This document shows positions 1 to 64,000 of a stretch of DNA of 64,000 bases, piece by piece. Both the position numbers and the translations under genes were made by a program. The stretch comes from an uncultured Alphaproteobacteria bacterium (GTDB lineage: Bacteria > Pseudomonadota > Alphaproteobacteria > Rhizobiales > Beijerinckiaceae): the NCBI GenBank assembly GCA_963794655.1, contig CAWCEV010000007.1, positions 15,708 through 79,707 on the forward strand, given 5' to 3'. The notes under the pieces are model-generated. The model saw only the letters and a program-made list of their open reading frames with translations. It did not search any database and was not told the DNA's origin. Every line of letters begins with the position of its first letter. Positions within the stretch are counted from its first letter, which is position 1.

Positions 1-23
1 ACGGCGAAGCCGCGGCGCCGGCC

Positions 24-1396
24 TTACGCGGTGAAGGCCGGCGCCGGGAAGGGGATGAGCTTCGCCAGCTTCCTCAGATTTTGGGCTGTAGCCGCCAATA
101 GGAACTCGTCTTTGGCTCCACTCGGCCCACGCAGGCGCAATCGACCGAGCCTGAGGATGCGCTTCAGATGAGCGAAGAGCATCTCGACCTTCTTTCGTTC
201 GCGGCATGAGACGGCGTAGGCCTCGGTCTTTGCGATCGCACGGGCCTTGTCGCGAGCGGCTTCATGAACGGAGCGCGCGATTTTGCGCGCAGGAACGTTC
301 GGACAGCACTTGGGCTTGAGCGCGCAGGCCTGGCAGTCCTGCTTGCGCGCAAAGTAGATCATCGTGCCGTCATTGGTCAGCCCGTCGCGGGGCTTGGCGA
401 AAGCGCGGTGGTATTTCTTGAGCTCTTTGCCGCCGGGGCAGACATAAAGGTTGCTTTCTGGATCGAATGCGAAGTCGCTGCGGGAGAAGGTTCCGTCCGT
501 GCGCTCGGTCTTGTCGACCAGGTTCACGTGCGGTTCGATCCCGCGCTCGTCCACCAGCCACCCAATCATCTCGGCCGAGCCATAACCCGCATCGGCGACC
601 AGGCGCGACGGAGCGACTTCGAACTGTTCGGCCGTGCGGTCGAGCATCGTCTTGGCCGCGCCGACTTCGGCCTGGCGAACGGTCGTCGTCGCCTCGACGT
701 CCATGATCACTGCATGCTTCAGATCGATGAGGTAGTTGTCAGAGTAGGCATAACCGGCGACAGAGTTGGCCGAAGCGGTGTAGCGGGCGGCCGGATCGGT
801 TGGGGAGATCACCTTCGGCTCGACGGGCGTCGCCCCGCTAAAGGCCGCATCATCAAGGACCGACAGATATTCTGCGACTGCGCGGCTCGAAGTCGGAACT
901 AAATCTTCGACCTTGGCGACACCTCGCCGTCGATGCGCGTCCGCCACGATAATGCTGGCGTCGACCGCAAAGGCTTCGCCGCCCACGATGCCTTCCTTCA
1001 TGCAGCGCGCGATTACGGTCTCGAACAGCTTGCGAAAGAGGTCGCTCTCGCGAAAACGGCCGTGGCGGTTCTTAGAAAACGTCGAGTGATCGGGGACGTC
1101 GCCGTCGAGCCCCAGGCGACAAAACCAGCGATAAGCCAGATTGAGGTGGACCTCGTCACACAGCCGCCGCTCCGAGCGAATGCCAAAGGAGTAGCCCACG
1201 ATCAGCATGCGGATCATCAACTCGGGATCGATCGAGGGCCGTCCCACAGCGCTGTAATAGGGCCCCAGATGCGCCTCAGATCCGACAGGTCGACGAAGCG
1301 GTCGATCTTGCGAAGCATGTGACTATCGGGGACGTGCCGCTCGAGGCTGAAGCCGTAAAAGAGCGCCTCCTGCGTCACCCGCCGCTCGCCCATCAT
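24..1396 (-). pseudogene. IS5/IS1182-family DDE transposase, frameshifted
   Basis: Track ORF 24..1247 (GRPSIDPELMIRMLIVGYSFGIRSERRLCDEVHLNLAYRWFC ... FLLAATAQNLRKLAKL) is the transposase body. The N-terminus (MMGERRVTQEALFYGFSLERHVPDSHMLRKIDRFVDLSDLRR) reads from ATG 1396 in another frame. The frames meet near 1271, where one nt is missing (1373 nt = 3n+2). The element end may lie left of the window. Confidence 0.8.
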
Positions 1397-1470
1397 CGGC
1401 CGAATCTCCCGCTCCCAACAGAAGAATCAGCGACCGGCGCCCGGATCAAGCGGAGTTTTTCAACAAAATA

Positions 1471-1488
1471 GACGTGAAGCAGACATTT
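1471..1488 (+). repeat. dispersed repeat, box 2 copy (GACGTGAAGCAGACATTT)
   Basis: 17/18 identical to 7890..7906 and similar to 10188..10205; lies between the IS and groES. Confidence 0.4.
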
Positions 1489-1561
1489 GAATCCGTGGTT
1501 CCACTGCGGAAGTAGCGACAGATCACCACGATTTCCATTCCGTTCTCTACGCCAATATCTC

Positions 1562-1588
1562 TTGGCACTCTCTTGTTGAGAGTGCCAG
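1562..1588 (+). promoter_or_regulatory. CIRCE operator (HrcA binding site) upstream of groES
   Basis: TTGGCACTC-N9-GAGTGCCAG, compared with the CIRCE consensus TTAGCACTC-N9-GAGTGCTAA; lies 99 nt upstream of the groES ATG. Confidence 0.8.
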
Positions 1589-1686
1589 CAATAACCATAT
1601 GAGGTTTAGGTCCGAGCCGAACAATCAAGTCTATGAGGCGATTTCGTCTCTGGTTGTCTTTGCGCGCCGGCTGGAAACGAGTCCCA

Positions 1687-3682
<1,996 letters not shown>

Positions 3683-3877
3683 CCGCCCGCTAGAAGCCGA
3701 GGACTGGTCTCAGCGACGGCTCAACCGCCAAATGTGTCGCCCAATACTCAGAAAGGGGCGGCATCTTCCCACCTTGATCGCTGACGCGACTCCTGCAAGG
3801 CGCCGCGGTCGGGGTGCGCACGCTGAAGAGCCCTTTTTGTCGCGTCTTGAGAGACCTGTCTAAGGAGCTGGCGATCA

Positions 3878-4711
3878 ATGTTGATCCGTTACGGTTATGA
3901 AATCACGGTCACCTGCGCGCAGCCGACCCCAATGGTTTGCCTGCTCTCCGTGAGCGAAGATCGGAAGGCGGACGTACGCGTCGCCGAAAAGGTCTTCACG
4001 ACGCCCGTCATTGCGACGACCACCTACATCGATACCTTTGGCAATCGCTGTCTCAGGTTGGTGGCGCCCCCCGGCGATCTCACAATCTGGGGCGACGCCA
4101 CAATCGAAGACGACGGGAAGATCGACCCGGCGAACTTCGCCGCGGTCGAAGTCCCCGTCGCGGAGCTCCCCGATACCTGCCTGCTCTATCTGATGGGGAG
4201 CCGATATTGCGAAACAGACAAGCTGAGCCAAGCGGCCTGGGATCTATTCGGGAAAGTTCCACCCGGATGGGGACGGGTCCAGGCCGTGTGCGATTTCGTC
4301 CATGCGCACATCAAGTTTGACTATATGCAGGCGCGCGCGACCCGAACGGCGTTCGAAGCCTTCGAGGAGCGCATCGGCGTCTGCCGCGATTTCGCCCATC
4401 TCGCGGTGACGCTCTGCCGATGCCTCAACATTCCGGCTCGTTACGTCAACGGCCATCTTGGCGACATTGGCGTACCGGTGGTCGACCCGATGGATTTCAG
4501 CGCGTGGATCGAGGTGTATCTTGGGGGGTCGTGGTGGACGTTCGATCCTCGCAACAACATGCCGCGGATAGGTCGGATCGTCGTCGCGCGAGGCCGCGAC
4601 GCCGCGGATATCCCGCTCATCAACTCGTTCGGTCCTCACATCCTCAAGTCCTTCCGGGTCTGGACATACGAGGTCTTCGATGCGCCGACGAGCGCGCTCA
4701 CCCTCGTCTAG
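3878..4711 (+). CDS. transglutaminase-like cysteine peptidase family protein
   Basis: 277 aa with N-terminal MLIRYGYEITV and a GVCRDFAHL ... core (Cys/His/Asp transglutaminase fold motif); paralogue of 46903..47718. Confidence 0.85.
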   Translation: MLIRYGYEITVTCAQPTPMVCLLSVSEDRKADVRVAEKVFTTPVIATTTYIDTFGNRCLRLVAPPGDLTIWGDATIEDDGKIDPANFAAVEVPVAELPDTCLLYLMGSRYCETDKLSQAAWDLFGKVPPGWGRVQAVCDFVHAHIKFDYMQARATRTAFEAFEERIGVCRDFAHLAVTLCRCLNIPARYVNGHLGDIGVPVVDPMDFSAWIEVYLGGSWWTFDPRNNMPRIGRIVVARGRDAADIPLINSFGPHILKSFRVWTYEVFDAPTSALTLV

Positions 4712-4783
4712 CCTTTCCGCGGCGGAGCGGCCACCGCCGCCGACTGGTTGTATTGGTTCCGAGAATACAGGGTTGTTGCCAAA

Positions 4784-4827
4784 GGACGGATCATGAAAAC
4801 GGGAAGGACGGATCATGAAAACGGGAA
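4784..4827 (+). repeat. perfect 22-bp tandem duplication (GGACGGATCATGAAAACGGGAA x2) covering the csp start codon
   Basis: Units 4784..4805 and 4806..4827 are identical. Each carries an ATG (4793 and 4815), and 22 nt puts the first ATG out of frame. Confidence 0.95.
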
Positions 4828-5174
4828 CCGTCAAATGGTTCAGCCTCACGAAGGGCTATGGATTCATTCGCCCAGACGACGGCGGCCCGAACATTTTCGT
4901 TGGTATCTTCGCCGTCGAATGCGACGGCATGATCCGACTGAAGGAGGGCCAAAGGCTCACGTTCGAGATTCGATCGAACAAGCGCGCGGGAATTGCGTCC
5001 GCCGTGTCTTTGGCCCCGCTCGTGTACGAATCCTTTCGAGAGGACTGGCGATCCCCGAAACTTCTCCCGACCGCGACGACACCGCCGCTCGACGGCCGTT
5101 TCTCGACAACAAACGCGTTCGACATCATTTCCGACATTGTTTCGTCGGCGCTGCAAAATCGAACGCAGCGCTGA
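4815..5174 (+). CDS. cold-shock-domain (CspA-like) protein, divergent, with C-terminal extension
   Basis: MKTGTVKWFSLTKGYGFIRPDDGGPNIFVG matches the CSD RNP1 region. The RNP2 His is lost (IFVGIFAV), and at 119 aa it is longer than the usual ~70 aa. Confidence 0.7.
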   Translation: MKTGTVKWFSLTKGYGFIRPDDGGPNIFVGIFAVECDGMIRLKEGQRLTFEIRSNKRAGIASAVSLAPLVYESFREDWRSPKLLPTATTPPLDGRFSTTNAFDIISDIVSSALQNRTQR

Positions 5175-5286
5175 TGCGCTTACAAACGGGAAGTTCAGTT
5201 CGGGTCGAATCGGCGTTCGCCATGCAGGTCCAAGAACAACCCGTATTGGCGCATCGCCGTCAGTGGGGTTTTCGGTCGACGGGCGG

Positions 5287-5703
5287 CTACGACCTGACGG
5301 AGCGCGCAGGATGGACCCGGCCAAATCCGATCTTTTTCGCGAGCGCCGACCTCTGGGCGGCGTAGTTGGACGCGACCATCGGATAGTCGGCGGGCAGATT
5401 CCATTTCTTGCGATATTGATCCGGCGATAGACCCAGCCCGGCCAAGTGACGCCGCATCGACTTGAATCGTTTGCCGTCCTCGAGACAGATCAAGAACTCC
5501 GGCGTGATCGATCTTCGAATTGGAACTGAAGGCGCCTTCGGTTCGATTTGGGGCGGCGCGCTATTCTGCTCCGCTGCGAGCCGCGCCAAAGTTGCGTGTA
5601 CCGCTTAAATCAGCGCGGGCAGCTCGCTCTTTGGCAGAGGGTTACTGGAAACGAAGGACGCCACCACTTCTGTGGCCAATTCGGTCGGACTTGATGTGCC
5701 CAT
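5287..5703 (-). pseudogene. mucR: MucR/Ros-family zinc-finger regulator with in-frame TAA
   Basis: N-terminus MGTSSPTELATEVVASFVSSNPLPKSELPALI (tail of track ORF 5605..5970). An in-frame TAA at 5605..5607 follows, then AVHATLARLAAEQ...ICLEDGKRFKSMRRHL...YRKKWNLPADYPMVASNYA (track ORF 5287..5589). Total 417 nt = 139 codons, all in one frame. Confidence 0.8.
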
Positions 5704-5815
5704 GCTTGGAATCTCCTGGACGACGTGCTGCGTTTGCAGCCTGCGCCCGGTTTGTCGCTTCGCCGACTCCGGTTTCAAATAACCAGGGGGCGAGCACGCT
5801 GAACTCGCTGGCTCT

Positions 5816-6013
5816 CTATCCTTTTGCGGCTGGCCAAACGGCGTTGAGCTTTTGAACGAACTTGTCAGCATCGATCTGGGCTTCACGCTTTGTCGCAAAG
5901 GAATAAAAGGATTTGTCTCGAACCTTCTCGTTATCGTAAATATTCCAGCGGAAGCGATTGGGATTCCCAATATCTTTTACGACGAAGGTCGTAAATCCGG
6001 CATTGTATGTCAT
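5816..6013 (-). CDS. hypothetical small protein
   Basis: 65-aa ORF in a locally lower-GC patch with a protein-like composition (MTYNAGFTTFVVKDIGNPNRFRWNIYDNEKVRDK...); no family recognised. Confidence 0.45.
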   Translation of the reverse strand: MTYNAGFTTFVVKDIGNPNRFRWNIYDNEKVRDKSFYSFATKREAQIDADKFVQKLNAVWPAAKG

Positions 6014-6173
6014 GATCTATCATGCGCCAACGCCGCCCGTTTCACAAGGAAAATATCACAAAACTGGCTCACCAATCAATTCCACTCACTAAAGACAACA
6101 AAAGCACTTGCTGTGAACACTATTGAGGCGGCTGGTGACGAACCGGAATTTCACCGGACAACCGGAGACCCAC

Positions 6174-6368
6174 ATGCCCAATCAGGCACACACAAAAGCG
6201 GCCGAACACCACGAGAGCGCAGCTAAATCGCATCGCGCGGCCGCAGAGTTTCACAGCAAGAATGACCACTTGAAGGGCAGCGAGCACGCGGCAGAGGCCC
6301 AGAAGCACTCCAAAGTCGCCAGCGGGGCCTCCGATGCGGCTCACGCGAAAAGCTCATCGCAGAAGTAG
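6174..6368 (+). CDS. small His/Ala/Lys-rich protein (hypothetical)
   Basis: MPNQAHTKAAEHHESAAKSHRAAAEFHSKNDHLKGSEHAAEAQKHSK...; internal ATG 6174 of the track ORF; followed by a hairpin terminator. Confidence 0.55.
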   Translation: MPNQAHTKAAEHHESAAKSHRAAAEFHSKNDHLKGSEHAAEAQKHSKVASGASDAAHAKSSSQK

Positions 6369-6376
6369 CTATGCAG

Positions 6377-6400
6377 GGCCGGGGTAACACCCGGCCTTCT
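6377..6400 (+). terminator. putative rho-independent terminator
   Basis: GGCCGGG-GTAACA-CCCGGCC hairpin followed by TTCT, 9 nt after the stop at 6368. Confidence 0.5.
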
Positions 6401-6455
6401 ACCCTCTCCGTTCCTTGTTTCGTTCTTCCGCTCGGCCAAATTCGTTAGCGAAAGG

Positions 6456-6692
6456 TTGCCTCATGATGGTTCGGCGCTGATGTTGGTTTCGATCAAATTC
6501 ATGGACCTGCGGCCCAGCATGTGCCGCTGGCCGATCGGCGATCCTCGACATTTCGAAGCGTTCCGCTTCTGCGGTTCCCCGTGTCCGTTTAAGGCCTCGT
6601 ATTGCAAGAAGCACGACGCGATTGCGCATCCCTCAAATCGCCCGAGGACGCCACATAAGACGAATTTCCACATGCGAGCCTGGGTCGCGTGA
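6456..6692 (+). CDS. short GcrA-C-terminal-like protein
   Basis: Contains MCRWPIGDPRHFEAFRFCGSPCPFKASYCKKHDAIAHP, matching the GcrA C-terminal motif C(K/R)WPIGDP...FCG...YC..H. No N-terminal GcrA DNA-binding part is present. The start could instead be ATG 6501. Confidence 0.55.
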   Translation: MPHDGSALMLVSIKFMDLRPSMCRWPIGDPRHFEAFRFCGSPCPFKASYCKKHDAIAHPSNRPRTPHKTNFHMRAWVA

Positions 6693-7127
6693 CGATGCCT
6701 CCGCGCGAAGCACGATCCTTCGCAATTTCGCCTGCCCGGCGCCTGACTGTCCGCCATGCGCTTCTGGATTGATTTTCCCCGCCTCGGCACATTCCGGCCA
6801 GGCTTATTGTTCGGATCGGGAGATGTCGGCCGCAGACGCCGCCCACCGCACCCAGTTATCGTGACCGAGCAGCATGCGGACCCCGTCGAGCTCGTTTTCC
6901 AAGCCTTTCTTCGGCTTGATCCAGAACAGCGTGCGCGCCTGGTTCAGCGGCTCAAATGGCCCTCAGGCGGGCCGATCAAGACGGCCAGCCTCAAACGCCC
7001 TCGTTAGTCCGCGCAGGGCGCTTGGGCACCGTTCCGCGGCGCGGACAACGGGGGCTGATCTCGGCGACACGATCGTTGGCAGCATTATCCCATGCCGCGC
7101 GAATCGGGGAGCATGGAGCGCGAAAAT

Positions 7128-7364
7128 ATGTCAGATAGGCGAGAGCTCTACCGCAGCCCAAACGGCGATACCTGGTTCCTCGGGCGCGAGCCGGCGAACG
7201 GGCACGCATTCATTGTCCATCAACCCAACGCGCCTTCCGGAGGCCGTTTGGCGCACATTGAACTCGGAGCCTTCCTAAGGGACGCGGCGGGGCCTGAGCA
7301 ACAAGCTCTGTTGCGGTTGATCGGAACACTGGTGGAGGTTCCCCCCTACGCCGAGCGGTCCTGA
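7128..7364 (+). CDS. conserved hypothetical protein
   Basis: MSDRRELYRSPNGDTWFLGREPANGHAFIVHQPNAPSGGRLAHIELGAFL...; GGAG lies 10 nt upstream of ATG 7128. Confidence 0.55.
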   Translation: MSDRRELYRSPNGDTWFLGREPANGHAFIVHQPNAPSGGRLAHIELGAFLRDAAGPEQQALLRLIGTLVEVPPYAERS

Positions 7365-7841
7365 AAACGGCCGGCAAAGACAGCTGCCAGCTCAGGCGTA
7401 CTTGCCGCCTCCGTATGTTTTGAGCCATTCGGCCGCCTCATGCTCCACCCAGGCGACAGCCTCGGCCCTCCTCGTGAATGCTGCACGGCCGTGTGGCGGC
7501 GTGACGCGCACATGCCAACCCCTTTCCGCTTTTCGATTCTTTCAGCGTGGAAGGCATCGAGGAACTATGGGGCGCACCGCACCAGAATGCCAGAATGAAA
7601 TTTCTTTCCCTGAGTCAAAGCACCGGAGAACACGCATGGAGCCAATGGACCTATTGGCGGACACGCGACGATGTCTGGACGCTGCGATCGGGCAGCCAGC
7701 AGCGATTGAAGTCGGCGCTCCGATCGCCAACCCTCTGAAGATAGGGGACGCAATCGCCCCTCACGGGTTGTAGCAAGCGCGCGCAAGCTATTGATGGCAG
7801 CAGCGAACGGTTGATTTGACCCCGTTCGCCAAGCCGTCGCG

Positions 7842-7935
7842 GAATGACCGCTATTTGCGCATTTGAGACAATGGGCGACGTCTCGAATCGACGTGAAGCA
7901 GACATTGCGGATCGCGGCCGTGGACGTTGCAACTG
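7842..7935 (+). repeat. dispersed two-box repeat, most complete copy
   Basis: Box 1 GAATGACCGCTATTTGCGCA at 7842..7861 and box 2 CGACGTGAAGCAGACATT at 7889..7906. A tail (GCGGATCGCGGCCGTGGACG...AGGGC) follows that also aligns with 13506..13560. Confidence 0.6.
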
Positions 7936-8072
7936 AGGGCGGGCCATCATTCGAATCTGCATGCTCCCGCGCCGGGGAGGCCCGCGCTCTGTCAGCGGCA
8001 GGCTCGCCTCGTTTCAAAGCGCGAAGTTCTGCGGCCCCAGTCGCCAGGTAGCGGCCAAACGGCAGGCCTTGC

Positions 8073-10043
8073 TCATCCCTCAGGCACGCCGGCCTTGTTC
8101 ATGCGCTCAATAAGACGCTCGAGCCTCGCACGGTAAACCGGATTGTCGCCTTGCGCTTCCGCACCGGTGCGAAAGCGACGGATCGTAAAGCCCGGGTCGA
8201 GCGCGAGGCCGGCCATGACTTCGGACCGCGCTTCCTCCTCATCCCCGCGATTCGCCAGCATCGCCGCGAGGAAGAAATGCTCTAGTGGGAAGGTCCGGTT
8301 GTCCTCGATAGAGCGACGAAACAATGCGATGGCCTCCTCGTCGGCGCCAAGATTCATCTTGCCGGCGCCTGCGCCATGCAGCCAGAGCCAGGCGCGGCCA
8401 TCGTGAGGAGAGAGGCGAAGCGCCTCGTTTTCGTGCGCTTCGATCTCTTCGTCGCGCCCGGTGAATAATTTGGCGAAACCCATGTCCCCGTGAGCGGCAG
8501 CCAGGTTCGGATCCAGCGCTAAAGCCCGCTCGAGTTCCGCTAGGCCCCGGTCCGGGTGCCTGGTTTGAATCAGAATGCCGCCCATAACATTATGAGCCAG
8601 CGCATCGTTCGGCCTGAGAGATAGCACTTTGCCTATCGTCGCTTCGGCCGACGCGAGTCGTGCCGCTCGATCGTCCGACAAGAAATCTGCGGCCACTAAA
8701 AAATCGGCGCGTCCGACCCCGAGCAAAGCGTCGGCGTTGCCGGGATCGAGCGCCAGGGCGCGCTCAAATAACCCGCGCGCACGGTCCATGTTCTCGAGGT
8801 TATCTCCCCTGTTGAACCATTCCATACCCTGAAAATAAAGGTCCATGGAGTCGGGATTCGCAGCCTGTTGCCCGCGCCGCGCTTCCGCAGCAATTAGCTC
8901 GGCCCCCAATTGATTTGCGAGGCGGGCGACGATCTCGTCCTGCATTCCGAAGAGATCAGCCAGAGGCTTGTCGAAGCGGTCGGCCCAAAGGTGATTCCCG
9001 GTCTCCGCATCAATGAGCTGCACGTTCACTCGCACGCGGCCTGCGTCCCGCTGGACAGACCCTTCGAGCACGTAGCGGACGCCAAGCTCCTTGCCGATTT
9101 CCCGGGCGTCGACATTCTTGCCTTTGAAAGCAAAGGCGGTGTTGCGCGCGATCACGAAGGCGCCGCTGAGGCGCGAGAGGTCGGTGGTGAGACTCTCTGT
9201 GATTCCGTCAGCGAAATAATCCTGGGCAGGATCGTTTGAGAGGTTGGCGAACGGCAGCACGACGAGGGAGAGATGCCTGGCTTCAGCCGCCGCCGTCGCG
9301 TTCGAAGCGACCGGCGCCGGCGACTCCGTTGCGATGGCCGCAGGCCGGTTCGCTTGGAGGACCCACCATGCCCCGCCCGCGAGGACGATTAGCAAGGCTG
9401 CGACGCCAGCGGCGAGCGGCGTGAGCGAGGAGCGCTTTTTTGGCGCGACGGGCGCTGGGGGGATAGCGGGCTTAGCTTGGGCGGGGACGCCGACCTGAAG
9501 CGAATAAACCCGGATCGAATCGGCGATGTTCTTGAGCTGAGTTTGACCGAGGTCGGTGACCGCCAGATCAAGCCGTCCCTTGACCTGCCGATAGGCGTCC
9601 TCCGAAAGACAGATCGCGCCAGGCACGGCAATGCCTTCAAGCCGGGCGGCGATGTTGACGCCGTCGCCCATCAAATCGCCGTCGCTTTCCTCGACCACGT
9701 CGCCCAGATGAATTCCGACCCGGAACTCGATGCGTCGCTCGGGCGGCAGACCGGCGTTGCGCTCGGCCGTCCCGTTCTGCACTTCGATCGCGCAGCGCAC
9801 GGCGTCGACCACGCTGCGAAACTCGATGAGGATGCCGTCCCCGGTTCGCTTGACGATGCGTCCATGATGCGCATCGATGGCGGGATCGATCAGATCGCTG
9901 CGCAGCCCCCGCAGCCGCGACAGTGTGCGATCCTCATCCGTTCCTGCGAGCCGGCTGTAGCCGACAATATCCGCGACCAGAATCGCCGCGATCTTGCGAG
10001 TCCCAACCATAGTGGAGTCCTCAGCCGTCGCGCAGACTAACAT
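8073..10043 (-). CDS. class III adenylate/guanylate cyclase with TM segment and C-terminal TPR repeats
   Basis: RKIAAILVADIVGYSRL...TGDGILIEF...GIHLGDVVEE...GDGVNIAARLEG (cyclase homology domain), then a TM helix and TPR-like repeats. Start taken at MLVCATAED (10043) by analogy with the paralogue's MLVFQAER; ATG 10010 is an alternative. Confidence 0.9.
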   Translation of the reverse strand: MLVCATAEDSTMVGTRKIAAILVADIVGYSRLAGTDEDRTLSRLRGLRSDLIDPAIDAHHGRIVKRTGDGILIEFRSVVDAVRCAIEVQNGTAERNAGLPPERRIEFRVGIHLGDVVEESDGDLMGDGVNIAARLEGIAVPGAICLSEDAYRQVKGRLDLAVTDLGQTQLKNIADSIRVYSLQVGVPAQAKPAIPPAPVAPKKRSSLTPLAAGVAALLIVLAGGAWWVLQANRPAAIATESPAPVASNATAAAEARHLSLVVLPFANLSNDPAQDYFADGITESLTTDLSRLSGAFVIARNTAFAFKGKNVDAREIGKELGVRYVLEGSVQRDAGRVRVNVQLIDAETGNHLWADRFDKPLADLFGMQDEIVARLANQLGAELIAAEARRGQQAANPDSMDLYFQGMEWFNRGDNLENMDRARGLFERALALDPGNADALLGVGRADFLVAADFLSDDRAARLASAEATIGKVLSLRPNDALAHNVMGGILIQTRHPDRGLAELERALALDPNLAAAHGDMGFAKLFTGRDEEIEAHENEALRLSPHDGRAWLWLHGAGAGKMNLGADEEAIALFRRSIEDNRTFPLEHFFLAAMLANRGDEEEARSEVMAGLALDPGFTIRRFRTGAEAQGDNPVYRARLERLIERMNKAGVPEG

Positions 10044-10150
10044 AAAACCCGGCTTGTCGTCGGATTTACCGATCGATAACGATGGACTCTCGAGGACGTA
10101 GCCCAGCAAAGTGCTCCTTAGTCCAACGACCACTTCGCGGCGCCGGACTC

Positions 10151-10205
10151 GAATGCCCGCTATTTGCGCCAAGGCGACGGCTGGAGTCGACGTTAAGCAG
10201 CCATT
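10151..10205 (+). repeat. dispersed two-box repeat copy
   Basis: GAATGCCCGCTATTTGCGCC at 10151..10170 and CGACGTTAAGCAGCCATT at 10188..10205, between the two cyclase genes. Confidence 0.6.
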
Positions 10206-10265
10206 TAGGGTTGTGACGGCCGGGCCCCGAGCTGCCCCGACGAACGCCTCTCACGCTACTCAAGC

Positions 10266-12200
10266 TCATCCTTCCGGTACTCCCGCCTTGCGCATGCCTC
10301 CCTCCAGAAATTCGCCCTGCGGTCCGCCGCTGAGAAAGCGACGGATCGAGAAGCCCGGATCGAGCGCCAGCCCGGCTTTGGCCTCGGCCTGCGCCTCTTC
10401 CAGTTTTCCAAGGTTCGCCAGCGTTGCGGCAAGGAAGAAATGGGTAAGCGGGTTGGTTCGATTATTCTCGATCGAGCGGCGATACAATGCGACTGCCTCC
10501 TCTTCGGCGCCCAAGTTCATCTTTGCGGCGCCTGCGAAGTGCAGCCAGAGCCAGGCGAAACTGTCGCGCGGAGAGAGACGCAAAGCTTCGTTTTCATGGG
10601 TTCCGGTTTCTTCGGGGTGACCGACGAATATCTTGGCGAGACCAATGAACCCGTGGGCAGTGGCCAAGTTCGGATCGAGCGCCAAGGCTCGCTCGAATTC
10701 GGCGACGCCCTGGTCCGCGCGCTTGGTCTCGATCAGGATGCCGCCCATGATCTCGTGGGCCAGAGCATCATTTGGCCTTAGAGAAAGCACCTTAGCGATC
10801 GCGGTTTCGGCCGCTGCGAGCCGGGCTTCCCTGTCGTCCGACAGTAAGGCTGCGCCCACCGAATAATCGACCCGTCCCACTCCGAGCAGCGCGTCGAGGT
10901 TGTTGGGATCGAGCGCCAGGGCGCGTTCAAAATAGCCGCGTGCGTGCGTCATATTCTCGATGTTGATACCCTTGTTGAGCGCGGCCAGTCCTTGAAAGAA
11001 GAGGTCCATGGAATCGGGATTCGATGCTCGTTCGGCCCGATGCGCCTCGGCCGACGTCAGTTCCGTCCCCAGTTGGTTGGCGAGGCGGGCGACGATCTCG
11101 TCCTGCATTTCGAAGAGATCCGCCAGAGGCTTGTCGAAGCGTTCGGCCCAGAGATGCTTGCCGCTTTCAGCGTCAATGAGTTGGACGTTGACGCGCATGC
11201 GGCTGGCGTCGCGCTGGACAGACCCTTCAAGCACATAGCGGACCCCGAGTTCCTTGCCGATTTCCCGAGTATCGAGATTCTTGCCCTTGAACGTGAAGGC
11301 GGTATTGCGGGCGATAACGAAGGAGCCGCCGAGACGCGACAGGTCGGTGGTCAAGTTCTCTGTAAGTCCGTCGGCGAAATAGTCTTGGCTCTGGTCGTTG
11401 GAGAGATTGGCGAACGGCAGCACAACGATGGACAGATGCTTGGCTTCAGCAGGCGTCGTTGGGTTCGAAGCAACCGGCGCGGGCGCTGTTCTCTCGACAA
11501 GAGTCGGCCGGTAGTTTCCGAGGAGCCACCACGCCCCGCACGCCAGAACGATCAGCAAAACCGCGACACCCGCGGCGAGCCGCGCCAGCGGGGAGCGCAT
11601 TTTTGGCGCGACGAGTCCTGACGGCACGGGTTTCGCCTCGGCAGGGACGCCCACTTGCAGCGAATAGACCCGGATCGATCTTTCGATGTTTTTGAGCTGG
11701 GTCGGGCCGAGATCGGTGACTTCCATGTCGAGCCTGCCGATGACCTGACGATAGGCGTCCTCAGAGAGACAGATCGCGCCTGGCGCGGCCACCCCCTCGA
11801 GTCGGGCGGCGATATTGACCCCGTCACCCATCAGATCGCCGTCAGCCTCCTCAACAACATCACCGAGGTGGATGCCGATACGAAATTCGATGCGTTGCTC
11901 CGGTGGCAGCCCGGAATTGCGCCCAATCATGCCTTGCTGGATTTCGACGGCGCAGCGCACGGCGTCGACGACGCTACGGAACTCGACGAGCGCGCCATCG
12001 CCAGTCAGCTTAACGGTGCGGCCATGATGCAGGGCGATGGTCGGGTCGGTGAGGTCGCCGCGCAAAGCCCGGAGCCGCGCTAGCGTCCGGTCCTCATCGG
12101 CCCCGGCGAGTCGGCTGTAGCCGACCACGTCGGCGACCGGGATCGCAGCGATCTTGCGCGTCTCGCCCACGGCGAACCTCTCCGCCTGGAAGACTAGCAT
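10266..12200 (-). CDS. class III adenylate/guanylate cyclase with TM segment and TPR repeats (tandem paralogue)
   Basis: 644 aa, colinear with 8073..10043 and highly similar along the whole length (same cyclase motifs; same C-terminal ...KAGVPEG). Confidence 0.9.
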   Translation of the reverse strand: MLVFQAERFAVGETRKIAAIPVADVVGYSRLAGADEDRTLARLRALRGDLTDPTIALHHGRTVKLTGDGALVEFRSVVDAVRCAVEIQQGMIGRNSGLPPEQRIEFRIGIHLGDVVEEADGDLMGDGVNIAARLEGVAAPGAICLSEDAYRQVIGRLDMEVTDLGPTQLKNIERSIRVYSLQVGVPAEAKPVPSGLVAPKMRSPLARLAAGVAVLLIVLACGAWWLLGNYRPTLVERTAPAPVASNPTTPAEAKHLSIVVLPFANLSNDQSQDYFADGLTENLTTDLSRLGGSFVIARNTAFTFKGKNLDTREIGKELGVRYVLEGSVQRDASRMRVNVQLIDAESGKHLWAERFDKPLADLFEMQDEIVARLANQLGTELTSAEAHRAERASNPDSMDLFFQGLAALNKGINIENMTHARGYFERALALDPNNLDALLGVGRVDYSVGAALLSDDREARLAAAETAIAKVLSLRPNDALAHEIMGGILIETKRADQGVAEFERALALDPNLATAHGFIGLAKIFVGHPEETGTHENEALRLSPRDSFAWLWLHFAGAAKMNLGAEEEAVALYRRSIENNRTNPLTHFFLAATLANLGKLEEAQAEAKAGLALDPGFSIRRFLSGGPQGEFLEGGMRKAGVPEG

Positions 12201-12209
12201 GAAAGACTC

Positions 12210-12229
12210 GAATGACCGCTAATTGCGCA
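12210..12229 (+). repeat. dispersed repeat, box 1 copy
   Basis: GAATGACCGCTAATTGCGCA, 9 nt upstream (on the minus strand) of the cyclase-2 ATG. Confidence 0.55.
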
Positions 12230-12383
12230 TTGCTGCCGTCTACTGGGTCGTCATTGCGCGGATAGCAGACGACAGGAGCGCGGCTCGCTATCGCGTGCTT
12301 TCAATGCCGCCGCCCGCGGCGTCAGCATCGACTGTGACGTCGATCACAGCCGCAAATACCAATCGACGCCAGAAGTTCCGCTG

Positions 12384-12719
12384 GTGCGGGCCGCTGGCGA
12401 GAGTCTCATGAGGTTCATGCGAGTCGCCCTGCCGAGCCACGACATCGCCGGTCGGATCATTCCATGCTTCATCGACGCCGGTCTTCCCGAACCCCGGGTT
12501 TTATGGGAGTCGATCGTCCCGGGCTCCGACATCACCCACTTGCGCTGGTTCATTTCGACCTACACAACGTTCCTGCCGCTCATGGAGCGGTTCGGCACGG
12601 TCGATCCCGGGGTCGGCGATCCCAAGACTCTGTTTGATCGGATTGTCGCGGCTGCGACTGCGGTTCGCGCACAAGGTGTGACCCCGCCCTACGTCAGCGC
12701 CTGGTCGGTCCGGAACTAG
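12384..12719 (+). pseudogene. possible C-terminal fragment of a methyltransferase-like gene
   Basis: The 111-aa ORF has a protein-like composition but no recognisable N-terminal domain and a GTG start, and is wedged between repeat copies. Assignment is weak. Confidence 0.3.
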
Positions 12720-12734
12720 CCACCCTGTCGGCGC

Positions 12735-12796
12735 GTGACCGCTATTGCGCATTCCGGCCGGCTGGAGTCGGTAGAGTCGAAGTGTGGCGCGGTGAC
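12735..12796 (+). repeat. dispersed repeat copy (box 1 + degenerate box 2) abutting the intron 3' side
   Basis: GTGACCGCTATTGCGCA at 12735..12751; GGCTGGAGTCG is shared with the 10151 copy; GTGACGTTAGGCC resembles box 2. Confidence 0.5.
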
Positions 12797-13505
12797 GTTA
12801 GGCCGAGCATGTCTGTTTCCGCCCCTTTCGTCTGGCGGTGCCTTAGTGGCTCAACCGTAGCTCCGTTTCCACACCCCGCTCATCGAACCGGACATGCGGA
12901 TTTCCCGCATCCGGCTCTCGGACAAGACCTCACGCCGTCTATCGCGTGCGACGCCGTCGGCGACTTCTGAACATCATGCGGAGTTGATAGGTTTCCCAAT
13001 CTCCATGTCCTTCGCCACGTGCTGCGTCTGTCTTGAACTGAGGCCCCTTCCCTCCGCCGCAGTTACCCGGTTTCCGCGGTACTACGAACCTCTCCGCCAC
13101 CCCAGAGCGCCCAGCCTGTCCCTCACGGGCGTCCGGTTGGTCCTGTCATCCCTGACCTGACCACGCTTTGGGGCTTCCCGTGTTGCGCGCGCTTTCCTTG
13201 TGTACGTGCTGCCGCCACTACCCCGGTGCAGCGGCTGGGCGTCGTCCTCGCTCATCTCACCCAGCCTTAACAGCCTTCCCCGATAACGTTGTCGGGTCGG
13301 CCTGCACATCGTCCTTTTCGAGGCCTGCTCAGCGTTCACTCGCGTTGCGGCCCGCACACTCGCGCGGTCACCTATACGTGACCTGCTACACCGAAGGCTT
13401 CAGCCACTTCGTTACCTCCATGGCTGCTCCGGTTGCTTCCGGCTGGAGCGGTCGCCGGGTGGGGCTTGCACCCACTGGAAAGCGCCGCCTTGTCACGGCG
13501 CACAC
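12797..13505 (-). mobile_element. ORF-less group II intron
   Basis: On the minus strand it starts GTGTGCGCCGTGACAAGG... at 13505 (GUGCG at 13503) and carries a canonical domain V at 12917..12885. At the domain IV position only a 10-codon stub remains (AAGGACATGGAG..., MEIGKPINSA*), and no reverse-transcriptase ORF is present in any frame. The 3' end is uncertain: 12797 (..GGCCTAAC, from repeat alignment) or about 12838 (..CTAAGGCAC). Confidence 0.75.
12885..12917 (-). ncRNA. group II intron domain V
   Basis: GAGCCGGAUGCGGGAAAUCCGCAUGUCCGGUUC, compared with the consensus GAGCCGUAUGCGAUGAAAGUCGCACGUACGGUUC. The AGC triad, the 2-nt bulge and the GAAA loop are all present. Confidence 0.85.
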
Positions 13506-13560
13506 GTTTAGCGGACATCCCGGATCGTTGCCGCGAACGCCCCGGACAATCAGAAGGGCT
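13506..13560 (+). repeat. dispersed repeat fragment (box 2 + tail) abutting the intron 5' side
   Basis: GTTTAGCGGACATCCCGGATCGTTGCCGCGAACG...AGAAGGGC aligns with 7896..7940 (GACAT-3nt-GGATCG-3nt-CCG.G.ACG...AGGGC). Confidence 0.45.
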
Positions 13561-13645
13561 AATGCTCGCGATCGGCCAGCGAAGCTAGGGCCGTGCGCCG
13601 CGACTCCGCGACTCCGGCATTGGAGGGTCGCTCTGGCCCTGAGGG

Positions 13646-14764
13646 TTATGACTCTGAAGGTCGAAGACGCGCGAGGAGTCCGGCGAGTTCGGCTTGGCGG
13701 CGGGTGTTCGTCTTGGCAAACACGGCTTTCAACTGGGTGCGGGCGGTCTCTCGGCTCACTCCCACTGAAGCCGCAGCCGAGTCGATCCCGACGCCCGAGG
13801 CCAGTCTTGTGGCCAGTTTGGCCTCGGCGGCTGTCAGCCCAAAGGCGGCGCACAAATTTTTCGAACTGGGCCTCAGCGGCGACCTCAGATCGGTCAGGAG
13901 AAGGATCAGGCGGCCGGGATTGAACAAATCGCTGCCGAACGCCGTGACCGGCATCGCCTCGACCAAGAGCCACGGCGCTTCGTCCCGGTCGACGACGATT
14001 GGCGGATAGGACTGGGCTGCGCCGGGCGAGATATGCAAGGCCGTCGAAACCAGCTGCTGCAATCGGCGATTGCTGGCTGGGTCATGGGCCGCAGGACGAC
14101 CCCGGACCAGGTAGAAGTCGGCGCCAAGCAGATCTTGCGCGGGCAGATTCATCTGGGCTGCGCGGCCGGTCGCGTCGAGAATGACGGCGGCGGAGCTGAC
14201 TCGCTCCAGCGCTGAAAGCTTCGAGGCGGTGTCGAAAGCCGCAAACTTCTGGGCCAGACTGACGATTTTGGCGAGATAGGGACCGACCTTGCCGACGCGT
14301 GTCGCGTCTTCCGGCGTAAACGGGTCGTCTCCGCGGTAGAAGCCCATGCACCAGTCGCCGCCGTCGACTGAGAAAAACGAGGCCGCGAACCACTCCCGCT
14401 TCTCCGGTCGCGCCGTCTCAAGAAAGAAGGGCAGCGTACGGCGCTCTTCCTCCGTCGAGAGGTCGTGCTCCAGGGCTGAGGTCTGACCCGCCCGTATGAA
14501 CGATGTGCAACGCTCAAGGTACCGCCCGATATGCGGGTCTGGAGCATGACCCTGGTTGCGGACCCAGCGGTCAAAAAACGCCTCGTGTCCCACGGACATC
14601 GGCGCCGGCGCGGGCGAGTTGTCGCGATCGTGCTCGAAGAAAGTGCTGCTGGCGCCGCCGAACAATTCAGCGAGCGATTGCAGCGCCGCGCCCCATCGCG
14701 CCGGCGACAGGATCGCATCGTGGCAAGCCTCGAGAGCGCGCTCCGTTCGCGCTGACAGAAGCAT
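13646..14764 (-). CDS. LuxR-family transcriptional regulator
   Basis: 372 aa with a C-terminal GerE-type HTH (FGLTAAEAKLATRLASGVGIDSAAASVGVSRETARTQLKAVFAKTNTRRQAEL) and an N-terminal sensor-like domain. Confidence 0.85.
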   Translation of the reverse strand: MLLSARTERALEACHDAILSPARWGAALQSLAELFGGASSTFFEHDRDNSPAPAPMSVGHEAFFDRWVRNQGHAPDPHIGRYLERCTSFIRAGQTSALEHDLSTEEERRTLPFFLETARPEKREWFAASFFSVDGGDWCMGFYRGDDPFTPEDATRVGKVGPYLAKIVSLAQKFAAFDTASKLSALERVSSAAVILDATGRAAQMNLPAQDLLGADFYLVRGRPAAHDPASNRRLQQLVSTALHISPGAAQSYPPIVVDRDEAPWLLVEAMPVTAFGSDLFNPGRLILLLTDLRSPLRPSSKNLCAAFGLTAAEAKLATRLASGVGIDSAAASVGVSRETARTQLKAVFAKTNTRRQAELAGLLARLRPSES

Positions 14765-14839
14765 GGCGGCTACTCCGCGAAAACCCGGAGGTTAGCCCTC
14801 CGCTCGGCGAAAGGATAGGGCCGCGCCAATCCAAGTTAC

Positions 14840-14855
14840 TCACCCGTTCGGGTGA
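14840..14855 (+). promoter_or_regulatory. palindrome TCACCC-GTTC-GGGTGA, candidate operator (copy 1)
   Basis: Perfect 6-bp arms in the luxR/YHS divergent intergenic region. It heads a ~75-nt leader conserved in three copies. Confidence 0.35.
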
Positions 14856-14917
14856 TGTGCATGGCGGCCGAGCGCGGCAGCGTCGGCACCGTCATTGCGA
14901 GCCGAGAGGAGCTGAAA

Positions 14918-15184
14918 ATGACGATGACCAGGAAGATATTGATTGCGCTATCCCTTACTACGTTCGCGTCGCCCGCGTTCGCTGATACGACGCCGAGACT
15001 GGCGATTGGCGGCGTGGACATCGTTGCTTATCTCGCCAAGGGAAAGCCGGTCCCAGGGACGCTCGAAAACCAGACTGTCTGGCGAGACGCGCGCTGGCAA
15101 TTCGCCAACAAGGAGGACCTCGATCTCTTCGTCGCCAACCCGGAAAAATATGCGCCCCACTATGATATGCATGGGGCGTATTAG
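14918..15184 (+). pseudogene. YHS-domain periplasmic protein, truncated copy
   Basis: MTMTRKILIALSLTTFASPAFADTTPRLAIGGVDIVAYLAKGKPVPG... parallels 15942..16400 up to ...YAPHYDMH. About 8 nt covering the conserved HCAMG Cys codon are then missing and the frame ends at TAG. Confidence 0.7.
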
Positions 15185-15232
15185 GACGACAAGCGTCCAG
15201 CGTTCCTTGCAGGCCGATCCACAAAATCTGGC

Positions 15233-15248
15233 TCAACCGTTCGGGTGA
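15233..15248 (+). promoter_or_regulatory. palindrome TCAACC-GTTC-GGGTGA (copy 2, one arm mismatch)
   Basis: Second copy of the leader (15229..~15310), with no intact gene downstream. Confidence 0.3.
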
Positions 15249-15284
15249 CGTGCATGGCGCCTGGGCGTGACAGCGTCCGCGCCG

Positions 15285-15533
15285 CTATTGCGACCCGAGG
15301 AGCAAAGAGATGGGCAGGACCGGCTTTGGGCAAAGACGGCCTCGCTCCACAATCCAAATTTGCTCGCTGTTTGGATGTGAATGTCTTGCCGAGATGGATC
15401 CTGGCTCCATCGTCACACGCGTGATGGTGACCACAGCCTCAGGTGCGTTTTTCGGCCACACGATCTGAACTGAGCGAACGCCAAGCTTTTCCAGTGTCGC
15501 AAAGTCCACGGCAGAGAGACGCTGGATACTCAT
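15285..15533 (-). pseudogene. cupin-domain protein, 3'-truncated
   Basis: MSIQRLSAVDFATLEKLGVRSVQIVWPKNAPEAVVTITRVTMEPGSISARHSHPNSEQIWIVERG then runs into the leader repeat; the second cupin motif is missing. Confidence 0.55.
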
Positions 15534-15540
15534 ATTTATG

Positions 15541-15693
15541 TCAGCCGTTATTAGGACTTCGCTTTTCGCTCCGACAGGCGATGGCGGCGTTTTCGACGTC
15601 GTAGTCGTAGAGCGACTTGCGGAAGGTCGCAGAATTCGCGATTTCGCGATCGCGTTGCTCGAGGGCGCGCTCAGTTCTTTCAGACAGAGACAT
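15541..15693 (-). CDS. 50-aa ORF derived from a duplicated luxR 5' end
   Basis: MSLSERTERALEQRD... compared with the LuxR start MLLSARTERALEAC.... The upstream GGCGGCTNCTCCG...GATAGGGCCGC is also shared with 14765..14825. Probably not functional. Confidence 0.35.
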   Translation of the reverse strand: MSLSERTERALEQRDREIANSATFRKSLYDYDVENAAIACRSEKRSPNNG

Positions 15694-15865
15694 GGCGGCT
15701 GCTCCGGCCACAACGGAAGCCGGGGGTGAGATAGGGCCGCACAGCAACTACAACTGACTCAGACCCTGTTGCACAGTTGCACAGACGCCTACAACAGGCA
15801 CGGAAGTGCTGGACGATCGCGCTTGGTCTTGGGGTTCGCCGCGAGCGGATCGGCTGAAGCCGATT

Positions 15866-15881
15866 TCACCCGTTTGGGTGA
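15866..15881 (+). promoter_or_regulatory. palindrome TCACCC-GTTT-GGGTGA (copy 3)
   Basis: 61 nt upstream of the intact YHS gene ATG (15942). Confidence 0.35.
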
Positions 15882-15941
15882 TGCGCATATCCGGCGAGCG
15901 TGACAGCTTCGGCACGCAACCTAACAATTCAGGGGCGAGAC

Positions 15942-16400
15942 ATGCGTGCAACCACTGCATTAACACTCACTATGTTCGCTTTGCCTGCCTTTGCTGATAC
16001 TGCCCCAAGCATGGACGGAATGCCGCGACTGGCGATTGGCGGTTATGATACCGTCGCTTATTTCACCGTCGGTAAGGCAGTCCCTGGTAGTCTTGATTAT
16101 CAGACTGTCTGGCATGACGCGCGTTGGCAATTCGCTAACAAGCAGGATCTCGATCTCTTCCTCGCGAATCCAGAAAAATATGCGGCTCAATATGATGGTC
16201 ATTGCGCCATGGGCGTCTCATACGAAAACGGCCACAAGGATACCGTCGATCCTAAGGCTTTCACCATCGTTAACGGTAAGCTGTATGTGAACCATACGAA
16301 ATATTGGACCAACGAGTGGCGTAAGAATGAAGCTGAAAACATCAGCCGCGCCGACAAAAATTGGGTGACCGTGAAGGACACCCCGGAGCCAACAAAATAA
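15942..16400 (+). CDS. YHS-domain periplasmic protein
   Basis: Signal peptide MRATTALTLTMFALPAFA, then ...AIGGYDTVAYFTVGKAVPG...WQFANKQDLDLFLANPEKYAAQYDGHCAMGVSYENG... Confidence 0.85.
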   Translation: MRATTALTLTMFALPAFADTAPSMDGMPRLAIGGYDTVAYFTVGKAVPGSLDYQTVWHDARWQFANKQDLDLFLANPEKYAAQYDGHCAMGVSYENGHKDTVDPKAFTIVNGKLYVNHTKYWTNEWRKNEAENISRADKNWVTVKDTPEPTK

Positions 16401-16410
16401 GTAGCAAAAA

Positions 16411-16434
16411 AAGGCGCTGAAACGCGCCTTTTTC
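16411..16434 (+). terminator. rho-independent terminator (bidirectional shape)
   Basis: A-run, then AAGGCGC-TGAAAC-GCGCCTT, then TTTT, 11 nt after the stop at 16400. Confidence 0.7.
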
Positions 16435-16519
16435 GCCACGTCGAGGTGACATTCAACCGGTCGGGACGGAAAGAACTCTAGGAGACCGTCCGGTTCGGTC
16501 ACTCGCGGAACCGTTAGGG

Positions 16520-16539
16520 GAATGACCGATATTTGCGCA
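16520..16539 (+). repeat. dispersed repeat, box 1 copy
   Basis: GAATGACCGATATTTGCGCA, directly at the 5' breakpoint of the truncated cyclase/TPR remnant. Confidence 0.55.
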
Positions 16540-16559
16540 AAGGGGACCCAAGACTCGCT

Positions 16560-16869
16560 GCCGCGATAATCTTGTCGGGTCGAAGCGCCCCATTCCAGAC
16601 CGCTGCCAGGATGCCTATTGTGGCCTGCGGTCGATCGAAGCGAACCGAAATTTCCCGCTTGCTCATTTTACCTTGTCCGTCGCCCTTGCGCAGGTTGGTC
16701 GACCGGACGAGGCGCGTTCCGCGGTCAAGGCCGGTCTCGCGCTCAACCCGACCTTTACTATTCCCGCGCCCGAGCCACCTACACACCAGTGAGCGACGAC
16801 CCGACGTATCTAGCGCAGACTGAGGCCGTTCTCGAGGGCTTCCGCACGGCCGGGGTTCCTGACGAATGA
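16560..16869 (+). pseudogene. 3' remnant of a third cyclase/TPR paralogue (frameshifted)
   Basis: LRSIEANRNFPLAHFTLSVALAQVGRPDEARSAVKAGLALNPTFTI aligns with FRRSIEDNRTFPLEHFFLAAMLANRGDEEEARSEVMAGLALDPGFTI of cyclase 1. After a frameshift it ends ...EAVLEGFRTAGVPDE* (compare ...MNKAGVPEG*). Confidence 0.7.
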
Positions 16870-17176
16870 CCGCGACCGCCTCCTGGAAGGGCAGCTTTTG
16901 CACGCGCTCCGGTCGTTCCTGAGGGGACCAGTTTACGGGCGATATAAGTTCAAGCGGCCGGGTCTGATTTAACCAGCACCATCTTAGGCTTGCGATCCCC
17001 ATCGCTCTCGAAATGCAGGCTATCCGCGACCGCCCGCTCTGCGACGGTTTCGATTGTCTCTTGATCCGCGTTTGTTGGGGTTTGCGCGAGCGGCCCGTCA
17101 CTGACATCAGGCAAACTAGATGTTTAGTCCCGGGCTTTGATGGAGCATCCTTGTCGAGTGATTCGAAGGATGCGCT

Positions 17177-17244
17177 ATGGGCCAGGTTCTTCATGGGTGC
17201 GCCACGACGACAGAGGCGATCCGTCGAGCGATACAACATAGTCA
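17177..17244 (+). pseudogene. IS481-family transposase, piece 1 of 3
   Basis: MGQVLHGCATTTEAIRRAIQHS + CA; continues at 21209 as (Q)ESLRALAKRHG. Confidence 0.75.
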
Positions 17245-17508
17245 TGTCTGGACGGCGCTCGCAGATCAAGGGGTTCGTTGCCGTTAAGCGAAGTTCGCGG
17301 GTGCGGTCATGTCTCCGGCCTTTTGGTGCGGGACGTGGCCCGCTGGCCCTGATGGTTTCCGCTGGTTCGTTTGCCTGATCAAGAGAACGAGCTTGACGCT
17401 CCGACTATGCTGCAGGCTTCACGAACCCAATGCTTCGCGTCTTTCGCATCACGACGTGGTCACCCTCGATATCGACCTAACTGGCAGCCGGCGGTGGGGC
17501 GATGGCGG

Positions 17509-18116
17509 TCAGGTCATGGCACGCGCGTAGATAGAGCCATCGCGCATGAGGGCGAAGGCGATCCTTGCCAGCTTGTTCGCCATCGCCACAGCGACCAGTT
17601 TGAATGGCTTGGTTTCCACGAGCTTCGCTGCCCATGTTCTGAGTGCATCCTGATGGGACCTTCGGTGGAAGAGGACCGCGTGGGCGCCTACGACCAATAG
17701 CTTTCGGAGATAGCGATTCCCCATTTTCGACACCCGTCCAAGGCGCTCTTTGCCCCCGGACGAGTTCTGTCTCGGCGCTAGTCCGAGGAACGCCGCGAAC
17801 TCCCGTGGGCCCGAGAATACGCCGACATCCTGGATAGTTGCTGCAATAGCTGAGGCCGTTATCGGACCAATTCCGGGAACGCTCATCAGACGCCGGGCTG
17901 TCTGATCCGTCCTTGCCAGCTCCAGGATGGCGCGGTCGATCGCAGCGATCTCATCGTCGAGCGTCTGCAGCTGACGGATAATCGGCGCGAGGGCGTCTCG
18001 CACGCAAAGCGGAATGGAACTATCGCCCTCCAAAATGGCTGCAGCCAATGCGTAGGCGCCATTCGGTCCCTGAGCGGCAATAACGCCGACCTCCGCCAGA
18101 TGACCGCGCAACGCAT
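17509..18116 (-). pseudogene. IS110-family transposase, C-terminal part
   Basis: ...NALRGHLAEVGVIAAQG...RRLMSVPGIGPITASAIAATIQDVGVFSGPREFAAFLGLAPRQNSSGGKERLGRVSKMGNRYLRKLL... Joined to 20685..21117 it gives 1041 nt = 347 codons. Confidence 0.85.
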
Positions 18117-18124
18117 TGAGGAGC
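18117..18124 (+). repeat. 8-bp target site duplication of IS66 (TGAGGAGC), left copy
   Basis: Identical octamer at 20685..20692, immediately outside the IS66 ends. Confidence 0.85.
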
Positions 18125-18231
18125 GTATCCCACCGGCGAGGGCCGCCTAGCGAAAGCGGGGCGAGCGGCGGTAGTGCGATGATGTGGACGCGGCGATCGT
18201 GTCCACTAATCGATAATGGACACTATCGCAG

Positions 18232-18612
18232 ATGTCGGACGCCGGGATGCAAGGCGCGGCTGGCGGCGAGCGCCGGCGACGGACTTGGTCGGCTGATCAG
18301 AAGCAACGGATCATCGCGGAGAGCTTTGCGCCCGGCGCATCCGTTGCCGAGGTGGCGCGCCGTTATGGTCTGAACTCCAATATGCTGTTCACCTGGCGAC
18401 GGCGAGAACGGGCGGACATCAATGACGTCGGCAAGACAGTGACCATTGTGCCGGTGAGGGTCGTGGAGGCTACGCCGACTGCGACCGCCACAGCTCCGGC
18501 CTCGATGGGCCGGATGGAGATCGTGCTTGTCGGGGGCGAGCGGATTCTTGTCGGGGCGGACGTCGACGCGACGGCGCTGGCCCGGATCGTCAAGGCGCTC
18601 GGGCGGCGATGA
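18232..18612 (+). CDS. tnpA: IS66-family accessory protein TnpA
   Basis: ...RRRRTWSADQKQRIIAESFAPGASVAEVARRYGLNSNMLFTWRR... Confidence 0.85.
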   Translation: MSDAGMQGAAGGERRRRTWSADQKQRIIAESFAPGASVAEVARRYGLNSNMLFTWRRRERADINDVGKTVTIVPVRVVEATPTATATAPASMGRMEIVLVGGERILVGADVDATALARIVKALGRR

Positions 18613-18956
18613 TTCCGATCCCGAATGGGGCGCGGGTATGGCTAGTGACCGGCCACACCGATATGCGCAAAGGATTCGACGGTCTGGCGCTGATCGTCCA
18701 AGAGACATTGAGGCGCGATCCGCATTCCGGCCATCTCTTCGTTTTTCGCGGTCGCCGCGGGTCTCTGATCAAGTGTCTCTGGAGCGACGGCCAGGGCTTA
18801 TGCCTGTTCTCAAAGCGATTGGAGCGCGGGCGATTCCTGTGGCCATCGCTGGCCGATGGAACGGTGACGATATCGACGGCCCAGCTTTCCTATCTGCTGT
18901 CGGGCATCGATTGGCGCATGCCGCAAGAGACATGGCGGCCGACGGCGGTCGGATAG
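18609..18956 (+). CDS. tnpB: IS66-family TnpB
   Basis: MIPIPNGARVWLVTGHTDMRKGFDGLALIVQETLRRDPHSGHLFVFRGRRGSLIKCLWSDGQGLCLFSKRLERGRF; ATGA overlap with tnpA. Confidence 0.9.
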   Translation: MIPIPNGARVWLVTGHTDMRKGFDGLALIVQETLRRDPHSGHLFVFRGRRGSLIKCLWSDGQGLCLFSKRLERGRFLWPSLADGTVTISTAQLSYLLSGIDWRMPQETWRPTAVG

Positions 18957-19026
18957 GAGAAAAATCGGCTGAAGAAACGCAAAAAGGGGCGCCTCAAACG
19001 GTCGATTTTGTGATTCCATGTGATTC

Positions 19027-20660
19027 GTGGACGCCGATCTTTCCTCGCTTCCGGACGACATCGACGCGTTGAAAGCGGCGCTGATTGCGGCGCGGACCGA
19101 AGCAGCGGCGGAGAAGGCGTGCGCCGTCGCGGCCGTCGCTGAACTGGCGCGGGGTCGCGCGCTGATCGCGCATCTCAATCTTGAGATCGAAAAGCTGCGG
19201 CGCACGATTTACGGACCTCGCTCCGAGCGCACGGCGCGGCTGCTCGACCAATTGGAGCTTCAGCTGGAGGAGGCAGAGGCCAACGCGGCCGAAGATGAGC
19301 TCGCCGCCGAACCTACGAAGCCCGCCACCACGGTCAGATCCTTCGCGCGCAAGCGGCCGGCGCGAAAACCGTTCCCGGATCATCTGCCGCGTGAGCGCGT
19401 CGTGATCCCAGCGCCGCAGAGCTGCCCTTGCTGCGGCTCGGCCAAGCTGTCGAAGCTCGGCGAGGACATCACGGAGACGCTGGAGGTCGTCCCGCGTCAA
19501 TGGAAGGTGATCCAGACCGTGCGCGAGCGCTTCTCGTGCCGCGAATGCGAGACCATCACCCAGCCGCCGGCGCCCTTCCATGTGACGCCGCGCGGCTTCG
19601 CTGGCCCCAATCTGCTGGCGATGATCGTGTTCGAGAAGTTTGGTCAACATCAGCCGCTCAATCGCCAGAGCGAGCGCTACGCCCGAGAAGGCGTGGATCT
19701 TAGCCTATCGACGCTCGCTGACCTGGTCGGCGCCTGCGCCGCCGCCTTGCGGCCCCTGCACAGGTTGATCGAACGCCACGTTCTGTCGGCTGAGCGCCTG
19801 CACGGCGATGACACCAGGTTCCGATCCTGGCGAAAGGCAAGACTGAAACTGGCCGCGTCTGGATTTACGTCCGCGACGACAGGCCGTTCGGCGGCAAGGA
19901 CCCGCCGGCGGCGTTGTTCTACGCCTCGCGCGATCGCCGCGGCGAGCATCCTGAGCGGCATCTGACGAACTGGAGCGGCGTCCTCCAGGCCGACGCCTTC
20001 AGCGGCTACGCCAGACTTTATCCGCCCGATCGGAAACCGGGCCCGATCGTCGAAGCGCTATGTTGGAGCCACGCCAGACGCAAGTTCTTCGAACTCGCCG
20101 ACATCGCCGCCAACGCGAGGCGGGGCAAGATCGCCGCGCCGATCTCGCCGATCGCGCTGGAGGCGGTCAAACGCATCGACGCCATCTTCGACATCGAGAG
20201 CGAGATCAACGGCGTCACGGCCGAGGAGCGGCTCGCTGCGCGCCGCTCAAGGAGCGCGCCGCTCGTCGCCGCGCTCGAAGAGTGGACGCGCTCTGAACGC
20301 GCGAAGCTCTCCCGGCACAATGCCGTCGCCAAGGCCATCGACTACATGCTCACGCGCTGGCCGGCCTTCGTGCGGTTCCTTGAAGACGGGCGCATCTGCT
20401 TGACGAACAACGCGGCGGAACGAGCGCTGCGCGGCCTGGCCTTGGGAAGAAAGTCATGGCTCTTCGCCGGATCGGAGCACGGGGCTGAGCGCGCCGCGGT
20501 CATGTACACGCTGATTCAGACCGCAAAGCTCAACGGGATCGATCCACAGGCTTGGCTGGCAGACGTTCTTTCCAGGATCGCAGAGACGCTGCAGACCCGG
20601 CTCGCCGAGCTCCTACCCTGGAACTGGACGGCCGATCGCCCTTCCCGCGCCGCCGCCTAA
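19027..20660 (+). pseudogene. tnpC: IS66-family transposase TnpC, frameshifted
   Basis: Track ORFs 19027..19965 and 19914..20660 are the two halves. ...ERLHGDDT then shifts by -1 near 19815 to (Q)VPILAKGKTETGRVWIYVRDDRPFGG...; 1634 nt = 3n+2. Confidence 0.85.
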
Positions 20661-20684
20661 CCGCGGCCCTCGGCGGGGGCTTAC

Positions 20685-20692
20685 TGAGGAGC
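20685..20692 (+). repeat. 8-bp target site duplication of IS66 (TGAGGAGC), right copy
   Basis: See 18117..18124. Confidence 0.85.
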
Positions 20693-21117
20693 TGGGTGCG
20701 TTGAGACACCAACATCTCACGCACCTTGTGACGCATAAGAACGGCTTGATTGTCGATCGACCGTACCGGCACGAATCGCATCGAAGGCCGGGTGACCGCT
20801 TCACAAATCGCCGCCGCATCTGCCGTGTCGTTCTTCTGCCGGCGAACATAGGCCTTGACGTAGTTGGGTGGCATTAAGCGTGCGTCATGACCGAGTTTTA
20901 TCAACTCGCGAGCCCAGTGGTGAGCTGAACCACAAGCCTCCAAACCTATGACGCAGGGCGGTAGAGCGCCGAAGAAGGACAATACGTCCTTGCGCCGCAA
21001 TGCGGTGGCGATCACGGCCCGCCCCTCGGCGTCCACCGCGTGAATCTGGAAGACATGTTTCGCCAGATCCAAGCCAATCGTTGTAACCGACCTCAAGTCA
21101 ACGTGTGCCTTGCGCAT
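20693..21117 (-). pseudogene. IS110-family transposase, N-terminal part
   Basis: MRKAHVDLRSVTTIGLDLAKHVFQIHAVDAEGRAVIATALRRKDVLSFFGALPPCVIGLEACGSAHHWAREL...VSQRTQLL, cut by IS66. Confidence 0.85.
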
Positions 21118-21208
21118 TTGTGGCGCTCCTTCGGAGAGTGTTCGACAGCACCATCTAAGACATGCCTCCCACGGGAAGCAGGCGTTGCGAGCGCCGTCCA
21201 CACCATCA

Positions 21209-21890
21209 AGAGAGCCTGAGGGCTCTGGCCAAGCGACATGGGATCAACCAGAAGACCGTTGCCAAGTGGAAGAAGCGCGGCTCGGTCGCCGATCTTCCGA
21301 CGGGTCCTAAAGACGCTGCCTCAACGGTTCTAAGTGTCGAGGAAGAAGCGGTGATCGTCGCCTTCCGCAGGCATACGCTTCTGCCGCTGGACGACTGCCT
21401 CTACGCGCTTCACCCGACCATCCCGCATCTGACGCGCTCATCCCTGCATCGCTGCCTGCAACGTCACGGGATATCGAGGCTGCCGCAGGTTGAAGGCGAG
21501 GCTTCCGAGCGGCGCAAGTTCAGGGCCTATCCGATCGGCTATTTCCATATTGATATTGCTGAGGTCCGAACGGCCGAAGGCAAGCTCTATCTTCTCGTCG
21601 CGATCGACCGGACATCGAAGTTCGCCTTCGTCGAGCTGCACGAGAAGGTCGCACGCAAGACCGCGGGAGACTTCCTGCGGCATCTGATCGCCGCCGTCCC
21701 CTACAAAGTCCACACGGTCCTTACCGACAACGGAACGCATTTCACTACGCCGGGCAACACGAGTTCGGCAGCGCCCGACATCAGGGCCGCTCTCGACGCC
21801 GGAGAGCCCGTCTGGGCTCATGCCTTCGAATATGCCTGCGCTCAGAACCACATCGATCATCGCCTGACGAAGCCCAAGCACCCCTGGACC
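21209..21890 (+). pseudogene. IS481-family transposase, piece 2 of 3
   Basis: ESLRALAKRHGINQKTVAKWKKRGSVADLPTGPK...YFHIDIAEVRTAEGKLYLLVAIDRTSKFAFVELH...LTDNGTHFT...HRLTKPKHPWT, broken before the NGQVER motif. Confidence 0.85.
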
Positions 21891-23235
21891 ACTGATGTGA
21901 TCGACAAGTGTTTTTTTGCTGGATCTGAGCTATTTTCCTCTCGCGCATGGGTGACCGCGCGGCGAAGAGCAGGGCGCGAGGCGCAAGCCCTGCCGCGCAG
22001 CCTTCATCGTCGCACACCTCGGTTGCGGCGCCCGTGCGCACTCCCTTGAGACCACGCGGATTCCAACCGGAGACGAAGCGCGCGTAGGCCGTCTCGGCTT
22101 GCTCGATCCACCTGCGCTCCTGATCGCGATGGCTCTTGATATTGTAAGCGTGAGCTGCGCCTCTTTGGCCGCGTTCGGCTTTATAACCCGCCTTCAGCTC
22201 CAAATCGCGCAGCTTCCTGGCGTGCAGCGCCGGTCGGGCCCACACGTAGCTTTCACCTTTGCTCAGCAGATGCCAGATGAGGACCGCGAGCTTGCGGGAG
22301 GTCGCGACAGCGGCGACATGCTGACCGCGGCGGGCGCGGACTCGCAGGAAGAACGCACGCAACGGACCCGGCGCTCGCGCTGCCGCCCAGGCGGCCTCGA
22401 CGAGCATGCCTCGGGCATGGCCGCGGCCCTGCTTGGTGATCCGGCCGTGATAAGCCGGTCCAGGACCTGACTGTCTGACGCTTGGGTTGAGGCCGAGATA
22501 GCTCACCAGCTTCTGCGACTGCTCGAAGCGTCCCACGTCGCCGATCGCGGCCACGATGGCGAGCGCCACCACCATGTCGACCCCTGGGATTGTCATCAGG
22601 CGTTTGACGCCCTCGTCCCCTAACGCCGAACGGGCAAGGTCACGCTCGATGACCTTGAGGTCCTCGCCGAGCCGATCGAACTCGCGCAGATGCCGTTCGA
22701 CGGCAAGCCGTTCGTCCTCCGGCAAGACCTGGTGAAAAAGCCATGCCCGCCCGCTGGCCCCGCACAGATCGGCGTGCGGGCAGGAGGGGATCAAGTGGCT
22801 GTGCAGGATCGACTGGATGATGTTCTTCAAGCGCGATCGCTGCCGGACGATCTGGTTACGCCGGGTCACCTGCCGGCGGAGCGCCTGAGTCGGCTCATCC
22901 GGAATCCAGACTTCGGGCAGAAAGCCGCTCGCATAAAGTTGGGCGAGCACGCTGGCGTCGATCGTATCGGTTTTGATCTTCGCATGAGCGATGACGCGCA
23001 CTTGCTTGGGGTTTGCGATCACGACTTTCTTGACGTGCGGCGCGATCACCGCAGCGACCGAGGCTGCGTTGCCGGTCGCTTCGACGACAACGATGTCCTC
23101 CTTGGCGAGCTTCTTTGCGAAAGCCTCGAGAAGATGGCGGCGCATGTCGACACGCCCCAGCCGCTTGAGCTTGCCGTCGTCCCAGGCCACCGCCTCGGCG
23201 AAGGCGCGGTGGATATCCAGACCAATAATCCGCAT
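21781..23235 (-). CDS. IS110-family transposase (ORF reads through the element end)
   Basis: MRIIGLDIHRAFAEAVAWDDGKL...VVVEATGNAA...RLMTIPGVDMVVALAIVAAIGDVGRFEQSQKLVSYLGLNPSVRQSGPGPAYHGRITKQGRGHARGMLVEAAW... The last ~37 codons (21781..21890) lie in flanking IS481 DNA. Confidence 0.85.
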   Translation of the reverse strand: MRIIGLDIHRAFAEAVAWDDGKLKRLGRVDMRRHLLEAFAKKLAKEDIVVVEATGNAASVAAVIAPHVKKVVIANPKQVRVIAHAKIKTDTIDASVLAQLYASGFLPEVWIPDEPTQALRRQVTRRNQIVRQRSRLKNIIQSILHSHLIPSCPHADLCGASGRAWLFHQVLPEDERLAVERHLREFDRLGEDLKVIERDLARSALGDEGVKRLMTIPGVDMVVALAIVAAIGDVGRFEQSQKLVSYLGLNPSVRQSGPGPAYHGRITKQGRGHARGMLVEAAWAAARAPGPLRAFFLRVRARRGQHVAAVATSRKLAVLIWHLLSKGESYVWARPALHARKLRDLELKAGYKAERGQRGAAHAYNIKSHRDQERRWIEQAETAYARFVSGWNPRGLKGVRTGAATEVCDDEGCAAGLAPRALLFAARSPMRERKIAQIQQKNTCRSHQWSRGAWASSGDDRCGSERRHIRRHEPRRALRRRERP

Positions 23236-23494
23236 GGTTGCTCCTCCGTCTCTGTTCGTTCATGGCGGGAGCTGGCGGGCAACACGACATCTACTGATCC
23301 GCGCTCACGGCGCATCCGGGAAAGTCGCAAGGGGCGGCCATGTAACGAGCTCGGGCTCTCAGCCCACTGTCTGTCGACGGCCTGCCCGCACCTTCGTGCT
23401 CCCGGCGCCCCGTGTCCAGGATGGGCTCACCATATCGCCATCTCCCTTTCGGAAACAGGCGGACAGCAAGGCGCCGACGGATCACATACCGGAT
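21891..23494 (-). mobile_element. IS110-family element (1604 bp)
   Basis: It splits ...KPKHPWT | NGQVERFHKTVLDEFY... of the IS481 transposase without a duplication. A subterminal IR ATGTGATC sits at 21895..21902 and 23480..23487. A 259-nt non-coding end lies upstream of the transposase ATG. Confidence 0.75.
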
Positions 23495-23767
23495 AACGGC
23501 CAGGTCGAGCGGTTCCACAAGACGGTGCTCGATGAGTTCTACCGCATCGCTTTCCGAAAGAAGATCTATGGACCGATTGCTGAACTCCAGACCGACCTCG
23601 ATCGCTGGGTCCAAAGTTACAATGAGGAAAGGCCGCACCAAGGACGATGGTGCTTCGGCAAAACGCCGATGCAGACGTTCCTTGACGCGACGCCGCTTGC
23701 GAAGGAGAAAATGATTTGCTGCCTGATCATACCTGACAGGCCGAACCGACCGATCTCCAGACGCTGA
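23495..23767 (+). pseudogene. IS481-family transposase, piece 3 of 3
   Basis: NGQVERFHKTVLDEFYRIAFRKKIYGPIAELQTDLDRWVQSYNEERPHQGRWCFGKTPMQTFLDATPLAKEKMI... Confidence 0.8.
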
Positions 23768-24034
23768 CCGTCAGATCAAGTGCCAGCTACTACAATTTTG
23801 GACACGCACCTGAAACGACTTTTGATCGACGCTCGCGCGGCCAATCCCCCCTCCACCCGCCCCTTGCCAAGTTTCGAGCCCAAGCTCCGGTCACCCTCCG
23901 CACGCGCAAGTCACCAGCCGCTGAACGCTCTGGCTGGCCGCCACCGTTGGCGCTCAACCCAAGCACGGCCCTTGTTCACTTATCTCGACTCACTTACCGC
24001 TTTGAGGCGCTCAGGCTGGGACCAAGGAGCGCAC

Positions 24035-24283
24035 ATGGAATGGGTTCTGAACAGCTACGACCGAAGAACGGACAGGGACGGCCAGAATCGGTTCACCACG
24101 GAGGCTGCGTTCCTCGCGGCAGGGCAGGACTTGCTTAGCAATGCCTGGAGGGGGTTTGACTCCGCGATCCTCCCAGATGGAACTGTGGTCAAAGAGGTGG
24201 GCGCATTGCGGGCGATAATCGCCGCCAGCCGTTTCGTTGCGAACAGTCGTGCGAGCGGGAACTTTCAAGACCGCGCCAAGTAA
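24035..24283 (+). CDS. hypothetical protein
   Basis: AAGGAG lies 7 nt upstream of ATG 24035; 82 aa (MEWVLNSYDRRTDRDGQNRFTTEAAFLAAGQDLL...); no family recognised. Confidence 0.45.
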   Translation: MEWVLNSYDRRTDRDGQNRFTTEAAFLAAGQDLLSNAWRGFDSAILPDGTVVKEVGALRAIIAASRFVANSRASGNFQDRAK

Positions 24284-24535
24284 GCGCGCGTTGCGCCTGG
24301 AAATCTGAGCAGAATCTGTGATTTCAGCGAGATATCAACGGCTACGATATCGGGGTTCTGACGGGCTTGCCGACCGGCTCTGAGCCTTGGCGCTCGACGG
24401 CCAGGTGAATGACCCGGTCTGAAGGCATAAGTGCCACTTGGCGCGCAGCTTCGGACGCCGTTGCGGAGGGGCCTATTCGACGAGCGCCTTGAGCACCGCG
24501 TCTGCCTCTACCGTCGCCCGGCGTCCACGCGGCGC

Positions 24536-26446
24536 TCAGCCGCCGGTCTCGGCGACCCAGACCTGCATTGAGCCCAGCCCGCGGTTGGCCCAGAGATGAT
24601 AGGGCAGCGCGACGAGCGCGGCATCCTCGGCCGCGGGCGGCTCGGTCGAATAGAGCGCGCTGGCGCCCTTGCCGGGAACAAGGCGTTTCGCGCTCGCCTT
24701 GAGCGTCATCACGCCGCCGAACAGGTCCGTCCGCCATCGGGCGTCGAGCGGCGCCGGGCGCGGCAGCGCCAGGGTCTGGACTGGCCCGCCGGGATTGTCG
24801 GCCTCCTCGACGCAATAGATCAGCGGACCGCGCCTCAGCGCCGCGCGCCCTATATCCATGCGCACGTTGGGATGGGCGTATATCCGCTCGGCCGGCATTT
24901 TGAGATCGAGCGTCACCGCGTCGCCCTTGCGCCACAGCCGGCGGATGGTCGCGTATCCGTTGACGGGCGCGAGCGCGACTTTCTCTCCGTTGACCGCCGC
25001 GATCGCGCCTTTCGCCCATTCGGGAATGCGGAGCTTGAGATCGAAAGTCGCCGGCGCTTCCGGGTCGAGGTCGATCCTGACCTCGCCGGACCACGGATAG
25101 GCGCTCGTCTCCCGTAGCGCGACGTTCACGCCGGCCAATGTGACTGTCGTTTCGAACCCGCCGTAAAGGTGGAAGGCGACGCCGTCCTCGCTCACCGAGA
25201 GCGCATAGCCAGCGACCGACGCCACCAGGCGCGACACATTCATCGTGCAGCAGGGGCACACATGCCAGGCCCAGCGCCCGCGCCCGCCGCGGCTCTCGAG
25301 CGGGTTGGCGTAGAAATAATGCACCCCGTCGCGCGCGAGCCCGGTCAGCGCGCCATTGAAAAGCGCAAGCTCCATCACGTCGGCGTAACGGCCGTCGAGA
25401 TCGAGATGCAGCATCCGATGAGCCCAGAAGATGAGCGCGACCGAGGCGCAGGTCTCGGCGTATGCGGTTTCATTTGGCAGGTCATAGGGCTCGGTAAAGC
25501 CCTCGTTGGTCTCCTTCGGCCCAAGACCCCCGGTCACATACATCTGCGCCGTGGTGACGTCGCGCCACAGCGCCTCGCACGCGCGCTTCAGAGTCTCATC
25601 GCCAAGCTCGAGCGCAAGGTCGGCCATGGCCGAGGCCATATACATGGCGCGCACGGCGTGCCCGACCATCCGGGTCTGCTCGCGAACGGGGATGTGAGAC
25701 TGGTTATACTCGTAGGTCCCGGCCCAGTAGCTCGCTGGATCGTCGCCCCGCGCCAGCGCCTCCTCGGTGTAATAGTGCGGCTGACGGCCGCGCTCGTCGA
25801 TGAAATAGGCGGCGAGATCGAGGCGCCGGCGGTCGCCGGTCAGACGGTAGAGCTTGACGAGCGCGAGTTCGATCTCCTGGTGTCCTGGATAGCCGCGCTT
25901 CTGTCCGGGACCGCGGCCGAACATTGTGGCGATGTGATCAACGTACCGCTCCATGACGTCGAGCATTTGGCGCCGTCCGGTGGCGCGGAAGTAGGCGATG
26001 GCGCCTTCGAGCAGGTGCCCGGCGTTGTAGAGCTCATGGTTGTCGCGCAGGTTCGTCCAGCGCTTCTCCGGCTCGCGACCGTTGTACCATGAGTTGAGAT
26101 AGCCGTCGGGCGACTGGGCGCGCGCGAGATCGTCGACGATGGCGTCGATCTTCGACTCGATGTCGACGTCACGCCGGTGGGCGAGGGCGTAGCTCGCCGC
26201 CTCGATCCATTTGCCGACATCAGAGTCCCAGAAGATCTGGGTGCTGAGTCCGTGGCTGTTGCGTGGGATTCTAAGCGGGGGCGGCGGCTGCGGCAGCTTA
26301 AGCGATTCAAGCGCGCCGACTTCCGCAAGCTTGGCGTGCTGGCTTGGGATGGTGCGCGTCAGCACTGTCTCGAGGCGCTCGCGCCAGAAAGGGCTGGTCA
26401 GCTTCACCTGCGCGAACGGAACGGGGGCGTAGCGGCGACGAGTCAT
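24536..26446 (-). CDS. glycoside hydrolase family 127 (beta-L-arabinofuranosidase, DUF1680)
   Basis: MTRRRYAPVPFAQVKLTSPFWRERLETV...NHELYNAGHLLEGAIAYF...GYPGHQEIELALVKLY...ETCASVALIFW...CPCCTMNVSR. Start 26446 overlaps the lacI stop (ATGA). Confidence 0.9.
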   Translation of the reverse strand: MTRRRYAPVPFAQVKLTSPFWRERLETVLTRTIPSQHAKLAEVGALESLKLPQPPPPLRIPRNSHGLSTQIFWDSDVGKWIEAASYALAHRRDVDIESKIDAIVDDLARAQSPDGYLNSWYNGREPEKRWTNLRDNHELYNAGHLLEGAIAYFRATGRRQMLDVMERYVDHIATMFGRGPGQKRGYPGHQEIELALVKLYRLTGDRRRLDLAAYFIDERGRQPHYYTEEALARGDDPASYWAGTYEYNQSHIPVREQTRMVGHAVRAMYMASAMADLALELGDETLKRACEALWRDVTTAQMYVTGGLGPKETNEGFTEPYDLPNETAYAETCASVALIFWAHRMLHLDLDGRYADVMELALFNGALTGLARDGVHYFYANPLESRGGRGRWAWHVCPCCTMNVSRLVASVAGYALSVSEDGVAFHLYGGFETTVTLAGVNVALRETSAYPWSGEVRIDLDPEAPATFDLKLRIPEWAKGAIAAVNGEKVALAPVNGYATIRRLWRKGDAVTLDLKMPAERIYAHPNVRMDIGRAALRRGPLIYCVEEADNPGGPVQTLALPRPAPLDARWRTDLFGGVMTLKASAKRLVPGKGASALYSTEPPAAEDAALVALPYHLWANRGLGSMQVWVAETGG

Positions 26447-27531
26447 GCGTTCAATTCTCCCGCGGCGTTGCTGCCGGCGTGCGCGCCGCACGACTCTCTC
26501 ACCACCAAGGAACATGGCAGCCGCCTCACGCCGGCGACAGCGTGGCCAGACATCATATCGAGCAGGCATTCGCCCGCCGCGCGGCCGAGCGCGTCCAGAT
26601 TCATGTCGACGCTGGTCAGCGGCGGCCGGGCGCCCTTGGCCATGACTTCCCAATTGTCGAAGCCCACCACCGCGACCTCGGCCGGGACGGAGCGGCCCAG
26701 GTCGCGCAGCGCGTCGATCGCCCCTCGGGCGATCTGGTCGTTGCCGCAAAAGAGCGCGTCCGGCGGTCGCCGACGCTTGAAGAGGCGCCGGGTCGCCTCG
26801 CGCCCCCAGCCCTCCGACCAATCGCCCGCCAGACATTCTTCGGCCTCACCGACAAGCCCGGCTCGCGCGAGCGCGTCGCGATAGCCTTCCTCGCGCAAGC
26901 GCACGGCCTCGAAGCGCTCCGGCCCGGTGATATGGGCGACGCGCTTGCGGCCGAGCGCGGCGAGATGCGTCACCGCGAGCGCCGCTCCACCCTTGTCGTC
27001 CGGAAGCAGGCACAAGGCATCGGCGTTTTCGACCCGCGAGTAGACATAGACGACCGGCAATCCGCGCGCGACGGGCTCGATGGGCTCGCGCTTGTCCCCG
27101 CGCCGAGCGGTGACGACGAGGCCGTCGACGCGCTTGCCCAGCAATTGCTCAATATGCCGACGCTCGCGCACGGGGTCGTCGGTGGCGTTGCACATGAAGA
27201 CCGCGATGCCGTGATCGGAGAGGCGCCGCTCCAACGCCTCGACGATGGGAAACGCAAACCGGCCGAAGCTATCGTTGGATAGGATGCCGACCGTCATCGA
27301 GCGCGTCCGGTGCAGGCTCTGCGCCAGGTCGTTCGGCCGATAGCCGATCTCGCTTGCGACGCGAAGAACCCTGCCGCGCGTCTCCGCGCTCAAGCGCCCA
27401 TTGGCGTTCATCGCCTTCGAGGCGGTGCCGATGGAAACGCCCGCGAGACGGGCGACGTCGCGAATGGTAAGCGTGATCCTCCCCCGCCGCTGGTCGCCGC
27501 CCGCAATCGCGTCGTCCGCGGCATCGTTCAT
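26443..27531 (-). CDS. LacI-family transcriptional regulator
   Basis: ITLTIRDVARLAGVSIGTASKAMNANGRLSAETRGRVLRVASEIGYRPNDLAQSL... followed by a periplasmic-binding-fold sensor. ATGA overlaps at both ends. Confidence 0.9.
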   Translation of the reverse strand: MNDAADDAIAGGDQRRGRITLTIRDVARLAGVSIGTASKAMNANGRLSAETRGRVLRVASEIGYRPNDLAQSLHRTRSMTVGILSNDSFGRFAFPIVEALERRLSDHGIAVFMCNATDDPVRERRHIEQLLGKRVDGLVVTARRGDKREPIEPVARGLPVVYVYSRVENADALCLLPDDKGGAALAVTHLAALGRKRVAHITGPERFEAVRLREEGYRDALARAGLVGEAEECLAGDWSEGWGREATRRLFKRRRPPDALFCGNDQIARGAIDALRDLGRSVPAEVAVVGFDNWEVMAKGARPPLTSVDMNLDALGRAAGECLLDMMSGHAVAGVRRLPCSLVVRESCGAHAGSNAAGELNA

Positions 27532-28418
27532 TTGACCGCGCCCGAGAGTAGCCCCGAGACGTAGTAGCGCTGCAAGGCGAGATAGACGGCGAGACAGGGG
27601 ATGATCGATACGACGACGCTCGCCTGCAGGGCGCCCCAATCGACCGCGCCGTGATTGCCGATGCGCACGCTGACCAGGAGGATCGGCACGGTGAAAGAGG
27701 TCTCCCGGTTCATGAAGATGAGCGCGGCGAGGAACTCGTTCCACGAATTGATGAACGCAAATAGCGCCACCGTCACGATCGCGGGGACGGCGAGGGGCAG
27801 AAAGACGCGGGTGAAGCGCTTCCAGGCCGAACAGCCGTCAACCATCGCCGCCTCCTCGATCTCGCGCGGGATCGCCTCGAAGCTGTTGCGCATGAGGAAG
27901 ACCGAGAACGGCAATTGCAGGATCGTGTGGACGATCGCGAGCCCGAGATGGCTATTGACGAGCCCGACCTTGGCAAAGTCGAGATAAAGCGGGGTCAGCA
28001 GCGCCTGATAAGGGATCATTATCGGCGCGAGCAGACCGAGAAACGCGACCTCCTTGCCGCGCATCGCAAAGCGCGCGAGGCCGTAGCCCGCGGGCGCCGC
28101 GAGCACGATGCAGGCCGCGATCGTCATGAGCGCAACCAGCCCGGAATTACTCACATAGGTCGCGAGGCCCGCCTGGAAATGGATGACCTTGGCGTAGTTC
28201 TGGAAGCTTAGCGCCTGCGGCAGATAATGGGGCGGGACGGCCGAAGCGTCGGCCGCCGTCTTGATCGAGGCGAGGAACGAGAGCGCCATCGGCGCGGCCA
28301 TGATCGCGATCACCGCGACGCAGGCGGCGATTGCGAGGTAGGCGCCGGGAGGCGCCCGCCCGCCGCGCGGCGTGGAAATCGCCCGCTCGGTCTCGCTCGT
28401 CAGCGCGGCCACGGTCAT
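27528..28418 (-). CDS. carbohydrate ABC transporter permease (CUT1)
   Basis: Six-TM MalG-like pattern with the EAA motif region ...FEAIPREIEEAAMVDGCSAWKRFTRVFLPLA...; the start MTVAAL overlaps the upstream stop. Confidence 0.9.
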   Translation of the reverse strand: MTVAALTSETERAISTPRGGRAPPGAYLAIAACVAVIAIMAAPMALSFLASIKTAADASAVPPHYLPQALSFQNYAKVIHFQAGLATYVSNSGLVALMTIAACIVLAAPAGYGLARFAMRGKEVAFLGLLAPIMIPYQALLTPLYLDFAKVGLVNSHLGLAIVHTILQLPFSVFLMRNSFEAIPREIEEAAMVDGCSAWKRFTRVFLPLAVPAIVTVALFAFINSWNEFLAALIFMNRETSFTVPILLVSVRIGNHGAVDWGALQASVVVSIIPCLAVYLALQRYYVSGLLSGAVK

Positions 28419-29296
28419 GTCTCGGCGCTCCGGGCGGTGAGCGCGATCTGCATCGTCGAGAAAACGAGGATGATGATCGTGAGAGCGATCGACAGCGCCG
28501 CGCCATAGCCGAGTTTGAACGAGATGAACGAGTTCTGGTAGATCCAATAGACGGCGGTGAACGTCTGTCCTCGCGGTCCGCCGGAGGTCATGATGTAGAA
28601 CTGGTCGAAGGCCAGCATCGAGCCGATCGCGCTAACCAGCGTCGTCAGAAGCAACACCCGGCGGGTCAGCGGCAGAATGATGAGACGGACGCGCCCCCAG
28701 TAACTCGCGCCGTCCATCAGCGCGGCCTCGAGAATGTCGGGATTGATCGACTGGATTCCCGCGATGAACAGCACCATGCCGAAGCCGACGACTTTCCAGG
28801 TGATCGAGATCACGACCGCCCAAAACGCTAGATCGGCGCTGGCGAACCAGACGATCGGCTCGCCGATCAGGTGCAGGTCGACGAGCAGCTTGTTGAGGAG
28901 TCCGACCTGTTCGTCGAGCAGCCAGAACCACAGCAGGCTCGAACTCGACAGGCCGATCACCACGGGCAGGAAAACGATAATGCGGGTCAGCCGCTTGAGC
29001 GGCGTGTTGTCGACCGTGAGCAACGCGAGCGCAAAGCCGAGGCCCATAAGGATCGGCGTCAGCACGAGCGTGTATTTGGCGGTGAACTCGAGCGCCCGCC
29101 AGAAGCTCGAGTCGTTCCAGATCCGCCAATAATTGGCGAAGCCGATGAACCTACCGCCGCCAAGCAGCGACCGGTCGCTCAGCGACGTGGCGACGAGCTG
29201 GCCGAGCGGGATCAGAACGAAGACCGCGACGAACAGGAGGGCTGGCGCCATGAAGAGCCAACCCGGCCATTGCGGAATGGTTCGGCTTCGTCGCAT
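28415..29296 (-). CDS. sugar ABC transporter permease (CUT1)
   Basis: MalF-like: ...IAGIQSINPDILEAALMDGASYWGRVRLIILPL... Confidence 0.9.
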   Translation of the reverse strand: MRRSRTIPQWPGWLFMAPALLFVAVFVLIPLGQLVATSLSDRSLLGGGRFIGFANYWRIWNDSSFWRALEFTAKYTLVLTPILMGLGFALALLTVDNTPLKRLTRIIVFLPVVIGLSSSSLLWFWLLDEQVGLLNKLLVDLHLIGEPIVWFASADLAFWAVVISITWKVVGFGMVLFIAGIQSINPDILEAALMDGASYWGRVRLIILPLTRRVLLLTTLVSAIGSMLAFDQFYIMTSGGPRGQTFTAVYWIYQNSFISFKLGYGAALSIALTIIILVFSTMQIALTARSAET

Positions 29297-29314
29297 CGAT
29301 GAGGGCGAGCGGTG

Positions 29315-30562
29315 CTATTGGCCGGCGATTTCCTTCATCTTTTCGCGTCCCTCCTTGATCGCCCCGTCGACGTCGCCGTCAAAGATGGCGCGCTGGAACA
29401 TGTTGATCCACGGACTCGAGTCCGAATTCACCATGTCGGCGAAATGAAAGACCCACGGCACATATCCGACGCCAATCGCCTTGGCGGTCACGACGACGCG
29501 CGGATCGGCGGCGAAATATTTGTTGTCGGCAAGCGCTGGGCGCGACGGCACGATGTTGTTCTTGGCGAGCCCTTCGAGCTGGGCTTCGTCGGTCAGCTCC
29601 CAGGCGATGAACTGCTTGGCGAGCGGAACATGCTTGGACCCGACCGGGATCGCGACGACGTCGCCGCCGACAAACGATGACACTTGGCCTTCCTTCACGC
29701 CGGGCAGGAAGGTGACGCCGAAGTTGAGGCTCGGCACGTCCTTCTTGAGCTCGGAGAGCAGGAAGCCGCCGGTTCCTTGAATGCCAATCTTGCCGCTCTT
29801 GAACTCGCCGGTGAAGTTCGCGCCGTTGTCGGTCTGCGCGCTCTTGGGCACGAGACCCTCGTTCCACATCTCCTTGAAGGTTTCGAGCACGTCCTTGACG
29901 CCGTCGCCGGTGAGCGCGTCGTCGTTTCCATTGGCGGGCAGCATCTTCGAGCCCGCGGCGACCATCATCGGCGATGTCGCGAAAATGTTGCAGCCCGGGC
30001 AGGCGCCGGAGAAATAGAAGCCGTAGATGTCGGACCCGAGCGCGCGGATCTTCTTCGCGTCCTCATGGATCTCGCCGACCGTCTGCGGCGGCTTGTCGGG
30101 ATCGAGCCCTGCCTTCTTGAACAGATCCTTGTTCCACACGAGGATCGACACGTCCGGCGTGAACCCCGCGCCGTAGAGCTTGCCCTCGTAGGTCGCGATG
30201 TCCTTGTAGGCCTGGGCGACGGAAGCGTAGTTCGGATTGGCCTTCAGGTCGGCCGTAAGGTCGACAAGGAAGCCGGCCTTCATGAAATCGGGCATGTAAA
30301 TGAGGTCGAACGACACGAGGTCGGGGACGTCGCCCGCCTGCACGCCCGTCGCGAGCTTGGTGACCATCTGGTTGTCGGGGATGGTGGTCAGCTCGATCTT
30401 GTCGGGGTGGGTCGAGTTCCAGAGATCAACGAGATGCGCTGCGGCGTTGACGCCACTGGCCCGCACCCACATCGTCATCGCATCAGCGTAAGCCGCCGTC
30501 GCAAGGGCTGACGAAGCGATCAGCATCGCGGCGAGCGCGCCGCAAGTCCTCCGTATGGTCAT
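29315..30562 (-). CDS. sugar ABC transporter substrate-binding protein
   Basis: Signal peptide MTIRRTCGALAAMLIASSALATAAYA; family-1 extracellular solute-binding pattern. Confidence 0.9.
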   Translation of the reverse strand: MTIRRTCGALAAMLIASSALATAAYADAMTMWVRASGVNAAAHLVDLWNSTHPDKIELTTIPDNQMVTKLATGVQAGDVPDLVSFDLIYMPDFMKAGFLVDLTADLKANPNYASVAQAYKDIATYEGKLYGAGFTPDVSILVWNKDLFKKAGLDPDKPPQTVGEIHEDAKKIRALGSDIYGFYFSGACPGCNIFATSPMMVAAGSKMLPANGNDDALTGDGVKDVLETFKEMWNEGLVPKSAQTDNGANFTGEFKSGKIGIQGTGGFLLSELKKDVPSLNFGVTFLPGVKEGQVSSFVGGDVVAIPVGSKHVPLAKQFIAWELTDEAQLEGLAKNNIVPSRPALADNKYFAADPRVVVTAKAIGVGYVPWVFHFADMVNSDSSPWINMFQRAIFDGDVDGAIKEGREKMKEIAGQ

Positions 30563-30719
30563 AAGCTCCTCCCGAAACTACCGCCTTGTTTTACTTGAAA
30601 AAGCCTTCTTCCCGGCTAGATGAGAAAAGCTTTTCCCAGTCTTTGTACGGCGCCCATAGCCGGCAGGCAAGGCTTGTCAGTTTAGCCACGCTTGCCCCCA
30701 AGGACGACCGCGTCGTTGG

Positions 30720-31576
30720 CAGTTACGGATGGCCCTGCCTAGCCTCGCGTCGTTTCAGCGTGCGTGGATATGCTCCGGAGAGCCAGATGGCGACGATCGT
30801 GGGACCCGAATTCCTATTTGGTGGAAGCGAAAGTCCTCCTCGCCGAACGGTCATCGTGACAGTCTACTTCCGCTTCGAAACAAGCGATCCTATGCGCGAT
30901 GGATCATCGATTGCGGCTACAAAGGCCAACGCGGTCATATGGCCGACGCCTGGGATGGTCATGAGCCGGCGGCAGGCCCCCGAGGCCCTCGTCATGCGTC
31001 TTATGTCGGCGTCGATCGCGGCGACCGCCGCCATCACGGCAGTCCGAGCCGCATCAAACCTCGCATGGCGGCGGAAAGACCCGCGATCCCTTCGCTTGCT
31101 TTGACAGCCTCGTTGATGAAGGCGGCGGTGAGAGCCCGCGGGAGCCGGACTCCGAACACGACCGCCAAACCTCGGATCTGGTTTTCCAGGGTCACGCGCT
31201 GACCGACCAGCTTCTTGCGCGCGATGAGCAGCGAGCGCACGGCGTGGGCCGAGAAAGACTTCACGTGCACGGCCTTGAAGAAGCCGGTGCGGGCCAGATG
31301 CGCCAGCCCTCGCGCGTCGTTGCGATCGGTCTGGTGGGTCGCGAGCGACTTGAGCGCCGGATAGGCCTGCCGGCTCTCGATGCACACCACAGGGAGGTCG
31401 AGCTGGCTCAGCCCGTGAAACAGGATCGGCGCCATGCGTCCGGTCTCGAACACAATCCGACGGCAGCTTGGCGCTTTCACCAATTCGCGGGCGATCGCTT
31501 GCGCGGTCGATACTGTCTTGCTCTCGCGAACGACCTCGCCTTCCCGGTCGACAACGCAGATGTGGGTTTCATCCAT
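30720..31576 (-). pseudogene. IS110-family transposase remnant (frameshifted, 3' degraded)
   Basis: MDETHICVVDREGEVVRESKTV...VVCIESRQAYPALKS...TDRNDARGLAHLARTG... then a frameshift to ...IDADIRRMTRASGACRRLMTIPGVGHMTALAFVAAIDDPSRI. The tail below 30864 is only faintly recognisable. Confidence 0.65.
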
Positions 31577-31615
31577 CGAAATGTCGAGCCAGCACGCCGA
31601 GCGGTCTCATCGGCG

Positions 31616-32232
31616 TTGACGCCGGCGTGGATTTCCTGACCCAGCCGATCGATGCGATCTGAAAGTACGTCGATCTGTTCCGCCATTTCGAGCATGGCGA
31701 GCCGGGCGACCGGCGGGAAGGAGACCTCCGGATCGCGCACCTTATCTGCAAGCTTCGCGACGCTGGCCATGCCCTGTGAACTGATGATGCCGAGTTCGCT
31801 CATCTGCGCTCGAAAGGCGTTCGCCAGTTGCGAACGCTGCCGGACAAGGAGCTCGCGAGTGCGCAGCAGCATTCCCGCCGCCCTGTTGTTCGGTATTCTT
31901 GATCAGCACGAAGCGCATGGTCGGCCACGCCACGGCCTCACAGATCGCTTCCGCATCCGCAGCGTCAGTTTTGCCACGCTTGACGTAGGCCTTCACATAA
32001 ATTGGCGGAATCATGCGCACCGGTGACCAAAAGCGCCGATCTCTCTCGCCCAATAGTGCGAAGTCGCACAGGCTTCGAGCCCGACCAGGCACTTCGGCAG
32101 GCGGCGGAAAAAGTCGAGGACCTGAGAGCGACGAATTGCGCGCTTGATCCCGCTCTCGCCCTCGCCATTGACGCCATGAACCTGGAAGACTGATTTCGCG
32201 AGATCGAGCCCAATCGTAGTTACAGTTTGCAT
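31616..32232 (-). pseudogene. second IS110-family transposase remnant (two or more frameshifts, 3' end missing)
   Basis: MQTVTTIGLDLAKSVFQVHGVNGEGE...CLVGLEACATSHYWAREIG / VRMIPPIYVKAYVKRGKTDAADAEAICEAVAWPTMRFV / LLRTRELLVRQRSQLANAFRAQMSELGII...ADETARR lie in three frames. It is fused directly to the remnant at 30720..31576. Confidence 0.65.
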
Positions 32233-32703
32233 CAAGCGTATCCTCTTCATTGATGGCGGCTGGAACAACGAGAGTACTCCAGCCCACTGACGGAGCAATC
32301 GGGCCGTTCCATCAATCACATTTGATGAAATCGAGGCGCCAATTCGGCTCTGATTCGAGCGAAGTGCAGGTGACGCGCTGTGTAGCTTCGCCCTGTCGCC
32401 TTCATCAGTCATCGCTGCGCCAGCCCCTACGCTGGCTTTCTTACCTGCCTCAGCTTGGCAAAGGCACGATCGCCGATGGCGGTGACTTCATGGTGGAGGG
32501 TTTCACGGCGGGGGCTTCACGGTGCTCTTGCCCCATGGTGGTACAAACCGGGGGTCCAAATGGTCCTTGTCGAACTAATCACCCTCCCTGATCGGACCGC
32601 CAAAAAAATCCTTGATCAAGCACGGGACTTGCTGACGCCTTGCTGAGAGCAACGATACCTGTGAAAGATTTCATTATTTCAAACGCTTGAAGGCACCTAT
32701 CTG

Positions 32704-32752
32704 GCGACTGAAAATCGCAGTGTCGGTGGTTCGATTCCGCCCCTGGGCACCA
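32704..32752 (+). tRNA. tRNA-Phe(GAA) 3' fragment (anticodon arm to CCA); 5' half absent
   Basis: GCGA-CTGAAAA-TCGC anticodon arm, then GTGTC, GGTGG-TTCGATT-CCGCC T arm and CCTGGGCACCA. No complementary GCCCAGG acceptor strand or D arm lies upstream. Likely an att-site remnant. Confidence 0.7.
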
Positions 32753-32916
32753 TCACCTCATCGAAAGAAAGCCTAGATCGTCCAATAATCCTTTCAGAAT
32801 CAATAAATTGAATTGACTCGGTGTCCACCACGGTCTTGTAGCGGCCATTGACATCCGTCGACTTTGTTGGCCTGCTTGTTGGCCTTAAGCCCAACAAGCA
32901 CCACCGAGGCCAACAG

Positions 32917-34131
32917 GTGTCGCTCACAGACAAGCAGATTCGGAACACGCGCGCGGCAGAGGGGCGGGTGCTGAAGTTGTCCGACAGCGAGGGGCTTCAG
33001 CTTTGGGTCACGCCCTCCGGCAGCAAGCTTTGGAACCTCGCCTACCAATTCGACGGCAAGCAGCGAAAGCTCGCTATGGGTCCCTTCCCTCGTGTCTCGC
33101 TGAAGGATGCCCGCCAGCGCCGTGATGAGGCGAAGCGACAGTTAGCCGCTGGCCTCGACCCGAGCCACCAAAAGCGCCTCGCGAAGCTGGCTTTAGCCGC
33201 ACAACAAGCCAATACCTTTGCAACTATCGCTGATGAACTGCTCGCCCAGACGCGACGAGAGGGCAAGGCGCCGGCGACGTTGGCCAAACTCGAATGGCTG
33301 TTTGCGCTCGCCAAGCCCAGCCTCGGGGCACGGCCGATCAGCGCCATTGAGGCACCCGAAGTGTTGCAGGTACTTCGCCGCGCCGAGGCCCGCGACAGAC
33401 TGGAAACGGCCCGTCGTCTACGCTCAGTCATTGGCTCGGTTTTCAGGTTTGCGGTGGCGACCGGCCGCGCGTCGAACGATCCGACCCCCGCCCTCCGCGG
33501 AGCGCTAGTCACGCCGACCGTGCGGCCTCGGGCCGCTATAGTCGAGCCGACCGAGTTGGGCGAGTTACTACGCGCGATCGACGGCCACAACGGCATGCCG
33601 GAGGTACGCTGCGGCCTGCAACTGCTCGCCCTCACCTTCGCAAGGCCGGGCGAACTGCGCGGCGCGCGATGGGCGGAGATCGATTTCGAGAGGGAGGTTT
33701 GGACGATCCCCGGCCCGCGCATGAAGATGCGCCGTCCGCATCGCGTTCCTCTGGCCCGTCAGACTGCGAATGTCTTGAAAAATCTCAGCGCCATCACCGG
33801 TGAGGCTGAGTTAGTCCTGCCAGGCATGCGCGGTCGCGGCCGACCCCTGTCCGAGAACACGCTCAACGCGGCTCTACGGCGCCTCGGCTACTCAAGAGAC
33901 GAAATGACGGCCCATGGCTTCCGCGCAGCGGCTTCGTCCATCCTCAACGAAAGCGGCCTGTGGAACCCCGACGCCATCGAGGCCCAGCTGGCCCATGTCG
34001 AAGGCAACGCCGTGCGTCGCGCATACGCGAGGGCTGAGTTTTGGGACGAACGGGTCCGGATGATGCAATGGTGGGCGGACCAATTAGACAGTCTGAGGTA
34101 TTCCACCGAGGCTTGCTTGTCCAAACCGTAA
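32917..34131 (+). CDS. tyrosine-type site-specific integrase (P4-like)
   Basis: (V)SLTDKQIRNTRAAEGRVLKLSDSEGLQLWVTPSGSKLWNLAYQFDGKQRKLAMGPFPRVSLKDARQRRDEAKRQLAAGLDP...HGFRAAASSILNE...AQLAHVEGNAVRRAYAR. GTG start at 32917, 165 nt after the tRNA fragment. Confidence 0.9.
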   Translation: MSLTDKQIRNTRAAEGRVLKLSDSEGLQLWVTPSGSKLWNLAYQFDGKQRKLAMGPFPRVSLKDARQRRDEAKRQLAAGLDPSHQKRLAKLALAAQQANTFATIADELLAQTRREGKAPATLAKLEWLFALAKPSLGARPISAIEAPEVLQVLRRAEARDRLETARRLRSVIGSVFRFAVATGRASNDPTPALRGALVTPTVRPRAAIVEPTELGELLRAIDGHNGMPEVRCGLQLLALTFARPGELRGARWAEIDFEREVWTIPGPRMKMRRPHRVPLARQTANVLKNLSAITGEAELVLPGMRGRGRPLSENTLNAALRRLGYSRDEMTAHGFRAAASSILNESGLWNPDAIEAQLAHVEGNAVRRAYARAEFWDERVRMMQWWADQLDSLRYSTEACLSKP

Positions 34132-34263
34132 CGCCAACTCGTTCAGAAGCTGGGAACAGTGGCCGGCCTCTGCCAGGGCAAAATCTAGAGGCCGCCTTGG
34201 TCAGACCTTGTGATTTGACACCCCGACCTCCTCTGGCATTACACAATCCCAAGCGAGGTAAAC

Positions 34264-34764
34264 GTGAAGGCGGCAAGATCCGGCATCCGCGACAACAGGC
34301 GGAGGGGCAGCGTCCACGAGTTCATCACTGAACGTGCGGTTCGGGACAGCTGCCTGTCCGTCGTCTCGGCTTATTTTACGACCTTCGCTTACGACCGTCT
34401 CCGCACGACGTTGGACGCCATCGGGCAGATGCGCTTCCTGTTCGGCGAACCTAGGTTCCTGAAGGATGCAGATAATGCGGGTCTCGTCCCGCCCGCCTTC
34501 TCGTTCGATGAGTTGGGCCTGCGTCTCACCGAGCAAATCAGACAGCGGGCGGCGGCGTTGCGATGCGCCCAATGGATTAGGGACCGAGTTGAAATACGGT
34601 CCGTCAAGCGGTCAGGCTTGTTGCACGGAAAGCTCCTTCATATCGACGACGGACGCCGTCCGCACGCCCTGCTCGGCAGCTCGAACTTCACCATCAATGG
34701 GCTCGTTTTGATTTTATACAAGCAGGCAGTCACCGGCCGTGAGGGCTCCCGGACCCGAAGCTGA
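34264..34764 (+). pseudogene. N-terminal PLD (HKD) nuclease-domain fragment of a large PLD-helicase type protein
   Basis: ...CLSVVSAYFTTFAYDRLRTTLDAIGQMRFLFGEP...LLHGKLLHIDDGRRPHALLGSSNFTINGL carries the HxK(x4)D...GSxN motif. Recognisable sequence stops at ~34713, with no helicase part downstream. Confidence 0.65.
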
Positions 34765-35415
34765 AGTTCCAGCACTGATGAGCGGACGGTGCAATTGAAC
34801 CGATTGATCTCCAGGTGCCGTTTGAAGGCGCACGCGGGGATGCGCTGATTGTGACTTTCCTACCGGGCGTCGATAAGCGACGGGCCGGCTGTTTCCGGCC
34901 AATCTCAAAGCGATATCGGTGACTATGGGCAAGCGAAGGTCAGCCCGCGGACTTCGCCCACCGTGAATGAACTGACGGATTTCCTCGGTCCGGGGGTCTG
35001 GGAGAACTTTGCCGTCGCGCATTGACACAGTAGCGCCGTGACCGAGCAGCCAAGGGATAAGTCCCAGTCGGTCGTAGTTCTCGCCGGCGTCGTTTCGCCC
35101 CCGATTCAGCCATTGAACGAACGTATCGAAACCTTCATGTACGACGTAGTCGAGGGTCTTACGCACCTGTTCGGAATACTGGATCGAGCAAAGGACGATC
35201 CGGCAGTCCTGGTTCTTGAGGATGTCGCCGGCGTAAAGCTCGCGCTCCTCCGGCGAACCGCTGATCAGGAAGATCTCGACGCACTCCCCGCCGTAAAGGA
35301 TTAGCGTCCGCGGATATTGGCCGGTCCGGACAGTCGCGCCGAACAGAGTGTTCCAAGTGGTCGATTTGCCGGAATTCCGGTGGCCTAGGATGCCGACGAA
35401 CAAGCGATCGATCAT
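34714..35415 (-). CDS. P-loop NTPase, family unknown
   Basis: MIDRLFVGILGHRNSGKSTTWNTLFG has a Walker A motif, and GAGG lies 6 nt upstream of the ATG. GC is lower than in the surroundings. The last ~70 residues are low-complexity (R/P/S/G-rich) and overlap the PLD fragment, so the true C-terminus is doubtful. Confidence 0.6.
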   Translation of the reverse strand: MIDRLFVGILGHRNSGKSTTWNTLFGATVRTGQYPRTLILYGGECVEIFLISGSPEERELYAGDILKNQDCRIVLCSIQYSEQVRKTLDYVVHEGFDTFVQWLNRGRNDAGENYDRLGLIPWLLGHGATVSMRDGKVLPDPRTEEIRQFIHGGRSPRADLRLPIVTDIALRLAGNSRPVAYRRPVGKSQSAHPRVRLQTAPGDQSVQLHRPLISAGTSASGPGALTAGDCLLV

Positions 35416-35689
35416 GACAGCCTCGCGATGAAGCGTCGGTTATGGTCTCCGTAACGGCGGCGGACAGGGACGCTCGTTACATCGAGGCCGTTCGCGGTGA
35501 GCCGGCCGTTGGCGGCTCGTGACCCAGCATTCAGGCGCATATTCTTGTCCCGGCGGCGAGCGTCAGGCCCTGCAGGATATTCATCGTCCGCTTGTCCGGC
35601 GTCAGGGAGACGTCGGTGATCACGGGCGTGTCGGCGAACGACAGTCGATGTGATCGAGAGCGAGCGTCACCTTGCGCCGCTTCTCCCAT

Positions 35690-37222
35690 TCATTGGGCCG
35701 CCAGCGGCGAACGCTCCAGTTCCCGGAGATAGTTGCGGAGCGCCACGACCTCGTCCTCAGAAAACCTCAGGCCCAGTTTGCTTCGTCGCCATAGGACATC
35801 CTCCGTGGAGACAGCCCATTCGCTTCGGCTGAGATAGCGCACTTCCGCTTCGGTCAGGTCGGCTCCAAAGCGTCTTCCGAGGTCGGCGGCTGATCTAGCC
35901 TCGCCCAGGACTTTTGGCACGCGCGTCCCGTAGCCGTGCGCCAGTCTTCGAATTGTTGACGGCACAAGGAAGGGATATCGGCGCCCTGTCTCCTTGCAAA
36001 GCGCGTCAAATTCCTGCATCGGAAAATCTCCTCCAGGCAAGGGTTCCTTCGCGGTCCAACTGCCCGGACGACGGGGCGACGGCAGATAAGGAGCGAGCAT
36101 CGCCAGGGCGGATTCCGCCAGGCGCCGATAGGTAGTGATCTTGCCTCCGAAGACTGTCAGCAGCGGCGCATCGCCGGCGCTGACATCGAGTTTTAGCACA
36201 TAGTCCCGAGTCGCCGCTTTCGCGTCCGACGCGCCGTCGTCGTATAGAGGGCGAACGCCCGAGTACGACCAAATGACTTGGCTTGGCTGGAGCGGCGCCC
36301 TGAAATACTCGCTGGCGGCAACACAGAGGTAAGCGATCTCGTCGGACGTCGCGTGAACATCATCCGGGTCGCCGGCATAGTCCAGGTCCGTGGTTCCGAT
36401 AAGCGTGAAATCCGTTTCGAAGGGAATTGCGAAGAACACTCTGCCGTCAGAATTCTGGAAGATGTAGCAACGATCGTGCGCAAAGAGCTTCGGCACGACG
36501 ATATGACTTCCTTTGACGAGACGCATGGCGGCGGGCGAATTGCGGGCCAGGGTCGAAGTCAGGACTTCGCCGGCCCAGGGGCCGGCCGCGTTGACAATTG
36601 TGCGCGCCCTCACCTCGTAGACGCTCCGCCCCGTTTCCTCGCGAAGGGTCAGCCGCCAGCAACCGTCTTCCCGCCTGCCCGAGACGCAGCGCGTCCGGGG
36701 CGCGATCGTCGCGCTGCGCTCGAAAGCATCCATCGCGTTCAGAACGACGAGACGCGAATTGTCGACCCCGCAATCCGAGTATTCGAACGCGCGGACAAAT
36801 TCCGGCTTCAGCGGAAGGCCTATGGGTTCGCGGTCGAGACGCACCTTCCTCGTCGGCGCCAACGCGCGCCGACCTCCAAGGTGATCGTAGAGAAAGAGCC
36901 CCAATCGCAGCAGCCATGCGGGACGCCCGCCCTCCTGAACCGGCAGCACGAATCGCACCGGCCAAATGATATGTGGCGCGACTCCCCACAAAATCTCGCG
37001 CTCGACGAGCGCCTCGCGAACCAAACGAAACTCGTAATACTCAAGGTAGCGCAGGCCGCCATGGATAAGCTTGGTCGAAGCGCTCGACGTCGCGCCCGCA
37101 AGATCTCCCTTATCGCAGAGAAACACGGACCATCCGCGCCCGGCGGCGTCACGGGCGACGCCACAGCCGTTTACGCCGCCGCCGACGATCGCGACATCGA
37201 AGGTGGCGCTGGCTGGGACCAT
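35690..37222 (-). CDS. glpD: glycerol-3-phosphate dehydrogenase (FAD-dependent)
   Basis: MVPASATFDVAIVGGGVNGCGVARDAAGRGWSVFLCDKGDLAGATSSASTKLIHGGLRYLEYYEFRLVREAL... Confidence 0.92.
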   Translation of the reverse strand: MVPASATFDVAIVGGGVNGCGVARDAAGRGWSVFLCDKGDLAGATSSASTKLIHGGLRYLEYYEFRLVREALVEREILWGVAPHIIWPVRFVLPVQEGGRPAWLLRLGLFLYDHLGGRRALAPTRKVRLDREPIGLPLKPEFVRAFEYSDCGVDNSRLVVLNAMDAFERSATIAPRTRCVSGRREDGCWRLTLREETGRSVYEVRARTIVNAAGPWAGEVLTSTLARNSPAAMRLVKGSHIVVPKLFAHDRCYIFQNSDGRVFFAIPFETDFTLIGTTDLDYAGDPDDVHATSDEIAYLCVAASEYFRAPLQPSQVIWSYSGVRPLYDDGASDAKAATRDYVLKLDVSAGDAPLLTVFGGKITTYRRLAESALAMLAPYLPSPRRPGSWTAKEPLPGGDFPMQEFDALCKETGRRYPFLVPSTIRRLAHGYGTRVPKVLGEARSAADLGRRFGADLTEAEVRYLSRSEWAVSTEDVLWRRSKLGLRFSEDEVVALRNYLRELERSPLAAQ

Positions 37223-37324
37223 TGTGACTTGGCGCTGTTCACCCCGTCGGACACCGAAATAGGCGTTCGAGGGTCCAATCCCTCGTTTGCCGACTGATGC
37301 AGCGTAACGAGAATACAAATCGCT

Positions 37325-37696
37325 CTACAAGCGAAAAAACGATCTCGAAACCGCGCTAATGACACGCGCTTCCTGCGTCGGCCTCGACCGGCCCACCGCT
37401 CTAACAACCTCAACTTCGCATCTCTGACAGATGTCGAGAACCGCGGGCGACGGCAGCCGATCAGCAATGAAGATGTCGATCTCGGACAAATGCGCGATCC
37501 GAGCCGGGGCCGCACGCGAAAAACTGCTGCTGTCCGCGACCAGCAGGACATCCTTAATCCTGTCGATCAACGCCGAATACGAATTCGAAGACCGGCCGGT
37601 TAGGATTCCCTTGGTTAGGCAGGCGCGCGCTCGTAGCTCCGCGCAGTCGACGCGGGCCAGCAGATGAGTTCGTGCCGACATTGAGGGGGCCGTCAA
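37325..37696 (-). pseudogene. DeoR/GlpR-family regulator, C-terminal sensor fragment only
   Basis: ...IDRIKDVLLVADSSSFSRAAPARIAHLSEIDIFIADRLPSPAVLDICQRCEVEV resembles the DeoR C-terminal domain. The N-terminal HTH half is missing. Confidence 0.6.
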
Positions 37697-37878
37697 TCCA
37701 GTGCTATGTTACCGACCATGGCACGAAGGTAAGGTGAGAAGCGCCCTGGATGCGACTTCAGGTCAAGTCGACGCCCCGCTTGTCCAGCTCCCAAATGATG
37801 CAGCCGCGGACTTCGCGCGCGCGGACCAATCATTGTCTTTCAATCGAGGCCCGTTCGCCGCGTTTCGGTCGGTCGGGA

Positions 37879-38892
37879 ATGCATCTTGTGGCCGCACTCG
37901 CGCTGCTGACCTGGGCCCACGCAGAGGCCGGAGAGCCGACCTCCCTGGGCGGGGCAGCCGCCGCGAGCGGGCGCTACTTCGGCGCCGCCATTGATCCGGA
38001 CGCTCTCGAAGAACAGCGATATCGCGATCTGGCGGCGGCGCAACTGACATCCGTAACGCCCGAAAACGCGATGAAATGGGGCTCAGTCGAGCCTCAGCGC
38101 GGGGAGTATGACTGGCGCGAGGCGGATGCGCTCGTCACTTTCGCCAAGGCGCACGCGCAAAAGGTGCGAGGCCATACGCTCGTGTGGCACTCCCAGTTGC
38201 CGTTGTGGCTGATCAACGGCGGCTTTTCATCAGACGAACTCAAGGAACTGATGGTCGCCCATATCACCGCCGAGGCTGGCCGCTACCGAGGAGCGATCTA
38301 CGCCTGGGATGTCGTCAATGAGCCATTCACCGACAATGGCCAGTGGCGAAGGTCTATATTCTTCGACGCCATGGGTCCCGGCTATGTTGCGACCGCGCTC
38401 AGAGCCGCTCGCGCCGCCGACCCCGACGCCAAGCTCTACATCAATGACTATAATATCGAGACGAATGGGCCGAAGATGCAGGCGCTCTACGATCTTGTCG
38501 CCTCGCTCAAGCGCGACGGCGTCCCGATCGACGGCGTCGGCCTCCAGTCGCATTTTGTCAGCGGGGAGGCGCCGGCGGACTTCCGCGCGGTCCTGCAAAA
38601 GTTCGCCGCGCTCGGCGTCGACGTCGCGGTCACGGAACTCGACCTCCGCCTTCGGCTGCCTGCCGATGCCAGTGAGCTGGCGACGCAAGCCGCCGACTAT
38701 GCCTCGATCGTCGCCGCTTGCCGCTCGACGCCTCGCTGCGTCGGCGTCACGACCTGGGGCATAACCGACGACCGCTCGTGGGTTCCATCGTTCTTTTCCG
38801 GCTATGGCGCAGCGCTGCCGTTCGACGAGAACTATCGACCGAAACCGGCGGCGGAGGCGATCGTCGACGCCTTCGCCAGGCAAGCGCCCTGA
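37879..38892 (+). CDS. endo-1,4-beta-xylanase, glycoside hydrolase family 10
   Basis: Signal peptide MHLVAALALLTWAHA, then ...TPENAMKWGSVEPQRGEYDW...GHTLVWHSQLPLW...AWDVVNEPF...INDYNIE...VAVTELDL. Confidence 0.88.
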   Translation: MHLVAALALLTWAHAEAGEPTSLGGAAAASGRYFGAAIDPDALEEQRYRDLAAAQLTSVTPENAMKWGSVEPQRGEYDWREADALVTFAKAHAQKVRGHTLVWHSQLPLWLINGGFSSDELKELMVAHITAEAGRYRGAIYAWDVVNEPFTDNGQWRRSIFFDAMGPGYVATALRAARAADPDAKLYINDYNIETNGPKMQALYDLVASLKRDGVPIDGVGLQSHFVSGEAPADFRAVLQKFAALGVDVAVTELDLRLRLPADASELATQAADYASIVAACRSTPRCVGVTTWGITDDRSWVPSFFSGYGAALPFDENYRPKPAAEAIVDAFARQAP

Positions 38893-38911
38893 GGCGATCG
38901 CTCGCTCAGCG

Positions 38912-39781
38912 TCAAGCTTTGACCGCGCCGGCGGTGAGGCCGGCTACGATATAGCGCTGCGCCATGAGGAACATGATGATCGCCGGGAGGATGGTGAGCG
39001 TGATGAAGGCCAGTACGAGTTGCCACGAGGTTACGTACTGCCCCTGGTAGGCCATGAGGCCTAGCGTCCAAGGATAGCGCGACTCGCTATCGAGGACGAT
39101 GAGGGGCAGCAGATAACCGTTCCAGCTGCCGACAAAGGCGATAACCGCGACAGTGGACAGGATCGGCCCGGATAGCGGCAGGGTGATGTAGAAGAAATAT
39201 CGGAAGTACCCGCATCCATCCATCATCGCGGCGTCGAGCAGCTCCGTCGGCAATTGCTTGAACGCGTTGCGGATGAGCAGCACGCTCATCGCCAGCGAGA
39301 AAGCGACCTGCGGCAGGATGATCCCCCAGTACGAATTGAGCAGGCCGAGATCGCGGATCTTTATGAAGAGCGGTACGATCGCCGTCGCTAGCGGGAACAG
39401 CAATCCGAGTTGAATGTATGCCATGAGGAATTTGTCGCCGAAGAAGCGCAGATGCGCGAGGGCGAAGGCAGCCATCGAGGAAACGATAAGCGTAAGCGCA
39501 ACGGTGAAGAGGGCAATCAAAAGGGAATTCCCGAGCACCTGCCAATAGCGGTAGCCGGTCAGGATGCTCCAGTAGTTGCTCCACACCCAGACATGCGGCA
39601 GGCCGAATGGATTGGTGCGCAATTCGCTCAGGTCTTTGAAGCCATTGAGCGCGGTGGCGAGAACCGGAAAGAGCACGAGCCCGGCGAGCACGACCAGCGC
39701 CCCGAACGTGACGATTGCGGCGAGCCCGCCAGGGCGGCGCCCTGAGGCTGCAGGGCGAACGGCGTCGGCGGCCTCAGTCAT
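38912..39781 (-). CDS. carbohydrate ABC transporter permease (CUT1)
   Basis: ...AFKQLPTELLDAAMMDGCGYFRYFFYITLPLSGPIL... Confidence 0.9.
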   Translation of the reverse strand: MTEAADAVRPAASGRRPGGLAAIVTFGALVVLAGLVLFPVLATALNGFKDLSELRTNPFGLPHVWVWSNYWSILTGYRYWQVLGNSLLIALFTVALTLIVSSMAAFALAHLRFFGDKFLMAYIQLGLLFPLATAIVPLFIKIRDLGLLNSYWGIILPQVAFSLAMSVLLIRNAFKQLPTELLDAAMMDGCGYFRYFFYITLPLSGPILSTVAVIAFVGSWNGYLLPLIVLDSESRYPWTLGLMAYQGQYVTSWQLVLAFITLTILPAIIMFLMAQRYIVAGLTAGAVKA

Positions 39782-40706
39782 CGCGCATCACGAGCCGTTG
39801 GTAGCCGAAGGCGAAGGTTACGCAAATGATGAAAAGCACCACGCCGACCGCGGAGCTGAAGCCGATCCGCATCCGGGTCAGACCGAAGAAGTAGAGGAAC
39901 GAAACCATCGTATTGGTGGTCTCGAACGGTCCGCCGCCGGTCAAGGGTACAATGATGTCGAACAGCTGAAGCGCGCCGATGACGGAAAAGAAGATCGAGA
40001 GCCGGATCATCGGTCCGAGCAGCGGCAGCGTGATGTGCCAGAAGCGCTGGAAAGGCGTCGCGCCGTCCATTTCCGCCGCCTCGAGCAGCGCGCCGTCGAT
40101 CCCCTGCAGCCCGGCGATGTAGAGCATCATGTGGAAGCCGAAATACTTCCACAGGATGACGATCAGGACCGCGGAGAAGGCCCAGGTCTTGTCGGCAAGC
40201 AGGAAATAGGGCGGCGCTCCAAGGGCCGTCGTCACCGCGCCCGCAAGACCATAATCGCCGTCAAACATGAAGTGCCAGATGAGGCCCGCAGCAACGTCCG
40301 CCAGCACATAGGGCAGAAAAAAGATCATCCGGAACCAGACCGCGCCGACGACACGACCGGCCACCATCACGGCCACAGCGAGCGCCAGCGGCAGCTGGAT
40401 CAGGAGGGAGAAGACGATGATGATCGCGTTGTTGATCAGCGACCGGGTGAAGGTCGGATTGCCGAATAGATAGCCGTAGTTCTTAAGGCCAATGAATTTT
40501 TCCGGGCGCCCGTAGCCGTTCCAGTTGAAGAACCCGTACCAGCCGGCCTCCACAATCGGCAGAAAGACAAAGATCGTAAATAGGAGAAGCGCCGGTGGCA
40601 GAAAGACGACCACGACGGCCCAGCCGTTCATGCTCATCCGTCGGGCCGGCTCGGCGTAGGCTGGCGCGGCAGTCGGTGGGGCTTCTACGTAAGTCGTGGC
40701 GGCCAA
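39774..40706 (-). CDS. sugar ABC transporter permease (CUT1)
   Basis: ...IAGLQGIDGALLEAAEMDGATPFQRFWHITLPLLGPMI...; 8-nt overlap with the downstream permease gene. Confidence 0.9.
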   Translation of the reverse strand: MAATTYVEAPPTAAPAYAEPARRMSMNGWAVVVVFLPPALLLFTIFVFLPIVEAGWYGFFNWNGYGRPEKFIGLKNYGYLFGNPTFTRSLINNAIIIVFSLLIQLPLALAVAVMVAGRVVGAVWFRMIFFLPYVLADVAAGLIWHFMFDGDYGLAGAVTTALGAPPYFLLADKTWAFSAVLIVILWKYFGFHMMLYIAGLQGIDGALLEAAEMDGATPFQRFWHITLPLLGPMIRLSIFFSVIGALQLFDIIVPLTGGGPFETTNTMVSFLYFFGLTRMRIGFSSAVGVVLFIICVTFAFGYQRLVMRDD

Positions 40707-40793
40707 GAAAACGAGCCTCCGGTCACGTCACGCGCTGTCGGCCTCGCCCTGATAACAAGGCGAGGCCGGGAGTCTGACCGCTCTGCAGATGCC

Positions 40794-42050
40794 TTACTGC
40801 TGGTCGGCGGCTTCCTGGATCGCGGCTGCGGCCGCTTCCGGTGTCATCTGGCCAGCCGCCACCGCAACGGAAACGTCGTTGATAACGCGGCCGACCGACG
40901 GGCCGAGATCCTGATCGAAGTAGTTCTGATGGTAGGTCGTCTTGGAGAGATCGTCAGCAAGACGCTTGAACAGCGGATCGGTGAAGGAGGCTTCCGCGCC
41001 TTTGACGACCGGAATATAGGCTGCTTTGGCGGCCGCTTCCTTCGCATACTTCTCCTGGCTGAAGAATTTGAGGAAATCGAGCGCCTCGGGCGGGGCGGAC
41101 TTGCTCACCAGCCAGCCATTGATGCCGCCAAGCGTATCGGTCGCCTTGCCCTTGCCGCCCTCAACGACCGGGAACGAGAGGATACCGATGTCCTCAGGCG
41201 GAAGGCCCTTGCCGTTGGTCGCGTTCGGCCCCTGCATGCCGAGCAGCCATTGGCCCATAAGGTCCATCGCCCCCTTGCCGTCGCCGAACATGCCAGAGGA
41301 TTGGGCGTGCGAGGTCGATAGATAGCCGGGCTGGAACGGCTCGAGCGCGGCGAGCTCGTGCAGCCGCTTCCCGGCTTCGACGAAGGTCGCGTTCTTGAAT
41401 CCGCCGTCCTTGCCGGCCTTCGCGTCGGCGAGCGCGTGCTCGCCGCCGATGCGCATGACGAGATAGGAATAATAGAAATGCATCGGCCACTTTTCGCCGG
41501 CGCCGACTACGAGCGGCGTGATCCCGGCAGCTTTGAGCTTCTTCACCGCGCCGAGAAAATCATCCCAGGATTTGATGTCCTCAGCCTTCACACCCGCTTT
41601 ATCGAACAGCTTCTTGTTGTAATAGAACGCAACCTCGCCGACCTCGAACGGTACGCCGACGACCTTGCCGTCGACCTTGAACGCATCGACGGCGGTTGGG
41701 GAGAGTTCCGACTCCCACGAGGCGACGTCCTTTGTAATGTCTTTCAGGAACCCGGCCTTGTCTTGCGCCTGCATGACGCCGCCGCCCCAGCTGTAGAAAA
41801 GCTCCGGACGCAACTCGTCGGCCTGCAGCATGGTCGGTAGCTTCGCCTTGAAGGCCTCGTTCTCCAGATACTTGAACTGGACGGTAACGCCCGGATGCGC
41901 TGCGTTGTAATCGCTCGCAATCTGGTCCCAGATCGCTTTCTGGGCTGCGTTGTCGCTCACATGGAGAACGGTAACGTGGGTATCCGCGTAAGCAGGCGCC
42001 ATCAGCGCAGCTAGGCACCCCGCGGCAAAGGCAAATTGACGAAAATTCAT
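40794..42050 (-). CDS. sugar ABC transporter substrate-binding protein
   Basis: Signal peptide MNFRQFAFAAGCLAALMAPAYA; family-1 solute-binding pattern. Confidence 0.9.
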   Translation of the reverse strand: MNFRQFAFAAGCLAALMAPAYADTHVTVLHVSDNAAQKAIWDQIASDYNAAHPGVTVQFKYLENEAFKAKLPTMLQADELRPELFYSWGGGVMQAQDKAGFLKDITKDVASWESELSPTAVDAFKVDGKVVGVPFEVGEVAFYYNKKLFDKAGVKAEDIKSWDDFLGAVKKLKAAGITPLVVGAGEKWPMHFYYSYLVMRIGGEHALADAKAGKDGGFKNATFVEAGKRLHELAALEPFQPGYLSTSHAQSSGMFGDGKGAMDLMGQWLLGMQGPNATNGKGLPPEDIGILSFPVVEGGKGKATDTLGGINGWLVSKSAPPEALDFLKFFSQEKYAKEAAAKAAYIPVVKGAEASFTDPLFKRLADDLSKTTYHQNYFDQDLGPSVGRVINDVSVAVAAGQMTPEAAAAAIQEAADQQ

Positions 42051-42252
42051 GGATTTCCTCCGGAGGACAGTCTCGGCGGCGTTCTTTTGTCCGCGATGCG
42101 GATAAAATCTGTCCCGAGTTCACTCAGGTGTCAAGACAACCAACGAGAAATAGGCAAAAAATGCGGGCCGGGCGATTGACAGCTTGTCGTAGAATGGAAA
42201 ATAATTCCGCCTCCCGTAGAAAAAATGCGCCTTTAGCGGAAACGTCCGAGCG

Positions 42253-43497
42253 ATGAAGACCGCCGATCCTGAATTGATGCGCGCGATCAATCGCTTTCAC
42301 GTGATGGACGCGGTCCGGCGCTTCGGCCCGGTGTCACGGGTCGAGATCTGCCAATTGACCGATCTCAGCGCCACAACCGTCTCGGCCATCACCGCGGCCC
42401 TCCTAGACGACCGCCTCATCGTCCCGCTTCAGGTCGGGGCGGTGCGGGACGCGGGACGCGGCCGGCCCAGGGTCATGCTCAAGCTCAATCCGGGGGCGGC
42501 TCATGTCGTGGGGGTCAAGCTCGCGCCCGACCAGATTACGATCGCTGTGACCAATTTTTGCGCCGACGTTCTGCGCTCGCTCTCGTTGCCGGTCCGGATC
42601 GATCGGCAGAAGGCCTCGGTCATTGCCGATCTGGTCGAGGATGGCGTCCGCCGGTGCGTAAGTGACGCTGGTCTCGAAATCGCGGACATCTCTGGCGTCT
42701 GCGTCGGCTTCCCGGGCGTGGTCGAGCGGGCGGCGGGCGTTTGCCGCCAGAGCCCGATCCTCCAGGAGCGCGATGTCCCCTTCGGCGCCGACCTCACCCA
42801 ACGCCTTGGGGTGCCCGCCTCGATCGACAGCGACGTCAATCTGGTGACCCTGGCCGAGCACTGGTTTGGGCAGGCGCGCGATCTCAACGATTTCCTTGTC
42901 GTCAATGTCGAGCGCAGCCTGGGCCTCGGCATCCTCCACAACGGCGAATTGTTTCGCGGCGCGAACGGCCTCAGTCCCGACCTCGGCGATCTCATGGTTC
43001 GCCCGCCTGGTAGTGGCGGCGGCGGGCGCCTCGCGGACGTTGCATCTGAGGACTCGGTGCTGATCGAAGCCGAAGCGCTCATGGGCGAGCGCGAGCCGGA
43101 GGGGGCGCCGCACGCCGGACGGGCGATGGCGCTTTTTCTGCAGCGCGCAGCCGCAGGCGACAAGCGCTGCGCGCGCGTGCTCGCCGCGGCCGGCGAGGCC
43201 CTCGGTTTCGCGGTCGCCAATCTGATTACCCTGTTCGCGCCGCCCAAGGTCATCATTTCCGGGCGCGCCATGGCGACCAGCGACCATTTCATCGAACCTT
43301 TACGCAAGACGGTCGCTCATCTCCTGCCCGCGAGTCTCGCCGATGTCTCCGATATCATCGTTCGCGAATGGAGCGACGGAAACTGGCTGCAGGGCGCGGC
43401 CGCGATGACGCTTCGCGATCTCTACGGCGCGCCCTGGGGCACAACCGGCCCAGCGCCAATTCGCGAAGCCCTTCAGCCTCAGATCGGAGAGATGTGA
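42253..43497 (+). CDS. ROK-family transcriptional regulator
   Basis: N-terminal wHTH (NRFHVMDAVRRFGPVSRVEICQLTDLSATTVSAITAALLDD) followed by a ROK sugar-kinase-like domain. Confidence 0.88.
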   Translation: MKTADPELMRAINRFHVMDAVRRFGPVSRVEICQLTDLSATTVSAITAALLDDRLIVPLQVGAVRDAGRGRPRVMLKLNPGAAHVVGVKLAPDQITIAVTNFCADVLRSLSLPVRIDRQKASVIADLVEDGVRRCVSDAGLEIADISGVCVGFPGVVERAAGVCRQSPILQERDVPFGADLTQRLGVPASIDSDVNLVTLAEHWFGQARDLNDFLVVNVERSLGLGILHNGELFRGANGLSPDLGDLMVRPPGSGGGGRLADVASEDSVLIEAEALMGEREPEGAPHAGRAMALFLQRAAAGDKRCARVLAAAGEALGFAVANLITLFAPPKVIISGRAMATSDHFIEPLRKTVAHLLPASLADVSDIIVREWSDGNWLQGAAAMTLRDLYGAPWGTTGPAPIREALQPQIGEM

Positions 43498-44594
43498 TGA
43501 AGCCGGTTGGCGTCGGGGTAATCGGCTGCGGCAACATCAGCGCCGCCTATCTGACGGCTGCAAAAAAGTTCCCGATCCTCAACCTCGTGGCGCTGGCGGA
43601 CGCCAATCCCGCCGCCGCCGAGGCGCGAGGCGCCGAATTTGGGCTTCCTGCACGCCCGGTCGATGCGCTATTCGCCGACCCGGCGGTCGAGATCATCCTC
43701 AACCTTACGGTCCCCAAAGTCCATGTCGAGGTCGGCCTCAAGGCGATCGCCGCCGGCAAGCACGTCCACTCGGAAAAGCCGCTCGGCGTCGCCATCGCCG
43801 AGGCCCGCACGCTGATCGACGCCGCCGCCGCGAAGGGGCTCAGGATCGGCTGCGCGCCGGACACGTTTCTCGGCGGCGCCCATCAGACCGCGCGCCGCGC
43901 CGTCGACGAAGGGTTGATCGGACGGCCGATCGGTGGAACGGCGTTCTTCATGTGCCCGGGCCATGAGCGCTGGCATCCGAACCCGGGCTTCTATTACCTT
44001 GCAGGCGGCGGCCCGATGCTCGACATGGGCCCCTACTATCTCACCGACCTTGTGAATCTGCTCGGCCCGGTGGCGGGCGTCAGCGGCGTTGCGACCCGCA
44101 CCAGGTCCGAGCGCCTCGTCACCAGCAAGCCGCTTGCAGGAACCCGCGTTCCCGTCGAGGTGGCGACGCACGTCACGGGGACGCTGACTTTCGCGAGCGG
44201 AGCGGCGGTCTCGATCACAATGAGCTTCGACGTCTCGCGCCACCGGCACGGACCGATTGAGCTCTATGGCGAGGCGGGCTCGCTCATCGTTCCCGACCCG
44301 AACTATTTCGGCGGCAAGGTCGAGTTCGCGACCGCCTCCGACGACTGGCGCGAAATTCCCACCGAGGGCCCGTATTCGGACGGTAACTACCGCATCGTTG
44401 GCCTCGCGGACATGGCGCAGGCAATTCGCTCCGGCCGGCCGCACCGCGCCAGCGGCGAGCTCGCGTTTCATGTGCTCGAGGTGATGGAGGCGTTCCAGAA
44501 GTCGTCGGACAGCGGCAAGTCGACGCAGATCTCAAGCCGGCCGCCGCGGCCGGCGCCCTTGCCGCCCACGCTCCACGTCGGCGAACTCGACTGA
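43497..44594 (+). CDS. Gfo/Idh/MocA-family oxidoreductase
   Basis: MKPVGVGVIGCGNISAAYLTAAKKFPILNLVALADANP... Rossmann N-terminus; the start overlaps the ROK stop (TGATG). Confidence 0.88.
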   Translation: MKPVGVGVIGCGNISAAYLTAAKKFPILNLVALADANPAAAEARGAEFGLPARPVDALFADPAVEIILNLTVPKVHVEVGLKAIAAGKHVHSEKPLGVAIAEARTLIDAAAAKGLRIGCAPDTFLGGAHQTARRAVDEGLIGRPIGGTAFFMCPGHERWHPNPGFYYLAGGGPMLDMGPYYLTDLVNLLGPVAGVSGVATRTRSERLVTSKPLAGTRVPVEVATHVTGTLTFASGAAVSITMSFDVSRHRHGPIELYGEAGSLIVPDPNYFGGKVEFATASDDWREIPTEGPYSDGNYRIVGLADMAQAIRSGRPHRASGELAFHVLEVMEAFQKSSDSGKSTQISSRPPRPAPLPPTLHVGELD

Positions 44595-44620
44595 ATATAG
44601 GATCTTGAACGGAGGAACCG

Positions 44621-45262
44621 ATGCGGGAAGCGCTCATCGTCTGGGGCGGATGGAGCGGTCATGAGCCCGAGCAGGGGGCGCATGTCGTCGCCAAGATGCT
44701 CGAGGATCATGACTTCAAAGTCTATATCGAAAACACCACCGAGGCGTTCGCCGATCCGGCGATCGCGGATATGAGTCTTGTCGTGCCGATCGTCACGATG
44801 TCGAAGATCGAAAAGGAAGAAGTCGAGAACCTGACTGCCGCCGTGCGCGGCGGCGTTGGGCTCGCAGGCTATCATGGCTGCATGTGCGACGCTTTCCGCG
44901 ACAGCGTCGACTACCAGTTCATGTGCGGCGGCCAGTGGGTCGCCCACCCCGGCAACGTCATCGACTACCAGGTCGACGTCACCAGACCCGACGATCCGAT
45001 CATGCGCGGAATCTCGAGCTTTCCCTACCGGTCCGAGCAATATTACATGCACGTCGATCCGTCGAACGAGGTGCTGGCGACGACCACCTTCTCCGGCGAG
45101 CACGCCCCCTGGACCAAGGGCGTGGTGATGCCGGTTGTCTGGAAGCGCCGCCACGGCGAAGGGCGCGTGTTCTACTCATCCCTCGGCCATGTAACCGCCG
45201 AATTCGGCGTGCCGCAGATGAAGAGCATTCTGGAGCGCGGCATGCTCTGGGCCGCGCGCTGA
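44621..45262 (+). CDS. ThuA-domain protein
   Basis: MREALIVWGGWSGHEPEQGAHVVAKMLEDHDFKV...GRVFYSSLGH... Confidence 0.8.
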   Translation: MREALIVWGGWSGHEPEQGAHVVAKMLEDHDFKVYIENTTEAFADPAIADMSLVVPIVTMSKIEKEEVENLTAAVRGGVGLAGYHGCMCDAFRDSVDYQFMCGGQWVAHPGNVIDYQVDVTRPDDPIMRGISSFPYRSEQYYMHVDPSNEVLATTTFSGEHAPWTKGVVMPVVWKRRHGEGRVFYSSLGHVTAEFGVPQMKSILERGMLWAAR

Positions 45263-45271
45263 AGCGCCCCG

Positions 45272-46916
45272 TTGAGCATGATCCGAAACCCGATCCTGCC
45301 GGGGTTCAATCCCGATCCGTCGATTTGCCGGGTCGGCGACGATTATTACATCGCCACCTCGACCTTCGAATGGTTTCCCGGTGTGCAGATCCATCACTCG
45401 CGGGACCTCGTCAATTGGCGCCTCATGCGGCGGCCCCTCGAACGGGCCTCACAGCTCGACATGCGCGGTGAGCCGGACTCCTGCGGCGTCTGGGCGCCGT
45501 GTCTCTCCCACGCCGACGGCAAGTTCTGGCTCGTCTATACCGACGTCAAGCGCTTCGATGGCGACTTCAAGGACGCCCACAACTACATCGTCAACGCGCC
45601 GACGATCGAAGCTCCGTGGTCGGACCCTGTCTATGTCAACTCAAGCGGATTTGATCCGTCGCTGTTTCATGACGACGATGGGCGCAAGTGGTTCCTCAAC
45701 ATGGTCTGGAACCATCGCGGTCCCGCGGGCGCCCATCTCAAGCACCCGAGCTTTTTTGGCATCGCGCTGCAGGAATGGGACGCAGCCGCCGGCCGGCTCA
45801 TCGGATCGCCGAGAAATATCTTCGCTGGCAGCCAGCACGGCCTTGTCGAAGGCCCGCATCTCTTCAAGCGCGCCGGATGGTATTATTTGACAGTCGCCGA
45901 AGGCGGGACCGGGTACGATCACGCCGTTACAATGGCGCGCTCGCGCAAGATCGACGGCCCATACGAGCTGAACTCCAAGCACCCATCTCCTGACCTCCAA
46001 GAACGCGCCCGATGCCGCCTTGCAGCGCGCGGGTCATGGACAGATCGTCGAGACACCGGACGGGCAGGTCTATCACACCCACCTCTGCTCGAGGCCGCTC
46101 AGCGGAGTGAGGCGCTCGCCGCTCGGCCGGGAGACCGCGATTCAGAAATGTGTCTGGGGCGAGGATGGCTGGCTGCGCCTCGCGAATGGCGGCCAGATTC
46201 CCGCGGTCGAGGTTCCCTCGCCGTTCGACGCTCCGTTCAAGCCGAAGCCCGCGCGTCAGACCTATTTGTTCTCCCCTGACGCCGGATTGCCGCTCGACTT
46301 CCAATGGCTCAGGAGTCCGACGCCTGAGCGTATATTCTCGCTTTCCGCGAGACCCGGCTGGCTGCGTCTCTATGCGCGCAAGTCGATCGGCTCCTGGTTC
46401 GAACAGGCGCTCGTTGCGCGGCGCCAGGAGCATTTCGTCTACCGCGCGGAGACGGAGCTTGATTTCCAACCGCGCGTATTTCAGCACGCAGCCGGCCTGA
46501 CTGCCTATTACAACCGCACGAAATTCCACTGCCTGGCGGTCGGCTGGGACGAGGAGCTGGGACGGTCGCTCACAATCATGAGCTGCGCCGGCGATTATCC
46601 GGAGGGACGGCTGAGCTTCCCGCTCAATGCGCCGATGCGGCTCGCCGGCGACGGGCCGGTTCGCCTCGCTGCGTCGGTCAATCACGCCAGCCTGCAATTC
46701 GCCTACGCGCTTGATGGCGGCGAATGGACACCGGTCGGCCCTGTCCTCGACGCCTCTCTGGTGTCTGACGAAGCGGGCGGCGGCGAGCATCGCTCGTTCA
46801 CCGGGGCTTTTGTCGGCATGTTCGCGTTCGGCGTCGCGGGCGGAGAGATATCCGCCGATTTCAGGTATTTCGGCTACGAAACTTCGGCCGAGGGACAATC
46901 GATTACGCCGCGATAG
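45272..46916 (+). pseudogene. GH43 beta-xylosidase/alpha-L-arabinofuranosidase, one +1 frameshift
   Basis: [47 protein letters not shown]... runs to ...[12 protein letters not shown]. An extra nt near 45986 follows, and the gene continues [30 protein letters not shown]... in track ORF 46020..46916. 1645 nt = 3n+1. Confidence 0.85.
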
Positions 46917-47718
46917 GCTCCTCGTAAGTCGTTACCTCGAAGCGCTTCAAAAGCGGCTGACCGAACGCGGTCGAGATCGCGACGTCGGCGGCGTCGCGGC
47001 CGCGCGCCATCACGATGCGCCCGATGCGCGGCGCGTTGTGGCGTGCGTCGAACGTATACCAGCGTCCGTTGAGAAAGACCTCGAACCAGGCGGAGAAATC
47101 CATCGGCGCCGGATCTGGCGGCACGCCGATGTCGCCCAGATAGCCTGTGCAGTAGCGCGCCGGCACGTTCATCGCCCGGCAGAGCGCGGCGGCGAGATGG
47201 GCGAAGTCGCGGCAGACGCCGATCCCCTCGCGAAACCCGTCCGACGCCGTGCGGCGCGGGTTGGCCGCGGCGTAGTCGAAGCGGATGCGCGAATTGACGA
47301 AGTCGCAGATCGCCTGCACGAGCTTCGCCCCGCCGCCGATCCCCCCGAACTGTGACCAGGCGAAATCGCTCAGATTGTCGCTGTCGCAATAGCGGCTCGC
47401 GAGCAAATAGACGAGCACCTCGCTCGGCAACTTGGCGACCGGGGTCAGCGGCGCGTCCTCGGGCGTCTCGTCGGGCGACCCGCTGTCGCGGATGGTGAAA
47501 TCATTGCGGAAGGTCACTAGGCCGGGCTGCGCTTCGACCCGGGTGACCCGGTTGCCGAACAGATCGAGATAGTCTTCGGTCGGATATTGCGGCTCCGTTC
47601 GCACCACGTCCGGCGAGAGGAGATCGCCGGCGCGCGAGGGATGGATGTTGAGGTGCAAGATCATCGGCGTCACAGCGGCGCATTCGAAGCCGATCGCATA
47701 TCCCGCGCGGATGATCAT
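46903..47718 (-). CDS. transglutaminase-like family protein
   Basis: Paralogue of 3878..4711 (MIIRAGYAIGFEC...GIGVCRDFAHLAAALCRAMNVPARYCTGYLGDIG...). Confidence 0.85.
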   Translation of the reverse strand: MIIRAGYAIGFECAAVTPMILHLNIHPSRAGDLLSPDVVRTEPQYPTEDYLDLFGNRVTRVEAQPGLVTFRNDFTIRDSGSPDETPEDAPLTPVAKLPSEVLVYLLASRYCDSDNLSDFAWSQFGGIGGGAKLVQAICDFVNSRIRFDYAAANPRRTASDGFREGIGVCRDFAHLAAALCRAMNVPARYCTGYLGDIGVPPDPAPMDFSAWFEVFLNGRWYTFDARHNAPRIGRIVMARGRDAADVAISTAFGQPLLKRFEVTTYEEPIAA

Positions 47719-47744
47719 ATCTAAAAACCCCTGATGTTTCGGCC

Positions 47745-48644
47745 TTAAGCGCCGGCGAGTGTAGCGCCTCCAGAAAGCTTCGGCTGCGTCACCTCGACGG
47801 AAACCTCCATACCCAGCTCATCGCCGGCGTCGCCGAAATAGGCGCCGGTCAGCGGCGCCGCCTGAGCGGGATCGCGCGCGACGGCGACGCGGATGAGGTC
47901 CTTGCCGCCGACCAGCCCGTTCGTCGGATCGAATTCGATCCAGCCCGCGCCGGGCAAGTAGATCTGGCACCATGCATGGGTCGCCCCTCCGCCAAGCCGG
48001 ACCGGCTCGTCGTCGTCGCGCGGAACGTAGACATAGCCGGAGACAAAACGCGCCGCGATGCCGAGCGCGCGCGCCGCCTCCATCATCAGAACCGCGAAAT
48101 CGCGGCAGGAGCCGCGGCGGCGCTCGAGGGTGTGGCGCGGCGACTGAACTCCCGCGGCCTCACGCCGTTCGTAGGAAAACCCTTCCTTGATCGCATAGGT
48201 CAGCGTCATCAGGAGATGGCTGGTTGGCGTCGTCGCCCCTGGCGCTGCGAATTGGCGCACCCAGCGGTCAAGATCGCCGGCGGGATCGCTGTACAGGCGC
48301 TCGATCGCCCGCGCGACGTCAGGCAATTCGTCCGGCGCATAGGAAAAGGGAAAGAACTGCGCTCGCGGGTCGATCTCGCCGCCGGGCTGTTCGTGGACGA
48401 CGCGCTCGACCGTGAACCGGTTTTCGATCGTAAGCGACGTAGCCGATCCGGAAAACGAGGCGATGGCGACGCAATTGTCGAATGTGTCGTAGAGCCAGCG
48501 CAGTCGCCTCGGCTCAGGGTCGATGTTGAGCTCCGACGAGACGAGCCGCTGGTCATGTCCATCGCGCGGTCGCATCATCATACGGTGGTCGCCAAACTCG
48601 ACCGGCCGCGCGTAGCGGTAGACGGTCAAATGTTGGACGTTCAA
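47745..48644 (-). CDS. transglutaminase-like family protein (N-terminal domain + core)
   Basis: (L)NVQHLTVYRYARPVEFGDHRMMMRP...RRGSCRDFAVLMMEAARALGIAARFVSGYVY...THAWCQIYLPGAGWIEFDPTNG. The start is uncertain: TTG 48644 is proposed, and the track ORF extends to 48755. Confidence 0.8.
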   Translation of the reverse strand: MNVQHLTVYRYARPVEFGDHRMMMRPRDGHDQRLVSSELNIDPEPRRLRWLYDTFDNCVAIASFSGSATSLTIENRFTVERVVHEQPGGEIDPRAQFFPFSYAPDELPDVARAIERLYSDPAGDLDRWVRQFAAPGATTPTSHLLMTLTYAIKEGFSYERREAAGVQSPRHTLERRRGSCRDFAVLMMEAARALGIAARFVSGYVYVPRDDDEPVRLGGGATHAWCQIYLPGAGWIEFDPTNGLVGGKDLIRVAVARDPAQAAPLTGAYFGDAGDELGMEVSVEVTQPKLSGGATLAGA

Positions 48645-48914
48645 AATGGCCCTGCCGGACTGCAATTCGACGCTCTCGCTCTGCCGCTCAGGCCCCGCGC
48701 GAAATGTCGTGCGCCCTTGGCCGCGCGTCAAGACCAACCGATGCGCTCGAGGCAATCCGCGATTTCGCCGTCCAGCTATGGCCGTTTTCGCCCCGCTGCC
48801 CCGCGCAGATGAAGGGAGGTGCTCGGCTTGACAATCGGCCAGCCTTGGAGGTTCGATATGAGGCTCAAAGCCTCCGCCGACGGCTTCATGCGTTAAAAAA
48901 ATCGTGCGACCGTC

Positions 48915-50052
48915 ATGACGAATTCGTGTGACGCGATCATCATCGGCGCTGGCCCGGCGGGGCTCGCTGCAGCGGCGGCGCTTAAGGCGCGGGGCGCCGA
49001 CGCGATCATTCTGGAAAAGTCTACCGGTTGGTTCTGTCTGGCGACGCCACTACGACCGCCTCCATCTGCACACGGACCGCGTCCGTTCGGGCTTGCCCGG
49101 TCTAACCATGCCGATCGGTTACGGCCGCTATCCGTCACGCCTGCAGGTCGTCGAATATTTCGAGGCCTATGCGGCGAAGTTCGTCCTCAAGCCTGTGTTC
49201 AACACATCGGTCAATTCGATTCGCCGGAATGGAAGCTGCTGGCGCGCCGAAGCGAACTCCGGCGCTTTCGTCGCGCCGATCATCATTGTCGCGACCGGCT
49301 GGGCGGATTTCCCGCATTCGCCGACCTGGCCGGGCATGAACGATTTCGTCGGCCCAATCCTTCATTCGAGCCTCTACCGCAATCCGGCCCCCTAGCCCGG
49401 CAGGCGGGTCCTTGTCGTCGGCTATGGCAATTCCGGCGCCGAGATCGCGCTCGACCTTAGTGAAGCAAACGTCGATGTAACGCTCTCGGTCCGCAGCCCC
49501 GTCAACATCGTTCCGCGCGAGCTCTTCGGCCTCCCGATCCTCGTCTTCCCGATCGCAGAGCAATGGCTGCCGCCGCGCGCGGCCGATGTCCTCAACGCGC
49601 CGGCGATCCGTCTCGCCTTCGGCTCGCTCGCAAAGGCTGGACTCACCAAAGCGGCCAAGGGGCCGCTCCAGTCGATCGCGGAGGGCGGTCGGGTGCCTAT
49701 CATCGACGTCGGGACGCTGGCCCAGATTCGCGCCGGCCGGATCAAAGTCCGCGGCGACGTTGCGAATTTCACGCCGGACGGCGTCGTGTTCAAGCAGTCA
49801 GGAGCTGAGCCCTTTGACGCCGCGATCCTCGCGACCGGATTTCGCCCAGACCTCCGCACGCTGCTACCGGACGCCAGGGGCGTCCTCAGCGCGTCCGGCG
49901 TCCCGCTCGTCAGCGGCCGGACGACCGCGGAGGCAGGTCTGTTTTTCTGCGGTGCCATCCCCTCGCCGACCGGACAATTGCGACAGATCGCTATTGAAGC
50001 GCGTGCGATCGCGGAGATCGTCGCGCGGGCCGCCCCAGCGGGCGCCGGATAG
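48915..50052 (+). pseudogene. flavin-containing monooxygenase-like FAD/NAD(P) oxidoreductase with a frameshift and an amber codon
   Basis: MTNSCDAIIIGAGPAGLAAAAALKARGADAIILEKST, then an extra nt at ~49026, then VGSVWRRHYDRLHLHTDRV...YRNPAP. An in-frame TAG at 49393..49395 follows, then PGRRVLVVGYGNSGAEIALDL...ILATGFRPD... to 50052. 1138 nt = 3n+1. Confidence 0.8.
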
Positions 50053-50123
50053 GGAGCAACACCGGCGGCGATCGCGCCTGCCCGCACGCAGCAGGGCAAA
50101 GTACGAAGACGCCGGCCGGTCCG

Positions 50124-50588
50124 TCACTTCTTCATTTTGAGCGCGGCGCCGTCAAAGGTCGTCACCATGGCTTGCATAAGTCCATCCTTGGTCATGTAGG
50201 CGTCCGAGCCGCGATAGGGCTCGGCAAGAAAATCGGCCGTTGCGACCCATTGCGTTGCGAATGTCTCGCCTACCGCCGTGCTGTGCTCGACCTTGAAAAC
50301 AATCCCTTTAAGCCCTCCGTCCTTCGCGTCCTTGCAGAAGCCGGCGAACATTTCGCCGATCGCCTTGCGTCCGGCAACGATGGCGCCGCCGGGCAGGTTG
50401 ATTTGCGCATTGTCCGGATATTGGGCGACGATGCGGCTCCAATCGCAATGATTGAGCGCGTCGAGATGCTCGTCCAGCACCGCCTGGGCGGAGGGCTGGC
50501 GCTTGATTTCCGGCAGTGCCGATTGTGCGACCGCAGCCAAGGGCGCTGCTGCGAGACCCGCCAAGAGCCCAACAAAATAGCGCTTCAT
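50124..50588 (-). CDS. secreted SnoaL/NTF2-like protein
   Basis: Signal peptide MKRYFVGLLAGLAAAPLAAVAQ; ~130-aa NTF2-like body. Family call is tentative. Confidence 0.6.
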   Translation of the reverse strand: MKRYFVGLLAGLAAAPLAAVAQSALPEIKRQPSAQAVLDEHLDALNHCDWSRIVAQYPDNAQINLPGGAIVAGRKAIGEMFAGFCKDAKDGGLKGIVFKVEHSTAVGETFATQWVATADFLAEPYRGSDAYMTKDGLMQAMVTTFDGAALKMKK

Positions 50589-50725
50589 GTCGTTCTCCCC
50601 ATGATTTTTCTTTGCGCCCGGTCGCGCGCGCTCTCGGTGCGCGCTCGACCGTACCGGCGACGAACCGCAGGAGCAAGGACGCCAATTCTGTGGACCCTGT
50701 CCGCCGAAGGACGGCAAGGGTCGGG

Positions 50726-51472
50726 CTAAGGCGGCAAACCGTCCGGAGCAAGCCCGATCTCGGCGCCGATCAATTCGTCGACCCAGGCCGGCGTCGTCTC
50801 GCTGGCGGGCCCGTAGCGCTGCTCGTCGAACAGGTCCGCGTTGTCGGCGGCCTCGAGGTTAATCTCGCACGTCCGCACTCCGAAAGCGCGCGCTTCGGCG
50901 ACGAAGCCGGCCGCCGGATAGACGGCGCCGGAGGTGCCAATAGCGACGAAGAGATCGGCCTCGCGCAGTGCGCGGTCGATCAGGTCCAAGCAGAGCGGCA
51001 TCTCTCCGAACCACACCACATGCGGGCGCAAGCTCCCGGCGCGGCCGCAGTCGATGCAGATATCCGAGGCGCCGAGATCCTCGCGCCACGCGTATACGCC
51101 ATCGCAATGCTGACAGCGCGCCTTCAAGAGCTCGCCATGCATGTGGATGACGCGCCTCGACCCCGCGCGCTCGTGCAGATCATCGATGTTCTGAGTCACC
51201 AGGGTGAGATGGCCGCCGCGTGCAGCCAGCGCCTGCTCGAGGCGCGCAAGGGCATGATGAGCGGGGTTGGGTCTCGCGTTGAGGAGGTTGCGGCGGCGCA
51301 GGTCATAAAACGCGAGCACCGCATCGGGATCGCGGGCGAAGGCTTCGGGCGTCGCGAGCTTCATCGGGTCGAACTTCGCCCAGATCCCCTGCCCGCCTTT
51401 GTCGCGAAATGTGCCAAGACCGCTCTCGGCCGAGATTCCGGCGCCGGTGAGGACGAAGATGTTTCGAGGCAT
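50726..51472 (-). CDS. cobB: NAD-dependent protein deacylase (Sir2/CobB family)
   Basis: IFVLTGAGISAESGLGTFRD...TQNIDDLHERAG...HGEL...C..C...C..C...RPHVVWFGE... Confidence 0.9.
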   Translation of the reverse strand: MPRNIFVLTGAGISAESGLGTFRDKGGQGIWAKFDPMKLATPEAFARDPDAVLAFYDLRRRNLLNARPNPAHHALARLEQALAARGGHLTLVTQNIDDLHERAGSRRVIHMHGELLKARCQHCDGVYAWREDLGASDICIDCGRAGSLRPHVVWFGEMPLCLDLIDRALREADLFVAIGTSGAVYPAAGFVAEARAFGVRTCEINLEAADNADLFDEQRYGPASETTPAWVDELIGAEIGLAPDGLPP

Positions 51473-51477
51473 GGGCC

Positions 51478-52293
51478 CTACCGCCCATGGAGCGCAAGCG
51501 CGATCTGGACGATCGCGGCGATCAGTTCGAGCACGATCAGGATCACGATCGCCGCTTCAAGCCGGGTCGCTCGATCGGCGTCGATGATGTCGGTGATCGC
51601 CTGCGCTGTGTCGCCGATGACGTCAAGTTTCCGCTTGAGCACGTCGCCGCGTTCCTCGAGCTCGTATTCGTCGGCGAGGCGGGCATAGAGGCGCCCAAGC
51701 TCGGGGTGATCCCAAAGAACGTCGGGCTTCTCCTCGACGGCAACCCGCCCCGAAACGCGATGCTGCGCGAGCAGCGCTTGACCGATGAGCTTGAGCATCT
51801 CGCGACGGCGAAACGGCGGGTGGCCGCTCGCCGCGAGTTTGGCCGCGAACGGCTCGACCACGTCGAACACGGCGTTGACCTCGCGCTCGTCGCGCGCCAG
51901 CGCCACCGTCTTGGCGAGCGCGTCGGCGATGACGAGAAAGCGAGCCGGCGACAGGTTCTTGATCTGGATCGGGCCGCCCGAGGATTTCTGTTCGTCGCCG
52001 TCGGGGGCGATCTCTAGCACCGCCGTCTCGTCGTCGCCCCGCGCGCGTTCGCCGACGACGCGCGGCCTGAGCTTCATCAGCGTGTCTTCTTCCTCGAGCG
52101 GCGTCAGCCCCACCATGACCGCGACGCCGAACCGGAACAGCGCCACCATGCCGCGCTCGCCGACCCGGAAGGCGAGCGGCAACAGCGAGATCGTATCCGG
52201 GCGCTCGAGTCCGGCAGTGTCGATGCGCTCGCCGACGATCAGGGCTCGCGCGGTCAAGCGCGTCCCGGCGGTCACGGGCGAGGCCTCAGTCAT
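51478..52293 (-). CDS. RMD1/DUF155-family protein
   Basis: 271 aa with a C-terminal TM helix (AAIVILIVLELIAAIVQIALAL) and a body resembling DUF155. Confidence 0.75.
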   Translation of the reverse strand: MTEASPVTAGTRLTARALIVGERIDTAGLERPDTISLLPLAFRVGERGMVALFRFGVAVMVGLTPLEEEDTLMKLRPRVVGERARGDDETAVLEIAPDGDEQKSSGGPIQIKNLSPARFLVIADALAKTVALARDEREVNAVFDVVEPFAAKLAASGHPPFRRREMLKLIGQALLAQHRVSGRVAVEEKPDVLWDHPELGRLYARLADEYELEERGDVLKRKLDVIGDTAQAITDIIDADRATRLEAAIVILIVLELIAAIVQIALALHGR

Positions 52294-52404
52294 GGCGTCT
52301 TTTTACGACGCCGCGTGCGCAATCGCCAGCCGCCTTGCCGTCCAAAGCGGGTGCTGTTCGGCCGGTCCCTTTGGCGATAGATTGGCGGAAACCGGAGAGC
52401 TGAC

Positions 52405-52884
52405 ATGGACGATCACAATCAGGCCCGATGGCGCCTCGACGGCGTCCGGGTGGTCCATTCGAACGAACTCGACGTCAACACTCCGCAGACCGCAGGCATG
52501 AACCGTGCGGCCGCCATCACTCACGCCCGCGCCGGCGCCGAGAAGCTCTGGGCAGGCACAGTCGTCATCCATCCCAAGGCGAAAACGGGCGCGCATCATC
52601 ACGGAGCCGTCGAGAGCGTCATCTATGTGGTGAGCGGGCGGGCGCGCATGCGCTGGGGCGACCGACTCGAATTCGTTGCCGAGGCCGGACCGGGCGACTT
52701 CATCTACGTGCCGCCCTATGTCCCGCATCAGGAGATCAACGCGCGCGACGATGAGCCGCTCTCCTGCGTGCTAGTGCGCAGCGGGCAGGAGCCGGTCGTC
52801 GTCAATCTCGATCTGCCGAATGTCGAGCCGAACCCGGAAACGGTCGAGTGGGTCGACGACCTCCATCAGCCACGACGCGGGTGA
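52405..52884 (+). CDS. cupin-domain protein
   Basis: ...GAHHHGAVESVIYVVSGRARMRWGD...GDFIYVPPYVPHQEIN... Confidence 0.75.
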   Translation: MDDHNQARWRLDGVRVVHSNELDVNTPQTAGMNRAAAITHARAGAEKLWAGTVVIHPKAKTGAHHHGAVESVIYVVSGRARMRWGDRLEFVAEAGPGDFIYVPPYVPHQEINARDDEPLSCVLVRSGQEPVVVNLDLPNVEPNPETVEWVDDLHQPRRG

Positions 52885-52903
52885 TCCAGCGACGAACTGC
52901 GCT

Positions 52904-53563
52904 CTACCGCCTCAAGACCGGATGCGGCTTGCGCGCCTCCCAGCCAGCGCGCTCGAGCTCCGGGACCAAATGCTCCTCGCGCGGAAAGCCGACGCAAAGA
53001 TAGGCTATGAACGTCCAGCCGCGCGGCACGTCGAGCGCATCGGCGAGGGCCGCGGGGTCGAGAATCGACACCCACCCGACGCCAACGCCGCGCGCTCGCG
53101 CCGCGAGCCAGAAAGTGTGCAGCGCGCAAATTGTCGAATAGCGGCGCGTCTCCGGCATGGTGCGCGCGCCGAGACCATGGCCCTGCTCGGTAGCCTCGTC
53201 GCAGAAGACCGCCACATGAACCGGAGCGTCGTGCAGGCCCGCGAGCTTGAGCCTCGCGTAGAGCGCGGCGCGTTCGCCGCGATAGGCCGTTAGCGCGTCG
53301 CGATTGGCGGTCTCGAAATTGGCGCGGATCAAGGCTCGCCGATCCTCGTCGTCGATCCGCACGAACCGGGTCGGCTGGCAATTGCCGACCGAGGGCGCGA
53401 GCGCTGCAAGCTCGAAGAGCCTGGCAAGCGTGCCTTCATCAGGCTTTTCGCCGGGGCGAAAGTGTCGCACGTCGCGCCGCCAGGCCAGAAGATCGGCGAA
53501 AGAAGCCCGGAAGGCCTCGTCGAACTCAGGCGCTTCGCTCAAGGCCTGGGCCGATTTCGCCAT
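52904..53563 (-). CDS. bluB: 5,6-dimethylbenzimidazole synthase (BluB, nitroreductase fold)
   Basis: ...LLAWRRDVRHFRPGEKPDEGTLARLFELAALAPSVGNCQPTRFVRIDD...GVGWVSILDP...; 219 aa. Confidence 0.85.
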   Translation of the reverse strand: MAKSAQALSEAPEFDEAFRASFADLLAWRRDVRHFRPGEKPDEGTLARLFELAALAPSVGNCQPTRFVRIDDEDRRALIRANFETANRDALTAYRGERAALYARLKLAGLHDAPVHVAVFCDEATEQGHGLGARTMPETRRYSTICALHTFWLAARARGVGVGWVSILDPAALADALDVPRGWTFIAYLCVGFPREEHLVPELERAGWEARKPHPVLRR

Positions 53564-53799
53564 CGCCGCTCCTTTTCTTCGGGCGCGCTATCACCCGTCC
53601 GTCTCAAGGCATAACGCTCCGCGGGCGCTGTCGGCAAAAATAATATGGCGGCCGAAGGCCCTCATTTTGCGGCGACGGGCCTCCCCTCGTCGTCTGATAG
53701 TCTTGGAAAGTCTCCGTTCCGGTCGCCGGCCTCATTGACATCGCCCGCCGCGCGGGTCGTCATCCTGCCTGTCGGCCGGCAGGAGGTCGGGGGTACGGA

Positions 53800-55365
53800 T
53801 TGCGCTTTCTTCGATACGCCCCTCCTGCCGCCCGCGAACCGCAGCGCAGGAAAAGAAGGCGCCGCCTCGCCGCGACCATAATGGCGGCGGCGTTGGCGGC
53901 GAGGTTGCTCGTCGGCCCGGCTTACGCCGACTCGAACCCGCTGGCGGCCGCCGGGCCGGGCGCGCCCGACTCGGGGGAACCGACGCAAACTCAGCCCGTT
54001 CAGTCAGCCCCGACAGGGGGAGCCCCTGCGACCTCCCCGAGCGCCGGACCGTTCGGCTACCTCGGCCTCTCCTGGCAAAATCAGAACCTGCTCGGCGACA
54101 TGTGGGGGGTGCGGCCTGCCTTGGCCAAGTACGGCGTCACCCTCACGATCCTCGAGAATATCGAGACGTTCGGCAATCTCAGCGGGGGCGTTAGACAGAG
54201 CGTTGAAACCGACGGCCTCACCACCGTGACCCTGCAGATGGACACCGAGAAGGCGTTCGGTCTCCAGGGCGGAACGCTCAATGCAAGCGGCCTGCAATAT
54301 TGGGGCGGCAACCTCACCGCCGACAATCTCATGGTCTTGCAGACGCTGACCGACATCGAGGCGCCGGTTGGCGTTCGACTGTGGGAATTGTGGTACCAGC
54401 AGAAGTTCGGCGACAAATTCGACATTAAGGTCGGCGAGCAGAGCCTGGACGAGGAATTCGTCATCGCTCCGAGCGGGAATTCTCTCTTCATGAACTCGGC
54501 GTCGGGCTGGCCAGCGCTGCCGTCGGCAAACTTGCCCGGCGGGGGTCCCGCCTACCCGCTTGCAGGCTTGGGCGTTCGCGGCCGGGTCCAGGCAACGGAC
54601 GCCGTCACCTTGCTCGCCGGCGTTTTCAACGGAAGCCCGATCCCCCGGGATTCGCCGAATTCCCCGACGAGCAACCCGCATGGCGTGAGCTTCCCGCTCG
54701 ACACCGGCGCACTTGCGATCGCGGAACTGCAATACGCACTGGGCTCGACCACGTCCGGCAAGCCGAGCGCCGATGGCCCGCTGCCGGGCGTCTACAAGAT
54801 CGGCGGCTGGTATGACAGCTACAAATTCAACGACCAGCAATACGACGCTTTGGGCATGCCTCTAGCGAACCCCCTGAGCAACGGCGCTCCGGCCGCGCAT
54901 CACGGCGACTTTTCACTCTACGGGGTCATGGACCAAATGATCTGGCGTTCGCGGGACAACGCCAATCGCAGCCTGAATGTCTTCTTCCGCCCGATGTTCA
55001 CGCCGTATCAGGATCGAAACCTGGTCAGCGCCAGCATCAATGCGGGTTTCGCCTTGAAGGGCCCCTTGCCGACGCGCGACAACGATAGCTTCGGCGTCGA
55101 AATGGGGACCGCATGGGCCAGCAGCGGCGCATCGGCCCGCGATAGGCAGCTGCAAGTCTACCAGCCTTTGATCTACACCCCCATTCGCTCCAACGAGACC
55201 TTTATCGAGGCGACGTACCAGTTTCAGGCCGCGCCATCCTGGGTGATTCAGCCCGACGTTCAGTACTTCATCAACCCAGGCCTCGGCATCGCCGATCCGG
55301 AACAACCCACGCAGCGGAACAAGAATGAGTTCGTTCTCGGCCTGCGCACGAACATCAACTTCTGA
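53800..55365 (+). CDS. carbohydrate-selective porin (OprB family)
   Basis: n-region RRKRRRR with ...LLVGPAYA/DS as signal, then ...GDMWGVRPALAKYGVTLTILENIETFGNLSGG...LWELWYQQKFGDKFDIKVGEQSLDEEF... ending ...LGLRTNINF. TTG start at 53800 or ATG at 53881. Confidence 0.85.
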   Translation: MRFLRYAPPAAREPQRRKRRRRLAATIMAAALAARLLVGPAYADSNPLAAAGPGAPDSGEPTQTQPVQSAPTGGAPATSPSAGPFGYLGLSWQNQNLLGDMWGVRPALAKYGVTLTILENIETFGNLSGGVRQSVETDGLTTVTLQMDTEKAFGLQGGTLNASGLQYWGGNLTADNLMVLQTLTDIEAPVGVRLWELWYQQKFGDKFDIKVGEQSLDEEFVIAPSGNSLFMNSASGWPALPSANLPGGGPAYPLAGLGVRGRVQATDAVTLLAGVFNGSPIPRDSPNSPTSNPHGVSFPLDTGALAIAELQYALGSTTSGKPSADGPLPGVYKIGGWYDSYKFNDQQYDALGMPLANPLSNGAPAAHHGDFSLYGVMDQMIWRSRDNANRSLNVFFRPMFTPYQDRNLVSASINAGFALKGPLPTRDNDSFGVEMGTAWASSGASARDRQLQVYQPLIYTPIRSNETFIEATYQFQAAPSWVIQPDVQYFINPGLGIADPEQPTQRNKNEFVLGLRTNINF

Positions 55366-55408
55366 ACGCCCCATGGATCGACGACGTAGCGACCCGAGGA
55401 GATCGCGC

Positions 55409-56784
<1,376 letters not shown>

Positions 56785-56989
56785 TGAAATCGGATTTTCC
56801 TTGAGGAGCCGCGTCCTGCGCCGTGACGCGGAGGTTGGCTTAAGCCTTGTCGCGCGCCCTCATATAGCAAGCGCGGCGGCCCCGAAAGAGCGTTTGAATG
56901 GGCGTTTTCGTTGCGGACGGGGTGGGGTTAGAGAGCCCGGTAAGACTTATCCCCAGACGCTTTGTGGCGGCGGCGAGCGGCGGCGCTGG

Positions 56990-57421
56990 CTAGCCCAAAA
57001 TGCGATCGATTTCGACCACGGCCTCGGTCACGGCGAATAGAAGAGCGGCGATTCCACGGGCTTCGTCCGCGTGTTGATCGCAATCCTCGGGTCTCTTGTC
57101 GGCGGCGCCGGCCAATTCCTCGATCCGCAGCGCCGCCTGGGCCACGCGCCCGGCGCCGACCGAAAGCGCCGAGCCGCGCAGTTTATGCGCGATTTTTGCC
57201 TTTGATTCCAGCGACAAAAGCGACTGATCGGCCAGTTGCGCGGTCAGCGCCGGGGCCTGCAGCCGGAACAGCCCCAACAATTCCGCCTCAAGCTCGTGGT
57301 CGCCGAGGCACTGGCGCGCAAGATGGACGAGGTCGAGCGGTGGATCGAGGGCCCCTGCCCTCGATTCGTCCAGATTGGAAGCGATCGCCGCCCGCTTCAA
57401 GGCTCCCGGACCCTCACGCAT
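56990..57421 (-). CDS. Hpt (histidine phosphotransfer) domain protein
   Basis: ...KAKIAHKLRGSALSVGAGRVAQAALRIEE... matches the HxxKG....GA Hpt motif; 143 aa. Confidence 0.7.
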   Translation of the reverse strand: MREGPGALKRAAIASNLDESRAGALDPPLDLVHLARQCLGDHELEAELLGLFRLQAPALTAQLADQSLLSLESKAKIAHKLRGSALSVGAGRVAQAALRIEELAGAADKRPEDCDQHADEARGIAALLFAVTEAVVEIDRILG

Positions 57422-57682
57422 CGCGCCCCCGCCAGTCCGCGACCCCCCGAAAACCGGCAGGCGCGGCCGATAATAGGCTGAAGATAATGGAGATTCGTGG
57501 TAACCGAAGCGTTAACGACGTTTGCATTATGAGCGGCTCACGCGGTTTTCATCCTTGAGGCGCGGCGGTAGACTGCAACGTGGTTAATTCACAGTGTTTG
57601 GTCCGGCCAAGGGAAGCTGGAAAACGCTGGCGTGCGGCTGGGTCGTTCTGGCGACCGAGGCCGATGGAGTGAGGCGCACACG

Positions 57683-60600
57683 ATGGCAAAACAAAATCCG
57701 GCGACGGATCCCGTTTCCGCGGCGATGTCGGCGATCGAAAGCGCGCTGAACCTCACCGAAGACGACGAGGCCGTCACGGTCGAGAGCGCGGCTCTTCCCC
57801 AGCTTGTTCCGGCTAGGACGACGACCGCAACCCCGGTTCTCAAGCCAAGCCCGGTCGGCGGCGAGCCTTCGACGCTGCTCCGCCCAGGGCCCGGGCCTGC
57901 GGCCAGCTCCCCCGAGACGGAACCGAGGCCGGCGATCCAGACCAGCGCGCCTGCGAACGACGACCGCGAGACCGTCGGGGCGATCCTGCAGGCGATGAAC
58001 GCGCGCCCGGCGAGCCGGACGCCCTTCGTCCTCGCCCTGATCGGCTCGCTCCTGTGGGCCGCGATCTGCGTGCTTTACGCCTATGCCGCCTTGTGGCCCT
58101 CGGCTCCGGCGCGCCGGGTCGACCTCTTGTTGCGGCCGGAGACCCCGCTGCTCCTGCTGGCGACGCTCGCGCCGATCTTCTGCATGTTCGCCTTCGCCGC
58201 GCTCACGCGGCGGTTGCGCGAGCTTAGGCAATCGGCGCGCGCGATCTCCCAGGTCGCGGTGCGACTGGCCGAGCCCGAGGCGACCGCTGGCGAGCACATG
58301 GCGAACCTCTCCCAGGCCATTCGCCGCGAGCTCACGTCGATGGGCGACGGGGTCGAACGGGCGCTTGCGCGCGCCGCCGAACTCGAGACCCGGGTGCAGT
58401 CCGAGGTCTCGACCCTCGAGCGCTCCTATTCCGACAATGAGCGCAGGATCCGGCTCTTGATCGCCGAGATGGCCGATCAGCGCGAGGCGATCGTGACCAG
58501 CGGGACGCGGGTCCGCGACGCCATCGCGACTGCTCACGACAGCATCGCCGCCGACCTCAATACCGCCGGCGCAGGCCTTAGCGAGCGCCTGATCGAAGCC
58601 GGCCAAAGGGTGACTTCGTCGCTCGGGACAGCGTCGGAGGACGTCGCCCGCAACCTTGAGGGCGCCGGGTCGACGACGCTCGAGCGCATTGTCGCCGAAG
58701 GCGCGCGAATGAGCGTGTCGATCGCCGGAATCGGCGAAGGCCTCGCCGAGCGCCTCGCTGACACCAGCCAGAAGGCCGCCGGCGAAATCCTCGCCCGGGT
58801 CGGCGACGTCGATAGCCGCCTCAAGGCTGTCGGCGACAACCTGCTGTCGCGTTTGGGCGAGCGCGGCGACAACCTGATCGAACGCATTCAAACCTCGCAA
58901 GATTCGGTCGTGGAGGCGATCGACGCGCATGGCGACCGGGTTGCGACCCGGCTCGCGGACGCCTCTGAATTCGCACGGAGCGCCGTTGGCGCCCATGCCG
59001 ACGAGGTGGTCAGCCGCATCAGCGGCAGCAGCGCCCGCGCCGTTGAGGCGATCCGGGGACACGGAGAGGCCGTGTCGGATCAGCTCGACGCGGCGTCGCT
59101 CGCGCTCTCCGGCGCATTCGGCGCTCACGGCGACGATATCGTCGGCCGTATCAACGCGAGCAGCGCCGAGGTCCTCGACGTCATTCGCGCCCATGGCGAT
59201 TCGATCGCCACTCGCCTCTCCGACGCCGCCGCTCAGGCTGGCGACGCCATCGGCGCCCACGCGGACGCCGTCGTGAGCCGCGTTTCCTCAAGCAGCGCCG
59301 AGGCCGCGCGGACGCTGACCACCCATGCCGACGTCCTGGCGTCGCGCCTCTCGGAGGCCGCAGACGTCGTCAACGCGCACGGCGACGCCGTCGCCACGCA
59401 GCTTGCCGGCGCGTCGGCCGTGATGAGCGGCGCGGTCGCCGCCTACGCCGACGAGGTCGTGAGCCGCGTCAGCGCAAGCGGAGCGCAAACCGTCGACGCG
59501 ATCCGCCTGCATGGCGATTCCGTCGCCGACCAGCTCGCCCAGGCCTCGTCACAGCACCGAGGCGCCGTTGGCGAATATGCCGATGAAATCATTGGCCGGG
59601 TCAGCGCGAGCGGGCAGCAGACGGTCGATGCGATCCGGCTCCATGGCGATTCGGTCGCCGACCAGCTGGCCCAGGCGTCCGCCGCAAGTCGCGGCGCGGT
59701 GGCCGCATATGCCGACGAAGTGGTCGGCCGCGTCAGCGCGAGCGGAACACAAGCTGTCGATGCGATCCGGCTTCATGGCGATTCGGTCGCCGACCAGCTC
59801 GCTCACGCCTCGGCGCAACACCGAGACGCGGTGGCCGCATACGCCGACGAGGTGGTCGGCCGCGTCAGCGCGAGCGGAGCGCAAGCCGTCGATGCGATCC
59901 GGCTCCATGGCGATTCGGTCGCCGATCGACTGGCGGACACCTCGACGGCGACGCGAACCGCCGTCGGAGCATTTGTAGACGACGTCGTCGGCCGCGTCGC
60001 CACGAGCGCCCTGCATGCCGTCGAAGCGATCCGCGTCCAGGGCGATTCGGTCGCTGTCCAACTCGCGGACGCGTCGGCTGCGACTCGCAACGCCGTCGAC
60101 GCCTTTGCGAACGACGTGGTCGGGCGCGTCAGCTCGAGCGGCGCCGAGGCCGTCGAGGCGATCCGCGCCCAGGGCGATCTCGTCACCGATCGGCTTGGTC
60201 AAACGGCCGATGCGGTCGTCGGCGACTTCAGCCTCCGGTCCAATTCGCTCATCGAGCGCCTCGAGGCCGGCAGCGCGGGGCTTTCCGACACTATCGTAGT
60301 CCACGGCGACAGCCTCGTTACGCGCCTCAACGACGCCGCCGACCGCCTCCACGACACCGTGGTGGTCCGCGGCCAGGTCCTGGAAGACAGGCTGACCGGT
60401 TCGAGCGAGCGCTTGTCGTCCCTGATCGGGGACCGCGCGGAAGACGCGGCGGCGATCCTCGACGCCGCGGCGGTTCGCTGGGGCGATCAGTTCAACACCC
60501 GCGAGAGCCAGTTGCGTGGCGCGGTCGAGGCGCAGAACGAGGCGATCGAGACCCTCTTCGACGAATCGACGCGCCGCCTCGTTGGCGCGATCTCGGCCGA

Positions 60601-63600
60601 AGGCGCCGTGGCCCAAGCGCAGATCGAGGTGTCAACGACGCAGTCGCTGGCCCGGATGGCCGACGAGAGAGCGCATATCAACGAACGCTTCACCGCGCTG
60701 GCCAATGACGTGGCGGCCGCCGCGGCGACCGGGGCGAGCAACGTGCACGATACGCTGCGTGACCAGATCGCGGCCTTCGACGGCATCGTCAATAATCGTG
60801 GCGTGCGCCTTGTGGACGCGGTGTCGCAGCAGACCGAGCACATGCGCCAATATCTCGAGGCGCTGGACGGCCTTGTCGGCGAAAGCGGGCATAACGTCAT
60901 CGATCGCCTGGGCGCCCATTCCGACGAGCTCAACGCACGCATCGCCGGACATCTCGACGCCATCGACGCGATGATGAACGCGCGCAGCGACGACTTCGAC
61001 AAGCGCTTCGGCGACTATTCGGATCGGCTGGCGGCAAATTCGACTACGCGGGCCGAGCAGTTCGAGGCCGCGTCCGCCGCTCACAGCAATGCGGTCGATC
61101 TCGCGCTTTCCTCTCACTCGCGCCGGATCGAGACGTCGCTCGGCGACGCGCTGGCGCGCTTCGAGGGCGCGATCGACGGGCGCGGCCGCGAACTTGTCGT
61201 CCAGATCGGCGACCGGTCCGCCCTGCTCACCGCCGATCTCGGCGCCAAGCTCGCGGAGATCGAGGATACCCTCGTCAACCGTGGCGGGGCGATCAACGAG
61301 AAGCTCGGCCAGCGCAACGACGAGGCGGCCGCGTTGTTCGACGCCCGCCTCGAAGCCGTGGAGGAGCGCGCCGGGGCGAAACTGCGCGACGTGTCGACGA
61401 CGCTCGAGAGCCTGCTCATGCGGATCGAGGACGCGCTCGCCCAGCGCGGTCGCGCGCTCACCGAAACGCTCGCCCGCAACACGCTGGAAACCGCCAAGAC
61501 GCTCGGCGACGGCGGTCGCGAACTTGTGCAAGGCATGGACGCGAAATCAGCCGAAATCGGCGAAACCTTGCAACGGCGAGCCGACGAGCTGACGCAGACG
61601 CTCTCGGCGGTGGCCCGCGACATGAATGCTACGCTGACGGGCCGGGTCGAAGAAGTCTCCAGATCGCTCGGCGTCAGTGTCGATCAGTTCAAGGACCAGG
61701 TCGTCACACCGATGCAGGATCTGAGCCGGCGATTCGAATCGAGCAGGGCGGAGCTCGAGGACAAGGTCAGCGATCATGCCGAGCGGGTTTCCGGTTTGCT
61801 CGACCAGCACAAAGCCTCGCTCGGCGCGGCGTTCGACTCGCACCGGGGCGTTGTCGTCGACGCAGCCAGGCAGAGCGCGCAGATCTTCGACGCGCGCCTT
61901 GCGGCTCTCTCCGAAGCCGCCGATCAGAGCACGAGGATCATCGATTCGCGCCTTTCGGATCTGGTGGAGGCCGCCAACAGCAACGCCGAGAGCATCGATG
62001 AGCGGCTCGCCGCGCGCATTCATGCGATGAGCGAGACGCTGGCGAAAACGGCGGCGGACGCCGATTCGACCTGGGCCGCGCGCGGAGCGAGCGTCACCGG
62101 CGCGATCAGGGCGCGGGTCGACGAGCTACGCGAAGTCATCGAAGGGCGCGGCGCCGAGCTCCTGGCTTCGCTTGGCGAGCGCGGCGAGGACGTTTCGGCG
62201 AGAATCGCCGGCGTCGGCGAGCGCGCGATCCATACCCTCGATCAGCAGATGGTCAGCCTCGCCTCCCTTTTGACCCGGCGGACAGACGAGCTCATCGCCG
62301 CGGTCAATGGCAGCGCGGCAGACCCCGTCCGCACCTTGAGCGCGCTCACCGGACAATTGCGCTCGGAGGTGGCCGATTCCAGCCAGTCGCTGCGCGACAT
62401 CGCCGCCGAGACGACCAACCGGTCGGCCGAAGCGATCGACGGGCTCATGAAGCGGCTGACCGAACAGGTCGAGGCGTCCGGCGCCGCGCTTGGCGAGGCC
62501 GTCGCCCGCAGCGCGGAAAACTCGGTCGGGGCGCTCACCGGCACCGGCGACCGGCTGCGCAATGAACTAACGCTAGTGATCGACAACCTCGGCCATACCA
62601 GCGCGGTCATCGACCGCGACATCGGATCGGCCGGCGACCGGCTTGCCGCCGTGCAGAGCGGACTCGCCGCGCGGGTCGACGACTTCCAGCAAGCGCTCGG
62701 CGCCATCGCCTCGCAGGTGGCGGCGCTCGGGCAGATCTCCTCGGCCACCCAGTCCGACGCCGGCGCGCTTGCCGGTCAGCTCGCCCAGCACGCTGAAACC
62801 CTGGCCGCGGTCGGACGGGATCTCACCGAGCAGCAGCGCTCGATCGATCGCGCGCTCGAACAGCGCCAGAGCAGCCTTCAGGGCCTGATCAGCGATCTCG
62901 CCGGCCGCAGCGAAGCCTTCGAGGCGACGCTCGGGCGGTTTGCCGCTAACGTGGAGGACAGTTTCGCGAGGGCCCAGGCTCGCGCACAAGAGATCAGCGC
63001 CACCCTCGCCTCGGCGACCAGGGGCGCCTCGATCGCCGTCGCCGGCCAGTTCGAAACCATCCGCGACAACGCGGCCAAGGAGCGCGAGCGGACCGCGCAG
63101 ACGCTGCAGGCGACCCTCGAACAGACCAACGCCCAGCTCTCCGGCGCGCTCGAAAACGCCGCCGGCCGATTCCGCCAATCGGTGGATGAAGTGAAGGAGA
63201 TGGCGGGCCAGGTCCAGCGCGAGCTCGACGAGACGCGCCAGGAGCTGCGCCGCGGCGTGCTCGACCTGCCGCGGGAAACAAGCGAAACCACTGAGGCCAT
63301 GCGGCGGGTCGTTTCCGACCAGATTCGGGCGTTGAAGGAGCTCGCGGCTCTGGTCGCCGACTCGGGCGGCGCCTTCGACGTCGCCGAGCCCGCGCCGCTG
63401 GTCGCCGCGACGGCCGCCGGCGCCGGCGCTGCTGCCCCGCGCTTCGAGCCGCCGCAGCCGCCGCGCCGCGACGAGACCAACCTGCGCACTCTCGAGGCGC
63501 CTTCGCCGCGCGAGACTGCGCTTGCGCGCATCGGCGAAGCCATCGCTCCGCAGGTGATCGAGAGCCCGCCGCAAGGGCTGATTGGGACCATGCCGGACGC

Positions 63601-64000
63601 CGACCCGCCGCCCGGCCGGAGCCCGGCCCAGCCGTGGCCCGCGCCCTCGCCTGCACCGACATTGGCTCCGCCCGCATCGGCCTCCGACCGCGGCCAGGCC
63701 GGATGGCTCTCGAACCTGCTCGCGGCCGCCGAACGCGAGGAGCCCGCGCCCCCCTCGCCGAAGGCGACGGAGACGCTCGACGCGCTCGCGCTGGAAATCT
63801 CCGGCCTGATCGACAATGCGGCGGCGGTCGAGATGTGGGACCGGTGGCGGCGCGGCGACACCGCCGCTGTCTCGCGCCGTCTCTATACCGAGTCTGGCCA
63901 ACGGGCGTTCGACGAGATCCGGCGCCGCTATCGCTCCGACCCGGCGTTCCGCGACACGACGACCCGCTATATGCAGGAGTTCGAGCGCGTGTTGGCGAAG
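57683..64000 (+). CDS. giant membrane-anchored amphipathic-helix repeat protein (GPR/RgsE-like), 3' end outside the window
   Basis: The frame with codon starts congruent to 2 mod 3 is open for 2,106 codons from ATG 57683 (GGAGTGAGG lies 9-17 nt upstream) to base 64000. It is not in the ORF track. Two TM helices (PFVLALIGSLLWAAICVLYAYAAL; PLLLLATLAPIFCMFAFAAL) are followed by ~1,750 aa of A/E/R/L/D-rich helical repeats. A Pro-rich linker and a conserved-looking tail (...MWDRWRRGDTAAVSRRLYTESGQRAFDEIRRRYRSDPAFRD...) complete the visible part. Confidence 0.9.
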   Translation, partial: MAKQNPATDPVSAAMSAIESALNLTEDDEAVTVESAALPQLVPARTTTATPVLKPSPVGGEPSTLLRPGPGPAASSPETEPRPAIQTSAPANDDRETVGAILQAMNARPASRTPFVLALIGSLLWAAICVLYAYAALWPSAPARRVDLLLRPETPLLLLATLAPIFCMFAFAALTRRLRELRQSARAISQVAVRLAEPEATAGEHMANLSQAIRRELTSMGDGVERALARAAELETRVQSEVSTLERSYSDNERRIRLLIAEMADQREAIVTSGTRVRDAIATAHDSIAADLNTAGAGLSERLIEAGQRVTSSLGTASEDVARNLEGAGSTTLERIVAEGARMSVSIAGIGEGLAERLADTSQKAAGEILARVGDVDSRLKAVGDNLLSRLGERGDNLIERIQTSQDSVVEAIDAHGDRVATRLADASEFARSAVGAHADEVVSRISGSSARAVEAIRGHGEAVSDQLDAASLALSGAFGAHGDDIVGRINASSAEVLDVIRAHGDSIATRLSDAAAQAGDAIGAHADAVVSRVSSSSAEAARTLTTHADVLASRLSEAADVVNAHGDAVATQLAGASAVMSGAVAAYADEVVSRVSASGAQTVDAIRLHGDSVADQLAQASSQHRGAVGEYADEIIGRVSASGQQTVDAIRLHGDSVADQLAQASAASRGAVAAYADEVVGRVSASGTQAVDAIRLHGDSVADQLAHASAQHRDAVAAYADEVVGRVSASGAQAVDAIRLHGDSVADRLADTSTATRTAVGAFVDDVVGRVATSALHAVEAIRVQGDSVAVQLADASAATRNAVDAFANDVVGRVSSSGAEAVEAIRAQGDLVTDRLGQTADAVVGDFSLRSNSLIERLEAGSAGLSDTIVVHGDSLVTRLNDAADRLHDTVVVRGQVLEDRLTGSSERLSSLIGDRAEDAAAILDAAAVRWGDQFNTRESQLRGAVEAQNEAIETLFDESTRRLVGAISAEGAVAQAQIEVSTTQSLARMADERAHINERFTALANDVAAAAATGASNVHDTLRDQIAAFDGIVNNRGVRLVDAVSQQTEHMRQYLEALDGLVGESGHNVIDRLGAHSDELNARIAGHLDAIDAMMNARSDDFDKRFGDYSDRLAANSTTRAEQFEAASAAHSNAVDLALSSHSRRIETSLGDALARFEGAIDGRGRELVVQIGDRSALLTADLGAKLAEIEDTLVNRGGAINEKLGQRNDEAAALFDARLEAVEERAGAKLRDVSTTLESLLMRIEDALAQRGRALTETLARNTLETAKTLGDGGRELVQGMDAKSAEIGETLQRRADELTQTLSAVARDMNATLTGRVEEVSRSLGVSVDQFKDQVVTPMQDLSRRFESSRAELEDKVSDHAERVSGLLDQHKASLGAAFDSHRGVVVDAARQSAQIFDARLAALSEAADQSTRIIDSRLSDLVEAANSNAESIDERLAARIHAMSETLAKTAADADSTWAARGASVTGAIRARVDELREVIEGRGAELLASLGERGEDVSARIAGVGERAIHTLDQQMVSLASLLTRRTDELIAAVNGSAADPVRTLSALTGQLRSEVADSSQSLRDIAAETTNRSAEAIDGLMKRLTEQVEASGAALGEAVARSAENSVGALTGTGDRLRNELTLVIDNLGHTSAVIDRDIGSAGDRLAAVQSGLAARVDDFQQALGAIASQVAALGQISSATQSDAGALAGQLAQHAETLAAVGRDLTEQQRSIDRALEQRQSSLQGLISDLAGRSEAFEATLGRFAANVEDSFARAQARAQEISATLASATRGASIAVAGQFETIRDNAAKERERTAQTLQATLEQTNAQLSGALENAAGRFRQSVDEVKEMAGQVQRELDETRQELRRGVLDLPRETSETTEAMRRVVSDQIRALKELAALVADSGGAFDVAEPAPLVAATAAGAGAAAPRFEPPQPPRRDETNLRTLEAPSPRETALARIGEAIAPQVIESPPQGLIGTMPDADPPPGRSPAQPWPAPSPAPTLAPPASASDRGQAGWLSNLLAAAEREEPAPPSPKATETLDALALEISGLIDNAAAVEMWDRWRRGDTAAVSRRLYTESGQRAFDEIRRRYRSDPAFRDTTTRYMQEFERVLAK
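58910..60283 (+). repeat. in-frame tandem array: ten 132-bp (44-aa) units plus one 54-bp half unit
   Basis: Units start at 58910, 59042, 59174, (half unit 59306), 59360, 59492, 59624, 59756, 59888, 60020 and 60152. Consensus is VDAIRLHGDSVADQLAQASAQHRGAVAAYADEVVGRVSASGAQA. Units 59492..60019 are the most similar at DNA level. Confidence 0.9.

Follow-up and report, generated by a model that had tools for sequence, protein, structure and literature searches.

An ORF-Less Group II Intron in an Intergenic Repeat of an Uncultured Alphaproteobacterium, Probably Mobilized in Trans

We found a complete group II intron that has lost its open reading frame (ORF) in a 64-kb stretch of DNA from an uncultured alphaproteobacterium (the whole stretch is referred to as the window). 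The intron is 733 nt long, occupies positions 13503..12771 of the minus strand, starts with 5' GUGCG and ends with CUAC 3'; it was delimited by Rfam matches, by the limits of homology with more than 30 other copies, and by empty target sites. Considering its structure, its target site, and its relatives in other genomes, we regard it as a nonautonomous retroelement that was mobilized in trans and was already ORF-less when it inserted (probability about 0.8). The lineage is new, but the kind is already known, the precedent being the ORF-less introns of Thermosynechococcus.

Identity and Boundaries of the Intron

The 64 kb were searched with Rfam cmscan at gathering thresholds. Only two matches were returned, both on the minus strand: group-II-D1D4-4 (RF02003) at 13477..13340, covering the entire model (101.4 bits, E = 1.8e-21), and the D5/D6 model Intron_gpII (RF00029) at 12919..12845 (42.6 bits, gathering score 40). 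The extra matches of a looser scan were plastid D5 models only, and all of them fell on the same domain V hairpin. The 731-nt stretch was predicted to fold at -322 kcal/mol, compared with -296 +/- 6.5 kcal/mol for shuffled sequences (z = -4.08), and none of 20 shuffles of the intron region was equally stable. An earlier note, made from the sequence alone, had proposed that the minus strand holds a group II intron without an ORF, and had named RF00029 and the group-II-D1D4 models as the check. Both kinds of model match significantly, above their gathering scores, and no reverse transcriptase (RT) is encoded, so the proposal was borne out. The same is true of its view that the ORFs listed over 12.78-13.5 kb are translations of structured RNA.

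The limits of the element had to be revised. The span proposed before, 13505..12797, is replaced by 13503..12771, based on empty sites and family homology. Homology between copies begins at GTGTGCGCC and stops at ...CTCTAC; with the 30 or more copies compared it reaches 12771, and the 3' exon opens with C at 12770. Three empty targets (two in the window and one in L071) read ...AC GT|CGAYTCC, and occupied sites read ...AC GT[GTGCG...CTCTAC]CGAYTCC. Because these three comparisons fix the insertion point, the intron must run from 13503 to 12771, with a 5' splice site GU|GUGCG in which the preceding GU is exonic. The termini, GUGCG at 13503 and ...UAC at 12771, fit the group II pattern of 5' GUGYG and 3' AY, and the predicted exon-exon join on the minus strand is ...GCUAAACGU|CGACUCCAGCC.... 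Two other placements were discarded. GUGUG at 13505 as the 5' end was ruled out by the empty sites and by covariation of the exon-binding site EBS1, and a 3' end at 12797, or at 12845 where the Rfam D6 match ends, is contradicted by homology and covariation, which carry domain VI to 12774 and the intron to 12771.

Ribozyme Fold

A consensus structure was built with RNAalifold from 35 copies, comprising 30 ORF-less introns and 5 full-length introns with the ORF cut out. It contains 205 pairs, 58 of them with double-sided covariation. Canonical pairing per domain was 98-99.6%, and it fell to 32-63% when the 3' partners were shifted by one column. The folding of domains I-VI around the domain V candidate, which the earlier note had suggested, therefore succeeds with the support of covariation.

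Domain I (13189..13500, minus strand as for all the domains) includes the RF02003 match at 13477..13340 and has 90 pairs, of which 99.2% were canonical (about 37% in the shifted controls) and 27 showed double-sided covariation. Alignment and the consensus fold place domain II at 13096..13180, where the 10-nt insertion UCAGGGAUGA serves as the marker of the window-type subfamily; the consensus places domain III at 13039..13092. A remnant of domain IV (33 pairs, 98.4% canonical) lies at 12923..13035, as defined by a three-way alignment, tblastn, and the ltrA start of Paraburkholderia fungorum. Domain V, GAGCCGGAUGCGGGAAAUCCGCAUGUCCGGUUC, was recognized by the RF00029 match and the consensus at 12885..12917 (13 pairs, 99.6% canonical, 4 covarying). 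Its position at 12917..12885, its AGC triad, and its 2-nt bulge had been described correctly, but the loop is a 5-nt GAAAU and not a strict GAAA tetraloop.

Domain VI is an unusually long, branched helix at 12774..12881, supported by covariation in the 35 copies (29 pairs, 98.1% canonical, 11 with double-sided covariation). It consists of a 3-bp basal helix, a bulged A, a 9-10-bp helix, and a branched insertion of about 80 nt as a cap. The branch point is this bulged A, at 12777, which lies 7 nt before the 3' end and is invariant in 35 of 35 copies. The Rfam alignment of domain VI, which ends at 12845, is a misfit; the real domain runs from 12881 to 12774. This domain also varies within the family. 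In metagenome-assembled genome (MAG) MFD02248.bin.2.61 (L005, L064, L023, L021, L028, L025, L017, and L066), the ORF-less copies align to the window intron only as far as position 646 and diverge within the domain VI insertion, but the full-length copy of the same MAG aligns to the end. To judge from the alignments, these ORF-less copies look like a subfamily with another D6 cap.

It is most improbable that the element is a piece of a longer intron with an ORF, separated from the rest by rearrangement, or that a hairpin resembling domain V arose here by chance. Nothing beyond the absence of an ORF speaks for either idea, whereas the two halves of the ribozyme are contiguous and of full length relative to their relatives, two Rfam models pass, and all six domains covary.

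Homing Site and Exon Recognition

The homing site is inside an intergenic repeat that measures about 100 bp. The window contains four occurrences of the repeat's core, GCGCAAATAGCGGTCATTC (7842-7860, 10151-10169, 12210-12228, and 16520-16538), where 0.02 are expected by chance, and all four are on the minus strand. The repeat also has an inverted AATG(T/A)C(C/T)GCT arm, and its orientation is always that of the neighboring minus-strand genes. Directly after the intron there is a degenerate copy of the core (12727-12745, minus strand). The intron thus separates a 3' half of the repeat at 12727..12770 (CGACUCCAGCCG...GCGCAAUAGCGGUCA) from a 5' half at 13504..13545, the latter resembling both the 5' flanks of window-type copies and the empty copies in the window. 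Repeat comparison located these two empty copies on the minus strand at 7824..7927 (...GCAATGTCTGCTTCACGT|CGATTCGAGACG...GCGCAAATAGCGGTCATTC) and 10150..10190 (...AATGGCTGCTTAACGT|CGACTCCAGCCGTC...). The element could not be assigned to any named repeat family. Copies of the repeat also flank, on both sides, a gene for an adenylate/guanylate cyclase with C-terminal TPR repeats (PF00211 plus TPR families; 10266-12200, minus strand).

The last 6 nt of the 5' exon, AAACGU (13504..13509), form the intron-binding site IBS1, which makes 5 contiguous base pairs from the splice site with EBS1 (5 of the 6 IBS1 positions). EBS1, ACGUUA at 13284..13289, was located by exon-intron covariation within the 8-nt loop of a hairpin with the stem CCCGA/UCGGG. 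IBS2, UGUCC at 13513..13517, pairs over 5 bp with EBS2, GGACG at 13310..13314. Two other candidates for EBS2, CGGACG near 13135 and GGACAG near 13120, were dropped in favor of GGACG at 13314..13310, which sits upstream of EBS1 and shows compensatory changes. The first base of the 3' exon, C12770, is a candidate IBS3, and 28 of the 30 copies have C at this position; no EBS3 partner for it was found.

The pairing is maintained in the other copies. In the corrected register, IBS1 and EBS1 form 4-7 contiguous base pairs from the splice site in most copies (mean 4.5 bp). Exons ending in GU pair with an EBS1 starting with AC, and the three copies with a GC exon end have an EBS1 starting with GC. Covariation of exon and intron at two positions holds in 28 of 30 copies. 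Because the exon GU/GC covaries with the first two bases of EBS1, the 5' splice register at 13503 is confirmed independently. There are four variants of EBS1 (ACGUUAU, ACCCUUU, GCAAUUU, and GCCAUAU/C) and three of EBS2 (GGACG/A, GGUCG, and GGAUG), and each fits its own exons. Compensation between EBS2 and IBS2 was found in L039 and L056 (GGUCG/UGACC) and in L033 (GGAUG/CGUCU). Since the variants match their own exons, the ORF-less copies themselves were evidently inserted by base-pair-guided reverse splicing, with retargeting.

The intron lies between convergent genes, 142 nt past the stop codon of a gene for a 372-aa regulator (13646-14764, minus strand) and on the same strand. The regulator had been called LuxR. 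Its place relative to the intron was right, but the label rests on the names of homologs: JGI and NCBI name over 200 close homologs as CsgD-family or HTH regulators, and no Pfam match at E <= 1e-3 was obtained for the protein, its HTH-like C-terminal part included. This neighborhood could suggest a domesticated RNA, that is, a 3'-UTR or regulatory element co-opted by the adjacent CsgD/LuxR-like gene. A scan of the intron's strand found neither promoter-like nor terminator-like signals, and with no terminator-like signal between the regulator and the intron such an arrangement is conceivable. However, the copies adjoin unrelated genes in every genome, conservation tracks the pairing of the ribozyme and not the locus, and the closest ortholog of the regulator (98% identical) has neither the intron nor any of the downstream region. 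We therefore consider domestication very unlikely. A clean orthologous empty site was not found, the regulator homologs (98% and about 80% identical) diverging 56 nt past the stop codon.

Distribution of the ORF-Less Family

To count the family, a pattern spanning the ORF-deletion junction was searched in a single genome for each GTDB species; the genomes with matches do not include that of the window. The same junction was found at 64 loci in 26 assemblies, with at most 11 matches per genome, a number reached in two MAGs. The carriers were mostly MAGs of soil Alphaproteobacteria, together with a few MAGs of Betaproteobacteria, Gammaproteobacteria, and Acidobacteria. Two isolates, Bradyrhizobium sp. 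Ash2021 and B. erythrophlei GAS478, contain copies, the latter being one of the genomes matched by the pattern, and the other evidence comes mostly from MAGs. In addition, blastn against plasmids matched 223 records, and an ORF-less copy on a plasmid of Bradyrhizobium sp. Ash2021 matched from end to end (99% coverage, 86.6% identity). Such introns had been called uncommon in bacteria, and a review agrees (PMC4424553), but the present lineage is abundant.

In 30 complete copies the flanks were unrelated except for the 5'-exon motif A(A/C)UGUCCG(C/U)U and the C of the 3' exon. Copies at separate sites of the same genome were 99.7-100% identical, which indicates recent proliferation.

Several copies are themselves interrupted or reduced. 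Five ORF-less copies in MAG MFD04463.bin.1.206 (L022, with the insert at 811-2361, L014, L034, L042, and L004) are all interrupted near intron position 185. In the first four, the insert is an element of the IS110 family, 1552 bp long, with a gene for a 387-aa DEDD transposase (PF02371/PF01548); the insert of L004 is larger. Either this element targets the intron sequence specifically, or a composite of intron and insertion sequence multiplies as a unit. In B. erythrophlei GAS478, an ORF-less copy (L015, 1418-3059) carries an insertion of about 0.9 kb that divides it near intron position 459. On plasmid pHR1a of Novosphingobium resinovorum, a shortened member of about 840 bp (L070, 1501-2344) has lost internal parts of domains I-IV, and a gene for an IS110-family transposase adjoins it. 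Finally, nested and fragmented group II introns matching RF02003, RF02005, and RF01999 lie within about 5 kb in MAG MFD05377.bin.2.82 (L053, 1800-6500), which suggests introns homing into introns.

Full-Length Relatives and Loss of the ORF

Full-length introns with an ltrA gene were found in Microvirga ossetica, P. fungorum and other Paraburkholderia, Sinorhizobium fredii GR64, and a plasmid of Bradyrhizobium sp. Ash2021. In the 5' part they match only the first ~580 nt of the window intron (84-88%), and its last ~170 nt are matched separately; over domains I-III and V-VI the identity is 85-88%. RefSeq annotates their ltrA product as a group II intron reverse transcriptase/maturase. They share with the window copy the ribozyme lineage (RF02003, D1D4-4 type), the long D6, and the 5'-exon motif; unlike it, they carry an ORF for an RT/maturase of 427-443 aa. 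According to Pfam, the only domains of this intron-encoded protein (IEP) are RVT_1 and GIIM; an endonuclease (En) domain is absent. It is not a class D (RmInt1-like) protein, because the C-terminal class D motif LX3AX3PXLF[V/A]HW (PMC4615759) is absent from it. A link to the E.c./S.f. reference introns was not obtained, the matches in E. coli genomes being too short (26% coverage, about 70% identity), and papers dealing with classes E and F offered no sequence criterion by which the ORF could be classified. A long structured D6 has been noted for IIF introns (PMC3753933), and that of the present family recalls them, as a resemblance only.

When the window was searched by tblastn with the IEP of a relative, only a 19-aa N-terminal remnant was found, at 12999..12943, in agreement with the earlier claim that no frame encodes an RT; together with the Rfam scan, the search revealed no IEP gene elsewhere in the 64 kb. 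Domain IV keeps an SD-like AAGGA (13013..13009), the IEP start codon UUG (12999..12997), about 19 IEP codons, and a deletion junction near 12939. The UUG is 9 nt after the AAGGA, at the same position as the annotated ltrA start in P. fungorum. The 10-codon stub MEIGKPINSA, noted before where the maturase gene would be expected, is not the maturase remnant: its frame differs from that of the IEP, and its AUG is CUG in the relatives aligned.

A three-way alignment of the window intron, the Ash2021 copy, and the full-length Microvirga intron showed that about 1260 bp of the domain IV ORF are missing from the first two. In the window copy both halves of the ribozyme are present and contiguous, and the deletion is clean and internal, as opposed to the broken 3' part of a longer intron that the earlier note had considered. 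It falls between two 8-nt direct repeats, GCGAAGGC, one at either end of the ORF, which code for ...AKAKA near the N-terminus of the IEP and for ...KA-stop at its C-terminus. Every full-length copy examined has kept them, a 73%-identical outgroup from Xenorhabdus among these. The junction of the window copy, GCGAAAGACGGCGUGA, is 2 nt shorter than a precise repeat junction, and a single base at one position of it differs in the window, L030, and L056.

Could a full-length intron have inserted at this site and lost its ORF here by recombination between the GCGAAGGC repeats, without ever moving as an ORF-less element? The conservation of the repeats would allow it, and the junction occurs in at least three or four slightly different variants, so that ORF loss is recurrent in the lineage. 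In neighbor-joining (NJ) trees, moreover, the remaining ORF-less copies interleave with full-length copies, and the full-length L005 is nested inside the "39-type" ORF-less clade (bootstrap 89%). Against this, junction GCGAAAGACGGCGUGA recurs in 16 further complete copies, which occupy different sites in several genomes, so the deletion predates these insertions. Derived marker substitutions are likewise common to copies at different loci, and the trees unite the window-type ORF-less copies in one clade, sister to the full-length L076 and L077. These two carry the 10-nt domain II marker and came from the metagenomes, where a first pattern for full-length window-type copies retrieved 0 sequences and a second retrieved 3. 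Over the 5' 560 nt, L076 and the window-type copies are 92-94% identical; L077 encodes a complete 443-aa IEP. Deletion at the present site is accordingly improbable, and insertion of an already ORF-less intron is preferred.

For the family as a whole, a single origin of the deletion is not supported, given the several junction variants and the full-length copies nested among ORF-less ones. Because of these variants and of the interleaving in the NJ trees, recurrent loss of the ORF at the conserved direct repeats is apparently the most economical reading; recombination between full-length and ORF-less forms is a possible alternative source of the interleaving. The conserved breakpoints may reflect retention of the IEP-binding site in domain IVa. 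We also entertain a broader hypothesis, to which we give somewhat less than an even chance: the GCGAAGGC repeats might act as a built-in switch that repeatedly excises the IEP ORF precisely and spares the IEP-binding region, and the resulting mini-introns might out-proliferate their parents across many soil Alphaproteobacteria by homing into a REP-like intergenic repeat.

Possible Maturase Source and Activity of the Window Copy

The need for a maturase in trans, already pointed out in the earlier note, is a sound deduction, and it is supported by full-length copies that co-occur with ORF-less ones in other genomes. No related IEP-encoding intron is present in the 64-kb window, and such co-occurrence was found in two other genomes. 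MAG MFD02248.bin.2.61 contains the full-length L005 alongside at least 10 ORF-less copies. On the Ash2021 plasmid, a full-length ltrA intron lies 18 kb from the ORF-less copy, and the two ribozymes are 93-94% identical. Furthermore, the ORF-less introns of Thermosynechococcus elongatus are mobilized by IEPs in trans (PMC2882425), and IEPs of the RmInt1 family cooperate with related intron RNAs in splicing and sometimes in homing (PMC4615759).

We therefore propose the following course of events, which was deduced from sequence comparison. The domain IV RT/maturase gene lost about 1.26 kb, probably in an ancestor, and kept its UUG start with the ribosome-binding site and about 19 codons. The intron RNA would then have been bound by the maturase/RT of a full-length relative elsewhere in the cell, reverse-spliced into ...UGUCC-N3-AAACGU|C... 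of the ~100-bp intergenic repeat, and copied to DNA. Any splicing or further movement of the window copy would require a related IEP in trans. Since regulator and intron share a strand, with the intron in the 3' region of the regulator gene and between convergent genes, read-through could supply the intron RNA, and the host has no need of its splicing.

Whether the window copy is still active is a separate matter, and it may instead be an inert fossil, that is, a genuine ORF-less intron that is no longer spliced or mobile because a compatible maturase is absent or private mutations have inactivated it. The copy does appear relatively old from its sequence: its nearest relative, L043, is 96.3% identical, as against 99.7-100% in recently active bursts, and it has 13 private substitutions and 3 broken consensus pairs. 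The absence of an IEP from the 64-kb window points the same way, and according to reviews derivatized bacterial introns tend to lose activity and not to persist (PMC4424553). On the other hand, 202 of the 205 consensus pairs are canonical in the window copy, equal to the 201-202 of the four closest full-length copies, which are presumably active, and D5, the branch-point A, EBS1, and EBS2 are all intact. ORF-less introns also nearly always accompany related IEP-encoding introns (PMC4424553, PMC3245105), as they do in the two genomes above. On balance we think an inert copy rather unlikely. Both its mobilization in trans and any present activity are inferred from these comparisons.

Comparison with Known Systems

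According to reviews, group II introns without an ORF are rare in bacteria and for the most part immobile. Thermosynechococcus provides the single well-studied example in which they proliferated via a shared trans-acting maturase, and this arrangement has often served as a model for how spliceosomal introns, together with a common splicing machinery, might have arisen. Starting from the window locus, we arrive at a second natural system of much greater breadth, with dozens of ORF-less copies in 26 species-level genomes. If the repeats did act as a switch, trans-mobilized ORF-less introns would be common in mesophilic bacteria and would have been overlooked, since surveys search for the RT. The proposal can be tested directly, since the ribozyme is compact (about 730 nt), its target sites are defined, and there are candidates for the partner IEP. 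For annotation, the intron explains several spurious ORFs at 12.78-13.5 kb, and a repeated intergenic element is now understood as an intron homing site.

The closest parallel is T. elongatus, in which 17 ORF-less introns arose by ORF deletion, proliferated, diverged in their targets, and were mobilized by the IEPs of relatives (PMC2882425). Like these TeI3 introns (Mohr, Ghanem & Lambowitz 2010, PMC2882425), the window family is multicopy, has lost the domain IV ORF with N- and C-terminal remnants left, proliferated after the deletion, diverged in EBS and target, and inserted into repeated or mobile DNA. Mobilization in trans by the IEPs of full-length relatives is known for TeI3 (PMC2882425) and is proposed by inference for the window family. 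The differences concern the lineage, the host (a thermophilic cyanobacterium versus mesophilic soil Alphaproteobacteria), the spread (one genome versus 26 species-level genomes), the loss of the ORF (a single event versus apparently recurrent loss), and the IEP, which in the window family has RT and maturase domains only, by Pfam.

RmInt1 of Sinorhizobium meliloti (class D, IIB), for which a delta-ORF donor plus IEP system exists (PMC4615759), resembles the window family in its range of rhizobial hosts, in having an IEP without an En domain, in homing into DNA that is repeated or mobile, and in the capacity of related IEPs to act in trans on related RNAs. In contrast to RmInt1, the window family does not have the class D motif, and its ORF-less copies are natural, whereas delta-ORF RmInt1 is engineered. 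C.te.I1 of Clostridium tetani (PMC4424553) is also a bacterial group II intron without an IEP, but it is single-copy, lies in a gene, and has no related IEP in the genome, while the window element belongs to a multicopy family with IEP-encoding relatives. In a wider sense, the family resembles MITEs and the SINE/LINE pair, in which a derivative shortened by internal deletion retains the cis sites and employs the protein of its parent. As with MITEs, the derivatives outnumber the parent in some genomes; unlike MITEs, the window family is a ribozyme-based retroelement whose target is chosen by RNA-DNA base pairing (EBS/IBS).

Follow-up and report, generated by a model that had tools for sequence, protein, structure and literature searches.

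The window analysed here, a 64,000-nt stretch of DNA, closes inside a large plus-strand gene of the GPR/RgsE family (57683..64000), which displays no in-frame stop, homology to GPR at both ends and a match to PF01442, and of which the first 2,106 of ~2,140 codons are visible. Two small genes precede it on the minus strand: a divergently transcribed gene for a single-domain histidine phosphotransfer protein, so-called Hpt (56990..57421; PF01627, E=3e-7), and a gene for a 2Fe-2S ferredoxin, Fer2 (56464..56784; PF00111, E=1e-12; synteny).

The reading frame and its shadows

Translation of 57683-64000 on the plus strand yields 2,106 codons and zero stops (6,318 nt); the other two plus frames contain 38 and 20 stops over the same interval and the minus frames 7, 27 and 59. 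With stops as frequent as in those two plus frames (1.4% of codons), an open run of 2,106 codons would arise by chance with a probability of ~2e-13. The nearest in-frame stop 5' of ATG 57683 is located at 57569, a GGAG lies 13 nt 5' of the ATG, and the N-terminus that follows from this start fits the conserved beginning of the relatives, MAKQN(P/S)ATDPVSAAMSAIESALNL. The codon-position GC of the frame (0.73/0.52/0.84) displays the same pattern as the well-supported genes of the window, exemplified by an FNR-like gene (0.62/0.39/0.82).

The available ORF list places other frames over this region, including (i) exactly eleven plus-strand ORFs of at least 60 aa, each with a start divisible by 3, and (ii) four long minus-strand ORFs of 558, 355, 299 and 442 aa. 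All are R/A/G- or R/S/P-rich in composition. For the minus-strand ORFs GC content peaks at codon position 1 (0.81-0.86), for most of the frame-0 ORFs at position 2, as shadows of the real frame should show, and a Pfam search of the four long minus-strand ORFs returned zero matches. The tool leaves out any ORF that continues past the end of the source, hence the absence of the long frame from the list. The earlier note, written from the letters of the window, had described an unterminated 2,106-codon ORF from ATG 57683, skipped by the list for want of a stop inside the window and overlain by eleven frame-0 and four minus-strand shadows; retranslation, ORF counts and codon-position GC bear out each part of that description. 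Every ORF listed over 57683-64000 is thus a shadow, the long plus frame is the real gene, and the region represents the 5' 98% of one gene that runs off the window end.

The stop that the earlier note expected beyond the window can be placed with a public contig (L001), 98.6% identical, in which 34 more codons, VSQSDRDGAQWRAYLLSNTGKVYTMLAHASGRLG, precede it. The full product would therefore comprise about 2,140 aa, the last 34 aa being seen only in that contig. The gene copy in the public contig carries two frameshifts, both single extra T's in T runs, and is otherwise 99.8% identical; such differences are typical of assembly error. The gene caller reports there fragments and a 299-aa antisense ORF in place of an intact gene, and many nanopore-type MAG copies of the gene are likewise broken. 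Intact orthologs, the one in the Roseiarcus fermentans isolate genome among them, range from 1,356 to 2,952 aa.

Architecture of the predicted protein

The N-terminal region (aa 1-114; 57683..58024, plus strand, as are all the following segments), delimited by composition and by alignment with seven relatives including GPR, comprises a conserved MA..D..AA.SAIE.ALNL motif, a Pro/Ala-rich spacer and an ANDDR motif, with 15% Pro and 17% Ala in the first 100 residues; no signal-peptide-like start was seen at the N-terminus of the product. Kyte-Doolittle hydropathy reveals exactly two hydrophobic segments in the visible product: (i) predicted TM helix 1 (~aa 115-137; 58025..58093), with a peak of 2.39 in a 19-residue window and the invariant Trp125, and (ii) predicted TM helix 2 (~aa 155-175; 58145..58207), with a peak of 2.46 and the invariant Pro164, each aligning with the corresponding helix of GPR. 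A family-specific juxtamembrane module, RELR..ARS...RLAEPE...QAIRRE..MGDGVERALARAAELE..V.SEV..LERSYSDNERRIR (58208..58492), follows as the top-conserved block in two alignments of relatives. This module supplied a search pattern that matched at least 591 genomes, and the N-terminal 330 aa, comprising the N-terminal region, the TM helices and the juxtamembrane module, recovered as a query 655 cluster representatives at E≤1e-10.

Apolipoprotein-type repeats, free of proline and with a period of 11/22 residues, make up the core of the protein (~1,720 residues; 58208..63373), which is presumed to form a continuous amphipathic helix. Residues 201-1880 are essentially devoid of proline (0-1% per 100-aa block), the identity autocorrelation peaks at lags 11, 22, 33, 44, 55, 66 and higher multiples, and PF01442 matches over 14 stretches with E=1.6e-75 and a score of 253 bits, the cut-off being 90. 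The sole PDB sequence match is human ApoA-IV (E=8e-5). Within the core, lag-44 identity and the register of the units delineate ~11 tandem 44-residue units (58901..60352), each made of two 22-mers with the core A-H/Y-G/A-D-x-V-x-x-R-L. The array displays 51% identity at lag 44, and TRF reports a 132-nt period in 5.7 copies at 59429-60178. The unit is absent from GPR, where it was looked for, and occurs in 3-21 copies in the Roseiarcus-clade orthologs; the array is, in itself, a clade-specific feature of variable number.

A Pro/Ala-rich low-complexity linker, recognised by composition (aa ~1901-2004; 63383..63694; 24% Pro over aa 1901-2000), connects the core with a conserved C-terminal domain (63695..64000), of which the window contains aa 2005-2106 but not the final 34 aa. 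The linker is the counterpart of the Pro-rich region of GPR, aa 1890-2000 (PMC8262873). The C-terminal domain, delimited by alignments with GPR and relatives, displays near-invariant positions when aligned with 42-43 relatives, and the orthologs share the end ...GKVYTMLAHAxGR. The corresponding region of GPR is indispensable for the function of that protein but dispensable for the formation of its ring. An AF2 model of the homologous domain in a relative (P0001) is all-alpha, with pLDDT >90 over ~100 residues, and a PDB fold search with the model of the domain gave no match (best E=0.6).

Composition and hydropathy thus agree with the layout proposed in the earlier note, namely a Pro/Ala-rich N-terminus, two TM helices, helical repeats, a Pro-rich linker and a tail.

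Relationship to GPR and taxonomic distribution

The reference sequence of GPR (Atu1348) was taken from Fig. S3 of PMC8262873 and machine-read from the PDF, which gave 2,099 of the 2,115 residues with some letters misread; its first 700 residues are 99% identical to a database fragment. Two collinear alignments connect the product with this sequence: the N-terminal 590 residues (4-590 versus 3-597) with 28% identity and E=9e-46, and the C-terminal ~430 residues with 30% identity and E=2e-48. Over the first 330 aa the identity reaches 34%, with the TM helices and juxtamembrane motifs in the same columns and the invariant residues in common. The central region admits no residue-by-residue alignment with GPR, and changes through lineage-specific repeat expansion. 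The earlier note had recognised the size and layout of GPR without being able to align it; the collinear matches at both ends, together with PF01442 and the Fer2-Hpt context, now place the product by sequence in the GPR/RgsE family. The extension to RgsE, compared by description, relies on its published 42% identity to GPR (PMC7327166).

The product has 464 homologs, the closest being encoded in Roseiarcus MAGs (Hyphomicrobiales), and the best loci place the host, an uncultured soil bacterium, near Roseiarcus. Each of the best 80 loci sits on a contig of its own and carries a different isolate name, which argues for a single-copy gene.

The Hpt-Fer2 neighbourhood

The Rhizobium leguminosarum ortholog, which is alignable with GPR over its full length and 60% identical to it at the N-terminus, is likewise preceded by Fer2-Hpt on the opposite strand; the gene in the window thus occupies the same genomic position as its Rhizobiaceae ortholog, indicative of positional orthology. 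The phospho-His motif of Hpt, AHKLRGSA, is kept in the R. leguminosarum neighbour (43% identity). Hpt adjoins the GPR-like gene in ~50 of 80 Hyphomicrobiales loci, where Fer2 accompanies it, and also in locus L082.

The intergenic region between Hpt and the GPR-family gene comprises two oppositely oriented 11-mers, TTAACGACGTT (57512-57522, plus strand) and TTAACCACGTT (57577-57587, minus strand), candidate regulatory sites that are invariant blocks in 12 Roseiarcus-clade loci. The sequence GTTAACG[AG]CG occurs upstream of the GPR-like gene in 47 of 81 loci. The Hpt-GPR pairing is order-wide, and the TTAACGACGTT / TTAACCACGTT upstream sites are palindrome-like.

From this arrangement, the GPR-family gene and the divergent Hpt gene, with Fer2, may constitute an order-wide regulatory cassette that shares the TTAACGACGTT / TTAACCACGTT control region, and a His-Asp phosphorelay would then be coupled to the growth-pole scaffold, through either its expression or its function; the literature examined makes no mention of an Hpt or phosphorelay link to the GPR-family scaffold. 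The C-terminal domain, whose modelled fold is unmatched in the PDB, could in turn represent a new pole-targeting or enzyme-recruiting module. We regard these two readings, taken jointly, as speculative and rather unlikely.

Proposed function and alternative readings

We consider it very probable that the whole region is explained by a single gene, the Roseiarcus-like ortholog of GPR/RgsE, encoding an organiser of growth at one pole. Polar growth is the rule in the order of the host, which has been described as being without MreB (PMC10259793). GPR, RgsE and the Brucella abortus homolog all localise at the new pole (PMC9938171), and their three species, A. tumefaciens, S. meliloti and B. abortus, are the only ones in which localisation at the growing pole is established; in A. 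tumefaciens GPR forms a hexameric ~200 nm ring at the growing pole, and depletion in the family leads to round or curved cells with delocalised PG synthesis. S. meliloti can do without RgsE (PMC7327166), and for this reason to say, as the earlier note did conditionally, that the gene 'governs' unipolar growth may overstate its role.

By analogy with orthologs of ~30% identity from Agrobacterium, Sinorhizobium and Brucella, from which we infer the role in unipolar growth and likewise the topology, oligomerisation and polar localisation, the protein would operate as follows. The two-TM hairpin would anchor it in the inner membrane, leaving both the short N-terminus and the C-terminal ~1,950 residues in the cytoplasm, as in the published topology prediction for RgsE. 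The proline-free 11/22-mer helix would extend as a long rod, membrane-apposed or self-associating, and the flexible Pro-rich linker would bear the small conserved all-alpha domain. The protein would assemble at the new, growing pole, as GPR, RgsE and the Brucella homolog do, and serve there as a structural organiser, restricting the synthesis of peptidoglycan and membrane to this one pole.

A true GPR-family homolog might instead have adopted another membrane- or lipid-organising role in this lineage, for instance by giving intracytoplasmic or photosynthetic membranes their shape or by covering lipid or polyhydroxybutyrate (PHB) bodies. Apolipoprotein-type amphipathic repeats bind lipid and bacterial PF01442 proteins have been found on lipid droplets (PMC8262873), the central region has diverged strongly and carries clade-specific 44-residue repeats, identity to GPR is only ~30%, and Krol et al. 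allow differing roles for distant RgsE homologs (PMC7327166). The homologs meant by those authors lie, however, outside Rhizobiales, whereas here the parts that are important in GPR (TM anchor, juxtamembrane module and C-terminal domain) are conserved and collinear, the synteny is maintained from Rhizobiaceae through the Roseiarcus clade and the order of the host grows polarly as a rule; we judge this reading quite improbable.

Far less probable still is a decaying pseudogene, or a frame that is a compositional accident of GC-rich repeats with one or more of the minus-strand ORFs real. The two frameshifts of the public copy, the fragments and antisense ORF called there, the broken nanopore-type copies and the antisense frame with only 7 stops would fit such a reading, but the window copy is intact across its 6,318 nt against the chance computed above, the public copy differs by extra T's of the kind typical of assembly error, intact orthologs exist, an isolate genome included, and the plus frame has homologs whereas the four long minus-strand ORFs display shadow GC and no Pfam match. 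Equally hard to credit is a generic coiled-coil, SMC-like or 'kinesin'-type filament protein whose likeness to GPR is compositional only: matches to the ZorA, Mer2 and SpiroCoCo families are low-level and fall far under the family cut-offs, some database relatives are labelled 'kinesin' or 'MlaD' by their sources, but the product and GPR have in common, specifically, the N- and C-terminal modules outside the repeats, and a domain family search of the product for a motor or ATPase domain found none.

Implications

The locus is instructive for annotation: a 6.4-kb essential-type gene is lost from an ORF list through running off the sequence end, and single-base homopolymer errors break up the same gene in public assemblies of the nanopore type, where antisense shadow ORFs are called instead. 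The GPR/RgsE family is extended, with architecture and synteny intact, to Roseiarcaceae and peat/soil relatives, an argument in favour of a core role for the scaffold in the growth of Hyphomicrobiales cells. The family and its Rhizobiales-wide distribution are already published, and the gene alone raises no new question; the Hpt pairing, the upstream sites, the number of 44-residue repeats and the unmatched C-terminal fold could inform the regulation of the scaffold.

Comparison with known systems

The eukaryotic exchangeable apolipoproteins (ApoA-I/A-IV/E, PF01442; PDB 3S84) have the 11/22-residue amphipathic repeat in common with the product, which is ~five to eight times longer and, as predicted, membrane-anchored and cytoplasmic, with family-specific terminal modules. 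An exchangeable apolipoprotein in the strict sense, a secreted and soluble protein of lipid particles that consists of 11/22-mer amphipathic helices only, was rejected on account of the two-helix anchor, the family-specific termini and a start unlike a signal peptide.

The published description of RgsE from S. meliloti (SMc00190, 2,089 aa) fits the product: RgsE comprises a two-TM inner-membrane anchor, is mainly cytoplasmic and contains up to ten apolipoprotein A1/A4/E domains; its partners are TolQ, RgsA and RgsS, and its homologs occur in all Rhizobiales families (PMC7327166).

Compared to GPR from A. tumefaciens (Atu1348), the product is only ~28-34% identical and belongs to a host of another family, Roseiarcaceae, in which it is known from sequence. 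GPR contains 22-mers of its own, DSRTAAL...AEERIA, in place of the ~11 His-containing 44-mers, so that the repeats are not orthologous unit for unit. Besides these differences, both proteins are of similar size (2,115 aa versus ~2,140 aa) and share (i) two N-terminal TM helices, (ii) the juxtamembrane module RLAEPE...GDGIER..AR..ELE...LERSY.DNE.R, (iii) a near-continuous PF01442/ApoA-IV-like core, (iv) a Pro-rich region near 1900-2000, and (v) a conserved C-terminal domain with the end GKVYTMLAHA.GR.

An open frame of 2,106 codons and its shadow ORFs

The plus-strand frame at 57683-64000 comprises 2,106 codons and zero stops on translation, running off the window end as the earlier note had claimed. 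The other frames of the same stretch contain 38 and 20 stops on the plus strand and 7, 27 and 59 on the minus strand; with the stop density taken from the other plus-strand frames, the chance of a stop-free run of this length is ~2e-13. The GC content by codon position (0.73/0.52/0.84) follows the order GC3 > GC1 > GC2 that well-supported genes elsewhere in the window display, including those encoding the FNR-like flavoprotein (0.62/0.39/0.82) and OprB (0.59/0.46/0.81). The preceding in-frame stop is located at 57569, a GGAG lies 13 nt upstream of ATG 57683, and the product begins with MAKQNPATDPVSAAMSAIESALNL, the conserved N-terminus of its relatives.

The giant gene is absent from the ORF list because the ORF tool omits ORFs extending beyond the source sequence. 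The list comprises instead, in the counts first described, (i) eleven plus-strand ORFs of at least 60 aa, every start being divisible by 3, and (ii) four long minus-strand ORFs of 558, 355, 299 and 442 aa. The GC peak falls on codon position 1 in the minus-strand ORFs and mostly on position 2 in the frame-0 ORFs, so that the comparison of codon-position bias proposed in the earlier note sets a GC3-high giant frame against GC1-high antisense ORFs. The listed ORFs display R/A/G- or R/S/P-rich compositions, and a Pfam search with the four long minus-strand ORFs returned zero matches. All the ORFs listed over the giant gene are shadows, and the earlier observation of the frame is confirmed in every detail. 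The 198-aa ORF at 56962-57558 (+), Arg/Pro-rich, with no Pfam match and overlapping the Hpt gene on the other strand, is not a gene but a further shadow ORF; the minus strand carries the real genes of that region, Hpt and Fer2.

Gene end and fragmentation in public assemblies

A 245-kb contig (L001; ENA ERZ25039548 contig_52743) encodes an identical FNR-like neighbour and shows 97-98.6% identity to the window over 18.5 kb, but it is not the source contig. Within the giant gene, L001 departs from the window by just 13 substitutions plus one extra T in each of two T runs (window-equivalent 60565 and 62064), and because of these two insertions the frame is broken. The gene calls at L001 2340-8764 accordingly comprise fragments of 1,008 and 618 aa together with two opposite-strand calls, one of which is the 299-aa antisense ORF of the window. 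The 618-aa fragment runs past the last codon of the window (VSQSDRDGAQWRAYLLSNTGKVYTMLAHASGRLG, then stop), adding 34 codons that end in ...GKVYTMLAHASGRLG, followed by the stop. The full length would therefore be ~2,140 aa, with the stop ~105 nt past the window end, as we infer via a near-identical strain or assembly and not from the source DNA.

Many copies from MAGs with 'contig_N' names are likewise frameshifted; single-base homopolymer insertions also break the gene in loci L003, L004 and L006-L014, and many 'MFD' MAG copies finish in out-of-frame garbage. The breaks in the public copies are likely assembly errors, not pseudogenes. For annotation, the lesson is that public MAGs systematically carry this gene in pieces, with antisense shadow ORFs called alongside.

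Genomic neighbourhood and intergenic region

Upstream of the giant gene, the minus strand encodes a single-domain Hpt protein (56990-57421; PF01627, with an AHKLRGSA phospho-His motif), a 2Fe-2S ferredoxin (Fer2; 56464-56784) and the FNR-like flavoprotein (55409-56446). A look-up of the window's Hpt protein found no database record of it. By tblastn, Hpt and/or Fer2/FNR occupy the equivalent place in most of the best 80 loci, spanning many families, and both Hpt and the 2Fe-2S ferredoxin lie upstream on the opposite strand in ~50 of the best 80 Hyphomicrobiales loci. The arrangement extends to Rhizobium leguminosarum CP090098.1 (L082 8438-16994), whose gene matches GPR, the growth-pole-ring protein Atu1348 of A. 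tumefaciens, over residues 1 to 2098 and is 60% identical to it at the N-terminus, where it is split by one frame change; here too Hpt and Fer2 stand upstream on the opposite strand, the Hpt showing 43% identity to that of the window. A literature search found no mention of the neighbours of Atu1348 or of its S. meliloti counterpart SMc00190 (RgsE).

The 261-bp region between Hpt and the giant gene contains two conserved, oppositely oriented 11-mers ~65 bp apart, neither of which varies across 12 Roseiarcus-clade loci: TTAACGACGTT at 57512-57522 (+) and TTAACCACGTT at 57577-57587 (-). In 47 of 81 loci the 900 nt preceding the gene contain the pattern GTTAACG[AG]CG, usually between -140 and -210, against ~0.002 per locus expected by our own rough estimate assuming equal base frequencies. 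The CtrA box TTAA-N7-TTAA was not found near the giant gene at up to one mismatch, and the conserved GTAA-N8-TTAAC does not qualify as a canonical CtrA site, its spacing being wrong. A scan of 57300-57800 for sigma-70 promoters and terminators found none, and no Rfam family matched the stretch between Hpt and the giant gene at E<=1. A conserved leader peptide, MVTEALTTFAL, was considered over the upstream block and discarded: loci L005, L017 and L018 lack the ATG, and in L004 the frame continues past the stop position.

Elsewhere in the window, Rfam group II intron domains are detected on the minus strand at 12845-12919 and 13340-13477 (RF00029, 42.6 bits; RF02003, 101 bits). The ~420-nt gap between the two matches is too short for a reverse-transcriptase ORF; the intron at 12845-13477 (-) may be ORF-less or degraded.

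Architecture of the product

The N-terminal region (aa 1-114) comprises a conserved 24-residue head, a Pro/Ala-rich spacer (15% Pro in the first 100 aa) and an ANDDR motif, followed by the sole two hydrophobic segments of the protein (aa ~115-137 and ~155-175) and a strongly conserved juxtamembrane block (aa 176-~270; RELRQSARAISQVAVRLAEPE...QAIRRELTSMGDGVERALARAAELETRVQSEVSTLERSYSDNERRIR). The proline-poor core (aa 201-1880; 0-1% proline) precedes a Pro-rich, also Ala-rich stretch (aa 1901-2004; 24% Pro over aa 1901-2000) and a conserved domain truncated by the window end (aa 2005-2106; window 63695-64000 (+)). Composition and hydrophobicity agree with the layout first proposed, namely a Pro/Ala-rich N-terminus, two TM helices, repeats, a Pro-rich linker and a tail.

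The identity autocorrelation of the proline-free core peaks at 11, 22, 33, 44, 55, 66 and higher multiples, a periodicity that, as read from the sequence, is the signature of apolipoprotein-type 11/22-mers. Inside the core, aa 407-890 (window 58901-60352 (+)) comprise about eleven tandem, His-containing 44-residue units of two 22-mers each, which share an A-H/Y-G/A-D-x-V-x-x-R-L core and show 51% identity at lag 44; at the DNA level the array appears as a 132-nt repeat of 5.7 copies at 59429-60178. Roseiarcus-clade orthologs contain between 3 and 21 of the units, with total lengths of 1,654 to ~2,950 aa, and repeat expansion appears to be how the length of the scaffold evolves.

The C-terminal domain was modelled with AlphaFold2 on the homologous last 139 residues of a database relative (P0001), from a 43-sequence alignment. 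The all-alpha model comprises seven helices, with pLDDT >90 over the last ~100 residues and a pTM of 0.70, and a Foldseek search of it against the PDB revealed nothing comparable (best E=0.6, TM below 0.3). Given a confident model and a PDB without a comparable fold, the domain looks folded and specific.

Distribution of the family

The N-terminal 330 residues alone retrieve 655 cluster representatives at E<=1e-10 among 1.84 billion, and the juxtamembrane pattern was confirmed in at least 591 of at least 600 stretches from species-representative genomes; the GPR-type family is large and well populated. Among the matches listed, the best show 63-79% identity over 330 aa and derive from Roseiarcus sp. 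MAGs, 'MFD' soil MAGs and Roseiarcus fermentans DSM 24875, their family being Roseiarcaceae, order Hyphomicrobiales. Orthologs with an intact frame are 1,356 to ~2,950 aa long, all ending in ...GKVYTMLAHA.GR...

The whole-protein search yields 464 relatives of 1,250-2,870 aa, with 24-46% identity, from Bradyrhizobium, Roseiarcus, Beijerinckiaceae, Methylovirgula and Xanthobacteraceae, all unnamed or 'hypothetical'. The names that some database fragments of the family (P0268, P0269, P0288, P0292 and P0312) bear at source are misleading, among them 'kinesin', 'antitoxin', 'ABC-type transporter Mla subunit MlaD' and 'conjugal transfer/entry exclusion protein', and some relatives carry the newer Pfam accessions PF27984 and PF28217, neither of which matched in the Pfam scans performed here.

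Proposed working and role

The domain order and its conservation constitute the directly established part of the working model. By extension from RgsE, for which Phobius predicts an inner-membrane TM hairpin with both termini cytoplasmic (PMC7327166), the TM hairpin would anchor the protein in the inner membrane, leaving both ends in the cytoplasm. The long amphipathic helical core would, from the literature, self-associate and/or lie on the membrane. The C-terminal region may be required for function while rings can form without it, as reported for GPR (PMC8262873).

In A. tumefaciens without GPR, peptidoglycan synthesis becomes circumferential; GPR itself is disturbed by fusions at its C-terminus. 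RgsE binds TolQ, RgsA and RgsS (PMC7327166), and the Brucella homolog sits at the new pole only (PMC9938171). According to Krol et al., homologs at a distance may have other modes of action, and cells remain viable without RgsE (PMC7327166). The MreB-less, polar-growth status is stated for the order Hyphomicrobiales (PMC10259793), and that of this host would follow from this order-level statement. A role in polar growth in this host is probable.

Comparison with GPR and RgsE

Pfam detects PF01442 (Apolipoprotein A1/A4/E) in the product at E=1.6e-75, in 14 stretches and with a score of 253 bits (cut-off 90); below-threshold matches to NCBIfam coiled-coil families (ZorA, SpiroCoCo etc.) are noise. 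The sole PDB sequence match is human ApoA-IV (E=8e-5), the same protein from which Zupan et al. defined the A-IV domains of GPR (PMC8262873).

A database search with the GPR N-terminus for full-length Atu1348 or RgsE yielded fragments alone, none exceeding 1,219 aa. The GPR sequence used here was machine-read from Fig. S3 of PMC8262873 and cleaned (2,099 of 2,115 residues); a database fragment matches it at 99% over the first 700 residues. BLASTP aligns residues 4-590 of the window ORF with 3-597 of GPR (28% identity, E=9e-46), this N-terminal HSP being the only one in the full-length comparison; the C-terminal match, window 1678-2105 on GPR 1605-2064 (30% identity, E=2e-48), is visible only when the last ~500 residues are compared separately. 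An eight-sequence N-terminal alignment discloses features common to GPR, including an invariant Trp in TM1, a Pro in TM2, and the motifs RLA.P, Q..R and M..G.E...ARA.EL.

Since sequence, architecture and position all agree, the giant gene is almost certainly a member and ortholog of the GPR/RgsE family, at ~30% identity to GPR and linked to RgsE through the published 42% identity between RgsE and GPR (PMC7327166); the label proposed in the earlier note is judged correct. In the published layout of GPR and RgsE, two N-terminal TM helices are combined with PF01442 over ~75% of the length and a continuous helix of ~1,700 aa, and GPR displays a Pro-rich region at 1890-2000 plus an essential C-terminus (PMC8262873). 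The presence of the family in all Rhizobiales families is likewise published, with its architecture (PMC7327166). The architecture of the window gene's product agrees point by point with those published for GPR and RgsE. A. tumefaciens GPR lacks the 44-residue unit and carries a 22-mer array of its own.
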